A stretch of DNA of 64,000 bases, from NCBI GenBank assembly GCA_020891255.1, contig BQFW01000006.1:1-64000 (forward strand), read 5' to 3'. The stretch comes from Entomortierella parvispora E1425 (taxonomy: Eukaryota > Fungi > Mortierellomycota). The notes under the pieces are model-generated. The model did no database searches. It saw only the letters and a program-made list of their open reading frames with translations, and was not told the origin of the DNA. Position numbers and translations under genes: made by a program. Shown here piece by piece: positions 1 to 64,000 of this stretch (the first letter of the stretch is position 1; the number at the start of each line of letters is the position of its first letter).

Positions 1-16
1 GTCTTTCGGTCGAACC

Positions 17-290
17 GTTGCCTGTCTTTGCCTGTCGACTCCATCTTTGGCTGTCAGTCAAGTTGCTGCCTGTCGACTCATCACATAGCCCATTCAGTCA
101 AGTTGCTGCCTGTCGTTGCCTGTCGACTCCATCACGCCATGAGTCAGTCAAGTTGCTGCCTGTCGTTGCCTGTCAACTCCATCTTGCGGCCACTCAGTCA
201 AGTTGCTGCCTGTCGTTGCCTGTCAACTCCATCGCTTGGCCCACTCAGTCAAGTTGCTGCCTGTCGTTGCCTGTCGTTGCCTGCCGACTC
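17..290. repeat. About 50-bp minisatellite, 5-6 units
   Basis: Core TCAGTCAAGTTGCTGCCTGTCGTTGCCTGTC(G/A)ACTCCATC recurs near 54, 94, 144, 194 and 245, separated by short variable 8-11 nt segments. Confidence 0.85.
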
Positions 291-672
291 AATGCGATTG
301 CATGTGACATCCACATGCCATCATCAAGTTTCTGATTTCTGAAACGCCGGAGCCATCACCTCGAGTCTAGTACTTTTTGTTGCATGGGTCCACATTCGCA
401 CAGAAGACATAGACTGGTTGCACCCTGCTGTCCTTGCTGTCCTGGATGTTGCATCCGTTCGTACGGTAAGTTTGAGAAGAGTATCTTTTGAAGAACGGGG
501 AAAGAGTGATTTCTCAGAGCCGCAAAGGCAAAAAGAAAGAAAAGTGCTGCGAAAAGTCACGGACAGCGGAAAGGGAAAAAAAAACGAAATGCATTCTAAC
601 GTGGTCTCTTCTTGCTGTTGCCAACCTAGCCAGTGACCTTGACCTTGGTTCTGAGTCGACTGAAGTTTCGGA

Positions 673-1330
673 TCAGGTCGAGGTCGGGGTTTTCTTCTTG
701 GTGGTCCTGGCCTGGCCCTCTTCCTGGTCCTGGCCCTCTTCCTGGTCCTGGCCTCTTCCTGGTCCTGGCCCTCTTCCTGGTCCTGGCCCTCTTCCTGGTC
801 CTGGCCCTCTCTTCCTGGTCCTGGCCCTCTTCCTGGTCCTGGCCCTCTTCCTAGTCCTGGCCCTCTTCCTGGTCCTGGCCCTCTTCCTAGTCCTGGCCCT
901 CTTCTTGGTCCTGGCCCTCTTCCTGGTCTCTGGCCCTCTTCCTGGTCCTGGCCCTCTTCCTGGTCCTGGCCCTCTTCTTGGTCCTGGCCCTCTTCCTAGT
1001 CCTGGCCCTCTTCTTGGTCCTGGCTCTTCCTAGCCCTGGTCCTCCTCTTGGCTCATTATTCTTGGCCAAACCCTCCTGACTGGATCTGACAATGGACGGA
1101 CTTTTCGCTTCCCTGCATAGTTGCTATTCACTTCTGTCCTGCGGGCTTGATCTTTTTTTGGCGGAAACAAAAAGCTTCACTCCAGCGTGTTGTTCTGTCC
1201 ACTTCTGCAGTAGGTGTTGCTTCTCAAGCGCTTGGTGTTGCTCTCTTCTTGGAAAAAGAATCCATGCTGATGTCCTTTTTGTTTTCTTGTTCACATAGAC
1301 CACAGCCAGCCGGGCTTCTCGCTTCAGTGG
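673..1330 (-). pseudogene. Disrupted ORF ending in a basic (R/K)KRART repeat tract
   Basis: The 1618-1124 ORF frame continues past one TAG into AKNNEPRGGPGLGRARTKKRARTRKRAR.... Two indels in the repeat (near 928 and 810) net to 3 nt. It ends RTTKKKTPTST-TGA at 673. Confidence 0.35.
704..1035. repeat. 18-bp tandem repeat (CCTGGTCCTGGCCCTCTT)n, about 18 units
   Basis: Directly visible, with CTAGT and CTTGGT variants. Confidence 0.95.
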
Positions 1331-1439
1331 TCTTTTGGTTGGGCCTTCTCTCCCTTTGGAGACTGAGCTAGGAGGTCGATCTTGGTCTTTGCCTCTATTT
1401 GCTCTAGTTGTCACTGGTTGGCGCTCCATTACCATCATG

Positions 1440-2250
1440 TCACTGCATGTCGATTCTGTGGCCAAGTTGTTGATCTCGGCGCGGATCTTTCCCCCCTGGC
1501 CGGCCCCCCACCCACTCCCCCCCGAGGGACTGGGGGCCAGGGGGTTCTCTACCCTGCCCATCCCTTTTGTGTGAGGGATGGGAGTTGGGATTAGGGGCTG
1601 ATTCTGCAGCAGCAGCATCTACGCTGTTATTGCCCCAGATGTCACCGATGGACGCTTCCTGCGCGCCATCCACTCAAGCCCGTCGCATGTCGCTGCATGC
1701 TGATTCCCTTCAGCCAAGTTGTTGATCTCGGCGCGGATCCTCCCCCTCTGGCCGGCTCCTGCCCACTCCCCGAGGACTGGGGGCCAGGGGTTTTCTCCCC
1801 ACTTGCCCATCCCTTTGTGTGAGGGATGGGAGTTGGGACTGGAGCTGATTCTGCTGCAGCAGCCTCTATTGCTGTTGCCCCAGATATCACCGATGGACGC
1901 TTCCTGCGCGCCATCCACTCAAGCCCGTCGCATGTCGCTGCATGCTGATTCCCTTCGGTCAAGTTGTTGATCCGACGTGATCTTCCCCTGGCCGGACTCG
2001 CCACCCCACTCCCTTCTGAGGAATGGAGTCCAGGAGGGGGTTTCTTCTCTTCTCTCCCCACTTGCTCATCTTCCTCACCTGTGAGAATGAGATTTGGGGC
2101 TGACTCTGCTGCTGCTGCCCTCTGCCGCGGCTGCCCCAGATGCCACCGATGGACGCTCCCTGCGGTCCATCCTTCAAGCCCATTGCAGACTGACTGCTCC
2201 AAGTTGGTCTGTTTTGCCCCCTCTGGCCGGCTTCTCCCACTTCCCCCGGG
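1440..2250. repeat. Degenerate tandem repeat of about 250 bp, about 3 units
   Basis: CAAGTTGTTGATC near 1463, 1714 and 1960. GATTCTGC...CCCCAGAT.TCACCGATGGACGCT recurs near 1600-1660, 1848-1900 and 2100-2160. Confidence 0.75.
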
Positions 2251-2994
2251 GACTGGGGGCCAGAGGAGGTTTTAGCAGCCCTATCCATAGCCCACTCGTG
2301 AGCCGTGGCATGGGGCTCGGGAGGCCACTCGCCATCAGCTATCCCATTAGCTTGCACTTGCAGCTTCTTCTTGCGCCTTTCTGCTCACCGTTGCCGTTCA
2401 AGACTCTGCCAGCTTGCGCATCCCAGCTCGCCCATGCGAGCGCGCAAGCAAGGACTCCCCTATTCCCCCGCTCACCCCTACTTGGGGTGACATGGGCGGG
2501 CTTTCCTCCCATGCAGGCAGACAAGACAAGACAAGGACACCCTACTTTCCCCACCTTGCACCCTAACTTGGGTGCTCCTGGGCGATGGCTCACCCCAATC
2601 TGGGGTGTTCCCCAGCGTAGGGTCTCCCCATTGCAGGGTTTCCCCATTGTAGGGTTTCTTCACCCTAAAGTCCGTCCACCCAGTCTCCCCCCCAGAGACC
2701 CCTTAACTTTCCCCCTGACCCCCCACTCAGGGGGGTCATTTGGGTGTGACCAAGAGACCAAGAGTTGGAGAATGCCCTCATGCATCTTGTCAGGGTCGTG
2801 GATGCATGCGATTGGTCCGATCGGGTTCCATCGATCACGCCATCGTCAGGGTGGATTGAGATGGAGTAAGATGGAGCAAGATGGAAAAGATGAAAGAGAT
2901 GCCCAACCCAATTTGGACCTCTTTTCTCTTCTCTCCATTCTCTCCATTCCTCCATTCCCACCCACCCACCCCCACCAACAACAGCACTCCCACC

Positions 2995-3829
2995 ATGAAC
3001 CGCCACGCTGCCCCCCAGCACTCCCCAGTGAGCTTCAAGACAGTTGTCCAAACCCCCAAGAAGGTCACCATCGACGACTTTGTTGGCGAGAATGGCCTGG
3101 TTCCCTTAACACAGGCCCACAGCCACCTTAAGGGCTCCATGATGAGTCCTAGACCCATGAATCCTCCGCCCCCGCCAGAGCAGTGGCCTCCCCACCCACA
3201 CCGTCTTCGGCGGGTCCGATGACGAGGGGCAGGGGAGCGAGGACTCCAAGGAGGACAACCACCAAGATGACGACGCCGAGATAACGGACCCTCCCTCGGG
3301 ACAGGAGGACGAGACGGGGCAAGGCCATCACGTTGCTGACACCACGTACGTGGCTGATGCGGACGATGAGGCTACCCAACCATTGCCGGCGCTCGAGCAA
3401 GAACAAGACCTGTTGGAGATGGTGCCACAGAGCCCGCTGGAGACAATGGGGGTGGACTCCCCCCTGTCACAGGCAGCGACTGGCACTGTCGACCAGGCGC
3501 CCGTGGTTGACGTTCACCAACCACAAGACGCCCCAACCCCTATGCATCCGAGGCAATATACCCAGGCCCTGGAGACCTTCGTTCAGACTTCTCCAAAGGC
3601 GCTTCGAGTATGTCGAAGCGCGCCTCAGGATACACGAGCAAGCCCAAGTAGGCGAACATTCGGCGATGCAGGCTTGGATGACCTGGAGGACCAGTTCATG
3701 GATTTGAGTGATCAGATCTCTCATCACCTCTTCCGCCTCAGGCCACAGGCCCATCCCAAGCCCAAGCGTGCCCACTCCCGCCCCAAACCATACCACTCCC
3801 GCCCCGCCTCCAGGCGTGGCCCCAGATAG
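2995..3829 (+). pseudogene. Pro/acidic-rich ORF of about 280 aa with one frameshift near 3195; unknown product
   Basis: ATG at 2995 (MNRHAAPQ...PPPPPEQWP). The frame of the 3350-3829 ORF stays open upstream to about 3195 (THTVFGGSDDEGQG...), so one shift joins them. Confidence 0.35.
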
Positions 3830-3874
3830 CCCGTAAACCATCAAGCATTGAGCCGACTGGCATACCCCATTAAA

Positions 3875-3945
3875 GAACCTTAAAACCCTAAAAACCCTAA
3901 AACCCTAAACCTTAAATTTAGGGTTTATTTGCCCTAAACTCGCAT
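3875..3945. repeat. Degenerate interstitial (CCCTAA)-like repeats with one inverted TTTAGGG unit
   Basis: AACCTTAAAACCCTAAAAACCCTAAAACCCTAAACCTTAAATTTAGGGTTTATTTGCCCTAAAC. Confidence 0.7.
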
Positions 3946-4039
3946 ATTTAAACAGTTTCACGAGGTCCTGGAGCGTCTATGCATCGTTTGCGCCATTAGG
4001 ATCGACCTTAAAATGCGTTTTTTTGTTGTTTCCTAAAAA

Positions 4040-4460
4040 GGAAATGTGTAGATGTTTGGTGGCTTAGACTTTCTGGACTATTAGGTAAATCCTTTGTTTA
4101 CTTTTGCTCCCTGGTTCGAATCCGGCTTCGGCCTTGCTTTTCTGAAGATAAAAATCTAGCGCGTTTTTTTCCTTCATAGAGATATGAGATTTGGTGCATT
4201 ACATAGCTCTTTTCACAAGTATTCTATGTAGCTAAAAAAAATATCAATCCGTAAGGTGGATCTTGAGCAATTGCATTTTGTGATTTCGTTTTCTGTGAAA
4301 TTCGAACGCTCATTTCTGGAGATCTATGTTGACGACACAGGTGATTTTCATATGGGAAGGTGCCTATTCATCAAAGGTCTATATTGAAGAAGTAAAATCG
4401 ACGGTTGACAATGTAGTTGATGCGTAATTGCTGTTCTTAGATTTCGATTTTTTTTTTGAA
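4040..4460 (+). repeat. Dispersed repeat family A, copy 1 (contains a perfect Pol III B box)
   Basis: Homologous to 18176-18575 and 24141-24365 (shared TATTCTA.TAGCTAAAAA...TAAGGT.GATCTTGAGCAATT). GGTTCGAATCC near 4113. Confidence 0.75.
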
Positions 4461-6136
4461 AAAAAATAATTCTTTGGAGTGAAGTGGTGAGAAGAGCCGA
4501 AAGCCAGACGTTGACTGTCTCTCTCTTGAGTTCATTCAAACAGTTTTACTCTCCTGATCGTGCATGTAGACGAGAGATCAGCTCGCGCAGTTGTCATGTA
4601 GGTTTTTTATTGAAGTTCTGCAGACTGGACAAGACTAGGAACAAGTGGGGGAACGAGGTTGCAGCGCCTTTGTCTCAGAGCGGTTTCGTTCCTCGCTCAT
4701 TATGCTCTGTATGTGGGGCAGAGGAATTTGCTAGCTGATGGTCGAGATGACTTACCTAAGAAGTGCCTGCGCCTGAATTACTGACTTCATGTTTCCTACA
4801 TGCATCTCATTTGTTGCAGGTCCACTTTGGTTCATGGTTAGGTTGAATGAGCTTGTCTGTATGATTACATGTAAAAAAAAGTTGTGGTTGACGACGGAGG
4901 AAAGGAGTAGCGAGCAACGTGTGAAAAAGGATGAAAATCGAGAAGAAACGCCCAGGACTGTGACAACAGGGAGAGAAGAAGAGAGCAAAAACGATGGCAG
5001 GGGGCTGCAAGATGCGAAAGAAGTTAGTTTGATTCAAGAGAGGAGAAGGATGCACGAGAGAGAAGCGAGAGAGACGAGAGAGAAGCGAGAGAGACGAGAG
5101 AGACGAGAGAGAAGCGAGAGAGACGAGAGAGACGAGAGAGAGACGAGAGAGAGACGAGAGAGAGGCGAGAGAGAGGCGAGAGAGAGGCGAGAGAGAGGCG
5201 AGAGAGAGGCGAGAGAGAGGCGAGAGAGAGGCGAGAGAGAGGCGAGAGAGAGGCGAGAGAGAGGCGAGAGAGAGGCGAGAGAGAGGCGAGAGAGAGGCGA
5301 GAGAGAGGCGAGAGAACAGAGAGAACAGAGACGAGAGAGACCAGAGAGACGAGAGAGACCAGAGAGAGAGGCGAGAGAACAGAGAGAACAGAGACGAGAG
5401 AGAGAGAAACGAGACGAGAGAGATGAGAGAGACCAGAGAGACGAGGACAAGGGACGCAAGAGATGAGTGGGATGCAAGAGATGAGTGGGATGCAAGAGAT
5501 GAGTGGGATGCAAGAGATGAGTGAGATGAGTGGGATGCAAGAGACGAAGGGATGAGTTGGATGTAAGAGACCAGTTGGATGGATGCAAGAGACGAGACCA
5601 GTTGGATGCAAGAGATGGGTTGAGAGATGGGTTGAGAGATGGGTTGAGAGATGGCATGAGATGGATGGCAAGGGAAGGAGGGAGACTCGACAGAGACAGA
5701 CGGAGAAAAAAGAAACAAGTTCCATCGAACAACAACAACGCACGTTTCTCCCCTCGACCTTAACAAATCCAAAAGAACAATGGTCTTGGGAGGGAAAAGG
5801 ACAGGAGGGAGAGAGGAGGAGGGACAAGTGGCAAGAGAAGAAAGGGACAAGAGGAAGACGGACAAGAGACAAAAAAAGGGACGGACAAGAGAAAAGACGG
5901 ACGACGGACAAGAGGGAAAAGAGGACAAGAAGAAGAGAGACGGACAAGAGGGACATGGGCAACAAAAGACAAGCGACAATAGCCGAGACCAACAACAGCT
6001 GTGACAAACCATCCTCAAGCGGACAACAAAAAAAAACGATGTCGTGCAGGTCCTTGTCTTCTGCAAAGTGCACATGCCAAGATCAGATCTCCCCGCCCCT
6101 GGGTGGGCATGCGCAACCTGTGGGGAAGTAGGCAGC

Positions 6137-6138
<2 letters not shown>

Positions 6139-6182
<44 letters not shown>
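6139..6182. repeat. (GA)n microsatellite, about 22 units
   Basis: Directly visible. Confidence 0.95.
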
Positions 6183-6189
<7 letters not shown>

Positions 6190-6869
6190 AGTTCGAGAGG
6201 GGAGAGAGACGGAAGAGAAGGACAGACAACGAAGCGCGAGAGAAAAAAAATCAGGACTTCTCTGGGACAATCAACAGCGGGAGGAAAAGGACACGGGAGG
6301 GAAGAGTAGCAGGACAGGAACGAAAAAAAGACAGATTCCACTCCTTCCTCGACCGTTCCTCATCTCCTGCTATAGTGGACTCCAAAGGCAACGCGTCGTG
6401 CAAGGAAACCGAGAATGCAAAGAGGAAGGTACAGAAGGGACAACCAAATGGACAGATGGATATGGGAATCTTTCCGTCTTTCCGTCTGGAGACAACAGCG
6501 GATCCAACAACAAACGAGACAGGAACAACAGTCCACGCGGAGTCCAGATGCAAGAGACAAGAGATGCGAAGAGATGAGTTGGATGCAAGAAGAATGCAAG
6601 AGAAGAAGCAAGGGGAGAGACGGGTTGAACGCAAAGAACGAATTGGATTCTACGAAATGATGCAAGCAGTGAAAAAAGATGCAAGAAGCGAGTTGGATGC
6701 GAAAGAATAGAGGGACGGAGACACGGACAAGAGAAGAGACGGACAAGAGGGGGAAAAGAGAAGAGACAGACAAGAGGGAAGGACAAGAGGGAAGGACAAG
6801 AGGGACAACAGGGACGGACAGCGGTCGGACAAAGGGGGAGGGAAAAAAAAGACAGAAACATGGGCAAGG

Positions 6870-7150
6870 CCTGTCCATTATTCTTTCTTCTCCTTCCTTG
6901 ACCGTTCCATCTCATCTCGGACTCTCTCATCTCCTACCTCGCTCTTCCATCTTGCCACCTGCATCCATGCCATGCGCTTGCCTTCCATTGGTCTTGCGCC
7001 GTCCATCTTGTCGCCTCCATCTTTCTCGACTCTTACATCCTCTCCGTCCTTTGTGTCCATCTCATCTCTTTCATCGTCCATGTCCATGTTGCTCTTCTTT
7101 CCTATTGCATCCCACAACTCCCTCCTCCGCACCATCTCTTTGAAAGGCTG
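6870..7150. repeat. About 280-bp dispersed repeat (partner at 28720-28990)
   Basis: ACATGGGCAAGGCCTGT...CCTCCTCCGCACCATCTCTTTGAAAGGC is nearly identical in both places. Confidence 0.85.
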
Positions 7151-8159
7151 AGGCGGGAAGGTCAATTGAGAGGGTCTCAAAATGAGAGAGTAGATGACTC
7201 GATGAGAAAAGTAGATGGCGTGAGGAGAAAAGTAGGAGAAAAGTAGATGGCTAGAAAAAAATAAAGATACCGAAAGAGGAGAGAAGCGCAGATGAGTGGC
7301 TGCTAGAAGGATAGGATACGGGTGAGTCGCGCCAGAGACGAGCGCGTTTTCATGGGTCGCGTCAACATAAAAACCGCGGACAGGGAGGGCCCAGCACAGA
7401 TTTTTTTTTACAGGGCCCTAGCACGGACTATTTTACTGCCAATTGAAAACTGGTCAATATCCATTCTTGTCTCGTCCCCACTTCGTTCGAGTGCGTCTCG
7501 CCTGTTTGCTCGGCGTTTCCATAACACTACCAAAGAGATTATTCTTGCCAAAGCATCCGCAAAGGAGGCCACAGCACAAGCTGCGAGAATAAAAAAAAAA
7601 AAAGCAAAAGTGTATAGGTATATGATATCCAGGATCTACATCGCAAACAACATCCCATTGCCGGGTTGCCCGGCCATTAGAGCCTTCTATCGGAACCCCT
7701 CTTTGTTTCAATGACGGGGTAATCGCGACGGGTTACAACAAGGGTACTTAGTCATGACTTCATAGGCAAGATGGAGGAGATTTATTCTTTGGACATACGT
7801 CCCATGGCAGAACAAACGCGTGAGAGTTGACTTGTGTAGTCTACTGTATTAATTGCGTGAGCAGGGGGTCATTGAAGCCTCCATCAACTGAGTAGAGTAG
7901 TGTGTTCTCGACCATCCTACCACCCCAAGCGAATAGACAAGATGGAATAGATCTTCTACAAGAGAAATGGTCATTGAGCTTGCCAAGAAACATGCGAGCA
8001 ACGTTATTTGGTATGGTAGTTGGCGACTTGGGGTTTCAATCGCCTCAATCGAATAGCACCGCATCTCAATCGATAGACTTTTGTTCATTTATTCATAAAT
8101 AGATGACAGAGGGTCCACTTGAGGCAAGACCAAAACGTTGGCAGAGTCAAGTGGGTGGG

Positions 8160-8250
8160 GAAAAAAAAAAAAAATCGTCAAGTCCTAGGTTCGAACCCGG
8201 GGCAAAAGGTTGACCAGTCTATATCTTTCTCGACTAGACCAAAACCCAAG
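8160..8250 (-). pseudogene. tRNA-like relic (A/B box plus oligo-T), no intact cloverleaf
   Basis: The minus strand reads TGGTCTAGTC...GGGTTCGAACC followed by a T run. I could not build an acceptor stem. Confidence 0.3.
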
Positions 8251-8866
8251 ATAATCAATTGAAAGACGAATTTGTTCGAGCTTTTTTATATTTTAGCCCA
8301 ATTAATCTGGTGGTCACATGCTTTTCGGTGCTTTCACTGGAAAGGTGCTAAGAGCTGCAGAGCAAAATCGACTCAATAATCGGCTCAATAATCGACTTGA
8401 CATCTTTGGAGGACCATAAAAGTCCTCTGAGTTCAGTGACAGTGATCACTCTCATTCCCCAGCATGTCTGTGTTCAGATTAGTCGAAATGAAGGGTTCAT
8501 ATTGTTCACGGATTTTGACCGCAGCCTTGTTTGATGTTGAGGGATATGGAGCCGATTGAGCCGATTTAGTCGAATGAGTCGATTTTTTGAGCTGGTCATT
8601 AACTTTTCACGAATTCAAAAATAGCACCGCTCCAGATTTCGTTTATCGAAGATAGCTCGGGAACCAGAAGAGCTACCTGGGATCTGATAACCTTATCTGT
8701 AAGTTCTCAATATTCCCTCAACCAAGGTATGCGTTTCGTGATTCTATGGGCTCTCAATGGGGAGCAATATCGATCTAGCTCTAGCCTTACGGTGCTAAAA
8801 TTGAAATTTTATTTGGGAGAACAAACTACTACCTATACCTATATAGTGCAAAGCAGGATTGCACGT

Positions 8867-11621
8867 TTATTTCTGGCAGACATATCTGATGATGTTTTTC
8901 AATTTCACCATTTCGTCCCTGCGCTCCTCAATGCCCTCATAGAAAAATGTATCCATATTCGCAAGGTTGATAAACACCATCACATCCTCGGCGCCGGTTT
9001 TAGGGTCTGTCAAGACATAGGTAGCTGGCATACCGCTCTGGACGTCAGGGAGCGCGATATGAATGCGGAGTATGCCCATGAGACTGGAAGGAGTACCAGA
9101 AGTCTCAAAGTCATCTCGAATCCTTTTCAAAGTTTCGTTGAACTTCTTGCCGTCCTTTTGTAAGAAGCAGCTTCGAATGTTACTTGAGGTTATGTTTTCG
9201 AGGTGCTTCGCCTGTGGTACATTGCTGCTGTAGAATTTGACTGCAAGCGAGCCGGCGTACCGCTTGTCAGAGAAAAACCAAGCTCCATCCGGACGAGTGC
9301 CAAACTTGGCAATAAGCATCTTGTTCGGGGGACAATCAGTGAGAAAGACCTGATCGGCGGCAGTGCCAGTGCTGGTATATCCAAATCCAGCGGGAGTGTT
9401 GATCTCGTCAATTTGAAGCCGGAGATTGTAGCACCAATTGGGTAATGCGATGCCCTGGAGGAAAGGAAGGTCCGCGAGAAGGAAACCATTGAAACGCTGA
9501 AGGGATCGACGGACAAGTGGTTCTAGTGCATCCCCCTTTGACGTTGTAGCCAGTCCAAAGTTTTCGAGAATCTGAACAAGTTGATCCATGTATTCCTTGT
9601 ACGCAGGATCCGTGCCCGACTGCGCCAGCTCCTCTTCCACCGCATCCAGTACTATGGGCTCATCCATGATCAGATGGACGCCATCAGGGTGTTCCCGCAG
9701 TCTGCACAGCGACTTGTTCACAAAGTCGGACTGCTGCTGGCTCGAAAATGAAATTTTGGAATCATGAAGACGATAGGCCAAGGCCATTCGACTGAGAAGC
9801 CGCGCTGCCTCGCCCGATTTGTCGCTTTTCATAATAGTGCTTACGCCTTCCCGAAGGCCCCTCTTTACACTCTCGATCGTGAGGTCGATGGCAGTATCCA
9901 GAGTGGCCTGCTTGGAAAACTGGGTCTCGTCAGCTATGTTAAGGCGCTTGACGATGCCAAGGGAAAATCGGGCTCGTCCTGACAGCTTGATGCGCTTTGC
10001 TGGTGGAATTTCACAATCTGACAGGTCGACCAGGTCCGATATCATCTTGTTGATGTCAATCGAGTCGAACTGGGGAAAGTCAGTGATCCTTGTGAAGTTG
10101 ACGGTCTTGTCAAGAGCCGAGTATACATGGTCCGCATTCTGCAACGAGAGAGATGTGCCGAGGATCACAAGTGTTGCTCGCATGCCGCTCAGCGCTGCAG
10201 ACAATGGAGTGAGAAAACCGCGGCGATAAATGCTCCGGACATGGTTTTTGCTGTCAAAGATGGCGTCCATGTTGTTTCTGAAGTCGTTCAGAGCGGACGG
10301 CGAGATGAGCTTGCCGGCTAGGATATAATTCTCCGTGACCTGGGCTTCATCCAGAGCAATCACCAGTCCGAGTCGTCGGGGGACAAGATGAGCGTGAAGC
10401 TTGGTCTGGGTAAAATGGAGCATAGCTTCGATGGTGATTGTGTCGTACTCTCGCAGCTTATGAACCAGCGTGCGGATAGTCGAGGCTCCACCAGTAGTTG
10501 TCTGCTCACGGAAGTACTGCTCTGGCTCCAGACCTGGGGTGTAATTGAGGAGAAGCTGAAGGAAAAGCAGGCGGGCTAGGAACTCGAGGTAAACGCGCTG
10601 TCTTGCAAGTGCTTTGGTTTTTTCATCGATGCGGATCAGATTGCCCTGCTCTTCGCTTTCAATAGCCGTGTATATCATCTCGACGTCAGCTGCAAGTGTG
10701 ATGAAGTTGGGATCGTTAAAATCCGCGGAGATCACGGCGCTTGGGGTGGAGCAGACGCAGTAGATGACAAAATGTTTGGTGGCTAGATCGATGACGGTGG
10801 CTGTCTTTCCTGACCCACTGGGGGCCACCATGGCTATCACACGATTACCACTAAGCGCACCGATGTCGCCTTCGACAATAGAACGGAGAGTCTCGTTTGT
10901 GGTCGTCCGGGCCTTCCTGTCCAGCTCAAGTCCTAACATCACAAGCTTGATATCCGCTGCTGTGCCGTGATATGGCAGTATCCTTTTGAAAAAAGGCCCC
11001 AGTCTTTTCTTCTGGTAAGCCTCGGCTTCTTTTGAATCAACAACAAAGTCGCTAGTACGGTGATGTTGGAGGTTGTTGAGAATGACTGCTAATTCCTGAT
11101 CGATATGACCCTGCGGAACACACTTGAGCGGAGGAGTGGAGGGACGGGGAGGAACAAGAACATGCGCATGGGCTACGTCAGCGTAATCAGATAAATGGGT
11201 TCTTAGTCAATAGTCAAGGTCCACTTCCATTAGTCGTCACATGATGACCACAGCACGAGCAACAATTAGAGAAAGGCAAAGCTGCATTACCTTGACGGGA
11301 TTGAGGGGGTCGCTGGACAAAGATGTACGTACTGTCGTCAGGACCTTCAGGGAACAATTTGGAGAGAGGCGTCCTGGGTCTGTCAAGCTCTTCCTTATCA
11401 CGAAGAGAGTCAAACAATATGGAGGAGTATTGCCGCATGTCCTCAGGGATGGAAACAAGCCAGAGGATGAGCCTGTCTGCATCGATTCTGTCCAAATCAT
11501 TCGATTTCTTGTCCTTAATTTTTTCCCTGAGATCGCCGACTGTCATGGCAGGCTCCATGTCGACAGGGAATCCATTTTTCATGGAGTCGCCTTCCAGGAG
11601 ACAAAACAGCTTGTTCACCAT
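8867..11621 (-). CDS. Crinkler (CRN)-family protein: CRN N-terminal domain, P-loop NTPase and REase-like C-terminus, about 878 aa
   Basis: Exon 1 is 11621-11291 (MVNKLFCLLEGDS...FPVD...TVGDLREKIK...LILWLV...YIFVQRP). A GT-AG intron spans 11290-11173. Exon 2 (11172-8867) stays in frame and has Walker A APSGSGKT, Walker B-like VIALDEAQ and a RPDGAWFF...AVKFYS nuclease-like motif. Confidence 0.85.
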
Positions 11622-11834
11622 GGCGGTGGGAAGAGGGAATGCAAAAGGGGAAGGAGAGCTTGAACAAGATTGAATCAATGAAGAGTGAGAGAGAGGAGAA
11701 TGAAGAAAGAGAAGAGAATGAAGAATAGAACGAGAAGAGCATTGAGCGCGTGAATGGCGAACAAAGAAAAAAGGTTACAAAGGTGAAAGGCGTGGGAGCG
11801 GTGGCAAATAGAGTGGTGGCTTACACGCGCGCGT

Positions 11835-11945
11835 GGCCGCCTTTTCACGTTTGCCATGGAAGGCATTCGCGTACTGTCGACAGCGAACTCATTTTCCAGA
11901 GGATCGCCCCTCAAGAGACAAAACAGTTTATTAACCAGTGGTGCG
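11835..11945 (-). pseudogene. Truncated duplicate of the CRN N-terminus
   Basis: LVNKLFCLLRGDPLENEFAVD versus MVNKLFCLLEGDSMKNGFPVD. CTG replaces ATG and similarity is lost after about 35 codons. Confidence 0.7.
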
Positions 11946-12376
11946 TGAGGCAGGCATGGTCTCTCTATCAGGCATGGTCTCTCTATTTCCCTGCAGAGTG
12001 GGAAATAACGACAGCATGCTGATGCTTCTGATGCCTCTCTCCATCTCCCTCCAACACACATCGGAGACCCACACATCGTCCTCTTGGTCCTCCTTCTTCC
12101 ACGCCATTCTCGTGTCGGCGCTGTTTCCTAGCCCCTACTTCTCATCTCGAGCCTCCATTCCAATTTCCCCCTTGCGGCGCTTGTGGTCTTCATCTCAGAG
12201 ACACGCTCTTTGTTTCGTGGAAAGCCAGCCATCCCTTTCGAAATGCACTCTGCCATTACAATTGGACCTTCAATGTTTCAATCATTGTCAAGAAAATCAA
12301 TAGACTTGCAAGCCTCGAACACATATACCCCTTCCTCTGATGCCTCTCCAATCTTGATGCCAATCAGGGCTCAATC

Positions 12377-12407
<31 letters not shown>

Positions 12408-12474
12408 CCAACGCCCTTGGAGTGAAGACCGAGATGAGCAAACAGACGAGTGTTTCCCGAGAATCTCGACTTCA

Positions 12475-14100
12475 TTGCCCAAGGACCACCATCAGGTAAT
12501 ATCTGCATTTTTCGTTAATACTGCGAAAACTCTTGTACATGCGCTCATGCGTACTACTCTTGCTTCTAGGCGTAATGGTTGGTTATCAGCGCGTCAACGA
12601 ATGGTCCTCCCCGCTTCCCCCCCCCCCCCCCCTATCTACTCAGATGTACCTCTCTTGACGTAGAAGGAAGGGACCCTGGAGTTGGTGGCGGCTGCGTTTG
12701 ATCCGATTCGAGAATACATGGAAGCAGACCCCCTTTTTTTTTTTTTGGAGAACGGATCCAGAATACTTCCGGCTCGGCACCAGCGTCACATACAGGCAAC
12801 ATGTTCTCAGGAGGCTGCTCGTAGGAGGAATCGGGATATCATTATATCAACAAACTTGAAGGGATACTCCATGACAAGGTCATCTCAAAAGACGTTTTCA
12901 ACGGCGCACGTGCATCTACAAGAGATGTCCCTCGCAAATCAGATATCATTGGATTTGGAAGCATGACAAGGACTCGCAGGCTTGAAGTCGTGAGCGTGGG
13001 ACTGATTATGGATGTTTATTTCTATCCTGATTTTGGGAACCATGAAGCTATTGTGCGCCGCTCTTTCCTCAGAACATTTGGGGGATTCGCTTCCATTTAC
13101 GAGGGAGCTACTGCATCTGTGAGCATTCAAGCAGCGGCTGGCAGCACGGAAGTGGTCACCGATCGAGACTTGGTTTCTGCTCAAGAGTTTGGTCAAGCTC
13201 AGTGTCAAATCGCTCTCTAGACAGCCCCACGCAATCCGTCTTTGTCACCTTCAGCATCCCTCACCATCATCGGTGCAGGTAAGTAACCTATGGCATGGGC
13301 TATTCTAAAGACTCATTCTGACTTGTTTGTGTGCCCTACATGCGTTGATGTATAGCTTCTCTATCCGCCGCTTTAATAGCTGGCCAGATGCATCCACGCG
13401 ATCCTGGGGAAGAGCTGGACGAGGCACTACCTAAAACACCCTGCAACAGAGGTGAGTACAGTTTCATACGATGAGGCACTTGACGATCGACGAGAAGGCT
13501 GTGTTGGCTGACAGCGTTATCCCGCAACATAGAGACTACAGAGAACATTAATAGTCCGTCCATGGTCCATTCTGGCCACAGTCTTCCCGACCCTTTTCAG
13601 GATGACAATACTCATAATGCGGATGATGCGGGGCAGTTGTCTGTGGCTGAAGAAGACCAAAACAGTGGACAAGATGTTCTCAACGAGTTTGGCAGTGGGA
13701 TCGGTGGTATCAATAAGTCCGACAGTATCAAGCTCAAGGAGCCGTGGCATACGCTTGCAATGTATCTCACTTGTAAGCATCGATCGCTATCTACGTTGTT
13801 ACTCTTATGTTCTTACTGATATTATGGCACTCAACTGACGTTCGATTATGGCTTTTAGTTTTATGGTCAAAGCATTGTTCTCCCATCTATGGAGAGCCGC
13901 CTGGAAGAGCCAGACCTGGACCGTCGAAAGCTGTATGCACTTGTCCTGGGACGTTTGGTTTCTACGCAGGGCGAGAGGCTGACAGAAAAAAAGTATGACC
14001 AATCAAGATGCCCTTACCTCAGAGGTGCTTTGGTCGGTCTTACAGGAGTTTGAGACCTGATCTCGGCGGAGGAAGATATGGCGGCTCAGGCGAAGACTCG
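12475..14100 (+). pseudogene. Decayed multi-exon gene of unknown family
   Basis: Chain of short protein-like ORF fragments with stops/shifts and GTAAGT donors (e.g. 13279). No family recognised. Confidence 0.3.
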
Positions 14101-15143
14101 TTCAGCAAAGAAGACGTCCAGACGCAACTCAAGTGATGAGAGCATCTTTTCCCTCGCGCCGTTGATTTTACGATGCTGTATCTCTTCTCCATCGGCTCCA
14201 GCACAATCCAGGCTATAATTCAGGATTATACAGCTCGACACTCTCTGTTCTCCCTCAAACTCTCTTCTCCCGCAGGTAAACGTGATGTCAGGTCCATCAA
14301 TCGGCGTTTTCGCTTGTCAGGGTGCATGGGGTCGACGCCCTCTCCACAGGTTACTATCGCAGTTGCACCACCAGTGCAAGGCGACATAACTTGAGGTTCT
14401 ATCCATTCATGCTGCTATGCTGAGCATTGCAGCACTGTGCAGGTCTTGTTATTGCAAGAGACTGTTGGCGCAGCAGACTTCCCATGGAGCCATGGAGACT
14501 CTTGCACTCCCGTAGCTGGGCCTCCAAGAGCCATGTAGTTGTCCCCACCAAACTGGCGCTACTCTGCATTTCTGATGTAGGGCATCGCTCGTACGAGTTT
14601 CTTACACGCGCGTTGACATGTGCTGTCAACACCGCGCAGGTCTCGTTGTCGCGAGAGACTGTTCGCGCGGCTGCCTCTCATGAAGCTCTGGTTAATTCTT
14701 GCACGTCCGTAGCGGGGCCTCCAAGAGTCGGGTTCCACCCATTTTTGTTATTCTTTTTTTTTTCTTTCAATTATATCTTTGTATGATGCAGTTAATTGCC
14801 TGTGCCTGTGAATGACAACACTTTTTCTGAAAAATAGATCAGGTTCGACATCCTCCACAGTGTGTTCTAAGGCCGCGGACAAAGATGTCTTAGAAGAATA
14901 CCAAGGAAAGCGCGTGTTGAACGTCATGGAAAGAACAGGGGGAGTGAAGTACTTCTTGGAAAAGGATCTCGGAAACTAGTGACGAACGAGCATGAAAGAC
15001 CACAGAGGGGACTGGGCCTGGCCTTGCTGTAGCAAGCCAGAAGCTTCCGCTCTTTGGTCGCGGTGTTACGAAACCAGGGTGCATGAGCCGTCATAGACAG
15101 GTGCAAAAGCATTTTATTCAGTCAGTTTCCCTTGGGTGGAGCA

Positions 15144-18000
15144 TTTTTTTTTTTTTTTTTGCAACATTTTATTTGCGATGTCGAGCCAAAGAAGTGAAGT
15201 GAGAGTCCAAACTATCTTCAACCAGAGCAAAGCCGCGTGGTCCAGAAGAACTAAGACTCCGGAACCCCGCGCAACAAATGCCACGGCTCGTCTCCGTGTA
15301 ATAAAGAAGAGTAACATGTTACAAAAAATGGATCTTCCCATCTTTTCTAATGTCGATAAGTGAACCTGGCCACGCACACAAGCCAGTAAGCGCTGGTCAG
15401 CCAACGTGGGATTATCTTGGGCTCCAGGGCAGAGGCCTTGGTGGTGGTCGGTGTTAGGCTTTCCGCATTGGCAAGTGTCCAGTGGTAAGATCGTACCAGA
15501 GGCATTGTTCCACGGTTGCCCAGTCTGGGCTTGCTTCTTCATCTTGGGGCGGATACCTTGTGTCTTCTCCCAAGCAATGGTCACTTCGCAGCGCGTCTTC
15601 CAGAGTCGAGCTAGGGCATCCCTGTCCAGACGACGAATAAACTGATGAGCAACTGCGGCCACGACAGAGCGAGGGCCTTTAATAATTGACCTCCAGGCCT
15701 CGATCAGAGCCGAATGGAGCAGTCCTTGGTAAGCAGTGACGACAGAATAAGCCGATGCCAACGGAGCTTTGAACTGTCCCTGCTCAGGGGTTGGAAGGCG
15801 GACAAGTCATGAAAAGCAGAGTAAGGTGATGCCCACAAGAGCGTGTCCGATGGTTGGTACCATTGGAGTCGTTTCGCGGCTGCAACGTTGGGTGTACGGG
15901 CTTGTTCTTGCGGTGTCTTGTGTCAGCATCCTCATTGGTTTTCCTGACGGCGGCCCTGCCCCACTTTGGTATTGAAGCCACCGCATCCTCCCATATTAGT
16001 TGTTGTTGACTGTACGAGTTTGGACAAGTCCACACATGGTCGTCGTCCTCCGGGGCTGCATGACACAGGCAGCAGAGTGCGTCTGCGTAAATATCTGGGT
16101 GTCGCGCCTGCATGACTGTGAGTGTCGGAAGTATGCCATGCAGTTTTTTGATGTGCTGTGTGCGTCGTGACGTGTCCCCTCGGCTGCTGAAGAAAGTATG
16201 GACTGGCCGTTTGTCATGGATGATCGAAAGACCAGATCGCCACTCCACATCGCTCAAGTCACTAATAGATCGCTTGACACGTTTCTGCGCTGTCCACGTT
16301 TGATGTCGACGGATGGTAGTCTGCTGCTTAAGAAATTGCCGCAAATATAACTCCAGTTGTTGACCGTGGCACGAAGCTGTGAAGGTAATGTCGTTTTGAG
16401 TGCTGAAGTCCGTATGCCATAGTGTCGTGTCCTGCTCAACAGCGTTGGTAGCGATTGCGTCAGCCATGACGTTACCCTTGTCACACTGTTTCCTCGAATC
16501 CATTGCACCGCTGTCCGGCCCTCCCGTTCTGCCACCACTGTCGCCAAAACTGCCCAGAGGCATGCATGTGACGCCCGTTGTCGCTTTCGTGGAAGTGTTT
16601 TGTGCCGGTTCAGGACTAGGTCGTTATATAGAGTGACGACGCCTTCATTATCGAGGCGGACCAAAATGTCTTGCCTTGGAGGCGTGGCCACGATCGCGGC
16701 AATAAGTCCCATAAGCTCGGCTTTGCCAGAAGAGGCTTGTCCATCTGCGCGGCCAGGGATAGAGTTAGAGGTGTCTGTGGAGAAGTCAGCCACTCCAAAG
16801 GCCATAGCGCACCCTTCAGAACCTGCTCGGACCATCGAGCCGTCCGAGTATAGGACTCGCTGATCTTGTGTGATTGGTGATTGGCGAAGCTGGTGTAAGA
16901 GTTCGGCTTGGGCTCTGGGCATCCACAGCGGGCCTACTTTGACATTGTGGTTTGGCTGTGGGAGAGGTAAAGTAGGAGGTGAAATGTGAAGAGTATGAAC
17001 AGCACTTTGATCGATGGTGACCGTAAGTGGGTGTTGGTGTAGTCCAATACGGTCTCTGTTGGTGATCACATCCTGGTCCCGCTCCTCAGTAGCCTAGGAA
17101 ATGTACTCGACTCTGATAAGCTGCCTTTCTTCTGCCGCCTTCAGGTGTTGCTGATGTTTGTTGTCTGCGTAGTCGTGTGCGTCCTCGATTTTGTGAGCAA
17201 GAGTATCTGCAATGCGTCCGAGCTGGATCTGAGCGCAAGCCTGCAAACCTCGGAGCCCCCGTTGGGCAATACTCTCGGCCGCTTTGGTGGCCTCGGCTAA
17301 CCTTTGCGGGTTCTTGGCTAGTTGACGGCGGTAACGGGCAGCATGGACCTGAAGCTCCTGACGCCTCTTGTCCACTGCAGACTGCAACTCTTATAGATCT
17401 TGGTCCGGGCAGGAATAGTGTCCACGTCGGCTGCATTAAGCCGTGAGGTCAGCTCATCGTCAAGCCAGCGTGATTCAGCTCGCAACAAGGCGTCTGCCTC
17501 CGGTGGCAGTCGCGCCAAGTACGTCGGAGGTGAGGTGTCAACGACAAAGTTGTTGTTGGCATCTATACTAGCGGAGACTGAACGCGAGACATTGGTTAAG
17601 CCGACAGTAGTTGCGGTGTCAGGGAAGAGACGGCGGATGGTAGGGGCTGCAACAAAGTAAGGTGAAATAGAAGAAAACTGAGAAGACAAAGACTGCGAAG
17701 ATAACGGTGCCGATAAGGAGGGAGAAGAAGGTGATGGTGAAAGGATAGGTGATGATGGAACGATAACTGGGAGGGGTGAAGGGGGTGAAAAGGAAGGGTC
17801 GCTTACTCCCCAAGACAATGACTAAAGAAGAAGAGAAGAAGGTGACGATGAAGAAGAAGAAGGAAGGGGGTATGGTCCCTTTTTTCTTTTTTGGCTCTTT
17901 TTTTGTTGTCTGTGCGTCCACTCTTTCTGCGCGACCGTTCTTTCCATCAACTGCTGCATCGCTCTTCCATCTTGCCTCCACCCATACCATGTGCGTGCCT
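15144..18000 (-). mobile_element. Non-LTR (LINE-like) retroelement remnant: ORF1-like piece joined to RNase H/zinc-finger 3' part with poly(A) tail
   Basis: The minus strand has AATAAA then 17 A (15160-15144). RNase H motifs YSDGS, KAELMG, VRLDN and NVMADAIA are present, as is CCLC...EDDDHVWTC. There are frameshifts and no RT or endonuclease motifs. Confidence 0.75.
15160..17069 (-). pseudogene. Frameshifted RNase H plus C-terminal zinc-finger portion of LINE ORF2
   Basis: ORFs 17069-16254, 16563-15784 and 15761-15114 join by two frameshifts. Confidence 0.7.
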
Positions 18001-18175
18001 TCCTCAGACCCCGGATCAATCTACTCTGAATAGACTACCCTTCGCTCCTCTCCAGACCTCTTGTCCTTCATTCATTGCAAAATGCGCGCACTGCGCTTGC
18101 ACCCAGTCAAACGTTCCTTCTGTGGCCCTTTCTGGCGAGAAGAGATGGCCTCTGGATTCATGTGCCGCTATCCTC

Positions 18176-18575
18176 ACGGCTTAGACTTGCTGGACTATTA
18201 AGTGATCCTTTTGTTTACATTTGCTCTCAGGTTAGAATTCGGCTTCGGCCTCGCTTTTCTGAAGATATAAAAACAAGGTGTTTTTTTTTCCTTCTCATCG
18301 ATATGAGATATGGTGCATTGGAGAGCTCTCTTCACAAGTATTCTAATTAGCTAAAAACATCGTCAATCCATAAGGTGGATCTTGAGCAATTGCATTTTTT
18401 ATTCTCGTTTTTTGTGAAAATCAAACGCTTGCTTCTTGATATCTACGTTGACAACCAAGATGATTTTTATATGGTAAGGTGCCAGGTGCCAGTTCATCAG
18501 AGGTCTATATTCAAGAAGAAAAATGGGAGAGTGACAAGGTGGTTGATGCGCAATTGCTGTTCTTAGATTTCGGGG
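18176..18575 (+). repeat. Dispersed repeat family A, copy 2
   Basis: Aligns by eye to 4040-4460. Confidence 0.75.
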
Positions 18576-18589
18576 GGTTTTTTTGCGCC

Positions 18590-19780
18590 AGCAGCTGCCA
18601 AGTGCTCCTCCTCCTCTTCCTTCTCCTCCCTGTTGGGTGGACACGTGCGCCGCATTGTGGGAATGCAGAAAGGGTTGTCTCAAGCAGTCGAGATCATGAG
18701 CAGAGTATTTGTCAACGCAACAGTTTTTGGCCCCGAATGCATCACACGCCGTCTTGCTGGGTGAGCTGATTCTGAGTTAAGCAGCGGTACCATAATCATC
18801 AAAGGGAGGGATGGAGGTACGTTTAGGTGTTCGGTAGCAGCGATCCAGTAGAGGGAACCTGCAGAAGGTGGATGAGTGCTGGGGCCATGTCTGCCTTTCC
18901 ACCTTGCCCTTTCGCGGCCAGAAGACTGTTCCACCAAATGTGCCAGCATTGCTCCACCAAGGTGAGTTGAGCTTTTGACTACCAGGATCGTTTTTGGTGT
19001 GATTCGTCTTTACTCCAAAAAAAATCTGTCAAGCCGAGCCGCTGCATGTCGTTGCATGTCGTTGCCTCTCGACTTCATCCCAGTCCCTCCGTTCAAGCTG
19101 ATTCTAAAAACCACTTGTGGATGTGATCGTGGTCCTTAGGCGTGGGGTCGACTTTGTTACCGCTGTTCCAGTCGTCTCCCATGGTTGCTGGCTGCATCCC
19201 ATCCAGGAAGCCCATTGCATGCCGTGGCACTTCAATTCCATTCTGGAACCCTGCGTCAAGTTGAACTGCTCGATCCCCTCCAATTCGTTCTAGGACTAGG
19301 GAGGGAGTCTCTTGCAACTCGCCCTCCTGTGGGTCTTGAGTCCAGGAGGCGAGTGGTGGCCCTATTGCTACCTGCGTCCTATTCCGCCAAGCTCTTTTGC
19401 ATGTCGCTTCCTGTCAACTTCTTGTTCCTGGGGCTGGCCCACTGTTAATTGGGCCTGTTGCAGGCGTGTGATGTATCCGAGATGAACCCACGGATAAAAG
19501 TCGAATGGTAAAAGTCGATGCCAGTCGACATATTATTATTGAATGCGAGGCCGATTCCGGATGCCCATTCCGGATGCCCATTCCGGATCGAATCTCAAAT
19601 CTCGAATATTTGAGGACAGCTGCTGCAGTGGACTCAAGCTACACGGCGTGAAAACCATATTTTTTACATGCGCTAGAACCAATCTGTAGAAAAGACCACT
19701 GTGGGGAACCCTGGATGCACGGTGTGAAAGCCAAATTTTTACATGCGCTAGAACCGATCTCTGTGTTCCTGATGGCATCA
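18590..19780. repeat. About 1.2-kb dispersed repeat family B, copy 1
   Basis: Colinear with 27030-28330, from GCTGCCAAGTGCTCCTCCTC to GTTCCTGATGGCATCA. Confidence 0.85.
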
Positions 19781-21054
19781 GGTAGCTGCACTCATCAGTT
19801 CTTCGACAATATCTTCAAGTTGCATGGCCTCCCCACTTCCATCATCTCGGATCGCGACATACGATTCACCAGCCGCTTCTGGCGGGAGTTGCACAGCCCA
19901 CCACCCACAGACAGACGGACAGACAGAGGCTACGAACAAGACGCTGAAGACTATGTTACGAGCCTTCGTTGACAACAAGCAGTCGAACTGGGACCAGCTA
20001 CTTCCCTCGCTAGAGTTTGCTTACAACAACGCTGTCAACGCTTCTACTGGCTACTCTCCATTCTTCCTCAACACTGGTCAACATCCTCGTCTTCCAACAG
20101 CGCTTCTCAGTGTGCCGAGCAGCTCAGTCCCCACCGTCGACAGCTTTCTCACAGAGCAGGCGACAACACTCATCCTGGCCCAAGATGCACTACAGCGCGC
20201 TCAGGATCACCAGGAAGAGCAGGCGAATAAGCGACGGCGTGACCGCAAATTCAAAGTTGGTGATAAGGTCTTGCTAAGCGCTGCCAACATCACGATCCCC
20301 GCTGATAGCACTAGACCAGCCGACAAACTACGACCACAGTACCTTGGGCCATTCACACTATTGGGGCAACACTCGCCAGACACTTTTCGCGTTGAGTTAC
20401 CCTTTTACAAGATCCACGACGCCTTTCATGTTGACACGCTCCGACCTTATCGGTCGTCTCCAGAATCTCTCGGGCCTCGAACAGTAGCACCACCGGACCC
20501 GACCATAATTGACGGCGAAGAGGAGTACGAAGCCGAGGAAATTTTGAATTACCGTCGATTCCGCAGACAACATCAGTTCTTGGTCTCATGGAAAGGCTAT
20601 GGCAGAGAGGCCGACGAATGGGTCCCACTGGGCAACTTAGACAATTGTGCCGACGTGGTTCAAGCTTTTAAACGGAAACGTGGACTCATTTTTTAGAAGG
20701 GGAAGGTGTAACAGTATGAACAATACGGTGACAACACGCGCTCCTCACCTATATAAGTTAGTATTATCTAGCACTTGAATAAACAGCACTTCTTGCCTCC
20801 ACTCTGTTCCCAGCACTCCTATTGCAGGACATCATGATTCCTATTTTTGCAATGCGACCAACATTTTCCCTCGCCTCCATTTCTTTCACAATTTTTCTCA
20901 CTTCAACCTCTTTTTCAACAACTTCTCTGACCTCAACCTCTTTTCCGACAGTTTCTTTCCTCCGACACTTCCGATTTTCAACACTTGTTTCTTCAACTCG
21001 ACCCCCAAGAATTATTGGCGAGTCGACTTGAAGTGGGGTTCCCCTTCTCATACA
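19780..21054 (+). mobile_element. 5'-truncated Ty3/Gypsy chromovirus remnant: integrase C-half, chromodomain, PPT and 3' LTR
   Basis: [12 protein letters not shown] (with an internal deletion), [14 protein letters not shown]...TGYSPF and chromodomain YEAEEIL...FLVSWKGY...EWVP. PPT AGAAGGGGAAGG at 20695-20706, then TGTAACAG... from 20707 to ...CATACA at about 21054. Confidence 0.85.
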
Positions 21055-21181
21055 ATGTAAATGAGCCGTCGGGCAAGTCCTCGGCGAAAAGAGACATAGT
21101 CAATATTTATGGCGTTTCCATATAAGTTATAATAAATTATAAATGACTATCCTTGATTCGAATAGAAGCGCGAAGCGCTAT

Positions 21182-21899
21182 TTACCACATCTTCTTGAAG
21201 CGTCTCATGAAGTTTGAGGGGATGAGTGAAAACCACTGACGCGAGGCATTCGTGACCTGCTCCTCCAAGGTAATTGGGTTACCCTGACCCTGGGTCGCAA
21301 AGACCAGACGGGATCCATCGGGCTGAATCTGAGCGATTCTCAGACCCCAGCCCTCCTCCTTGTAAAGGTTCAATGGCGAAGCGGCATGGTAATCGGGAGT
21401 TATAGAGACGACATCTCCTTGAACCTGGAGATAACCTTGAATGGGGGACTCGATGCGGAAACGATACTCAACGTTCTGGTAGATGCAGTTTGTGGGGTAG
21501 GGTGGGTTGCACGGTGCATCGGTCGAGACAATGCACATCTCCAGCTGCTCGAAATTCTTGTTGCCATTAACGCCTCCGACTAGGAGGTCGTCATCCAGGT
21601 AACGAGAGACGATAGTGTTCAAGTTTGAGCTCAGGAGGAGGAAGGACTGGTACTCCAAGATTGTGGTCTCGGGAATGCACTCGTTGGGCCCGTTGTCTAT
21701 AGTTTAGAACCAGAGAAGGGGGAGTTAATAAATGTTATTGGAAAATAATGCTATGGAAGGGAACGCTTGTATTTTTCTCGACTGGGAGAATTTTGAGCAA
21801 CTCACAGAAGTGGTTGCGCTGCATCAAGGTCTGCGAGCAGGGAACGGCAGAGACAACCGTGGCAACCAAAGCGGCAAGCGAGAGTGAGATTTTAACCAT
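21182..21899 (-). CDS. Secreted protein of about 202 aa, possibly beta-trefoil/ricin-B-like
   Basis: Exon 1 is 21899-21806 (MVKISLSLAALVATVVSAVPC signal peptide). A GT-AG intron spans 21805-21697. Exon 2 (21696-21182) is in frame and has C-terminal RQWF. Confidence 0.7.
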
Positions 21900-24140
21900 G
21901 TTGGAAAAGAAGTGAGAGGCCTGGAAGAGAGTGAAGAGGAGTTTTGCTAAGTGGTTCTGAAGGATGTGAGAGAAGATCTTGAGGAGGAAGGTGCGATGTG
22001 GGATGGCAAGCTGCTTTTAAACACAATGGGCAGGACTTTCCAGACGACATCCTGCAGGCGAAGAGTTCGTGGCGTGTGAATTTTTTTTTGTCGTTGTAGT
22101 TGAGTAAGCTGCATTTGGCCATGGAGGAACACCACCTCTAGAATCTGGTTGATTATTATGTGTAGAAGTGGTAAATGTAGAGCTCCTCTCATATGACGAT
22201 ATCGAGGGAACATGAGCACAGAGCACGAATCGACCACGATTTGTGTTGTCTATCTGTTTGTAGTGTTTTCCTGGCTTATGCACTCTTAGCATAGAAGCCT
22301 TGGCGTTTTCTCTGTTGTCGGAGTTTGTGAGTATGTATTGTTGGAAGTATGTGGTTTAGACCCCTGTACATCTTTTTTCTTGATGGTGGGGTCTGTGGGC
22401 GCTATGAATTGCCTTAATTAAAAGAATCTAGGGGTTCTCAAATGTCGAACGCGAATTTTCCAAGTTGACGCGTATGAACATGTTCATGCGCTGTGCCCAT
22501 TTCTCACCCCTCTTCATGCGTTACACACACTTCTCACCCCTATTCATGCGCTATGCCCATTTCTCCCATCCACTGGTCATGCGAAGAATGCTGAACGTGT
22601 TCTCAACTTATAGGAAGACAAAGTGACTTTGTTCTTACCGTGCCCTTGAAATTTTCTTCAGTTCTCCAATCATTCTGATGCATCGTTGCACTGCAAATAG
22701 CCTCCCTATGGGGCAATAGAAGTATTCGCGCACCCCTCGTAAAATCAAGAGCGCACGACCCTGAGTAAATTCACCGTTAAATAAAAGAAGATTTCTGTAA
22801 TAGGCACAGAGGGGGAATATAAGGAGGAGACCGAGGAGAAGACAAGGGAAGGGAGAAGCAGAGTTAGAGAAGTGAATGATCTTTAATGAGTTGGAGGGAG
22901 GGGGTATATATATGTGTCTATCTGGCTATGGTAACTATGTTGGGATTGGTTGGAGTGTTGGAGTAGGAGGGGCTGGAGTGGAGTGGAGCGACAGGATCAC
23001 AGAAGCTACCATCACTTGCATTGTCGTTGTCTGGACTCTCCTCGGGGTCACGTCCACCACTCGTCTTGTTTGATGTCGAATAAGCTCCGGCAGCAGTTTG
23101 TTTTAATGACAAGGCCCTCCTTGGCCAGCTCGACGTAGCGTCGTCCTCTGTGGTAAGAACTGGGCATGTTGTCCAAGAAGTAAAGTAAATGGGTAGAGAA
23201 CACTTCCAAGTAGATCAGTAACGATATTACAGAATACAACACGCTATCTCCAGCAAACGTTCATCCCAGTAACTGTTGAGGTTCAGATTCAAGAAAGATC
23301 AGTACCGCTTCTTCTAGTTTGCCTGCAAGACTGCCTGATTTGCGTTGACTTGATCAGGTTCTCGTACAACTGCCGTGAAAACGCCTGGTTTTTGAGGTTG
23401 AAGGATTCAACGAACGTGGTATACGAAACGAACTGGGCTATTGCTATATAGTCTATGTAGGTCTATCTAATCATCATTGTTCTAGCCATCCGAATGTCTG
23501 GATCGACTTGCTTTCTTTGTTATATGGAGGAGAGAGGGTCGTAGCTGAGGTGAAGCTCGAAGAAAAGTTTGTTAGATGAACATGGGAGGATGGCAGTTCT
23601 CCAGACTGATATGACACGCACTTTCAGGCACCGGGCGTGTTGCATGGCCAGCCTGGCATGTTCCAGCTGACACGCCCAGTCAGCCCCTCTCTCCTCTCTA
23701 CAAGACAAGAAGAAGGGGAAAAAAGGGACAGAAACGTGCCTGCCAGGTGGGACTGACCGATCGATCGTTGTCTTTGCATCCGTCGCTCTGTGACCATGTC
23801 TTTTTTCTTCCTCCGTTCCTTCCTTCCGTCCTTTTTGCCTTCAACTCATTTGCCATCATCACAGGACAGTGCCCTCGTGCTCGTCATGACCTCATGTCAT
23901 TCTGCTACTAAAGGGAGCCATGCACTGCGCCTAACGTCATGAATCCAAGGCCTCGCCACTTTGCAGAGTCAATCACGTTGGACAACAGCTCCTGGATCCA
24001 TGTGTCATGGAGAACATGGCATCTGCTTGTGGAGAAGGTAATCGGGAGGTAAGGTCAGTGCTGATTGGCAAAAGTCGCACCATCATCACTTTGCATGGCT
24101 GCTCTCTTGTTGTTCTTCAGGCAAGCCCCCCTTTTCTATG

Positions 24141-24365
24141 TATTCTATTTAGCTAAAAACATCGTCAATCCATAAGGTAGATCTTGAGCAATTTTGCATT
24201 TTTTAGTCTGGTTTTTTACGAAAATCGAACGCTTATTCCTTGATATCTACGTTGACGACCAAGGTAATTCTCATATGGGGAGGTGCCTATTTATATTCAT
24301 GAACAAAAACTGGCGAGTGACAAGGTGGTTGATGTGTAATTTCTGTTCTTAGATTTCGTTTTTTT
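24141..24365 (+). repeat. Dispersed repeat family A, partial copy 3
   Basis: Aligns to 4220-4460; the following 24635-24990 also matches 4525-4900. Confidence 0.7.
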
Positions 24366-24959
24366 TTTGTAAAAAGAAATTCTCTCTTAAGTTGGAGGAG
24401 TGAAGTGGTGACAGGAGCCGAGAGCTAGCCACTTACGATACTTCGTAGCTGGATTTGACAAAGAAAAGCGACACGAGAACGGAAAAGAGCAAAGTCTGCA
24501 GTTTGGGTGAGAGGACGACTGTTGTGTGCTTGAAAGGACTTGAAAGGACAATCCACTAGCAACAGGAGACCGAGTGTGAACCGTACACATGCTTGCTCTC
24601 TCTTGACTTCAGCGAGGAACTTGCAGCTCTCTCAAACAGTTTTTACTCTCCTCGTCGTGCATGTAGAATATCAGCTTGCGCAGTTGTCATTTGTACAATC
24701 TAGACAAAAGTAGGAACAAGATGGCGGAGACAAGGGCGCAAAACACACGAGACTGCGGTGACTTTGCCCTGGAACGGTCTCGTTCCTCGCTACTGCATGC
24801 TCTGCCTGAGGGCCAGAGAAATCTAGCAGTTGATGGTAGAGATGACTTACCTGAGAAGTGCGCGCCTGAATGAATCTCCTTATGTTTCCTGCATGCATCT
24901 TGTTTGTCGCATGTCCACTCTGGTTCATGGCGAGATTGAATGAGCTTTCTCCGTATGAT

Positions 24960-26950
24960 TAGAGGTAAAAGAAGTTGTAGTTGACGACAAAGGGAAGGAG
25001 TAGCGAGCAACGCGTGAGAAAGGAAGGACAAAGCGAGAGGAAACGCCCAAGCTTGCGTCAACACGAAAAGAAGAGACGAAAAGAAGAGAGCGAAAACGAA
25101 GACAGGGGCACAAAAGACCCGCTGATGTTTGATGCAAGAGTCGAGTTGGATGCATTGGGTCGGTTGAGACGGCGGCTGCAAGAGGTGAAAGAGTTGAGTT
25201 GGATTCACGAGAGGAGAAGGATGCACGAGATGAGAGATGAGAGATGCAACAGAGAAAAGAGATACAAAAAGGAAAAGGGATGCAGGAGACGAGAAATGCA
25301 AGAGAGGAGAAAGATTCAAAAAAGAAGACGGATGCGAGAGACGGGAGGAGAGGGGAAGGATGCAAGAGTCGCGGAGAAAGGAAGGATGCAGGAATTGAAA
25401 CGAGAGAGACGAGAGGAAAGGGATGCAAAAGTCGAGACGAAGAGGGATAGAGCAGACGAGAGGGAGGGATGCAAGAATTGTGGAATGCAGGAGACGAGAA
25501 GGTCGAAGGATTCAAGAGACAAGATGGATGCAAGAGACGAGATGGATGCAAGAGGCGAGATGGATGCAGAGACAAGATGGATGCAAGGGACGAGATGGAT
25601 GCAAGGGACGAGATGGATGCAAGGACGAGACGGATGGAAGGGATGAGACGGATGCAAGGGATGAGATGGAAGCAAGGGATAAAATGGATGCAAGGGGTAA
25701 GATGGATGCAAGGGACGAGATGGATGCAAGGATGAGACGGATGCAAGGAATGAGACGGATGCAAGGGATGAGATGGATGCAAGGGATGAGATGGATGCAA
25801 GGGATGAGATGGATGCAAGGGGTAAGATGGATGCAAGGGGTAAGATGGATGCAAGGGACGAGATGGAGAGGACGGGGTGAATGCAAGAGATGAGAGGGAT
25901 GGGTTGAGAGATGGCTAGAGACGGGAGGGAGACAGACGGAGAACAAGACACAAGTTCAAGGATGCTCCATCCAACAAACAACAACCGCCCCGCTTCTGGC
26001 CTCTTTTTTTTTCTTTTTTTTTTTCTTGGCAAAAAGACACTGAAAGGCTGCACTTCCCCCATCCAAAAGAACAATGGTCTTGGGGGGGAAGAGGACAGGA
26101 GGAAAGAGAAGAGGAGGGACAAGAGACAAGAGAAGATGAGGGACAAGAGGGAGGAGTAGAGGAAGAACAAGAGGAAAGAGAAGAAGAGGGGCAAGAGAAG
26201 AGGAGGGACAAGAGGTAAAGACAGGACAAGAGCTGGGACAAGAGGAGCGAGGAGAAGGAAAAAGAAGAGAAGGAAGGGGGACATGACGCGAGTGATGGAC
26301 AGGGACGTCTTTCTGTCTGGCGGCCCGCCCGCAAGCGGATCCAGCGCGGATCCAACAACAGCTGAGACAAAAAAGGCAAAGTTCGATCAGTCTCGTCCAC
26401 GCGGAGGATCCCTGATTTTTAATTAGTTTTTTTTGTTGGCGCCAACAGCAGCCTCTTCATACCAAGACTTCATATCATTCATAGTTTGAGTGGACAGGCG
26501 TAACCTGTGGGGATGCAGACAGGGTTGTCACAATCCCACAGAGGAAGAGCGAGAAGGGTAAGAGGGGAGAGATCAAGCAGACATGCGCAAGAGAGAAGGA
26601 AAAAACAGGGAAGGAAGAAAAGAAGCAATCAAGACTGACTTGTACTAAGACTGACGAACAAGAGGGAAGAGAAGAAAGGAAAGAAGGGAGAGAGAAGAAG
26701 ATAGGGACAGTTGAATGCAACAGACGAAAAAGCAATGCAAGAGAGGGGAAGACCAGACAAGCTTAGCGTAAAGGAGAAGACATCAGCGAAGGAAAAGAAG
26801 AGAAAGATTGACGAACAAGGAGGAAGAAAACAGAGGAGAAGGAAAGAAGAGCAGAGAGGGAAGAGAGGAGAGGAATAAGAAGTAAGGGAAGGGAAGGGAA
26901 GAGAGGGACAAGAGAGAGAAGAGGAGAGAGGGAGGAGAAGAGGGGAAAAA
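24960..26950. repeat. Purine-rich composite repeat, copy 2, with an 18-bp (GATGGATGCAAGGGATGA) array at about 25520-25870
   Basis: Directly visible tandem units and shared flanking motifs. Confidence 0.8.
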
Positions 26951-27029
26951 ACCGTCAACAGCTGTGTTCTGCAGGAACGATGATCCGTCCACGAGGGACA
27001 AGACAAACACAAAAATCTTTTTTTTTTGC

Positions 27030-28330
27030 GCCAGCGGCTGCCAAGTGCTCCTCCTCCTCCTCCTCCTCCTCCTCCTCCTCCTCCTCCTCCTCCTCCTCCT
27101 CCCTTTGGGTGGGCAAGTGCGCCGCACTGTGGGAATGCAGGAAGGGTTGCCTCAAGCAGTCGAGATCACGAGCAGAGTATTTGTCAACGCGATAGTTTTT
27201 TGCCCCGAATGTATCACACGTCCGTTCCTGCTGGGTGAGCTAATTCTGAGTTAAGCAGCGGTACCATAATCAAAGGGAGGGATGGAGGTACGTTTGGGTG
27301 TTCGGTGTAAGCGATCCAGTAGAGGAAACCTGTGGAAGGCGGATGAATGCTGGGGCCATGTCTGCCTTGCCACCTTGCCCTTTCGCGGCCAGAAGACTAT
27401 TCCACCAAATGTGCCAGCATTGCTCCACCAAGGTGCCTTGTGGACTTGAGTTGAGCTTTTGACTGCCAGGATCCTTTTTGGTGTGATCCGTCTTTACTCC
27501 AAAAAAAAATCTGTCAAGCCGAGCCGCTGCATGTCGTTGCATGTTGTTGCATCTCGACTTCATCCCAGTCCCTCCGTTCAAGCTGATTCTAAAACCCACT
27601 TGTGGATCGTGGTCCTTAGGCGTGTGATGGACTTTGTTACCGCTGTTCCAGTCGTCTCCCATGGTTTCTGGCTGCATTCCATCCAGGAAGCCCATTGCAT
27701 GCCGTGGCACTTCAATTCCATTCTGGAACCCTGCGTCAAGTTAAACTGCTCGATCCCTTCCAATTCGTCCCGGGACTGGGGGGGAGGGGGGAGAGAGTCT
27801 CTTACAACTCGCCCTCCTGTGGGTCTTGGGTCCAGGAGGCGAGTGGTGGCCCTGTTGATACCTGCGTCCTATTCCGCCACGCTTCCTGTCAACTTCCGGT
27901 TCCTGGGGTTGGCCTACTGTTAATTGGGCCGGTTGCAGGCCTGTGATGTATCCGAGATGAACCCAATGTTGAATCGGATAGAAGTCGAATGGAATAAAAG
28001 TCGATGCCAGTCGACATATTATTATTGAATGCGAGGCCGATTCCGGATGCCCATTCCGGATCGAATCTCAAATCTCGAATATTTGAGGACACCTGCTGCT
28101 GTGGACTCAAGCTACATGGCGTGAAAGCCATATTATTTGCATGCACTAGAACCAATTTGTAGAAAAGACTGCTGGGTGTGAGCCTGGATACAGGGTGTGA
28201 AAGCCATATTATTTGAATGCGCTAGAGCCAATCTGTAGAAAAGACCGCTGTTGGAGACCCTGGATGCACGGTGTGAAACCCAAATTTTTACATGCGCTAG
28301 AACAAATGTCCAGGTTCCTGATGGCATCAT
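27030..28330. repeat. Dispersed repeat family B, copy 2, with a (CCT)n expansion at 27048-27101 and three terminal subrepeats of about 70 bp
   Basis: Colinear with 18590-19780. Confidence 0.85.
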
Positions 28331-28719
28331 CAGATGGCTGCAACTGAGGACTATTATGAGCCAAGGTACCAGGATCCCAGGAGCTGTGTCGTCAATCCTC
28401 GGGCACAACAGACAAGGGACTAGCGACAGCGGCTGGGACCGACAACATCTGCGACAAACGAGCCCGATCGGTCCAAGCGGACAACAAAAAAAAAACGATG
28501 ACAGGTTCTTTTTCTTTTTTTTTGGAGGTAGCCGCTGCAAAGTGCGCATCCCAAGATCACATCACCCCTCGCCTGGGAAGTGGACATGCACAACCTGTGG
28601 TGAAGCAGTCAGGGCTGCCACGAAGGGAGGAGAGGGAGGAGAGAGGGAAGAGGAGCACAGACAAAATCAGAAGGACTCAGGGGTAATCTGCAGCGGGAGG
28701 GAAAAAAACAAGGACAGAG

Positions 28720-28990
28720 ACATGGGCAAGGCCTGTTCTTTTTTCTGCTTCCTCGACCGTTCCATCTCATCTCCTACCTCGCTCTTCCATCTTGCAACCT
28801 GCATCCATGCCATGCGCTTGCCTTACATTGCTCTTGCGCCGTCCATCTTGTCGTCTCCATCTTTCTCGACTCTTACATTCTCTCCGTCCTTTGTGTCCAT
28901 CTCGTCTCTTTCATCGTCCATGTCAATGTTGCCCTTCTCTCCTATTGCATCCCTCAAGTCCCTCCTCCGCACCATCTCTTTGAAAGGCCG
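28720..28990. repeat. About 280-bp dispersed repeat (partner at 6870-7150)
   Basis: Near-identical text. Confidence 0.85.
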
Positions 28991-29663
28991 ATGTGAGGAA
29001 GACAATTGAGTGTGTACCGAGGCAATAATGAACGGAGTCGATTCAGTTTAGCTTGTTTGGTTTGGAGAGGCAAGAAGTGCAGCACTCAAACAACAACGAA
29101 GGTTGGCCTAATCCCTCCCATGCTCGTGATGGAGAGTGACCACGGTCCGTTTGATTAGGATTGTTTGCTATTTTTTTTTCTCTTTGGTTGGTGACAGCTC
29201 GATGAGAACCGGTTCAATCCTTTTCCCCAGAGCTGGGTTGGATGGGCACCATCGACGAGAGTGTGTGGTACACAAAACTCAGATCTTTCTGTGTAAATTG
29301 GGAGCCCCTTATGTTACTGTGCTAGACCCATGTAAAATAAGGTATTTTTTTTCTCTTGGGTGGATCATAGCTCAACGAGTAATGGTGCAGTCTCCTTCCC
29401 ATTAGCTTCGTTGGAGGGGCACTATCAAGGACGGTGTATGATACTGGTTGTAGAACTGTGGGTTCAGTCGTAGAGCTCCGATGGACAGATATATACAAAG
29501 ATCTAATGACTGTGCTGGACCGATGCGTTTTTGTGGATCATAGCTCGATGCACTCCTGGGTGCATTCTTTCATTCAATTTCTCAATAACAAGAAAAAGGA
29601 CGAATATCAGCAGGCACTCCTGCACGCAAACAAGTAGTACATTTGTACACCCATGTAAAAATA

Positions 29664-30066
29664 GGGTATATCGAATTTGGTTGAGTGTGGTCACAAGTTG
29701 AATGTGACAAGTTACGCACTGAAGAGCAGGAGCTGCGAGGAGAGGAAGGTGGGCTTTCATCCAGGGCCGCAGTTGTCGCAGTGGATCGACGAGGTGGGTT
29801 CTCTGAAGTGTGAGCTGAGGGTGCAGACAGCTACCGGTCTCCATGTTCCCGCTTTTGCTTGCGCGTTGCGGGAAACAGGTACAGGGACCCAACAAAGTGC
29901 GCTGAAAGGCTGAGGCATGAGAGAGCCGCCTGGACTGAAGAGATGTTGGCAGTAGATTGCGTCGGACGAGGAACCGTGTGCATGAACAATGTCTCTATCC
30001 TGTTAGTGGAGTCTTCGTTCAGAACGGTTGGATCACTCGCCGCACTCAACTAAATTCGATATACCC
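29664..30066. mobile_element. 403-bp non-autonomous Mutator-type MITE
   Basis: Ends GGGTATATCGAATTT...AAATTCGATATACCC match the neighbouring MULE TIR. 9-bp TSD GTAAAAATA at 29655-29663 and 30067-30075. Confidence 0.92.
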
Positions 30067-30394
30067 GTAAAAATAAGCTAATTTGTTTCTCTTTGGTGGA
30101 TCATTGCTCAATGAATATTGGTTCGATCTCCTTCCCATTAGCTTCGATAGATGGGCACCATCAAGGAGGATGCATGGTACAAGTTGTATACCTTTTGGTT
30201 ATGAATGGCAGGATTAATGGTGATGCATGTACTATTGTTTGCCCTGATGGGCAGATGTACTCTTTTGAGAAATGGGCACCCCTTAAGTCTCAATGAGGAA
30301 TCGCCGTGGACGCGTTGGACGCGTTTGGGTGGTATTTTAGAATTGTGGTTTGTCCCAGTGTATTCTCCTGCCTGAAGAGACGAAGATATATCAG

Positions 30395-30534
30395 GGGTAT
30401 ATCGAATTTAGTTGAGTGTGCTCACAAGTTGAGTGTGGCATGTTACCTTAAATTCATCGGCACAGGTTGGTGGCGCATCCAATTACCTTAAATAAAATGG
30501 ATACGTCACCGAATCCATTTGAGGCCCATTCAGC
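30395..30534 (+). repeat. Left TIR of MULE
   Basis: Reverse complement of 38917-39056. Contains internal direct repeats GTTGAGTGTG x2 and TTACCTTAAAT x2. Confidence 0.95.
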
Positions 30535-32348
30535 GAAAAGCGCCACCAATCCGTCCCTTTTTTTTTTCCCCCTCTGCAGGATCGCGATGAACCTCTGTCT
30601 TTGTTCTCTCTCTCCTTCTCTTTCTCTTTCTCTTCATCTGCCCTAGTATTTATGTTCACATAACCTTCACATCCTCGAAGTCATCTCTTGTGATGCAACC
30701 ATTCTACTTTAGCGACACGTCCAACAAAGGCCCCCGAGGTGCAGAACACGTCTCATTTCATTCACATTTGGCAACACTCCAATTCTGTTGTCCCACCGGT
30801 GCAGTTGATATGGTCGGTTCCTCCTTGTAACTGTGTTAGATCACAAGTTCTAACTTGAGAGTCGTCACCATGGCCTAGCTTCGAGGGGACTTCGAGGCAT
30901 AGACGGTCTCAGCGTTATCAGCTTCAACAAGCTTGGCGTACAAACACTTGCAAGGGTTTATGAAGTGGGTGGATATCGTGTCACTAAACATTCTAGAAGA
31001 GGTCGACTATTTAAATTACGAGATGGGGAGAGTGTCAATGCCTTCGTGTGTTATGTTAGCAAAAGAAGTGACAACAAGATCAAAGAGAGCGACTCTGTAC
31101 AGTACATGTCACGAACGGTCGAACTGCCAAATATGGGACACGACGGTCTTTCCCAGCCCGTCGTGTAACATCAGATGTACCTGTTGTCACGGCCAAGAGC
31201 CCAGATCAGACTTCGACTCGACACACTTTCCTAGTATCATGACCCCCGATATAGTTGACATGAACTATAGAACATCAAGACCATGGAGCCCAAGGTCCAG
31301 CCCACTCTGTGTCAGCTTCAGCCTCCGTACCAGACCAGTCCCCACTTTGGTGTCCTCCTCAACTCATGATAAATAGCTAGGCCCTGTACTTCTCAGTCTC
31401 CAATTCACAATAAACCATATCTTTCCTCTCAGTGACAGTACACAGCCGCTGAGAGATCCCATTGTGTGTCTTCCCCTTTCCCTAACAACGTGTGAACTGC
31501 CCTTCACCCTCTGAGCTGCATCAGATCCCCAATCGTTTGTAGCTATACCGCGCCGTTAATATCGTTCTCCACCCGAGGTAGCGCGGACTGCACTGTCGTC
31601 TGACAACTCAGTTGGAATAGGCTAAGGCGACGGTCAGTGAAGTGAGCAAGGGGAATAAACGATTGAAAAGCATAGTAGATCTATGTGACCATGTTGTAGG
31701 CGAATTTGATACTGCAAAGTCAATGTTGGTAAAGTCAGGGTTGGCAAAATTAGAGGTTGAGGTACAAAACTGTAGGATCGCAGACGCGCTTTTATTGTAC
31801 CAATCCTCGCGAGAATCGATCTCGTCGCTGAGCTTGTTCAAAACTTGTGCAGCTCCGTGAAAATACTCCTTCCTTTACGAGAGGTCCAATTGAGCAAACG
31901 AGTAACGGCCTCGGCGACCCCGACAGTTCTGAACTTGGAGGCACATTGTCGCTGGCTTTGTGTCCAATGCGCGTCAGTGGTCCATCCACATTCAACCGCG
32001 ATTGAAAGCCTGGTTACCACAAGGATTTCAGCCAAAGAGCTTGCTGCAAACATGGTACTATTTACGAATCTACGCGCTTCCACGCACTTGAAGTGCTGGA
32101 CATCTTCACTACAAAAAAAAGGGAAAAAGAGCGAGGTATCGAACCTGGGTGCACAAGAGAGAGAAAAAAAAGGAGTCGCTCTACCCAAACTTGCAAAACC
32201 ACCACTGATTATTGAAATCCTCAAAATTGAGCACCATGTTATATCACTTGCATGACCACGTGACGCGAGTCTACTTTGCTTGCAGCACTGACAGCGAGAA
32301 GATTTACCGCCTCTTGACCCCCACCCCCATCCTTGAAGCGACCCAGCA

Positions 32349-33547
32349 ATGACACCCCATCGACAAAAGAGGATTATGAAGCCTAGCAGGAAGCTGGAGA
32401 TTAAACCGAACGCCTCATCGCATGAAAGGCGCGAATACTACGCCAAGGTATTCATGGACCCACCAAATGCAATGCAGCTCATGGATGGCAATTCAGGACA
32501 AGGTAGGGGAGCTTTAGCTATAGAAGTCCTTGATGTTTGCCCAGTCTACTCTCTCTCACAAGCTTGCCGAATCTTCCATTTGTAGATCTGCATAAAGTCG
32601 GAAGAATAACATCAGATGCTGCAGCTAGCCATGTTTTTCGCCTTTTTCAATTCAATGCAAATTGCACCAATCGCGAGAATATTTTCAGAGCTGTCCTTTT
32701 TCTCTACAAAAATCTCCGCGAACTTTCTCAGTTGCAGGACGAGGATTTTTATTTCTCTCACAGTAGAGATGGAGCAGGATTCAGGGATTTGGCGATGAGA
32801 CTTGCTGGGGCGGAACCGATACTGGCTGGCGTTACTGCAAGAGCGCTATTTCCTCTATATGAGCGTCTTGTGCAAGAACGAATAGGCCTGAGTCAACATA
32901 TTCTGTCTTCTGGGGATGCATGGGTCGACACACGAATGTCAGCAATGGTGCAGGAGATCGTGAAAATTGACGAGGAAATCAGACGCAGGGACGATCGGCA
33001 AAGGATCGCCAAAGGCGTGGAACCAAGAGATAAGATGTATATTCCTATAGGGAGGTCCCCGCCGTCACTATCAGAACCAACAACCCAGACCATGTCGAAC
33101 GGCAATCATCCTAGGCATTGCTCTTTGGAAAGGGACAGACAATCGCTCTCAGCCTCAACACGAGCCGACCCATGTCAGACCGAACTCCCGTCAAAAGTCC
33201 CAATGGCTGCTACAGAGTGCCCGCAGAGAACATATTCTTCAGCTGCTGACTATGTGGAAAACCTGAAGATTGAAGCCTTTTGGAACGGATTAGGTCATAA
33301 TTATTGCACATGCCAAGTTTGTGCCCTCTCGAGCAGCATTGTCAGCGGCGTCAACATCATCTTCAGCGACTTAGCAGCCCTCGTGAACGTCGTTCATCCC
33401 AGAGCGCACGAGTCCCCAGAGTCAGAAAGCAAACGCCGAAAGTTCGAACCTCTGCCCAAAAGCAGCGCGCAGGAATCACAGTCTCTCTGTTCCCGAGACT
33501 CAGAGCACGTTTTTGATGTAGTGGCTGAATCAGGATTAAAAACTTGA
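32349..33547 (+). CDS. MULE accessory protein of about 370 aa, possible Myb/SANT(trihelix)-like domain
   Basis: Exon 32349-32501, GT-AG intron 32502-32586, exon 32587-33547 in frame. FRDLAMRL...TARALFPLYERL...SSGD...MVQEI pattern. Confidence 0.55.
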
Positions 33548-33883
33548 TTTTTTTTGTGCCCTGTTCTCCTTCATGGCTCCCTATCCACTTTTTCGTGCTA
33601 CTCTATAACCGTATCCACTATTTTTTTGTTCATCGACGTTTTTGCGATAAGAGATTTGATGGGGCGTGGGAATGGGGTCGTTTTTGATTGTCGTATGACT
33701 AGTGCGGTCACCATCGTTTTTCAGCTTCAGAATTCACACTTTCTTTCAATCCCTACCAAAACCTCTCCCCCCCCACTACCCCCATGCCCTCCACCGTCGA
33801 TAAAGACTTCAGTCTATCTCTTAGTGTTGCTCGCCTACTCTCCTTGGATGGAAGACCTCGCCTTGAGAGTTCAGTCGTAAGGA

Positions 33884-36800
33884 TGGTGAATGATATTCTA
33901 GCCGTCAATTCGACACGACCTCTCGAGCGCGTCAACTCCGCTTCAGTCCCTGCCTCGGAGCGCGCCAACTCCGCCTCGATCCCTGCCTCGGAGCGCGCGA
34001 ATTCGCCTCCCCAAAGGCCGAGCTCGCCTCCTCAAAGGCAGAGCTCTCTTTCTCAAAGAAGTAGTGCATCACCCCAAAGGCGGAGTTCGTCTCCTGCCGC
34101 CGCCCACCGTATCGGCTCGTCCTCGCATCACTCCTTGGGGACAGCCGCCAAACGACCAGACCTTGGAAGCTTGAACGAGGGCCCAACATCTCAAAAATCA
34201 AGGCATCAAGTCTCCCTCGTGGTCGATTTCTTCGAACGAGGCGCTTTTCTCTGATGACGACGACTGGCAAGTTATTAGCCAAGAGAAAGGTGTGATCGTC
34301 ATCAGCGATGACTCCAGGTAAGTCTGATGAAAACTCTGCTACGCTAGCTGATCATTTTTTCGCTGCCCTTTATTCTTATTCTATTCATCCTTTCCACTGC
34401 TTGATAAGTGATGATGACGGCCAAGGGTAAGTCGTAAAATGCAAGGCCAGACTTCAGAAACGTTTCTGACTTGTGTTTGCACATCCACTATACTATATAT
34501 TTGCATTGATGTAGCTCTATGCCTCCTAGAGTCAGCTATGCTGACGCTTTGAAGCGGTCCACAGTACTTGCATCTCGGTAAGGGTTAGCTGTGGAACGAC
34601 GAGTTTGTACAATAGAACTGACCTTTAATGCTGGCTCCAACATTTTCTGTCCTTTTCTCTATTGCTTGCTCTCACCGTTACCCTGACCACAGCCCAGCAT
34701 CCTTGTTCCCAAATGACTCTAATGTCAGTTCATCTGGCAATCAAGGAAAGGCGATTTCAGTCGCCACTGAAGCTGCGCCTTGTACTGAGTAAGTAAAAGC
34801 AGCAGGTAAAGTTGTAATAGATAATGGGATCTTGGACCTGACTCCCTGTCTCTTCCCTTTTTTTTTTTTTTTTTTTTTTCTTGTCTTTTAGTGCAGTGTC
34901 CAACTCTTTTCCCTCCAACGTGGGTGGCTATTCGAATGAGCTTCAGGATCAACGTTGGGTTGACGTGCGTGTTATCCCCGGTCCCCCCAGTGAATCTGTT
35001 ATCCCTGGCGCTGTCAAAGTCGTCGCGCCCAGTGCCAGCTCTAAGCCTGATGTGATCAGTGCCGACACTACTCTCGGCGTCTCTACAAAGCGTGATAAGC
35101 CTGGCGTCAAAACATCAGGGTAAGAATTACGGGGAGGAAATCGTGCTGTGGTAGCACAATGAGACTCACAACTCGTTCTATTCGATTTCAGGGCTACACA
35201 TCGTTCATCTTCACTCGGATTGGCGCAGGTCATCTCTCGCACCCGCGAAAGAGGTGCTATTCTTGTTCCTGATGTACATTCTAGGAATAGGAGTGGGTAT
35301 GTTGCTGTGCCCATGTGCTGTTTTATTAAGATCAACGCTACATGCAAGGAGGGACAAAAATTTACAGGAGTTTTTTTTTCTTTTGAAAACGTTAGACTTA
35401 GTATGTTTTACCCGCCGACATTGACACAGACCAGTCCCTACACTCGAGGAGAAGATGTATCTTCTGAAGATGGGCCTCGATCTAGGTATGTTAGTATACG
35501 TTTCTTTCCATGATGCTATCCGACGAATTGATCTTCAAATGTCGGTCTCTAAGTTTTTTTTTGACCGCAGCCCTCTACACGAATCTTCGGATGAGTTCCC
35601 CAACGGTGATGTGCATCTGATACGACTACTTTCAGATTACAGTTCACTTCAATTGGCTCGCAGCGTTGGATGGGCAACGAAGGTCACCAGCCAATACACA
35701 CTGAGAACTTCCGGGAAAGTTATCCGCAAGCGCTGTCTCGGTGTGAGCCGATGCCCTCTCCCCTTACTGCCCTTATGTACGCCGACCAAAAGTCTCGGCG
35801 GCTGCTGAAAATACCACCTTCTCCTCAAGTCAACTATCACAGGAGCTGGAAGACGATGATGCCATTTGTCGTGTACACCAGTTACCACTAGAACCCACTG
35901 GCTGTAGTGCAACGATGGATTTGGTTCAGGCAGGAGTAGACCGCATTGAGCTCATCCACCGTGGGTTCCATGAGCATCCTAAACCGTTGCCCGCGCGTGC
36001 AAGTATGGTTGCTCTAAACGATCTTGAAACGATGGTCAACACAGCCCCAGAGGCGAAACCTAAACATCTCGTGATCGGAACCGCGACAAGACCTTCAATT
36101 TCTATCAAGCATCCGGTTCTCCACAATCTCGGCTATACGAGATACCTGCGATTGCGTTCCCTCAACCATGGGAAGACAACCGATAACCTTGGCGAGCTCG
36201 CAAATCTGGAATCCAAACTGGGATTCCATTTCCTTCAATCTCACAGTTTGGAAGCAAAGGCTGGTCACATTTGTGTGCAGACTGAATTTCTGCGTCAGCG
36301 TTGCCGTGGCCCTCTGACCCACATGCAGACAGACTCTTTCCACGGAGCGGTGTTTGAGATCCATATCAAAGACGCGAACATCACATGCACAGTTGCCTAC
36401 TGCGCCTTCGCCGCAAAGGTCATCCCAATTGTTATATCCGTCTTGTTTGGCAAATCCGCGGAGCACTACAAACGCCATTTTTCAGTCGTGCTACAGTCTC
36501 TTGAGTACAAGTCTTGGGAGGAGTTTGATGATAACTTCCCTGGTATGACCTGCGACTTCTCTGATGCCGAGCGAAAGGGATTCCAAGCCGCAATCGCCGA
36601 ACACTACAATGTCAGCGTTGATATTGTTTCACTTGAAGGGCATTACCAGTTTTGCACTGTTCATTACCGGCGGTCTTTACGACGCGTGTGTAGGGAAGCC
36701 TCTGTTATCCCTGCGGCAAGATCAGATGAATTTTATTTCATTGCTGAGAGTCTCACTCGGGAAGGTATGACTCTAGTCGAGTTTGAAGAGTCTGTTGCAT

Positions 36801-38719
36801 ACCTTCTTGAACAATTCCCTCGAGCCCGCAATTGGATCGCCTGGTACATGAATGCCGATCGGAAAAGCCTTATTTATCCGGCACTGAGGGGGCACCCCCA
36901 CGTTCTGGAGACATTAGCTTTGGACACGAATGCTCAAGAAGGCTTTGGGGCTCATCTTCGTAACTATCTCGAGCGGACAGCGCCCAGAGGCGGTATTGTC
37001 AAATGTGTTGAGGCCATTGCACTTTATCAGCAGTCATTCGCCCGAGACTACGACCACGTCCTTCGAGGCGGAAAACTGACTTATGGCAAGCGACCACCGG
37101 TTCCAGAATCTTATATCAATGATGGACGCGCTCCAGATAACGCGAAAGCATTGAGGGCAGCGCAGGTTAAAGATGAAGCTCGACGTAAACGGGAGTCTGC
37201 GCGTTATAAACCCAAGGTGCCCAAAGACTTACTCCAGAAGCCGAAGCAAGGGCGTCGCCTAGGCAGCCAAAATAAGGCGCCTTCATCGAGGGAAATATTT
37301 GACCACAACACGTTCGGCATTCCCTGGGGTGTGGAGCCTTCAAAACTGTCAGGCAATGCACGGTTTGCGCTCACCAACACCTGCGCCCTCGATTCCTCTC
37401 TGATGGCGTGGTACATGTTGGTGTCACTTTCTGGAGCGACGCTCCCCCCCGCTATGATTTCTTCAACTGTAGGCTTGGCTCTTCTGTCAGTAATGGCCCA
37501 CCTCCACGCAAGGCGATATGACATGGCTAGGCGCCTCTGGTGCACAGACGTGATGAAGCTACCTGGAAATAGACATCACGACCTCTATCTAAGTCTTGAG
37601 GCGGTCTTCCTTGATCTAGTGCCAGGCCTGACAAGGTTCGAAGTGTCCAGGGTATCCTCGTGCAGTGTACCCGGGTGTCCTCAAGAAGTCAATCATGCCG
37701 CCCCACGGTCTGTCATCATGCTTTCTCCCGACATCATTACACAGAAAACATTTAATGAAGCACTGTCGGCATCATTCCCGCACAGTTGTACCAAAAGGGT
37801 TGCTGGATTCAACATCACGGGCCACAGTCGGCAAGAGTGGACGATCACCGACGAGGGCGAGGAGTCCTGGACTGCATGCTCAGGGCAGAGATCTCAAGGC
37901 CCGATGCTGGTCGCAGAATATCCGCCTGTCCTGCTTTTGGACTGTGTCCAAGAATACAGGAGCAGTCAACACCGGGGGCCGTGGATCATGCCTGTTTCCG
38001 TCTTGAGATTTGATGCCGAGATCTACCACTTGGCAACGATTTTCTACTTCAACAACAATCACTTTTGTTGTGCTGTCATCGTTGGTAACAGCGTGTACCT
38101 CTATGATGGCAAGCCCTTATACCCGCGGACGAGGCTGATTAATCTTTCGCTTTTGAAGGATTTTTGCCAACCCGAAGGGTACCGACCGATCCTTTTCTGG
38201 TATTTGCATCAACAGACAACCTCGCTGGATACGACAGATATGGACCCTAAGACCAGCAGCAAAAATGATCAAAACTACACTATGACCGCCGCCGTTTCTC
38301 CCACTGTGGCTCAAAGCCCTGTGCCCGTAGCGCTGGTGCCGTCTCAGCCGCAGTCTGGTGTCGCGTCGCCAACGCGCTCCTCTGATGTTGGCAAAGAAAC
38401 AAAAAAACGAGAGTTTCCTTCCATCACAGATCAAGAAGCTGCCAGTAATTCGATTGTTCTTCGGAGAAGCAAACGGACTAAGCACCCTATTGGATTCAGT
38501 TATGGAGAGATTGCTTCGAACGGCCCGCTTCCTATCTGCCAGTCTTGTGGGAAAAAAATAGAGCGAGATAGCAAGAGGTTTCTGCTAACAACACTGGAGG
38601 ACGATGTGAAAAAATGGCGTAACACCAAGTCTTACCACTTCACAAGAGAGTGCATGAGGGCAATGCCCTCCAAGTATCATCATTCAGCCGAGGTTGCTCT
38701 GGAGCAGAATGGGGCATAA
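33884..38719 (+). CDS. Multi-exon MULE transposase with GCM-like DNA-binding domain, DDE core, USP-like protease and PARP-type zinc finger; 1-bp frameshift at about 35761
   Basis: Spliced exons are visible (e.g. acceptor at 35570), but the 5' exons are only partly resolved. Motifs: DEFPNG, GW...KRCLGVSRC...CPYVRRP, GFHEHPKP, TDSFHG, MTCDFSDAE, FCTVHYRRS, TNAQEG, NTCALDS, NHF...YDG, CQSCGKKI...YHFTREC. Confidence 0.8.
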
Positions 38720-38916
38720 GGAGTAGGAGATGTTGTGTCTCTAATATTGGGAAATAAAGAGTGGTTTTTTTTTTTTATTGAAACGCCTGACGGGGTTCAA
38801 TGAATTAGGAGGCGCACATTGATTCCGCCTGCCTGCACTGTGATTTGAACGGTGCCATCGTCTCATCATTTGCGCCGAGGGTGGGAAGTGGGAAAATATG
38901 GTGTTTTTGGCGCGTT

Positions 38917-39056
38917 GCTGAATGGGCCTCAAATGGATTCGGTGACGTATCCATTTTATTTAAGGTAATTGGATGCGCCACCAACCTGTGCCGATGAATT
39001 TAAGGTAACATGCCACACTCAACTTGTGAGCACACTCAACTAAATTCGATATACCC
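38917..39056 (-). repeat. Right TIR of MULE
   Basis: Reverse complement of 30395-30534. Confidence 0.95.
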
Positions 39057-39763
39057 ATATATCAGCGCCTCCAGCGCTCTCTCATTAAACTCTTCTTCCG
39101 TCTCGTCATAACTCGGACCCATACTCACTCACGTTGACGGGGACCCCTGCCCCGCACAGACCGAACCTCAAGAGCTTATCTCGCACCCTCTAAACCCAGA
39201 TCCTGGAGTCAAGACCCTGGGGCCAAGACAAGCCCCACCCGAGTTTCTGCCCCAGATCCAGCGCCACTAATGTTCTGGCACCACTTCTGCGACAGGAATA
39301 CGGTGACATGCACCTACAAAAGCTAGAAACTTGTAATATAATAAAACCCAATTCTTGTCTCCACTCAGTCCCCTTGTAGTCCTATTGCAGAAAGAGCCGA
39401 CATTGAAGGATCAAAAAGCAACGTCGCTATGATCGTTTGGCTGCTACAAGCCAGTTATCCCTCACCTTCTCAGCTTACATCTGTCAGTACTGAGCCCCCT
39501 CGATTATCTTCGCGACACCCTTGATCTTTTAAGCGACCCTCCCATTTCGAGCGTCCCTTAGATTTTGCACGTTGCGGTGAAGTAGATGCCGATCATATGA
39601 TTTGGTTAGTGTGGTGAGTTTGTGTCTTGTGCGGGGTGAGTCATCAGGAGTGGGCAAACGACTCCCCTCACGAATAAAATCGCCTAAATCTCCAAAAGTT
39701 CTACACGCACAAACCCATGCATTTATTGGAATTCAGTGGGATGAGTGTGCTAGTTTACTCCAT

Positions 39764-40138
39764 CTACAATTGCACCTCCCCTGCTGCGTTTTTAGCCTCC
39801 TCTTCTTTCTCCTTCTCGTCGTCCTCCTCCTGAGCCCTCCGCTCGAGGTCTGCCTGCCAAGCGTCCCAATAAGCATCGGAGACAGTGAAGAGTATCTCCT
39901 TGCCTTTCTTGGTATGGACACGAACCGGAGTGATCTTGCGGAGACTGTGTATGAACAGATGTTCCTTGAAGAACGCCAGAGTCTCGTTAAGGATCTCCAA
40001 GGCCTCCGCTTCCTCCACGGGGTCGATCTCGCTTTGGTGGCCCATGTGCAAGATCCGGTCGCAAGTAAGAGTGAATTCGTTGATCTGCTTGATGTACGTT
40101 CGTCGTTCGTACTCCTCTCTTCTTAGACAGGCGGCCAT
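39764..40138 (-). CDS. Hypothetical protein, 124 aa
   Basis: ATG-initiated ORF in A-rich context with helical, protein-like composition and an acidic tail. No family recognised. Confidence 0.4.
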   Translation of the reverse strand: MAACLRREEYERRTYIKQINEFTLTCDRILHMGHQSEIDPVEEAEALEILNETLAFFKEHLFIHSLRKITPVRVHTKKGKEILFTVSDAYWDAWQADLERRAQEEDDEKEKEEEAKNAAGEVQL

Positions 40139-41743
40139 GTCGATGATTTTTTTTTAGTGGTTAACAAAATTCTTTCTGGTTAAAGGGGGAAACGAGGGAA
40201 GGAATGAGAAAGGATGTGTTAGTGACCTGAATAACGGAAGAGTTTCGTGGGGAGCTGGTAGATGGACTGGATCCCCAGTTTCTGAGCAGGCGCCCCTTTC
40301 CCTCTGAGGCGAGGGCAGAGGTTGAAGTTAGAGTTAGAATGCGTGTGATACGTTTAATGCTATTGGTTCTCTTAGGAATGGGGCAATGACTTCTCGACCC
40401 TAAACTGTATGTAGTGGACAACAATGGCTCAAAGTAAACTATTCAAGCAAAAACCTTAAGAAAATCGCTCATTCGGAGCCTCAATTGTAGGAACACTCAA
40501 TTTCTGCTGCTGTGCGAGCGTTGTTGGACGCCATGTGGGCTCACAAGTGTCATGTTATTGGTCCTCAGAGAAAGTACCGTGGGTTGAACTTGGGCTTGGG
40601 AATAACAAAAGATTTTGAGTGGTCGGTAGGAAACTGAGCGAGCCGAGAATTTCGAATCAGCTTCACAGCGCGAATTTTTTTTGGCAGGTGAATGGAAGTA
40701 AAATAATGTTGAATGTACTGTACATACATCTGAGGGTAGGGGTGAGATGCGTACATTGCTCGCGCTACTCTTAAGTACTGTGCTGTACAATAGTCAAACG
40801 AGCGAGCGACGAAAAGCCCAATTTTTTTTCAATTCAATTGCACGAAATAAGCAATCTTTGCTTGCTTGAAGTGCTTGTGTTGCTTCGTGAACGGTTGTAT
40901 AGTACTGCACCCGGTACATACAGCAACGGTTCAATAAGGTACAAACTCACCTGTAATGTTAGAACCTTGTTAAAAGGCGGCAAAAAGGCCAAATCCTGCT
41001 GATCGCAATATTGTCAATTGGAGGCACAAGCAGTCTTGTTCTTACCCAGGCGCCCTCCTTGTGAGCGCATGTCAAGTAGAATATATCTTCAAGGGAAAGA
41101 TGTTCTTCGTTAGGAAGCATGGAATACGAGAAGCTGGCTACACTGCCTGTCGTCCAATGCTCTACACGTTGCTGGCGTTGCCCCGGTAAAATGCATCAGA
41201 TAGCGTTTCGTTGAAATTTCAGTTTTTTTTTGTATTACTTTAAACTTTCTCTCTTTTTGTTATTCTTTTAATGGTACTGTACAGTACATACAGACATGAT
41301 GGGAAAACTTGAAAAGTGCCAATGAAACTCAAGCGAAGCGTAGACTTGGGGATCCCTCCTTTCGCGTACGATGTTGAGGAGAGCGATTAGAAGGAATGGT
41401 CCCAAGTCAAGACTGAACGAAGAATGGATAACGCATTACCTGCAGAATACCATGCGACTCCCTTCCAAGGCCCAGTGGCATGTGGTCCCAGAGAATAAAC
41501 CTGTGGAACCATCACCGCCTCGTCATGACTATAAAAGCGGGTTCTCTTTCTCGTTGTTCATCTATTTATTCCTCTCTTTCAGTACTGTCTATCATCAATC
41601 TTACATTCCAGCAACCTCATTCAACAAGAAAATCCAAGGTACGCAATCTCGTAACGTAATCTTACGAAAGTCGTGAGAAAACATTGACAAGGAACAGCGT
41701 TGCTTATATACATGTACTAAACATCGCCGCCCGCCTTTTAGAC

Positions 41744-42025
41744 ATGAAAGCTATCTCACTTTTTCTCGTCGCCGCTCTTGCGCTTGTCGCTACAGCTGCC
41801 CCCACCGCTGAACCTCTTAACTGCCCCTGCGGCCCAGGCAGGCGTGATCCCTGGCACCCTGCGTGCTGCCCAGACCCCACCACCATTGCTCCCAAGGAGG
41901 TTGAGGCCGTTGCCAATGGTGGCACTGCTGAACCTCTTAACTGCCCCTGCGGCCCAGGCAAGCGTGATCCCTGGCATCCTGCGTGCTGCCCAGACCCCAC
42001 CACTGTTGCTCCCAAGATTGCCTAG
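41744..42025 (+). CDS. Small secreted Cys-rich tandem-repeat protein, 93 aa
   Basis: Signal peptide MKAISLFLVAALALVATA, then two copies of TAEPLNCPCGPG(R/K)RDPWHPACCPDPTT. TATAAAA near 41531 and a probable 5'-UTR intron at 41639-41741. Confidence 0.85.
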   Translation: MKAISLFLVAALALVATAAPTAEPLNCPCGPGRRDPWHPACCPDPTTIAPKEVEAVANGGTAEPLNCPCGPGKRDPWHPACCPDPTTVAPKIA

Positions 42026-42479
42026 GATTAAACTTGCGTGATTGATAACGGCGCACAGAGTGCAGCAAAAAATCCTAATAATAAAAGTACCCTTGTCTGT
42101 GTGTACACCCTCTCACACCATGCAAAAATCAGTTCAGATTGCACGGCGTGGATCATAATGTGTGAGGAGATTGCTGTACTGTATCCTCATTGCGCACGAT
42201 CTGGATCCCTCCGATGCAGACAGATTGACTTCCAAATGTTTTGCTTCATAATCTTGTCTCTCTTAACCATTGTGATGAAAGAAACGAACGATTGAAACTA
42301 GAAGCCATGGTGGCGTAAAAAAAGAATTGAAAAAGTTTAATTTTATCAGCAGAAATTAACAGAGTACCCGTCGCGGTTGTCTACAAGGGATCTCCAATCT
42401 ACAGGACCGAACCGACGACAAAGTGGTACGAGTTCATCTATGAATCAGGATCAACACCTTTGGTCAAGGATGTAAGCAG

Positions 42480-43900
42480 AAAAAAATTGGCTGCAATATT
42501 TGATCACGCTATTTTTCTTAATACAGTGGCCTGCAGCATCATGAGGAAACGACAAACGAGGTCACGACAAACAGTGCCACGGGTTGAGAGATGGCAAGGA
42601 ATTGGAAGACAGACGGGACGCTCCATCCAACAAACAACAACCCCCCGTTTCTCCTCCCTTCGGCCTATTCTTCTTTTTTTCCACAAAAGGAACTGCACTC
42701 GCCCCCGATTCAAAAGAATAATGGTCTTGGGAGGAAAGAGGACAGGAAGAAAGAGAAGAGAGGGACGAGCAAGAGAAGAGTAGGGATAAGAGGAAGAGGA
42801 GCAAGAGAATAGGAGCAGGAGAAGGGACGGACAAGAGAGAAGAGAGCTTGCCGTCTGCTGCTGGAGTCAACGCATCCGACAGCGGAGACGAGACAGGAAC
42901 GACCCAACGATCGATCAGTCAATCCTCGTCCATGTGGGAACCAAAAAACAAACGTTTTTTTTATTTGGCGCCAGCTGCCACAGCAAAGCGCAAAGAGCGA
43001 TGCAAGGGAGAGCGAGCGCAGGCAAGTTCAAGAGAAAAGGAGAAGACATCAGCGAAAGATAGGAAGGAAAAAACGGAGAAGCAAGAAAGAAGAGAAGAGA
43101 GGGAAGAGAGGGAGTCCCGAAAAGAGAGGTGACCAAGAGAGAAAAGAGGAGACGAACAACAAGAAAGAGAAGAGAAGAGGAAAGAAGAGAGCAAAGGGAG
43201 AAGAAAGAACGATCAGTCCATGCGACCACAACCAAACCCAGGAGGTCCTTGGGGGGAGTTTTCTTCCTCCAGCAGCTGCAAACTGCTTCTCCAAGAAGTA
43301 CTCCTCCCCTGGATGGACATCTCCACCCTGATGCGGAGATAGTTGCCATAGTCAGCAGTGCAACATCTTCCAGGTCCCTTCGTTTGTTGCACCGAAGAAA
43401 GTGGACGGGGGTGGACTGGATCAACGTGTCAGAACGTGGACATTTGTCGGCGTGATTTTTTTTTGGAGCTTCCTCTGACGCTGGAGCTCAAGGGTATCTG
43501 TTTCCAATAAGTCAAGGTCGTTAGCACCCATCATCCAGCCCTGAGTGAATGCTGTAAATGGAAGAGACGAGATGGCGCCCAAGGCAGCAGACAAAGAGAG
43601 AAGGAGGGAAGGGTAAGAAAAAGATACTAGTTCAGGGACGATCAGTCACAATGGCAACAACCAACAACACACGTACCCTAGGGGATGGAAGAGAGGGAAC
43701 AGAGAGAAGTGCCAGAGGGAAGAGAAGAGGGGGGACAAGAGAGAGGACAAGAGGAAAGAGAGGAGAGGGACAACAGAGAAGAGATGGAAGAGACAAGTTC
43801 AAAAGAGACGATAAGAGTGAAGGAAGAGAAGAAACGATCAAAACTGACGAGCAAGAGGGAAGGACGTGAAAGAGCTCAGGCACGATCAGTCCATGCGATG
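42480..43900. repeat. Purine-rich composite repeat, copy 3
   Basis: CCATCCAACAAACAACAA...AAAAGAATAATGGTCTTGGGAGG and ACGATCAGTCCATGCG motifs shared with the other copies. Confidence 0.65.
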
Positions 43901-43945
43901 CGAGCGTCAAACAAACAAACGGATTTCCCTATGAATTCCTCTTCC

Positions 43946-44545
43946 TTTTTTTTTTGCAACATTTCATTTGCTATGTCGAGCCAAAGAAGGTGCGAGACCA
44001 AACTATTACAACCTGAGTAAAACCGCGTGGTCAAGACGAACTAAGACTCCGGATCCCCGTGCAACAAATGCAATGGCTCGACACCGTGTAATGAAGAAGA
44101 GTAAAATGTTACAAAAAATAGATCTTCCCCATCTTTTCTAATGTCGATAAGTGAACATGGCCACGCACACAAGCCAGTAAGCGCTGGTCGGCCAACGTGG
44201 GATTATCTTGGGCACCAGGGCAGAGGCCTTGGTGGTGGTCGGCGTTAGGCTTTCCGCATTGGCAAGTGTCCGGTAGTAATGTTGTACCAGAGGCATTGTT
44301 CCACGGTTTCCCAGTCTGGGCTTTCTTCTTCATCTTGGGGCTGATACCTTGTGTCTTCTTCCATGCAATGGTCACTTCGCAGTGCGTCTTCCAGAGCCGA
44401 TCCAAGGCATCCCTGTCCAAACGACGAATAAACTGACGAGCAACTGCGACCACGGTGGAGCGAGGGCCTTTAATAATTGGCCTCCAGGCCTCGATCAGGG
44501 CCGAATGGAGCAGTCCTTGGTAAGCCGTGACGACAGAACAAGCCG
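43946..44545 (-). mobile_element. 5'-truncated copy of the LINE 3' end, with poly(A)
   Basis: Colinear with 15144-15770, including the poly(T) run on the plus strand. Confidence 0.9.
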
Positions 44546-44549
44546 ATAC

Positions 44550-45360
44550 CGACGGAGCTTTGAGGACACCCCTCCAGCGGAACTAAGGAGACCCCTATAT
44601 CTTCTACAACCGAAAGGATTGGGACGTCCTGCTCCCAATGATGGAGTTTGCTTACAATAACTCCCAAAATCCGTCCACAGGCTTCTCCCCTTTCCGATTA
44701 AACTACGGGCATGATCCAATAATTACCCCGTCCGCACTGCTGCACCCAATCCAATCCAACACTCCCGCAGCTACCGAGTTTATTTTGCAACAACAGAGCG
44801 CCCTCACGCAAGCTCAACACGCCACCCACCAGGGACAGGAGCGGCAGAAAACACAAGCAGATAAGGCAAGACGACCATCAACCTTCAAAGTGGGCGACAT
44901 GGTGCTCCTCCACTTGTCACTCGCAGCCCGCCAAAACCGCCCAGCAGAACTGAAATATATCGGCCCATTTCAGATCAAACGCAAAGCCAACGACAACGTG
45001 TTTGAACTAGACCTTGCTTCAACTATGAACAGCACCCAGTCTTCAACACCGACCTGTTGCGCCCCTACATACCATCTCCACCTCCCTTCAATTGCACCAC
45101 AACCGACCGCCCCCCTTCCGGTCACAATCGACGATGGCGACGAAGTGTACGAAGAGTATGAGGTGGAACGGATACTGGATTACAAAATGGATTGTAAAAC
45201 ATTGAAATGGCTCATTCTCTGGAAAGGCTACACGCTCGACAACGCCACTTGGGAACCAAAACGGTCTCTCGCAAATGCCCAAGAAGCACACGCAGAGTTT
45301 GAACGCACCAGAAAACCTTTAGCCGCTTTTTTTTTTTTTTTTTTTTTTTGGATGGGAAGG
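44550..45360 (+). mobile_element. Ty3/Gypsy remnant: integrase C-terminus plus chromodomain, followed by a PPT-like tract and a probable LTR (about 45362-45790)
   Basis: WDVLLPMMEFAYNNSQNPSTGFSPF, YIGPFQI, YEVERILDY...WLILWKGY...ATWEP; GGATGGGAAGGA tract. Confidence 0.8.
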
Positions 45361-45801
45361 ATGCAAACAAATACAGTAGACCTCGAGCAACAGTCAAACC
45401 AGACTGACCGTGCAGCGCCTTCACTCACAGCGAAGCCACAAACAAAGGGCCAACTACAACCACCGCCACCATTGCCACCATTGCCACCACCACAACCTTT
45501 AGTATAAATACTTCAGAAATTTTAACATCATTCAATCTTCGTCTTCGTGCTCTTCCCTTGGCGTTTACTATTGCAGAGAATGACTTTTCGTCAAAATGAA
45601 CAGCTTATCTTCCTTTCACAAGTCACCAATCTGAATTCACGACGGTTTGCAATAGGAGCGCTGGGAACGGAGTGGAGGCAAAAAGTGCCTTTTATTCAAG
45701 TACTATTTACATACAACTATCGTATACTGTATATGGGTGGATCGCGTGTTGGAACCGTATTACCGTCATGTATATACACGGTTCATGACAACGTTCTAGT
45801 T

Positions 45802-46314
45802 TTACATGCACAATATGGCATTCCATTGCTGGGAATAAAGAATGTGGCATCGCTCGAAGTCGAAACATGCTTCGCACGATGGATTCATGTTGCCACCCCA
45901 GCCAGTAGGTAAAATGCAATGCAGTCCATAATCAGTTCTTGCATCTGGCTGAGTCCAGAACTTTGCAATAGGCGCTTTATCCTGTGGACACTGAGGGTTA
46001 TTGCCACTGTAACGTAACGGGGGTTCTCCAACTGATGCCCAAGTTCCAGATTTGCAAGAAAGTAAAAGGCCATTGGTGTCTCGACCTACCAAGCCATTTG
46101 GGGAGCAATCTTGGCCTATTTCCGCGACACCGTGGATCAGGACGAATTCACCCGTTGTGAGGCGACTGTTTGATTGCAATGTGCCACCGATAACTGTGTT
46201 GCCATTAATGTTGGCTGCAACAGGAATGTTCTCATCAGGCGGTGTCATGCTCAACTGGATTGGGATAGCGAGAGCAGGAGACGCTAGTACTAAGAATATC
46301 AGAAGTATGATCAT
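45802..46314 (-). CDS. Secreted intronless protein of 170 aa with a bacterial shufflon PilV-like segment
   Basis: Signal peptide MIILLIFLVLASPALA; NSRLTTGEFVLIHGVAEIGQDCSPNGLVGRDTNGLLLSCKSGTW; Cys-rich C-terminus; TATA-like TATATAAG about 55 bp upstream. Confidence 0.75.
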   Translation of the reverse strand: MIILLIFLVLASPALAIPIQLSMTPPDENIPVAANINGNTVIGGTLQSNSRLTTGEFVLIHGVAEIGQDCSPNGLVGRDTNGLLLSCKSGTWASVGEPPLRYSGNNPQCPQDKAPIAKFWTQPDARTDYGLHCILPTGWGGNMNPSCEACFDFERCHILYSQQWNAILCM

Positions 46315-46518
46315 GTTTGAGGATGAAGGATGCGGAGCGACTGCAAGACGGATGCGTCCCCCAAACACTTATATAGTAAAAAAAAATTGATGTATACATG
46401 GCAGTGTACTGTAAAGTATGGCCCGGGTCCTCATGATGATTGCTATAAATGGAGTCTATAGGGGCCAGAAAAGAAAGAGGTTTCGATGATTTTGAACACC
46501 TGGAAATGGAAGGTCAAA

Positions 46519-46722
46519 GGCAAAGGCAAAGGCAAAGGCAAAGGCAAAGGCAAAGGCAAAGGCAAAGGCAAAGGCAAAGGCAAAGGCAAAGGCAAAGGCA
46601 AAGGCAAAGGCAAAGGCAAAGGCAAAGGCAAAGGCAAAGGCAAAGGCAAAGGCAAAGGCAAAGGCAAAGGCAAAGGCAAAGGCAAAGGCAAAGGCAAAGG
46701 CAAAGGCAAAGGCAAAGGCAAA
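46519..46722. repeat. (GGCAAA)n microsatellite, about 34 units
   Basis: Perfect hexamer array. Confidence 0.97.
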
Positions 46723-47789
46723 GACAGAGACAAAGCTTGTCCACGTTCTCACGCTTTTTTAGCGTCCCTCTTCCACAATCCATCGGACCTCCTTATGACT
46801 CGCGCCACATTGGTCATCTTCTCCTGCATGAGAAATTACCCTTTTTTTTTCATCGGCCTGGTTTGTCTTGCGAAATTTCAAGGTTGTTGTGAAGTAGCGT
46901 TGATCAGTATCAGTTCTCATCATGGACGAGATGTCCTTGCCTTGTAACCCAGTAAGTTCTTCGTTTCTATAGCAATAGAAGATCAGCAGTACGAGCATTA
47001 AGATGACGAAGAGCGCGGTGAAGACGCGTTAAATCGCGTCGCGTCGAGGTCGCGTGTGAGTGAATAGTCATACCTTGTCCATAGAGTAAATCCCGTTGCT
47101 GCAAAGGCTTGGAACATTGCGCAGGCACCAAGGCCATGCTTTTTGATTGTGGCTGGGTCCTGGAGATGGGCCATCAGCTTGGCCATGTCCTTGTATAACA
47201 TGGGCAGACTCTGCTTGCTGGTGCCGCCTCGACTGTTCTAGTGCTTCAAGGACTTCCTCAACTTTGCGAACTGGTGTTCAAAAACAGGGCTGTCTTGCCA
47301 AAACCCAGGGCTAGTCTCCTTCCAATCGTCTCTTTTAAATCCCTTATCGTCAAAATGGCTCTTCAAGGCGCTTCGACTCCTTCGACGGTCTTGTAGGTGT
47401 ATTTCTTTGTGTCAGAGAGATATGAGATGTAGAGGTAAAGAGATGACGGCGCGCAGGCCATGACAACTTTAAACGCCTCCCTGTATTCTCCGGATAGTTC
47501 TCCTTCTTCGATTTGCTTCATGAGGAACTCATTTGTGCGTTTGACATTGCCGCTGCAGTTGGTCTTTACGGGCAGACTGGTAGAACTCATCAGTGACCTT
47601 GCTTCCTGCGTCAATTGCTTGAAAGCTGAATTGGCATCTGCTTGCTGTCTTTCTTATTTTTCTTGGTGGCGCCATTCAGGAACTGGTCAATGAGCATAGG
47701 GAGTCTTTGAGGAATGTGAGGTGTATAGTGCTATAATGTGTGGTAAGGATGAGGTGGGAAGGCTCATACTCGACTAATTTATACTTTTT

Positions 47790-49700
47790 GATTATGAGGG
47801 CACATGTTTTTCCCATGAAAAATTACCCGAGGAAAGAGAGAAGAAAAGTGAGAAGACACGCCCAGGCCTCTGATAACATGAAGAGAAGAAGAGAGCAAAA
47901 ACAAAGGCAGGGGCAATAAGGATCACGAGAGGAGATAGGCAAGAGAATAGGGAGATGCAAAAAAAGAAGACGGATGCAAGAGACGAGAGGAGAGAGCCGA
48001 AAGGAAGCAAGGGTAGAGGAGAGGCGAAGGATGTAAGAGTCGAGACGAGAGAGAACAAAAGACGAGAGATGAGAGGGATGCAAAAGTCGGGAGGAGAGAG
48101 GAGAGAGATGCAAGAGTTGAGAGAGAAGGGAGGGACGCAAGAATTGAGGATTGCAGGAGACGAGAAAGTCGAGGGATGCAGGAGAGACGAGACGAGATGA
48201 GTTGGATGCAAGCGTGCAATAGAGGAGAGGGATGCAAGAGACGAGTTGAATGGAGGAGAAGAGAGGGATGCAAGACACGAGTTGAATGGAGAAGAGAGGG
48301 ATGCAAGAAAGACGAGATGGGTTGAGAGAAGGGAGGGGAAGGGAAAGGAAGTTCAGACAACCCATCCAACAACAACAAACAACAACGACGTTTCTCCCGT
48401 CTCTTTTTTTTTCACCCCAGCAAAAGAGCAGTGGTCTTGGGAGGGGGGGAGGAAGAAGGGGGACAAGATGAAAGAGAAGAGACGACTAAGAGAGAAGAAA
48501 CGAGCAAGAATGGAGAGAAGAGAGGAACGACCAAGAGAGCAGAGACGACAGAGCAACAGCGGATCTGACAACAGCAATAAATGACCCAGACGGATGACAG
48601 GAGATCAGTCCATGCGTGGGGGTACCGCCAGCAGCACTTTCATGCCAGGGAAAGGGTGGACGAGCAGGAAACTCCCTTCGTAGCGACCAAGATGAAGAAA
48701 TCAACAGGAAAGAAAGACAAGAAACGATCAAGACTGACGGGCAAGCGGGAAGACAGAAAAAAGACGATCAAGAGTGAGGGAAAAGAAGAGGGGGACAGTT
48801 GGATCCAAAGACGAAAGAGCGATGCAAGACAGGGGGAGACCAGACAAGTTCAAAGAGAAAAGAAGACGTCATCCAAAGAAAAGAAGGGAAAGACTGAAAG
48901 AAGAGAAGGGAGAGAAGAAAGGAGAGGAACAAGACGGAAGAGAAGAGAGGAGACGAGCAAGAGGAAGAGAGGGAGGTCTGAAAAGAGAGACGACCAAGAG
49001 AGAAAAGAGATTAACAGGAGGAAAGAGAAGAGAAGAGACTATTATGAAGAGGGAAGAGGAAGAGAAGAGAGCAAGGGAGAAGATAGAACGAGTCCATGCG
49101 ACAACAAAAAACCAGGGATAGAGTCCTTCCCAAGCAGCTGCGAACTGCTCCTCCAAGAATTGTTCCTCCCTTGGACGGACATGTCCACCTTGATGCGGAG
49201 ATGGTTGACTCACAGTCGGCATCTCTTCATTTGTTGAGCCATGAGGTCATTTGTCGACTTCTGACGTTTTCTCTGCTGCTGGAGCTCAAGGGCATTTGTT
49301 TCCAACAAGTCAAGGTCGAGTTAGAACCTATCAGTCTGGCCATGAGCGAATGCTGTAAATGGAAAAGAAAAGAGGAATAGAAGAGACAAGAGGGGTGGAG
49401 GAGACGAGATGGCGAGCCCAAGAGAGCAGGAGACAAAAAGGAGATGGAGGGAAGAGTAGAGAAAGAGAAAAAAAGAGACTTGTTCAGGGACGACCAGCGG
49501 TTTCGATGAGTCCCAACGGCAGTAAACAACAACGCACGCTTTTCCGTTTCTCCCCATCGACGGTGGTCTTGGGATGATTCTCGAGAGAGAAGGAAAGAGA
49601 AGATAGGGATAAGAGGGAGAGAAGAGAGGGCCAAGAGGAAAGAGAATTCAGTCCACACAGTAATGCGGACAACAATCAAAAACACGGTGCAGAGTCGCCG
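47790..49700. repeat. Purine-rich composite repeat, copy 4
   Basis: GATGCAAGA units and the CCATCCAACAACAACAAACAACAAC...GTGGTCTTGGGAGG motif. Confidence 0.65.
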
Positions 49701-50149
49701 ATCGTCGACTTTTGTTTTTGTGCCAGCGGCTGCAAAGTGCTCCTCGAAGATTGCTCCTTCCTTTGACCCCAAGGTAGACACGGAGCGAGATGTCAGAGTG
49801 CCACTGCTCTAGTGCTAAGCCACAGATCTACCTCCGTATCCTGAAGATCCGTTCACTCAGAAGCCCTGGTCCCAGTCCTGAACCGTCCTAGAACTCCGCA
49901 TGGCTCTCCAACTCCATTGCTCCAGCCGCTCCACCTCTCCACCTCTCCACTACTCCATTGATCAAGCTCCGTCCCTAGCTAGTATAAAAAAAGTAGCAGT
50001 TCATGTAGAAAACCCTTTGGATTATTCCTCCCATAAAATCGTCCCATATTCTTTTTCCTTCATATTCCATGTCTATTCTGTATTGGATTTGCTCCTATAC
50101 GTTCCTACTTTTTGTACTCCACTTCATTGAACTTGCCTCTTCCAAAGAT

Positions 50150-50235
50150 CCCTCGGAAGTGGCACAATTGAATCTATTTGACACGTCACCGAAGATGACG
50201 CATCGCACAGACCCCGCCACTTCCCAAACTCAGCC
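50150..50235 (-). ncRNA. Candidate Fanzor omegaRNA scaffold
   Basis: About 55 nt downstream of the nuclease stop. 9-bp stem GGAAGUGGC/GCCACUUCC (50224-50216 with 50163-50155) encloses the hairpin AUGCGUCA-U-C(UUCG)G-UGACGUGU (50203-50181). Confidence 0.5.
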
Positions 50236-50280
50236 CGATGTATTTGCTGATACACAAAATGGACTGACTAAAATAAGTAT

Positions 50281-53200
50281 CTACTCCTCTGCTTCTCGCT
50301 TGACTTGATCGGGGTCATTCTCCATTTGTCGTTTGACTTGATCCTGTCCTCCCTCTGACCAATTGAGTGGCGCCTTTCGTTTGACTCCGCGAGCCGTGGA
50401 TTTGACACTTAGTGTGGCTTCGGGGGAAGAAGGTACCCTCTGTGCGCTGAGCACCGTAGCACGTCTGCCCCCACGACCATCCTCCCACGGATATTTCCCT
50501 TCTGCATCCACAGGTTGAAGGTAACGAGGCCGTTGCTGTTTGGTAATATGCCCCTGAACAACATTCGCTATGTTGTGCCCACCCATCACATCTCTGTGAA
50601 AGTAGGTCTTACAGTAGGAACAGTACAGCCGTCGAATGTTCACTTGGCCGACGAAGTTTTCACAGCCCGGACACTTTTTGGAGGTGTAATACTCGTTAAC
50701 ACCAACCACTATGTATCCAAGCGACCGTGCCTAGAAAGCAATTGATGTTAAACTTGATATAATGATATGAAAAATAAAAAAAAATAAAAAAGGACCAGAG
50801 CACTATACCTTTTGGACAAAGTATGACTGAAAGGTCCCATGGAGGGAGGACAATCTCATTGTCGAGGAGAAGTCACCAAGACCAATACCAATGACAACCT
50901 TGTTTTCGGGATCTCTTTTTGATCCCAATGACCCTCCAACAAGACTCAAAAGTTGGTTTGCGATAAGCCTATATTCTTCCACCTTGGCTTTCTGGGCGTT
51001 CCATCTGTGTTTTTTCAGAACGACATTGTCATAAAACTGTTCGAGCGGGGCACCCTTTTCTTTCAAATGCTGGACGTAATCCTTGATAGATGCCTCTGGA
51101 CCACGAACAGGTGGTAGACTCGATTCCAAGTCGGCAACCGACAGTGTTCCTCCCAAAGTTTTTTTTTTCCTATGCTCTAGCCAGCTTCTGTGTCTAAAGA
51201 CAGGTTGGTATACGGCCTTTTGCTTTACGGACAGGTTGAAAAAACGCTGCTTCGCAGGAATGGCAGTTGCTCCACCTTGTGAAGGTAAGATAGCACTAGC
51301 CCCAACAACGAAGGCCTGTCCTAAGTCGATTCCCAATATTTTGATCTTCTCAGGATCGACGCCATCGCCCCAGAGTCGGTGGACATCTTCCTTGGATTTG
51401 ACGACATTCCTGATCTCCGTCAGATAGTAATCCAACCCACCCAAAGTAGAGGCAATGCGGTCAGGTAGCTTCTCTGGAGCAAGACGGCGGTACTTCACAC
51501 AATTCAGCTCGTTGAGTTTGAACCCAAGTACTTGAAGACGGAATCCATCTGTCCTAATCGACCCTCGTAGGAGATATCCGTTGGCGGCATAGGTCTTGGG
51601 ATCGAAGGTCGCTTGAGATATGTTGCTCAGATGAGTCATAACTTCTGGAAGTGACATGGTCCTTGCTGACCTTGAGAAGCTCCTCTTCTTTTTTCTCTCT
51701 TCCGCGCTGTATCCCCCGATGTCGGACAAGAGGCTGTTGATGAGTAGGCCAGGCTTGGAATATCCTAGCCACATCGCAACAACATCTTGGGTGATTTTCT
51801 CGAATCGATGGACGTTAACCGTATGGAAGGCGAATTTCTGCAACTGTTCTTTCAAGGCCTGGTCCTGCCAGAAGAGCTTTATCAAGTCAAGCTCTGAGAT
51901 GTTAACAAACGTGCTGTCCATAGGTGATATCGGGGTAACACATCGTTTGGACCCTGTGATTCGGTTTAGGATGATGAAGTTCTCCACTGGAGATAGCTTC
52001 AAATCGATATTGTCCACCGTGTTCGGAGGCAGTATACCCTTCTTCTTAAGAGCACGAATCTGAATAGGAGCACGCGAGGAGGTCATTAATACTTGAGAGA
52101 AAGAAATATTAACCCGAAATCGGCAGCAGGCGCAGACTATTATTGTTACCTTTTTGCAAAGATCAAGAGAGCCATGTTTGTAGTGCTTCATATACTCAAT
52201 AGTAAGATTCAGCGCAGTTGATTGAAGAACAGAAGAAGAAGGATATGGCCCTGCCGCTATCGATATGAGGACGAGGAGACCAAACGATAACATGTTAGAT
52301 AGAGAATAGAGACGCTCAGGCACATGCAGACAAACCATTTAGTCATAGTAAGCACTTGATGACATCAAATTTACCATTGCCATTCTGCGGAGGCAAGAAG
52401 TCCTTTGCTTTGATCAGGAATTCGCGAACCGCACACACTGAATCCGAGTCCCCCTTTTCTTTCTTCACCTTTGCCTTGTCAGCGTTCGATGCGGTGTTTT
52501 TTTGCTCAACCGAGGGTGTTTGGTCGCTGGAAGACGTTTGGTCGGTGTAAGACAATTGATCGGTGGAAGACGATTGATCGGTCGAATGAGGCTTGTATTT
52601 GGCCTTAAATGCAGCCAATCTTGCTGTCTGTGACATTTTCGGAGGTTCCGAGTTGTAAATGCTCGACAGAAGTGACAAGAAAAACTGGAGAGACTTGTTC
52701 TTCTTAAACATCTCGTCATCTGCCTCGACGCTGGTCGTATTGAGCTCATTGCGTTCTCCTGGATCCTCGTTGTCTTCCAAAGCAGATCCCTCAGCAGGAA
52801 GCTTGTCTCCGGCAACGAAGGGCTTGCACAACATGCCAAGGATAAGCTTGTCATTCTTGTCAAGATTATCCATAGACAGGGTCTCCAAGTATTGCCCTAT
52901 TGCTAGCTGGCATGCCCTCTTCGTCGCTGTCGCCAATCGTGCAACATTTGACAAGCAGGTCTTAATTCGAGGCAAATGTGACGCAGGAAGCAACGTCCTT
53001 TGTAGAGCTCGAGTGACATTCGCGTTTAGAGTGCCTACATCCATGACTCGAAGGGGATGTTGCCGCTGGAGCTCCTTGACAAGCCGCATCTTATCCATTG
53101 TCCGGAAATTAGGCGGATCTTTTGTCACACTCTCGCTTGATTTCGTTGTGGTGGGAAGCACAGGTCGAGGGGGAGGTTCTGTCCACGGCTTTAAAGTGTA

Positions 53201-54621
53201 CTGCTTCAGAACATCTGGGGGGTCGTGCTCAATGATGCGGGACCTCGTTTTGATGGCGTACCGCTGGCGATATTTGTATTTCCTGCCAGACGCGTGAGGA
53301 GATGGCGAAATTGCAGGTTGACTGTCGACAGTGTTGTACCGATTAAACTTATACTCAATATCGCCAGTATGGGCGACGGGCAGGTTGGAAGAGGACCTAG
53401 AAGACGATAATGATACCTTGTTAGTGACTGGAGAACACAGTCTTGCTTTCAAGTGCTGAAGTGCTGAGTGAAATGAAGAAAGTCCATACCCTTCACTCCT
53501 AACAGTCTTGAGTTGGCTCTGCAAACTTCTCAGCCTCGCAGTTATTTCTGTCAGAGACGGGGAAGAACGCGGCTGATTCATCGTATCCTCATAACAGGCT
53601 TGGGGCAGCAGAGTTTGATCCCAAAAGGTAAATTCTTGTCGGGCAAATACCTTCAGGGCCGAGTCGAAATATGAATTGCCAGGATCCTTAATGATCACCT
53701 CCGGATGGGTCAAATAGGCACGAATCAATTCGTTGACATCTAATGGGGGGTCTTCACAAAATAGGGCTGTTAGTTGGTACTAAGGCATCCATCATGGCAA
53801 TGCATTGGTGGGAGGGACCAAAAGTACATAGAACAGATGTTACCTTTGTCACGCAATGATTGGAGGACCTCATAGTTGGTGACTATGCCCATTTGCTTCA
53901 AATTGCAGGAGTAGTCGTTCCGACAAACAACACCAAGAGCTGTGAGACCCGCCCTGGTTAGCTGCAAATGTATTAACAGCTTCGGGACGTCGTACTCAAG
54001 GTATCCTCCCCTGGCAAGTGGCCTCCAAATTGTAGTGATCGAAGAAAGATGGACGAGACTATCACTGTCACCAGAGACAACAATATCCTCAGTGCGGCAA
54101 TTGAGTGCAATCTGGATGTCAGCCTCTGATGGACATTGAATGACACTCCAGCCCTTTGCTATTAAGAATTGAGCAAGCGACTCGCGAAGGTCGGCAGAGA
54201 GATAAAATGCTGCGTTAAGCCCTTTGTTGAGTTTCCTGAATTGCTGTTTCTTGAGCTTCTTTTTCTGCCGAAACATATCCTCCATCTCATGCAACAGCGA
54301 GTCCGCTTTCGTCAGGGATGTTGAGCAACGAGCCTCACGCAAGGCTCTTGTTGCGCGTTTCTCCTCTGGGGATGGTCCGTCCATATAGAGAAGAGTCGTT
54401 GCTGGAGGAAATTTAAGAGACCGGAGCTTCATCTCGAAGATGGAATTGGCCATCACTGGGTCGTGTTTGAGGAATGTGCGGCGAATGAGAGGGTACATTG
54501 AGCCCAAAATATCGACATGAAAGGTTGTATTCGGGGGCCGAGAATGCTGGGGGCAGTTGGAAAGAACGTCGGGGAAGTATCCCTTCTTCTTGACGAACGG
54601 CCATAAGAAAGGGACGCCCAT
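50281..54621 (-). CDS. XPG/FEN1-type PIN nuclease fused to a Fanzor/TnpB-like RuvC nuclease, about 1316 aa
   Basis: Exons 54621-53844, 53739-52375, 52256-52150, 52059-50809 and 50730-50281. All introns are GT-AG, phases are compatible, and the 3951 nt have no internal stop. PIN motifs: VDILG, MDGPSPEEK, EADIQIA, SGDSDS, RNDY. RuvC motifs: GIDLG, IGLGDFS, VNEYYTSKKCPGC, CSYC, HRDVMGGHNI. Confidence 0.88.
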
Positions 54622-54976
54622 AGCAAAAGGCCCGGCGGAAGATAAAGGGCAACCAGGGATTGAGCGAGGAAGTAAAGGTGTATAAAAAAATATGTGGGTG
54701 GTTGGGAGGGTGGGTGGAAGAGGGGAGGTCAGAAGGAGCGACAGAGCAGAAGGAAGTTGGGAAGAAAGGCGTGTCTTTTAAGAATCCTGGTGAAGGAAGG
54801 ATGGGAGTGGGAATTTTTTGCCACCACTTTTGTTCCCAGTTCAAATTCAAGCCACTTGGTTGCACAAAATAGTTTGTGTTCCTGTTTTCATTTTTTTCCC
54901 GCCTTCCCGCCGCCGCGCTTCCCGCCACCGCGCTTCCCGCGTTTGTCCTCTTGCCTCCTGCTCCATTGCATGCCCC

Positions 54977-56780
54977 ATGGCCAGCCTTCGAGTGAAGGAC
55001 ATCCTCCTGCAGCCCGAGGACTTTGATCCCCGCGAGATATACACGCCCAACAACATTTCTCAGGAGCACGAGATCTGGAGGGCATCACTCTCCATCGAGG
55101 AATTCAAAACGTTTTGGCATCGAGAGCGGACAGCAATTCAATTGAACATCGTGTTGAAGGAGGATGCAATCACCATCTCTTGAAAGGTGACCCAAACGCC
55201 TTACTTCCAACCTACCGCCCTGCACCTCCCTTTGGTAGCGCTCCAGGGGGACAAAAGAGGTTCGATTGGAGTTTCCGCTTCACATGCAGAAGGTACAGGC
55301 AGATCAATGATAATTTGACCATCAAACGCACATCCGTTGGACAGAGATGTCCTGTTTCTATCCGGATGAAAAAAGCCTGTAGGGAGAGAGCTTGTGGTTG
55401 TAGAGTATCAATGGAGACACAATCATGACGACTCCGCGGAAGCACGAGCCAGAATTCCATTGAGCAGAAACGAATTGATGTGGACCAAGTCCCAGGCAAA
55501 GAACAACCAGAGGTGGACTTCAATTAAAGATCTTCTCCGTCCAGTTAACCAGGCAGCGATGTCCTTGGTAAGCAAGGTCCCAGACTTTGAACGTTAATCA
55601 GTGAAGAGGTATTTCCAACTGATGTACTCATATTTCCGTTGCTGTGATTTAGCTCGCGAGCACGACACCAGGAAGCCCGTTGAGCCCTGCTGCATACATG
55701 AAATACAAGCATGTAAAATCTGCCATCTACCGCTCAAAGACGTCTTTGTCCCGTAAAAGTATTAACCCCACCCTGAGTATCAAACTTTGGATGAATGATA
55801 TTCAAGCACATGGTGGCAAGAGTACGTTCGTCCCGAAAGTATCAGGGATCGACAATAATTACTTCTTTGCCTGGTCTACCAAATTTCAGCTGGAGGTAGG
55901 CATTGCTTTTTGATGTCTGTGTTTCCCATACCATACTCCCACTTACAAACACTATCCATGTTACTTCGTTGACCAGATTATGGCTAGGAACACGGGGATC
56001 GTGTGCATGGACTCTACTCACAAGACAGTTAAATCACTGTTACCTGATCCTAAGGATAAAAAAACGTGCCCTTCCGCGTACCTTTTCACCCTCCTTGTCC
56101 GAGATCGTCAGGCAAACTGTGGAGTGCCCGTGGCTTTTATGGTCTGCAATTCAGAATCCATGTAAGTTTCAGAGTATACCACAACTGATCCATTGCATTC
56201 TGAGGATGCAACAATGAACTAAATGGCCTTTTTTTTTTTTTTTTAGAAATACTCTGAGACTCTGGCTAAAATGGGTTTCCGATCACTGTGGTATCAATGC
56301 AACCAAATTCATGGTGGATTGCTCCCAGGCGGAGTCAGAAGCGATATATCAGGCCTTCATGACCTCGGTAGATATTTACTATTGTACATTCCATGTTGCT
56401 CAAGCGTGGGAGAGGAAATCCAAGGAACTGTACGGAGTAAGTGTGTGAGAAAAGTGCGTTGCCGCCCGGGTAACAGATTTTGTGATGAAGCAATTAATTC
56501 TCATGTTGCAACAGGTCAAAGTCTGTAATGATTTACGTGGGCCACTGAAACGGATCCGAACCGCCGAAACTGAGGAGGAGCTTGCTAGAAGATGGGACAG
56601 CTTCACAGAAACATACAAAAAATACGACAAGATGATCAGTTACTTGAGAGCATGGATGACACCTGAGAAAAAAGTGAAGTGGGTGCTGTACATAAGAAAA
56701 GTAAAGTAGGCCATGGTTTGCAGAAGGACTGAAAGTCGAGTCAAGTTTGTATGACCTTTACTCTCTAACCATTTCAGCAC
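54977..56780 (+). pseudogene. Mutator (MULE) transposase, frameshifted and interrupted by a Ty3 insertion
   Basis: FTCRR...S...CPVSI...HNH zinc DNA-binding domain; CMDSTHKT, YLFTLLVRD, GVPVAFM, FMVDCSQAE, YCTFHVAQAW. GT-AG introns, frameshifts near 55150 and 55390, cut at about 56781. Confidence 0.85.
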
Positions 56781-57212
56781 TGAAATGTTTTGGTACTCAC
56801 AAGAAGTAATTGGGACAAAGAGAAGGATCTGAACTGACCCCTCTGTCTCGATCCTATAAGGACGAGCCAGAGTGGCTTAGCACGGCTCCTGTCATCTTGC
56901 TTTATTGTGCTATCTGACATGCCCGCTTGACCCAAATATACCACAGCCCTCTTCCTTGGGGAAGGCTGAAAGCCGGGTAAGAATAGTATCATTTGTGTCG
57001 TACAAGCATGCTTGATGATCCCAAGTAAGAAAAAGAAATCAAAAAAAGAAACATATAAAAAAAATAAAAAATAAAAAAATAAGTGAAATGGAAGTCAACA
57101 TCTTCCAATGACCTTGGTGGAGACTACCGGGCAAAAATCAAAAAAGCCTGGCTGAAGGGAAAACCTCGTGGGTGAAAACCTTCATCGTTCTCCTGAGGGA
57201 AAAGCGGAAAAC
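56781..57212 (-). repeat. 3' LTR (boundary uncertain by a few bp)
   Basis: Direct repeat of 63933 onward. Possible TGTTTT...AAAACA termini at 56786/57212, with a weak purine tract adjacent on the minus strand. Confidence 0.75.
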
Positions 57213-57245
57213 AACCCTCCATAATTCATTTAGCGATGTGAGTGG

Positions 57246-60200
57246 TTAAGTGCGCTTGCGTTTTTTCGCATGAGCTGCTTTCTCCTTTCTAGCCCGCTCA
57301 GCGCCTTCGCCAGTTTGGTCTGCCGACTGGGTTTGACCTGACCGCGTACGCGTCCTTGTCGCGATCGTTGTGTTCTCACTGGAATCATTGCCCTCTTGGT
57401 TCCGACCAGTTGGGTCTTCCTCTGATTCTGATTCGCTGTCTGTGAAGTCCGTCTCTTGAACTGCCTGCCCAGACTTAGTCCTCTTCGTCAGATGGTTTAA
57501 CTGCTGCGACGAGTGCACCCCTGGTCGATCGCGAGTCTTCCAGTAGTCCTCGATGCATTTCGTCTCAAAGAAATTCCTTATCGGTTCCCAGGTATTGTCC
57601 TTTGCCGTGTATCCTTTCCACTTCACCAGGTACTCTACTCCCCCCCCAGGTGGCTCCCTGTGGTTGAGTACTTTTTCTACCTCGTAAGTGGGTGTAGCTT
57701 CAAAATCCTCCAAGACGAGTTTGAGCTGTGATGGTGCAAAATTACGCTTGAGTTCCTCACCTGTACCGTCACGCAGTACATATGAGCCCCCTGTTGTTTT
57801 GCGAACGACCGTAAATGGTCCCTCGTAACGCGGCGCAAGTTTGTCTCCTCGGATTGGGTCAATTGACATCACCTTAGCTCCGTCAGCAAATTCATTGAGC
57901 AGGATCGATTTGTTGAATCGTTCGACCATTCGTCGTTGGGTCTCCTTAGCCTTAGCTGCAATTCCTGGAAAGACAACATCGGTCACGTATTGTAGTCTCT
58001 CCAAGAGTTCTTCCTTCGTGGCGGCTCCCACATTGGCACGCGGAAAGTTGCTGTTCCCGTCGTATTGTCTGGCAAAGAAGAGTGAAAATGGAGATGAGTT
58101 GTGTAACGCGACGATCCTCGTGTTCATGGCCAACTGTGCCATAGGTACATGCTGTGCCCAACTGGCTTTGTCTCCTTTGATCTCCTTCCTAATTATGTTG
58201 CAAGCCGTCTTGACGTGGTTCTCTGCCACTCCATTTCCCCGTGGGTGATATGGTGTGACAAGACGGTGCTCTGCTCCTGCTTTCTTCAGTAGCGTGGTTA
58301 CTGCCTCGTTGACAAACTCTCTGCCATTATCCGATTGGATGATCCTGGGGAATCCGATCGTAGTGAAGATACCAAGAAGTACTTCCGCGATCGTGAGTGC
58401 TGCTTTGTCTGGTATGGGTCGTAAGAATACAAACCGCGTGCATACGTCGACCAGCACAAGGAGGTATCGGCATCCATTGCTTTCCTCCGGAAATGGTCCA
58501 GCCAGGTCGACTGCCATGTGTTCACCAGGTAGATTCGAATATATGGCCGCCAATGGGTGATAGCCTTTGCGAGCGATGTTGGTTCGCTGGCATTCGCGAC
58601 AACGTTTGACGTGTTCCAGACAATCCTTGACAAGATGTGGCCAAGTTTTGCCTATCGCATGAATATGTTTAACCATTGCATTGGCACCGAAGTGGCCATT
58701 TGCATGTACATCATCTAACAGCGTCGTTCTGTCCGATTCCTCGACGGTTTCCCTAATTGTGTCCTTGTCCTGGATCAGATGTACGTAACCATACACTTTG
58801 TCTGGTGCGGTTCCTTTGATCTTATCCGTCCATAAGTCCTTTGGAAATTGCCGAGATAACGCGTCTGGCAGAACGTTCAGCGCTCCTGGTCGGTACACCA
58901 CCTTGAAGTTGTAATCCAAGATTGTCTCCTGCCACGCTGTCAACATGGAGTTCATCTCTTGCTGGGTATGCATGAATGTCAGAGCTCTATGGTCCGTGTA
59001 GAGCGTGAAGTGTCTACCCCATAGGTAATAGTGCAATTTCTTTAGTGCAAAGACAATCGCCAGCAACTCCCGCTGTGTAGCTGAATAATTGCGTTCACTT
59101 GGTTGCAATGAACGTGCGACAAATGACACATACCGAATATTCTCCGGGTTTTGCTCCCCATCAGGTAATTGATACAATACTGCTCCTATGCCGAAGTTCG
59201 ATGCATCTGTGGCAACATGGAACGGTAGGCTAAAATCAGCAAAGTGTAGGATGGGAGCAGCGATGAGCAGATTCTTTAGGGCGTTGAAACATTCAAGCTG
59301 TCTCTTATCCAATTTGAATCGTCCTGGTGCATTCCTCAAGGCATCCAGCGGCGCTGCTATCGTACTAATCAATGGGATGTATTCTCTGAAGAAATTAAAC
59401 GTACCCATGTATGACATGACCTCCGCACCTGTCTCGGGTGGAGCCCATTCATCGATGTTAGCCAATTTGTTCGGATCCACGCGTTTGCCGTTGACGTCGA
59501 TCACAAATCCTAGCACTGCTACTTGCGTGGCAAAGAAGCGACATTTCTCAACATTAATGATGAGTTTCGCCGCAGAGAGTCTCTCTATGACTGTCTTCAC
59601 ATGGAGAGCATGCTCTTCTCGATTCTTTGATGCAATCAAAATGTCGTCGATAAAATTACGCACGAAGGGTAAGTCTCCTAGGATTCTTGACATACCACGT
59701 TGGAATAGACTGGAAAGCGGTTTGAGTCCAAACGGTGCCTTCTTGAACATGTACTGTTTTCCGTCGTGCATGAACGCTGTCAACATTTGATCAGCCTCAT
59801 GGATTGGCATTCTATGATAAGCTTGTCGCAAATCGATGGTAGTGAAGACCGCGTTGCCTCCCGCGAAATTCAGGATGTCACTAATGAGTGGGACTGGAAA
59901 ATTGTCGTCAGGAAGGAGTGCATTTAATGGCCGTGGATCCAAACAGACACGGTAGAGTCGCTTTTGCCCCTCTGCATCTTTCTTGGCAGCCAATGTCAGA
60001 GTATTGTTAAACGGGTTTCCTACGGGCGCAAGCGTGATCACGTCATCCTTGAGCCATCCGTCAACCGTTGCATCAATGATGGGTATCTGAGCCGCCGCAA
60101 ACACGCGAGGTCGTCGAAACAACTTCACGCCCTTGGGGACTTGTAAATACACCTTCATCTCTGGTACAGAACAATGACTCGTGGACGGAATGTCCGCATT

Positions 60201-60668
60201 GTCCTTCAGGGCCTGCTTAACATACTCCATGAATGCCTCTTTCTCCTTAACAAACTCCTCAGTCTTTTCAGTATCCGGGGTCGTGAGAGGTATGAGCGTT
60301 GGTTTCTGATCTTCAATGACTGGTGGCGCCTTATCGGTAGACTGTCCCGGGACAGGCAAACCAACAATCCTGAAGCCAAAGTGATGAAACAAGTCCATGC
60401 CAATGGTGAATGGATAGTCTTGTTCAATTACCTCATACGGGGCAGGAACTGTTCGCTCTCCACAGGTAACCTGTACACGATCCGTTTCTCCAATTCGTCT
60501 GACCACAGATTTGTCTGCCAGCCGAATTGTCCCTGAACGCACATTGACATTGATTTTGTACCTCTGTACGATGTCAGTGCTCATGAACGAATGCGTTGCT
60601 CCGGTGTCCACCAAAGCTAAGTGCCTGCTGTTCCTGAACATGACGTGGACAAATATCCTGTTGTCCAT
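57246..60668 (-). CDS. pol: Pol: protease, RT, RNase H, integrase and chromodomain (likely made by -1 frameshift from gag)
   Basis: LVDTGATHSF, CLDPRPLN, IDLRQAYH, FIDDILI, TDASNFG, TDHRAL, HHCC-type H..HFG...C..C, DLAGP, SDNGREF, GVAE, YEVEKVL...YLVKWKGY...TWEP. Confidence 0.95.
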   Translation of the reverse strand: MDNRIFVHVMFRNSRHLALVDTGATHSFMSTDIVQRYKINVNVRSGTIRLADKSVVRRIGETDRVQVTCGERTVPAPYEVIEQDYPFTIGMDLFHHFGFRIVGLPVPGQSTDKAPPVIEDQKPTLIPLTTPDTEKTEEFVKEKEAFMEYVKQALKDNADIPSTSHCSVPEMKVYLQVPKGVKLFRRPRVFAAAQIPIIDATVDGWLKDDVITLAPVGNPFNNTLTLAAKKDAEGQKRLYRVCLDPRPLNALLPDDNFPVPLISDILNFAGGNAVFTTIDLRQAYHRMPIHEADQMLTAFMHDGKQYMFKKAPFGLKPLSSLFQRGMSRILGDLPFVRNFIDDILIASKNREEHALHVKTVIERLSAAKLIINVEKCRFFATQVAVLGFVIDVNGKRVDPNKLANIDEWAPPETGAEVMSYMGTFNFFREYIPLISTIAAPLDALRNAPGRFKLDKRQLECFNALKNLLIAAPILHFADFSLPFHVATDASNFGIGAVLYQLPDGEQNPENIRYVSFVARSLQPSERNYSATQRELLAIVFALKKLHYYLWGRHFTLYTDHRALTFMHTQQEMNSMLTAWQETILDYNFKVVYRPGALNVLPDALSRQFPKDLWTDKIKGTAPDKVYGYVHLIQDKDTIRETVEESDRTTLLDDVHANGHFGANAMVKHIHAIGKTWPHLVKDCLEHVKRCRECQRTNIARKGYHPLAAIYSNLPGEHMAVDLAGPFPEESNGCRYLLVLVDVCTRFVFLRPIPDKAALTIAEVLLGIFTTIGFPRIIQSDNGREFVNEAVTTLLKKAGAEHRLVTPYHPRGNGVAENHVKTACNIIRKEIKGDKASWAQHVPMAQLAMNTRIVALHNSSPFSLFFARQYDGNSNFPRANVGAATKEELLERLQYVTDVVFPGIAAKAKETQRRMVERFNKSILLNEFADGAKVMSIDPIRGDKLAPRYEGPFTVVRKTTGGSYVLRDGTGEELKRNFAPSQLKLVLEDFEATPTYEVEKVLNHREPPGGGVEYLVKWKGYTAKDNTWEPIRNFFETKCIEDYWKTRDRPGVHSSQQLNHLTKRTKSGQAVQETDFTDSESESEEDPTGRNQEGNDSSENTTIATRTRTRSGQTQSADQTGEGAERARKEKAAHAKKRKRT

Positions 60669-62512
60669 CTTTGCGTCCTTTTTGCTTGCATTGAACTTGG
60701 TGAGTCGGATCGAGAGAAAAGGGTGATGTTTCTCCCTTTTCGAGTCAAGACTCGTTTTCTCTTCTTCTTTTTTCTCTTACTCTGCTCACCTGATTTGATG
60801 TTGTCGTCAGCATCTGGCTGTACGTCCAGCGATGAGATCATCAAATCCTCAGAAAGTGTGACCGTGCATGCAGGTGAGTTATAAATAGAAAATTGTGAGT
60901 GGGCGAGGGAGTCCTCATCGTGCAGCACATCCGGGACGAGACCGTCTCCGATGTCTTTCTCTTCGTTTCTCGGCACTGTCGCGGAAGCGATTGTCTTTTC
61001 CTCACCCCTCGTTTTTCCCATTTCTGACTCGTCATCTTCTACCACTGCAACACCATACTTCTTGTTCATTGCATCACTGTCGACTATCATGTCGACGTCT
61101 TCGTCACTTTCGTCATCTACAACAATAACACTACTCTCCCCCCTCTCGGAGGATTGTTGCTTGAAAGTAACTTTCTTGCGTCTCTTCCGTTTCCGCATAT
61201 TTTTCTCCACAGCATGCCCCTGCTCCTTGTCAACTCCATTCACAACGTTCATGACCGGGATGTCACTTGCATTAAATTCCAACAAAATATCTTCGTCTAT
61301 ATTTTTCTGCTGCGTTGTGTGGTCCATTTCTGGGTTTTCGACCGGGCCATGGATGCGTAGCAGCATGTCCTGTCGAGTTTCGGAAATCGCTTTCTCACTT
61401 TCCTGCGTTTCCCTTGTGTTGACCAGGTCTGCCTGTGGTATGGTTACAGAACTGACAATTAGTGGCACTGTGCTTGTCACTGCGTCATTGTTGTCATCGT
61501 TCTGCTCACCAGCATTGAAGTAGGGTTCGTTTCGCCTCTGGAGGCCTCTACCTCTACTACGATGCCCACGCCCGTTAGAGGCACCTCGAAAGTTGGGCTG
61601 GGTCGTCGAATGATTTCCCTGCTTGATTTTGTACACTGCGGCTGTCTCTCCGATTCTCTGAGAGTACTCCAGGTATGATTCCCCTTTTTCTCTTCCTTCA
61701 ATGGCAAACTTCTTCGCTTCAACTGACTTTTGCATTGGTGAGAGTGCAGCGCCGACGAATGCCTCCTCGCATGCTTTCCAGTCCCATTTAGCATTTGGGT
61801 TCGCCTGGACAGCAACATGGAAAGCTCGACCGACCTTCTTGTCCATGTTCGCCATGGTCAACACTCGCTGGCATGTATTGTTGAAGGTAACAACGCCCAT
61901 GTTCGCTTCACCATGTCTGCGGAGCTCGAACAGGAATTCCCGTACATTCTGAAAGAGCTTTGCGTCCGCTTTGGCAGGTAACGGTGGCAAGGTGTCTGGC
62001 GGTTCCACGGGTGAGTGGAATCGAGGACAGTCAGAGGCAAGAGTGATCTTGAGCTCAACTCCGTCCTTGCTGTACGTTGCTCCTGTGCCGGACACGGATT
62101 GTGCGTCCTCAGTCTCAGAGAGTTTCAGGTCACGCAAGATCAGCTGGAAGGCGGCTATCGCCTCTCGCTTCTCTTTCGCCTCTGCTTCAACTTCTTTGCA
62201 GCGGGCGGCTAATCCTGGGGACTTGTCGACCATACTTTTCAACAGCAGTCCGCCGTGAATGCTGGACAAGCGGCCAAGTTGAGTAGACAAGTCGAGGATG
62301 GTACGTTCTGCACTCTCCTTGGTGAGTCGTTCCGACTCTGGGATTCCAGGGTCTTCGTTAACGACCTCCATCATCGCATCGTCATCTGGTAGAATTCCTT
62401 CCACCGATTGGGGGTCGGTATCTATAGTCAAGTTGCGCATGGCTCCTTCGACTGGTGCAGCCTCTCCGACACGGGGCTGACCATTACCAATGATGTCCGA
62501 CAGTTCGGTCAT
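60617..62512 (-). CDS. gag: Gag-like protein, 631 aa
   Basis: Long ORF upstream of and overlapping pol, with a coiled-coil N-terminus and a capsid-like W..C..AF segment. No CCHC knuckle seen. Confidence 0.75.
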   Translation of the reverse strand: MTELSDIIGNGQPRVGEAAPVEGAMRNLTIDTDPQSVEGILPDDDAMMEVVNEDPGIPESERLTKESAERTILDLSTQLGRLSSIHGGLLLKSMVDKSPGLAARCKEVEAEAKEKREAIAAFQLILRDLKLSETEDAQSVSGTGATYSKDGVELKITLASDCPRFHSPVEPPDTLPPLPAKADAKLFQNVREFLFELRRHGEANMGVVTFNNTCQRVLTMANMDKKVGRAFHVAVQANPNAKWDWKACEEAFVGAALSPMQKSVEAKKFAIEGREKGESYLEYSQRIGETAAVYKIKQGNHSTTQPNFRGASNGRGHRSRGRGLQRRNEPYFNAGEQNDDNNDAVTSTVPLIVSSVTIPQADLVNTRETQESEKAISETRQDMLLRIHGPVENPEMDHTTQQKNIDEDILLEFNASDIPVMNVVNGVDKEQGHAVEKNMRKRKRRKKVTFKQQSSERGESSVIVVDDESDEDVDMIVDSDAMNKKYGVAVVEDDESEMGKTRGEEKTIASATVPRNEEKDIGDGLVPDVLHDEDSLAHSQFSIYNSPACTVTLSEDLMISSLDVQPDADDNIKSGEQSKRKKKKRKRVLTRKGRNITLFSRSDSPSSMQAKRTQRWTTGYLSTSCSGTAGT

Positions 62513-62957
62513 CTAGGGACAGATGGATGCAATTGTAGTGACGGATGGGTATCAGTTTACCGGCTAGGTCTGTTGATACGCACTGCCGTACTTTACTGTT
62601 GTCTACGGTCTTTTCCTAGGATGTCTCCCAAAAAAAATAAAAGTAGCGAGAGAATTTTTTCATCCAGGGTATCTCCCCCGCATTTTGTCCTAGACGGGCG
62701 ACCCCTCATGTGGCTTAGCTTCGATCCACATGTGATGCCTTGTTGACACTCCTGGTTCAGTTCAAACTCTCGTTCATTCCTCATCACGCCATCGGCGCAT
62801 GATCCCGGGGACCAATCAGCGATGATCTTTGTCGTGGTGATACCCATTGGAGTAGCGATGGAGGAAGTGAATCTCCATTCCTCCTTCCATTCCTTTTTCC
62901 TTCGCCCCGACTTTTTTTTTCACCATTCCTTCGTTCATTCTGCACTTTCATCACGTA

Positions 62958-63662
62958 ATGACCAAAGGACACCCTCGTCGTGCGTCTATGCGACCAACTA
63001 TGGATGGGCCGCTTTCACCTCGCCTGCCTCCTTCCCAGCCTGTTGCTGCTGACACGGTTTTGTCCGCTCATGCAGCAGTCGCTGATTCCGACGATGGTGG
63101 TGAGTCTGACGACAGCACTAAATCTGTCGCTCTCTTCCGACGGTCAAGTTCTGTGCCTCGTTCTCCTCCTCCTGAGGTAGGGACATCGACCTCGCCTTCG
63201 CACTCTATCCTGCCGTTATCGCTGACCTCGTCATCGAGTACTCCACTGTCACAGTCGGTCAGTGAGACCGTTTCATCGACTTTTGTTGCCGAAGACAACA
63301 TGGTACCTGTCGAGAACGACGATCTTACTTTTCCCTCATCTCAGATGGTCAGAGACTGGGGTGAATCGACTACTGCGGCGGCAAGACGTGCCCCCACGGT
63401 GATTGACGATGTGGAGAGTTCGTCTCAGCAGACGTTGGAGGATGTCTCCCTCCAAGCTTTGAGAGACTTGGGTCAACGTGTGGGTACTGCTTTCCACCGC
63501 AGTGCGGAGGAGCACGGCGTCGAGGGTCGTGACCACTGGACAAATGAACACGCAGCGTTAGCTTTCCAGTATTCGGCTCAATTAGCTTTCACCACGCAGC
63601 TCATTGCCAGAGGACGTCAGAAGAGAAACGTCCGTTTCTCTCCTTATACGAAAGCAACCTGA
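62958..63662 (+). CDS. Antisense ORF (234 aa) in the retrotransposon 5' internal region
   Basis: Uninterrupted ATG ORF between the 5' LTR and gag on the opposite strand. Ser/acidic-rich, with a helical C-terminus ending RGRQKRNVRFSPY. Confidence 0.5.
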   Translation: MTKGHPRRASMRPTMDGPLSPRLPPSQPVAADTVLSAHAAVADSDDGGESDDSTKSVALFRRSSSVPRSPPPEVGTSTSPSHSILPLSLTSSSSTPLSQSVSETVSSTFVAEDNMVPVENDDLTFPSSQMVRDWGESTTAAARRAPTVIDDVESSSQQTLEDVSLQALRDLGQRVGTAFHRSAEEHGVEGRDHWTNEHAALAFQYSAQLAFTTQLIARGRQKRNVRFSPYTKAT

Positions 63663-63932
63663 TAGATCTTCCAAGTGCACGATTGTAATAAAATGGGTGT
63701 CTTCATTGCATTTTGACTGTGCAACGTAGATCATCGTGTGGGCGCAACTAGTGCATCGTCGCGTACAGGGTGAACAACTCATTCCCTGAACTGTACTGAA
63801 TATCGACGATATCTCATGCAGCGTGGACTTTCGGGTCCTCCACTGATGGACTGTATTTCCACTACTAGAACGCATCCGTTTCCACGGTGTTTCCGAGTGT
63901 AGATCCTCTCTTTTCAAACTCAATTAAAAAAA

Positions 63933-64000
63933 TGAAATGTTTTGGTACTCACAAGAAGTAATTGGGACAAAGAGAAGGATCTGAACTGACCCCTCTGTCT
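63933..64000 (-). repeat. 5' LTR, partial
   Basis: Identical to 56781-56848. Confidence 0.9.

What the first reader, a model, noticed from the sequence alone, without database searches (positions are those of the whole stretch)
45802..46314. Fungal secreted protein with a bacterial shufflon PilV adhesin-like domain (HGT candidate)
RLTTGEFVLIHGVAEIGQDCSPNGLVGRDTNGLLLSCKSGTW closely follows the motif I recall at the end of the constant region of PilV, the type IVb pilus tip adhesin of IncI shufflon plasmids and related proteobacterial pili. A variable Cys-rich C-terminal module follows, as in PilV. The gene is intronless but has a eukaryotic signal peptide and TATA box. Mortierellaceae host Burkholderiaceae endosymbionts (Mycoavidus), a plausible donor. 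PilV tips bind LPS, so the protein might recognise bacteria.
Basis: partly seen in the sequence, partly recalled or inferred. Interest (0 to 1): 0.75.

Follow-up and report, generated by a model that had tools for sequence, protein, structure and literature searches.

The report
Fungal secreted copy of PilV tip
A soil fungus carries an intact, conserved gene for a small secreted protein that is the receptor-binding tip of a bacterial mating-pilus adhesin (PilV). It was captured from bacteria long ago and may let the fungus bind bacterial surfaces, but neither expression nor binding has been tested.

Summary
Window 45802-46314 (-) is an intronless 170-codon ORF of Entomortierella parvispora. 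It has a eukaryotic-type signal peptide and a TATA-like box.

Residues 38-90 match the last 53 positions of Pfam Shufflon_N (E 5e-11). Residues 26-169 align with the C-terminal ~140 residues of Yersinia plasmid PilV (47.5% identity, E 5e-38). All eight Cys and the C-terminal end are conserved.

The alignment crosses the shufflon recombination site (codons C-x-S-G-x-W). The protein is therefore the end of the PilV constant region plus one frozen variable cassette. That cassette is still invertible in Yersinia.

Intact orthologues exist in three other Mortierellaceae genera, with dN/dS 0.19-0.41. The genome comes from an endobacterium-cured line, and the gene's read depth equals that of its flanks. 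Contamination or a chimeric assembly is therefore excluded.

A second fungal family, in Mortierellaceae and Endogonales, has the same signal-peptide start but a different bacterial cassette. The scan had already noted another PilV-like gene elsewhere in this genome (s1-193857).

The donor is unresolved. The closest bacterial relatives are Yersiniaceae, Fukatsuia and IncI-like elements, not Mycoavidus. Binding of bacterial lipopolysaccharide is inferred, not shown. I found no paper describing this.

The parts
45802..46314 (-). Complete intronless CDS, 170 codons plus stop: the secreted PilV-tip protein. It corresponds to the 3' part of annotated EMPS_04053.
   Evidence: Orthologous intact ORFs of 170-172 aa in L009, L010 and L011.
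46267..46314 (-). Predicted eukaryotic signal peptide, residues 1-16, with probable cleavage after A-L-A and before IPIQ. It has no counterpart in bacterial PilV.
   Evidence: Sequence. Conserved in orthologues and in the second fungal family, with P20 and I21 nearly invariant. Bacterial PilV has a prepilin N-terminus instead. No signal-peptide predictor was run.
46039..46239 (-). Residues 26-92: homologue of the end of the PilV constant region. It includes the Pfam Shufflon_N match (residues 38-90, 46045-46203) and the Cys70-Cys87 pair.
46039..46056 (-). Codons C87-K-S-G-T-W92 (TGCAAATCTGGAACTTGG). This is the positional homologue of the shufflon sfx recombination site, diverged at 3 of 15 specified bases and without an inverted partner. 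It marks the frozen junction between constant region and cassette.
   Evidence: An IncI1 plasmid has 5 exact sites, the first encoding C-Q-S-G-T-W in pilV. Yersinia has 3 sites ahead of rci. The window has this one only, and as a bare DNA motif it is not above chance.
45805..46038 (-). Residues 93-170: 'type 1' variable adhesin cassette with six Cys. It is homologous to an invertible C-terminal cassette of Yersinia-type PilV.
   Evidence: 44-52% identity to P0005, P0006 and P0008, E down to 3e-24 in a small database. Alignments. The cassette is flanked by sfx sites in L002.
46315..46445 (-). Conserved 5' flank (promoter and 5' UTR). It holds a T-run, CTATATAAG at 46368-46376, and a GGACGCATCC block conserved in all four genera.
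   Evidence: blastn similarity to L009 runs to 46445. Alignment.

Best explanation
The gene is a domesticated fragment of a bacterial pilV gene. PilV is the tip adhesin of the thin type IVb conjugative pilus of IncI-like plasmids and related elements. A piece of DNA holding the last ~65 codons of the pilV constant region, the sfx junction and one variable cassette entered an ancestor of these Mortierellaceae. The cassette was in the orientation that happened to be expressed. The piece lost the pilin N-terminal ~300 residues and gained a eukaryotic promoter and a secretory signal peptide. It has since been kept under purifying selection. These steps are shown. Inferred: the ~15 kDa mature protein, with 8 Cys and probably four disulfides, is secreted as a free soluble domain. 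It cannot assemble into a pilus. It probably keeps the cassette's activity of binding a specific sugar structure on Gram-negative cell surfaces (LPS core or O-antigen), acting as a lectin that tags, agglutinates or holds bacteria at the hypha, or that masks a receptor. My odds: origin and domestication about 0.9; binding of bacterial surface glycan about 0.45.
For: Homology: Pfam Shufflon_N above its cut-off. 47.5% identity, E 5e-38, over residues 29-169 to annotated Yersinia PilV, ending at the same C-terminal position with all 8 Cys aligned. Direction of transfer: more than 2,500 plasmids carry full-length PilV, and 329 representative hits are almost all bacterial. The fungal protein is only the C-terminal third. 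Cassette nature: in Y. enterocolitica the homologous module lies between an sfx site inside pilV and inverted sfx sites ahead of the rci recombinase gene. The same Yersinia constant region occurs with four different C-termini. Integration: the gene sits on a 2.4-Mb contig from an endobacterium-cured strain. Its depth is 78.6 against 77.7 and 78.2 for unique flanks. A Ty3/gypsy chromodomain fragment lies 295 bp downstream of the stop codon. GC is 47.6% against 49.2% for the window. Function retained: intact ORFs in four genera, dN/dS 0.19-0.41, conserved promoter block. Known activity of PilV cassettes: they bind defined LPS sugar structures and set recipient specificity (PMC9045228 read; PMC5297154 listed, title only).
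Against: There is no expression evidence, because no RNA run was listed. There is no binding evidence. The AlphaFold2 model is poor (pLDDT 58) and has no fold match. The fungal cassette sits on a very long branch (2.7 changes per site) from a tight bacterial cluster, so its specificity may have changed. No shared neighbouring genes were found with the three orthologous loci. Contigs of other runs with the same species label do not show the gene, which may reflect strain differences or be uninformative.
Confidence: 0.8

Rival explanations
1. The two fungal families arose from independent captures. Type 1 is this gene; type 2 carries another cassette. Under this view, related shufflon plasmids in different inversion states donated separately, rather than one capture followed by diversification inside fungi.
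For: Both cassettes have their own bacterial counterparts. Type 1 matches Yersinia and Fukatsuia. Type 2 matches IncI1 and IncI2 segments at 46% identity, E 2e-19. On the 55-residue core, Mortierellaceae type 2 does not group with type 1.
Against: Both families share a signal peptide followed by P-I-[QRH] and a similar truncation point, none of which is bacterial. On 73 residues all ten fungal rows plus one bacterial protein form one split, SH-aLRT 82. The Jimgerdemannia protein has a type-2 cassette, yet its constant end is sister to type 1, support 98/75. The AU test does not reject a single fungal clade, p 0.45.
Confidence: 0.35
2. The donor was a Burkholderiaceae-related endosymbiont (Mycoavidus) of Mortierellaceae.
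For: The strain naturally hosts Mycoavidus sp. B2-EB. A few Burkholderia plasmids carry PilV homologues. Endogonales and Mortierellaceae both host endobacteria (abstracts).
Against: The cassette was found only in Yersinia species, one Pseudomonadota MAG and Candidatus Fukatsuia. The nearest constant region (P0016) lies in an IncI-like conjugative element with 44% GC and no named host. The pattern scan of 185,579 species genomes returned no Burkholderiaceae. That scan used only two peptide patterns.
Confidence: 0.1
3. The protein is functional but its target is not bacterial. For example, it could bind the fungus's own wall, or a plant, nematode or other fungal glycan.
For: The long branch after transfer fits a shift of ligand. 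There is no binding data. Many small Cys-rich secreted fungal proteins have such roles (general knowledge).
Against: The only documented ligands of PilV cassettes are bacterial surface structures. The cassette's Cys framework and many motif residues are kept unchanged.
Confidence: 0.3
4. The gene is an artefact: bacterial contamination, a chimeric assembly or a decaying pseudogene.
For: Short-read contigs break at the neighbouring retroelement, so no short-read contig bridges the gene to its left flank. The deposited gene model is odd.
Against: The strain was cured and the assembly is long-read. Depth equals that of the flanks. Three further genera hold intact orthologues in contigs with typical eukaryotic genes. 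dN/dS is below 0.42. The signal peptide and promoter are eukaryotic.
Confidence: 0.02

Closest known systems
Yersinia-type shufflon PilV (annotated pilV on Y. pseudotuberculosis pYPSE1-1 and on a Y. enterocolitica MPF_I plasmid; also Yersinia ruckeri and Candidatus Fukatsuia symbiotica)
   Same: The last ~140 residues align end to end at 40-48% identity. This covers the constant-region end, the C-x-S-G-x-W junction, the cassette with six Cys and the same C-terminus.
   Different: The fungal protein lacks the prepilin leader, the hydrophobic helix and ~300 residues of pilin body. It has a eukaryotic signal peptide instead. It has no pil operon, no rci, no second sfx site and no alternative cassettes nearby.
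R64 (IncI1) and TP114 (IncI2) PilV adhesins
   Same: Same family (Shufflon_N) and the same architecture of a constant end followed by a cassette after the sfx-encoded motif. Their cassettes are the experimentally studied ligand-binding parts.
   Different: Their cassettes are not homologous to the type-1 cassette of this gene, so only the constant end aligns (35.8% identity over residues 38-155). Their ligands cannot be carried over to it.
Second fungal PilV-tip family ('type 2': Jimgerdemannia flammicorona RUP51098.1, Linnemannia gamsii KAK3833266.1, Mortierella sp. AM989, Haplosporangium sp. Z 27, a degenerate Endogone sp. copy)
   Same: Small intronless secreted proteins of 166-186 aa. They share the same kind of signal peptide, the P-I-[QRH] start and the constant-end motif. 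They are 42-47% identical to this protein over the first ~100 residues.
   Different: They carry a different C-terminal cassette, related to IncI1 and IncI2 segments. Jimgerdemannia has three copies within 7 kb.
Other bacterial-type genes reported in Mortierellaceae (bacterial-like NRPS of Mortierella alpina, bioRxiv 10.1101/2020.08.21.262279; fungal ice-nucleation protein of Podila, bioRxiv 10.64898/2025.12.15.694473; abstracts only)
   Same: They are a precedent for bacterial-like genes working in this fungal family.
   Different: Those are whole enzymes or proteins. Here only the ligand-binding tip of a pilus adhesin was kept and converted into a secreted protein.

Membership tests
Pfam PF04917 Shufflon_N (PilV constant region) | Score above the curated gathering threshold | tested here: met
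   43 bits against a cut-off of 27.5, E 5.4e-11. Only profile positions 272-324 of 324 are present.
Functional type IVb minor pilin PilV | N-terminal prepilin leader and hydrophobic alpha-1 helix for pilus assembly | tested here: not met
   The alignment with full-length PilV shows the fungal protein starting about residue 300 of PilV, with an unrelated secretory signal peptide.
Functional type IVb minor pilin PilV | Encoded in a pil operon (PilS major pilin, ATPases, prepilin peptidase) | tested here: not met
   Bacterial loci L002, L012 and L013 show the operon. The window gene is flanked by a Ty3/gypsy fragment, a microsatellite and ORFs without Pfam hits.
Shufflon (multiple inversion system) | Several sfx sites in both orientations plus the Rci recombinase | tested here: not met
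   There is one diverged site at the homologous codons, no inverted partner and no recombinase. The IncI1 plasmid has 5 exact sites and Yersinia has 3.
PilV variable adhesin cassette | C-terminal module after C-x-S-G-x-W that is homologous to a bacterial invertible cassette, with the Cys framework kept | tested here: met
   44-52% identity to cassettes of P0005, P0006 and P0008. All six Cys are aligned and the C-terminus is the same. The cassette is flanked by sfx sites in L002.
PilV variable adhesin cassette | Binds a specific LPS or surface structure of target bacteria | not testable with these tools
   This is known for R64 and TP114 cassettes. No ligand is known for the type-1 cassette, even in Yersinia.
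Bacterium-to-fungus transferred, domesticated gene | Physically part of the fungal chromosome | tested here: met
   2.4-Mb contig, cured strain with long reads, depth equal to flanks, orthologues in three other genera's assemblies.
Bacterium-to-fungus transferred, domesticated gene | Narrow eukaryotic distribution against a large bacterial family | tested here: met
   Searches return only Mortierellaceae and Endogonales among eukaryotes. Caveat: small ORFs are often not annotated, and no fungal genome collection could be searched at DNA level.
Bacterium-to-fungus transferred, domesticated gene | Purifying selection and eukaryotic expression signals | tested here: met
   dN/dS 0.19-0.41. Conserved TATA-like promoter block and signal peptide. 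Transcription itself was not tested.

The most novel reading that the evidence does not exclude
One ancient capture of a pilV 3' end, possibly together with its shufflon cassettes, founded a fungal gene family in Mucoromycota. Under this reading its members fossilise different bacterial cassettes behind one shared fungal signal peptide. The fungi would then have a small repertoire of secreted lectins, each reading a different bacterial surface glycan. That would be an innate system for recognising bacteria, or for choosing partners, built from the device plasmids use to choose recipients.
Probability: 0.2. Interest if true: 0.85.

Novelty: new variant of a known kind. Interest (0 to 1): 0.62.

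Why it matters
PilV cassettes are compact modules, honed by evolution, that let conjugative plasmids recognise particular bacterial surfaces. Finding one converted into a conserved secreted protein in fungi that live closely with bacteria suggests a directly testable molecule for how early-diverging fungi recognise, hold or fend off Gram-negative bacteria.

It is also an unusually clean example of domain-level transfer. The break points can be read against a known recombination site.

The two fungal families, with different bacterial cassettes behind one fungal leader, raise a question that sequence data alone can answer: how were the cassettes exchanged? The free domain could also help the PilV field, which has no solved structure of the adhesin part: a sequence search and one fold search of the PDB found none.

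Tried and rejected
- **NCBIfam:** no hit, even at E 10.
- **PDB by sequence:** only noise.
- **Structure:** AlphaFold2 on a 13-row alignment gave an all-beta model of low confidence (pLDDT 58, pTM 0.41). Foldseek against the PDB gave nothing below E 1. I draw no structural conclusion.
- **Synteny:** blastn and tblastx of the whole window against 10-kb flanks of the three orthologous loci found only the gene and ~130 bp upstream. The window flanks are transposon-rich and two of the loci are short, so this is inconclusive.
- **Word-index search with type-2 protein P0021 alone:** found only itself. An alignment query was needed.
- **Read laying:** The part beside it was laid instead. No RNA run was offered, so expression and the true 5' end remain open.
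- **Host of the nearest bacterial constant region (P0016):** megablast to plasmids found only an 89-bp traI match in Yersinia plasmids.
- **Second cassette or second copy in the window:** none.
- **sfx relic as a DNA motif:** not above chance in the window. Its meaning rests on positional homology only.
- **Rejected readings:** contamination, pseudogene, and the deposited 235-aa gene model. That model's upstream exons have no Pfam hit, no similarity in the tblastx comparison with the three orthologous loci, and it removes the conserved signal peptide.

Full report
**What is there**

Window 45802-46314 on the minus strand is a 170-codon ORF that starts with ATG and has no intron. The window belongs to Entomortierella parvispora. 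The deposited protein EMPS_04053 is 99% identical over the shared part and lies on a 2.4-Mb contig.

The N-terminus (M, a ten-residue hydrophobic run, then S-P-A-L-A before I-P-I-Q) reads as a secretory signal peptide. I judged this by eye only. A CTATATAAG motif preceded by a T-run lies about 55 nt upstream of the ATG. This block is conserved in E. beljakovae and Linnemannia zychae, and a GGACGCATCC block is conserved in all four genera.

The deposited 235-aa model replaces the signal peptide with two upstream exons. Those exons have no family hit and no similarity in the tblastx comparison with the three orthologous loci. The orthologues all begin at the signal-peptide Met.

**Homology to PilV**

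- Pfam Shufflon_N matches residues 38-90 on the last 53 of its 324 positions, at 43 bits against a cut-off of 27.5.
- tblastn against 72,556 plasmids finds more than 2,500 records with pilV.
- Most of those match only the constant-end part. Four records match nearly the whole mature protein. The best is 47.5% identical over residues 29-169, E 5e-38. Three are Yersinia plasmids and one is a Candidatus Fukatsuia symbiotica plasmid.
- In these records the match is the very end of an annotated pilV. One of them sits in a complete thin-pilus operon followed by a site-specific recombinase.
- In the alignment all eight Cys of the fungal protein pair with Cys of PilV, and the two proteins end at the same position.

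**The junction**

In an IncI1 plasmid, five exact copies of TGCCAATCCGGTACNTGG lie in both orientations between pilV and rci. The first copy encodes C-Q-S-G-T-W inside pilV. I recalled the sfx consensus from memory and confirmed it this way.

The Yersinia enterocolitica plasmid has one such site inside pilV and two inverted ones ahead of the recombinase gene. The module that follows is therefore an invertible cassette. Database proteins from Yersinia enterocolitica and Y. ruckeri show the same constant region joined to four different C-termini.

The fungal codons C87-K-S-G-T-W92 (46039-46056) are the positional homologue of this site. They differ at three bases and have no inverted partner.

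The fungal protein thus has four parts:

1. a signal peptide;
2. about ten residues of unclear origin;
3. the last ~65 residues of the constant region;
4. one cassette, frozen in place.

**It is a fungal gene under selection**

- The genome was made from an endobacterium-cured line with Nanopore and Illumina reads, giving 19 contigs (PMC8759367).
- In the Logan contigs (assemblies of public sequencing runs) of the two runs that hold the stretch, the gene is single-copy with no differences. Its depth is 78.6, against 77.7 and 78.2 for unique flanks. Contigs break only at the neighbouring retroelement.
- The 3' neighbour is the integrase-SH3 and chromodomain end of a Ty3/gypsy element. The wider window is transposon-rich according to earlier notes of this scan.
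- Intact intronless orthologues of 170-172 aa occur in E. beljakovae, Linnemannia zychae and Actinomortierella ambigua. They lie on contigs with ordinary eukaryotic genes.
- Pairwise dN/dS is 0.19-0.41. dS is lowest between the two Entomortierella species and highest to Actinomortierella.
- Gene GC (47.6%) matches the window (49.2%).
- No shared neighbouring genes were found. This is inconclusive given the transposon-rich flanks.

**A wider fungal family**

A profile search of 1.84 billion representative proteins gave 329 hits. Apart from bacterial PilV, these include short proteins from five fungi:

- Jimgerdemannia flammicorona (Endogonales);
- Linnemannia gamsii;
- Mortierella sp. AM989;
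- Mortierella sp. AD094;
- Haplosporangium sp. Z 27.

There is also a degenerate copy in Endogone sp..

These proteins share the kind of signal peptide, the P-I-[QRH] start and the constant-end motif with the window protein. They carry a different cassette, and that cassette is itself homologous to segments of IncI1 and IncI2 shufflons (46% identity, E 2e-19). Jimgerdemannia has three copies within 7 kb.

The scan had also noted another PilV-like gene elsewhere in this E. parvispora genome (s1-193857). I did not examine it.

**One capture or several**

- On 73 residues, all ten fungal rows and one bacterial PilV (P0016) form one split with SH-aLRT 82.
- On the conservative 55-residue core, type 1, the Jimgerdemannia protein and P0016 form a supported group (96/80). 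The Mortierellaceae type-2 proteins fall elsewhere without support.
- An AU test does not reject a single fungal clade, p 0.45.
- The shared non-bacterial leader favours one founding gene.
- The Jimgerdemannia protein combines a type-1-like constant end with a type-2 cassette. Constant ends and cassettes have therefore been re-assorted, either in the donors or in the fungi.

I leave this question open.

**Donor**

The type-1 cassette was found only in several Yersinia species, one Pseudomonadota MAG and Fukatsuia. These bacterial cassettes are nearly alike. The fungal clade hangs on a branch of 2.7 changes per site, so none of them is a close donor.

The nearest constant region, P0016, lies in an IncI-like conjugative element with relaxase, NikA and TraI/DotD-type genes, 44% GC and no identifiable host. 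Nothing points to Mycoavidus. The scan of species genomes used only two peptide patterns, so this negative is soft.

**Mechanism**

Shown: the protein keeps the ligand-binding part of PilV and lacks everything needed for pilus assembly.

From the literature: PilV cassettes determine which recipients a plasmid mates with in liquid, and the R64 cassettes bind defined LPS sugar structures (PMC9045228). A PAPI-1 (Pseudomonas pathogenicity island) paper is consistent with this by its title (PMC5297154, not read).

Inferred: the fungus secretes a free, disulfide-bonded lectin-like domain that binds Gram-negative surfaces. I put this at about 0.45. The long branch allows a changed ligand, and no expression, secretion or binding data exist.

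The structure model was too poor to use.

**Novelty**

UniRef already labels the deposited protein as containing a bacterial shufflon domain, so the domain hit itself is in databases. Full-text searches found no paper describing this. The searches were shufflon with Mortierella, shufflon with Mucoromycota, PilV with fungi, and PF04917.

I class it as a new variant of a known kind: a known bacterial adhesin domain in a new kingdom and a new, pilus-free secreted architecture.

Noticed in passing
window 46515-46723: A perfect (GCAAAG)n microsatellite of about 35 units lies 200 bp upstream of the gene's ATG. It blocks read laying, and the deposited gene model places it inside an 'intron'.
   Followed up: partly
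window 44638-45507 (+), repeat edge about 45540-45580: This is the 3' end of a Ty3/gypsy chromovirus (Tf2-type integrase SH3 plus chromodomain), followed by a poly-T run at about 45330-45350. Read depth shows a multi-copy repeat ending about 220-260 bp downstream of the PilV-like gene's stop codon.
   Followed up: partly
window 46759-47201 (-): The deposited model EMPS_04053 (235 aa) joins two upstream ORFs to residue 21 of the PilV-like ORF and drops the signal peptide. Those exons have no family hit and no similarity in the tblastx comparison with the three orthologous loci. This is probably a mis-annotation. The L. zychae model likewise splices out 27 conserved codons, and the E. beljakovae and A. 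ambigua models are truncated at the 3' end.
   Followed up: yes
L015 9571-10125 (+), 12761-13321 (+), about 15836-16455 (-): Jimgerdemannia flammicorona (Endogonales) has three PilV-tip genes of the type-2 kind within 7 kb. The third may have an intron or a frameshift.
   Followed up: partly
L002 6184-7039: The Yersinia enterocolitica plasmid shufflon is small. It has one sfx site in pilV, two inverted sites, and two alternative cassettes on the opposite strand just ahead of rci. Y. similis and a Pseudomonadota MAG carry the same type-1 cassette behind an IncI1-like constant region, so cassettes move between PilV backbones in bacteria.
   Followed up: partly
window 42500-46500, runs X3 and X5: Contigs of other public runs with the same species label cover the repeats but not the PilV-like gene at 85% likeness or more. 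This could be presence/absence between strains, divergence, or a filter effect.
   Followed up: no
L013 1-13668: The bacterial PilV nearest to the fungal constant end sits in an unplaced IncI-like conjugative element. The element has pilS, pilM, pilV, SLT, a zeta-toxin-like gene, relaxase, NikA and a large Eco57I/helicase gene, with 44% GC. It was seen in two unrelated sequencing runs.
   Followed up: partly
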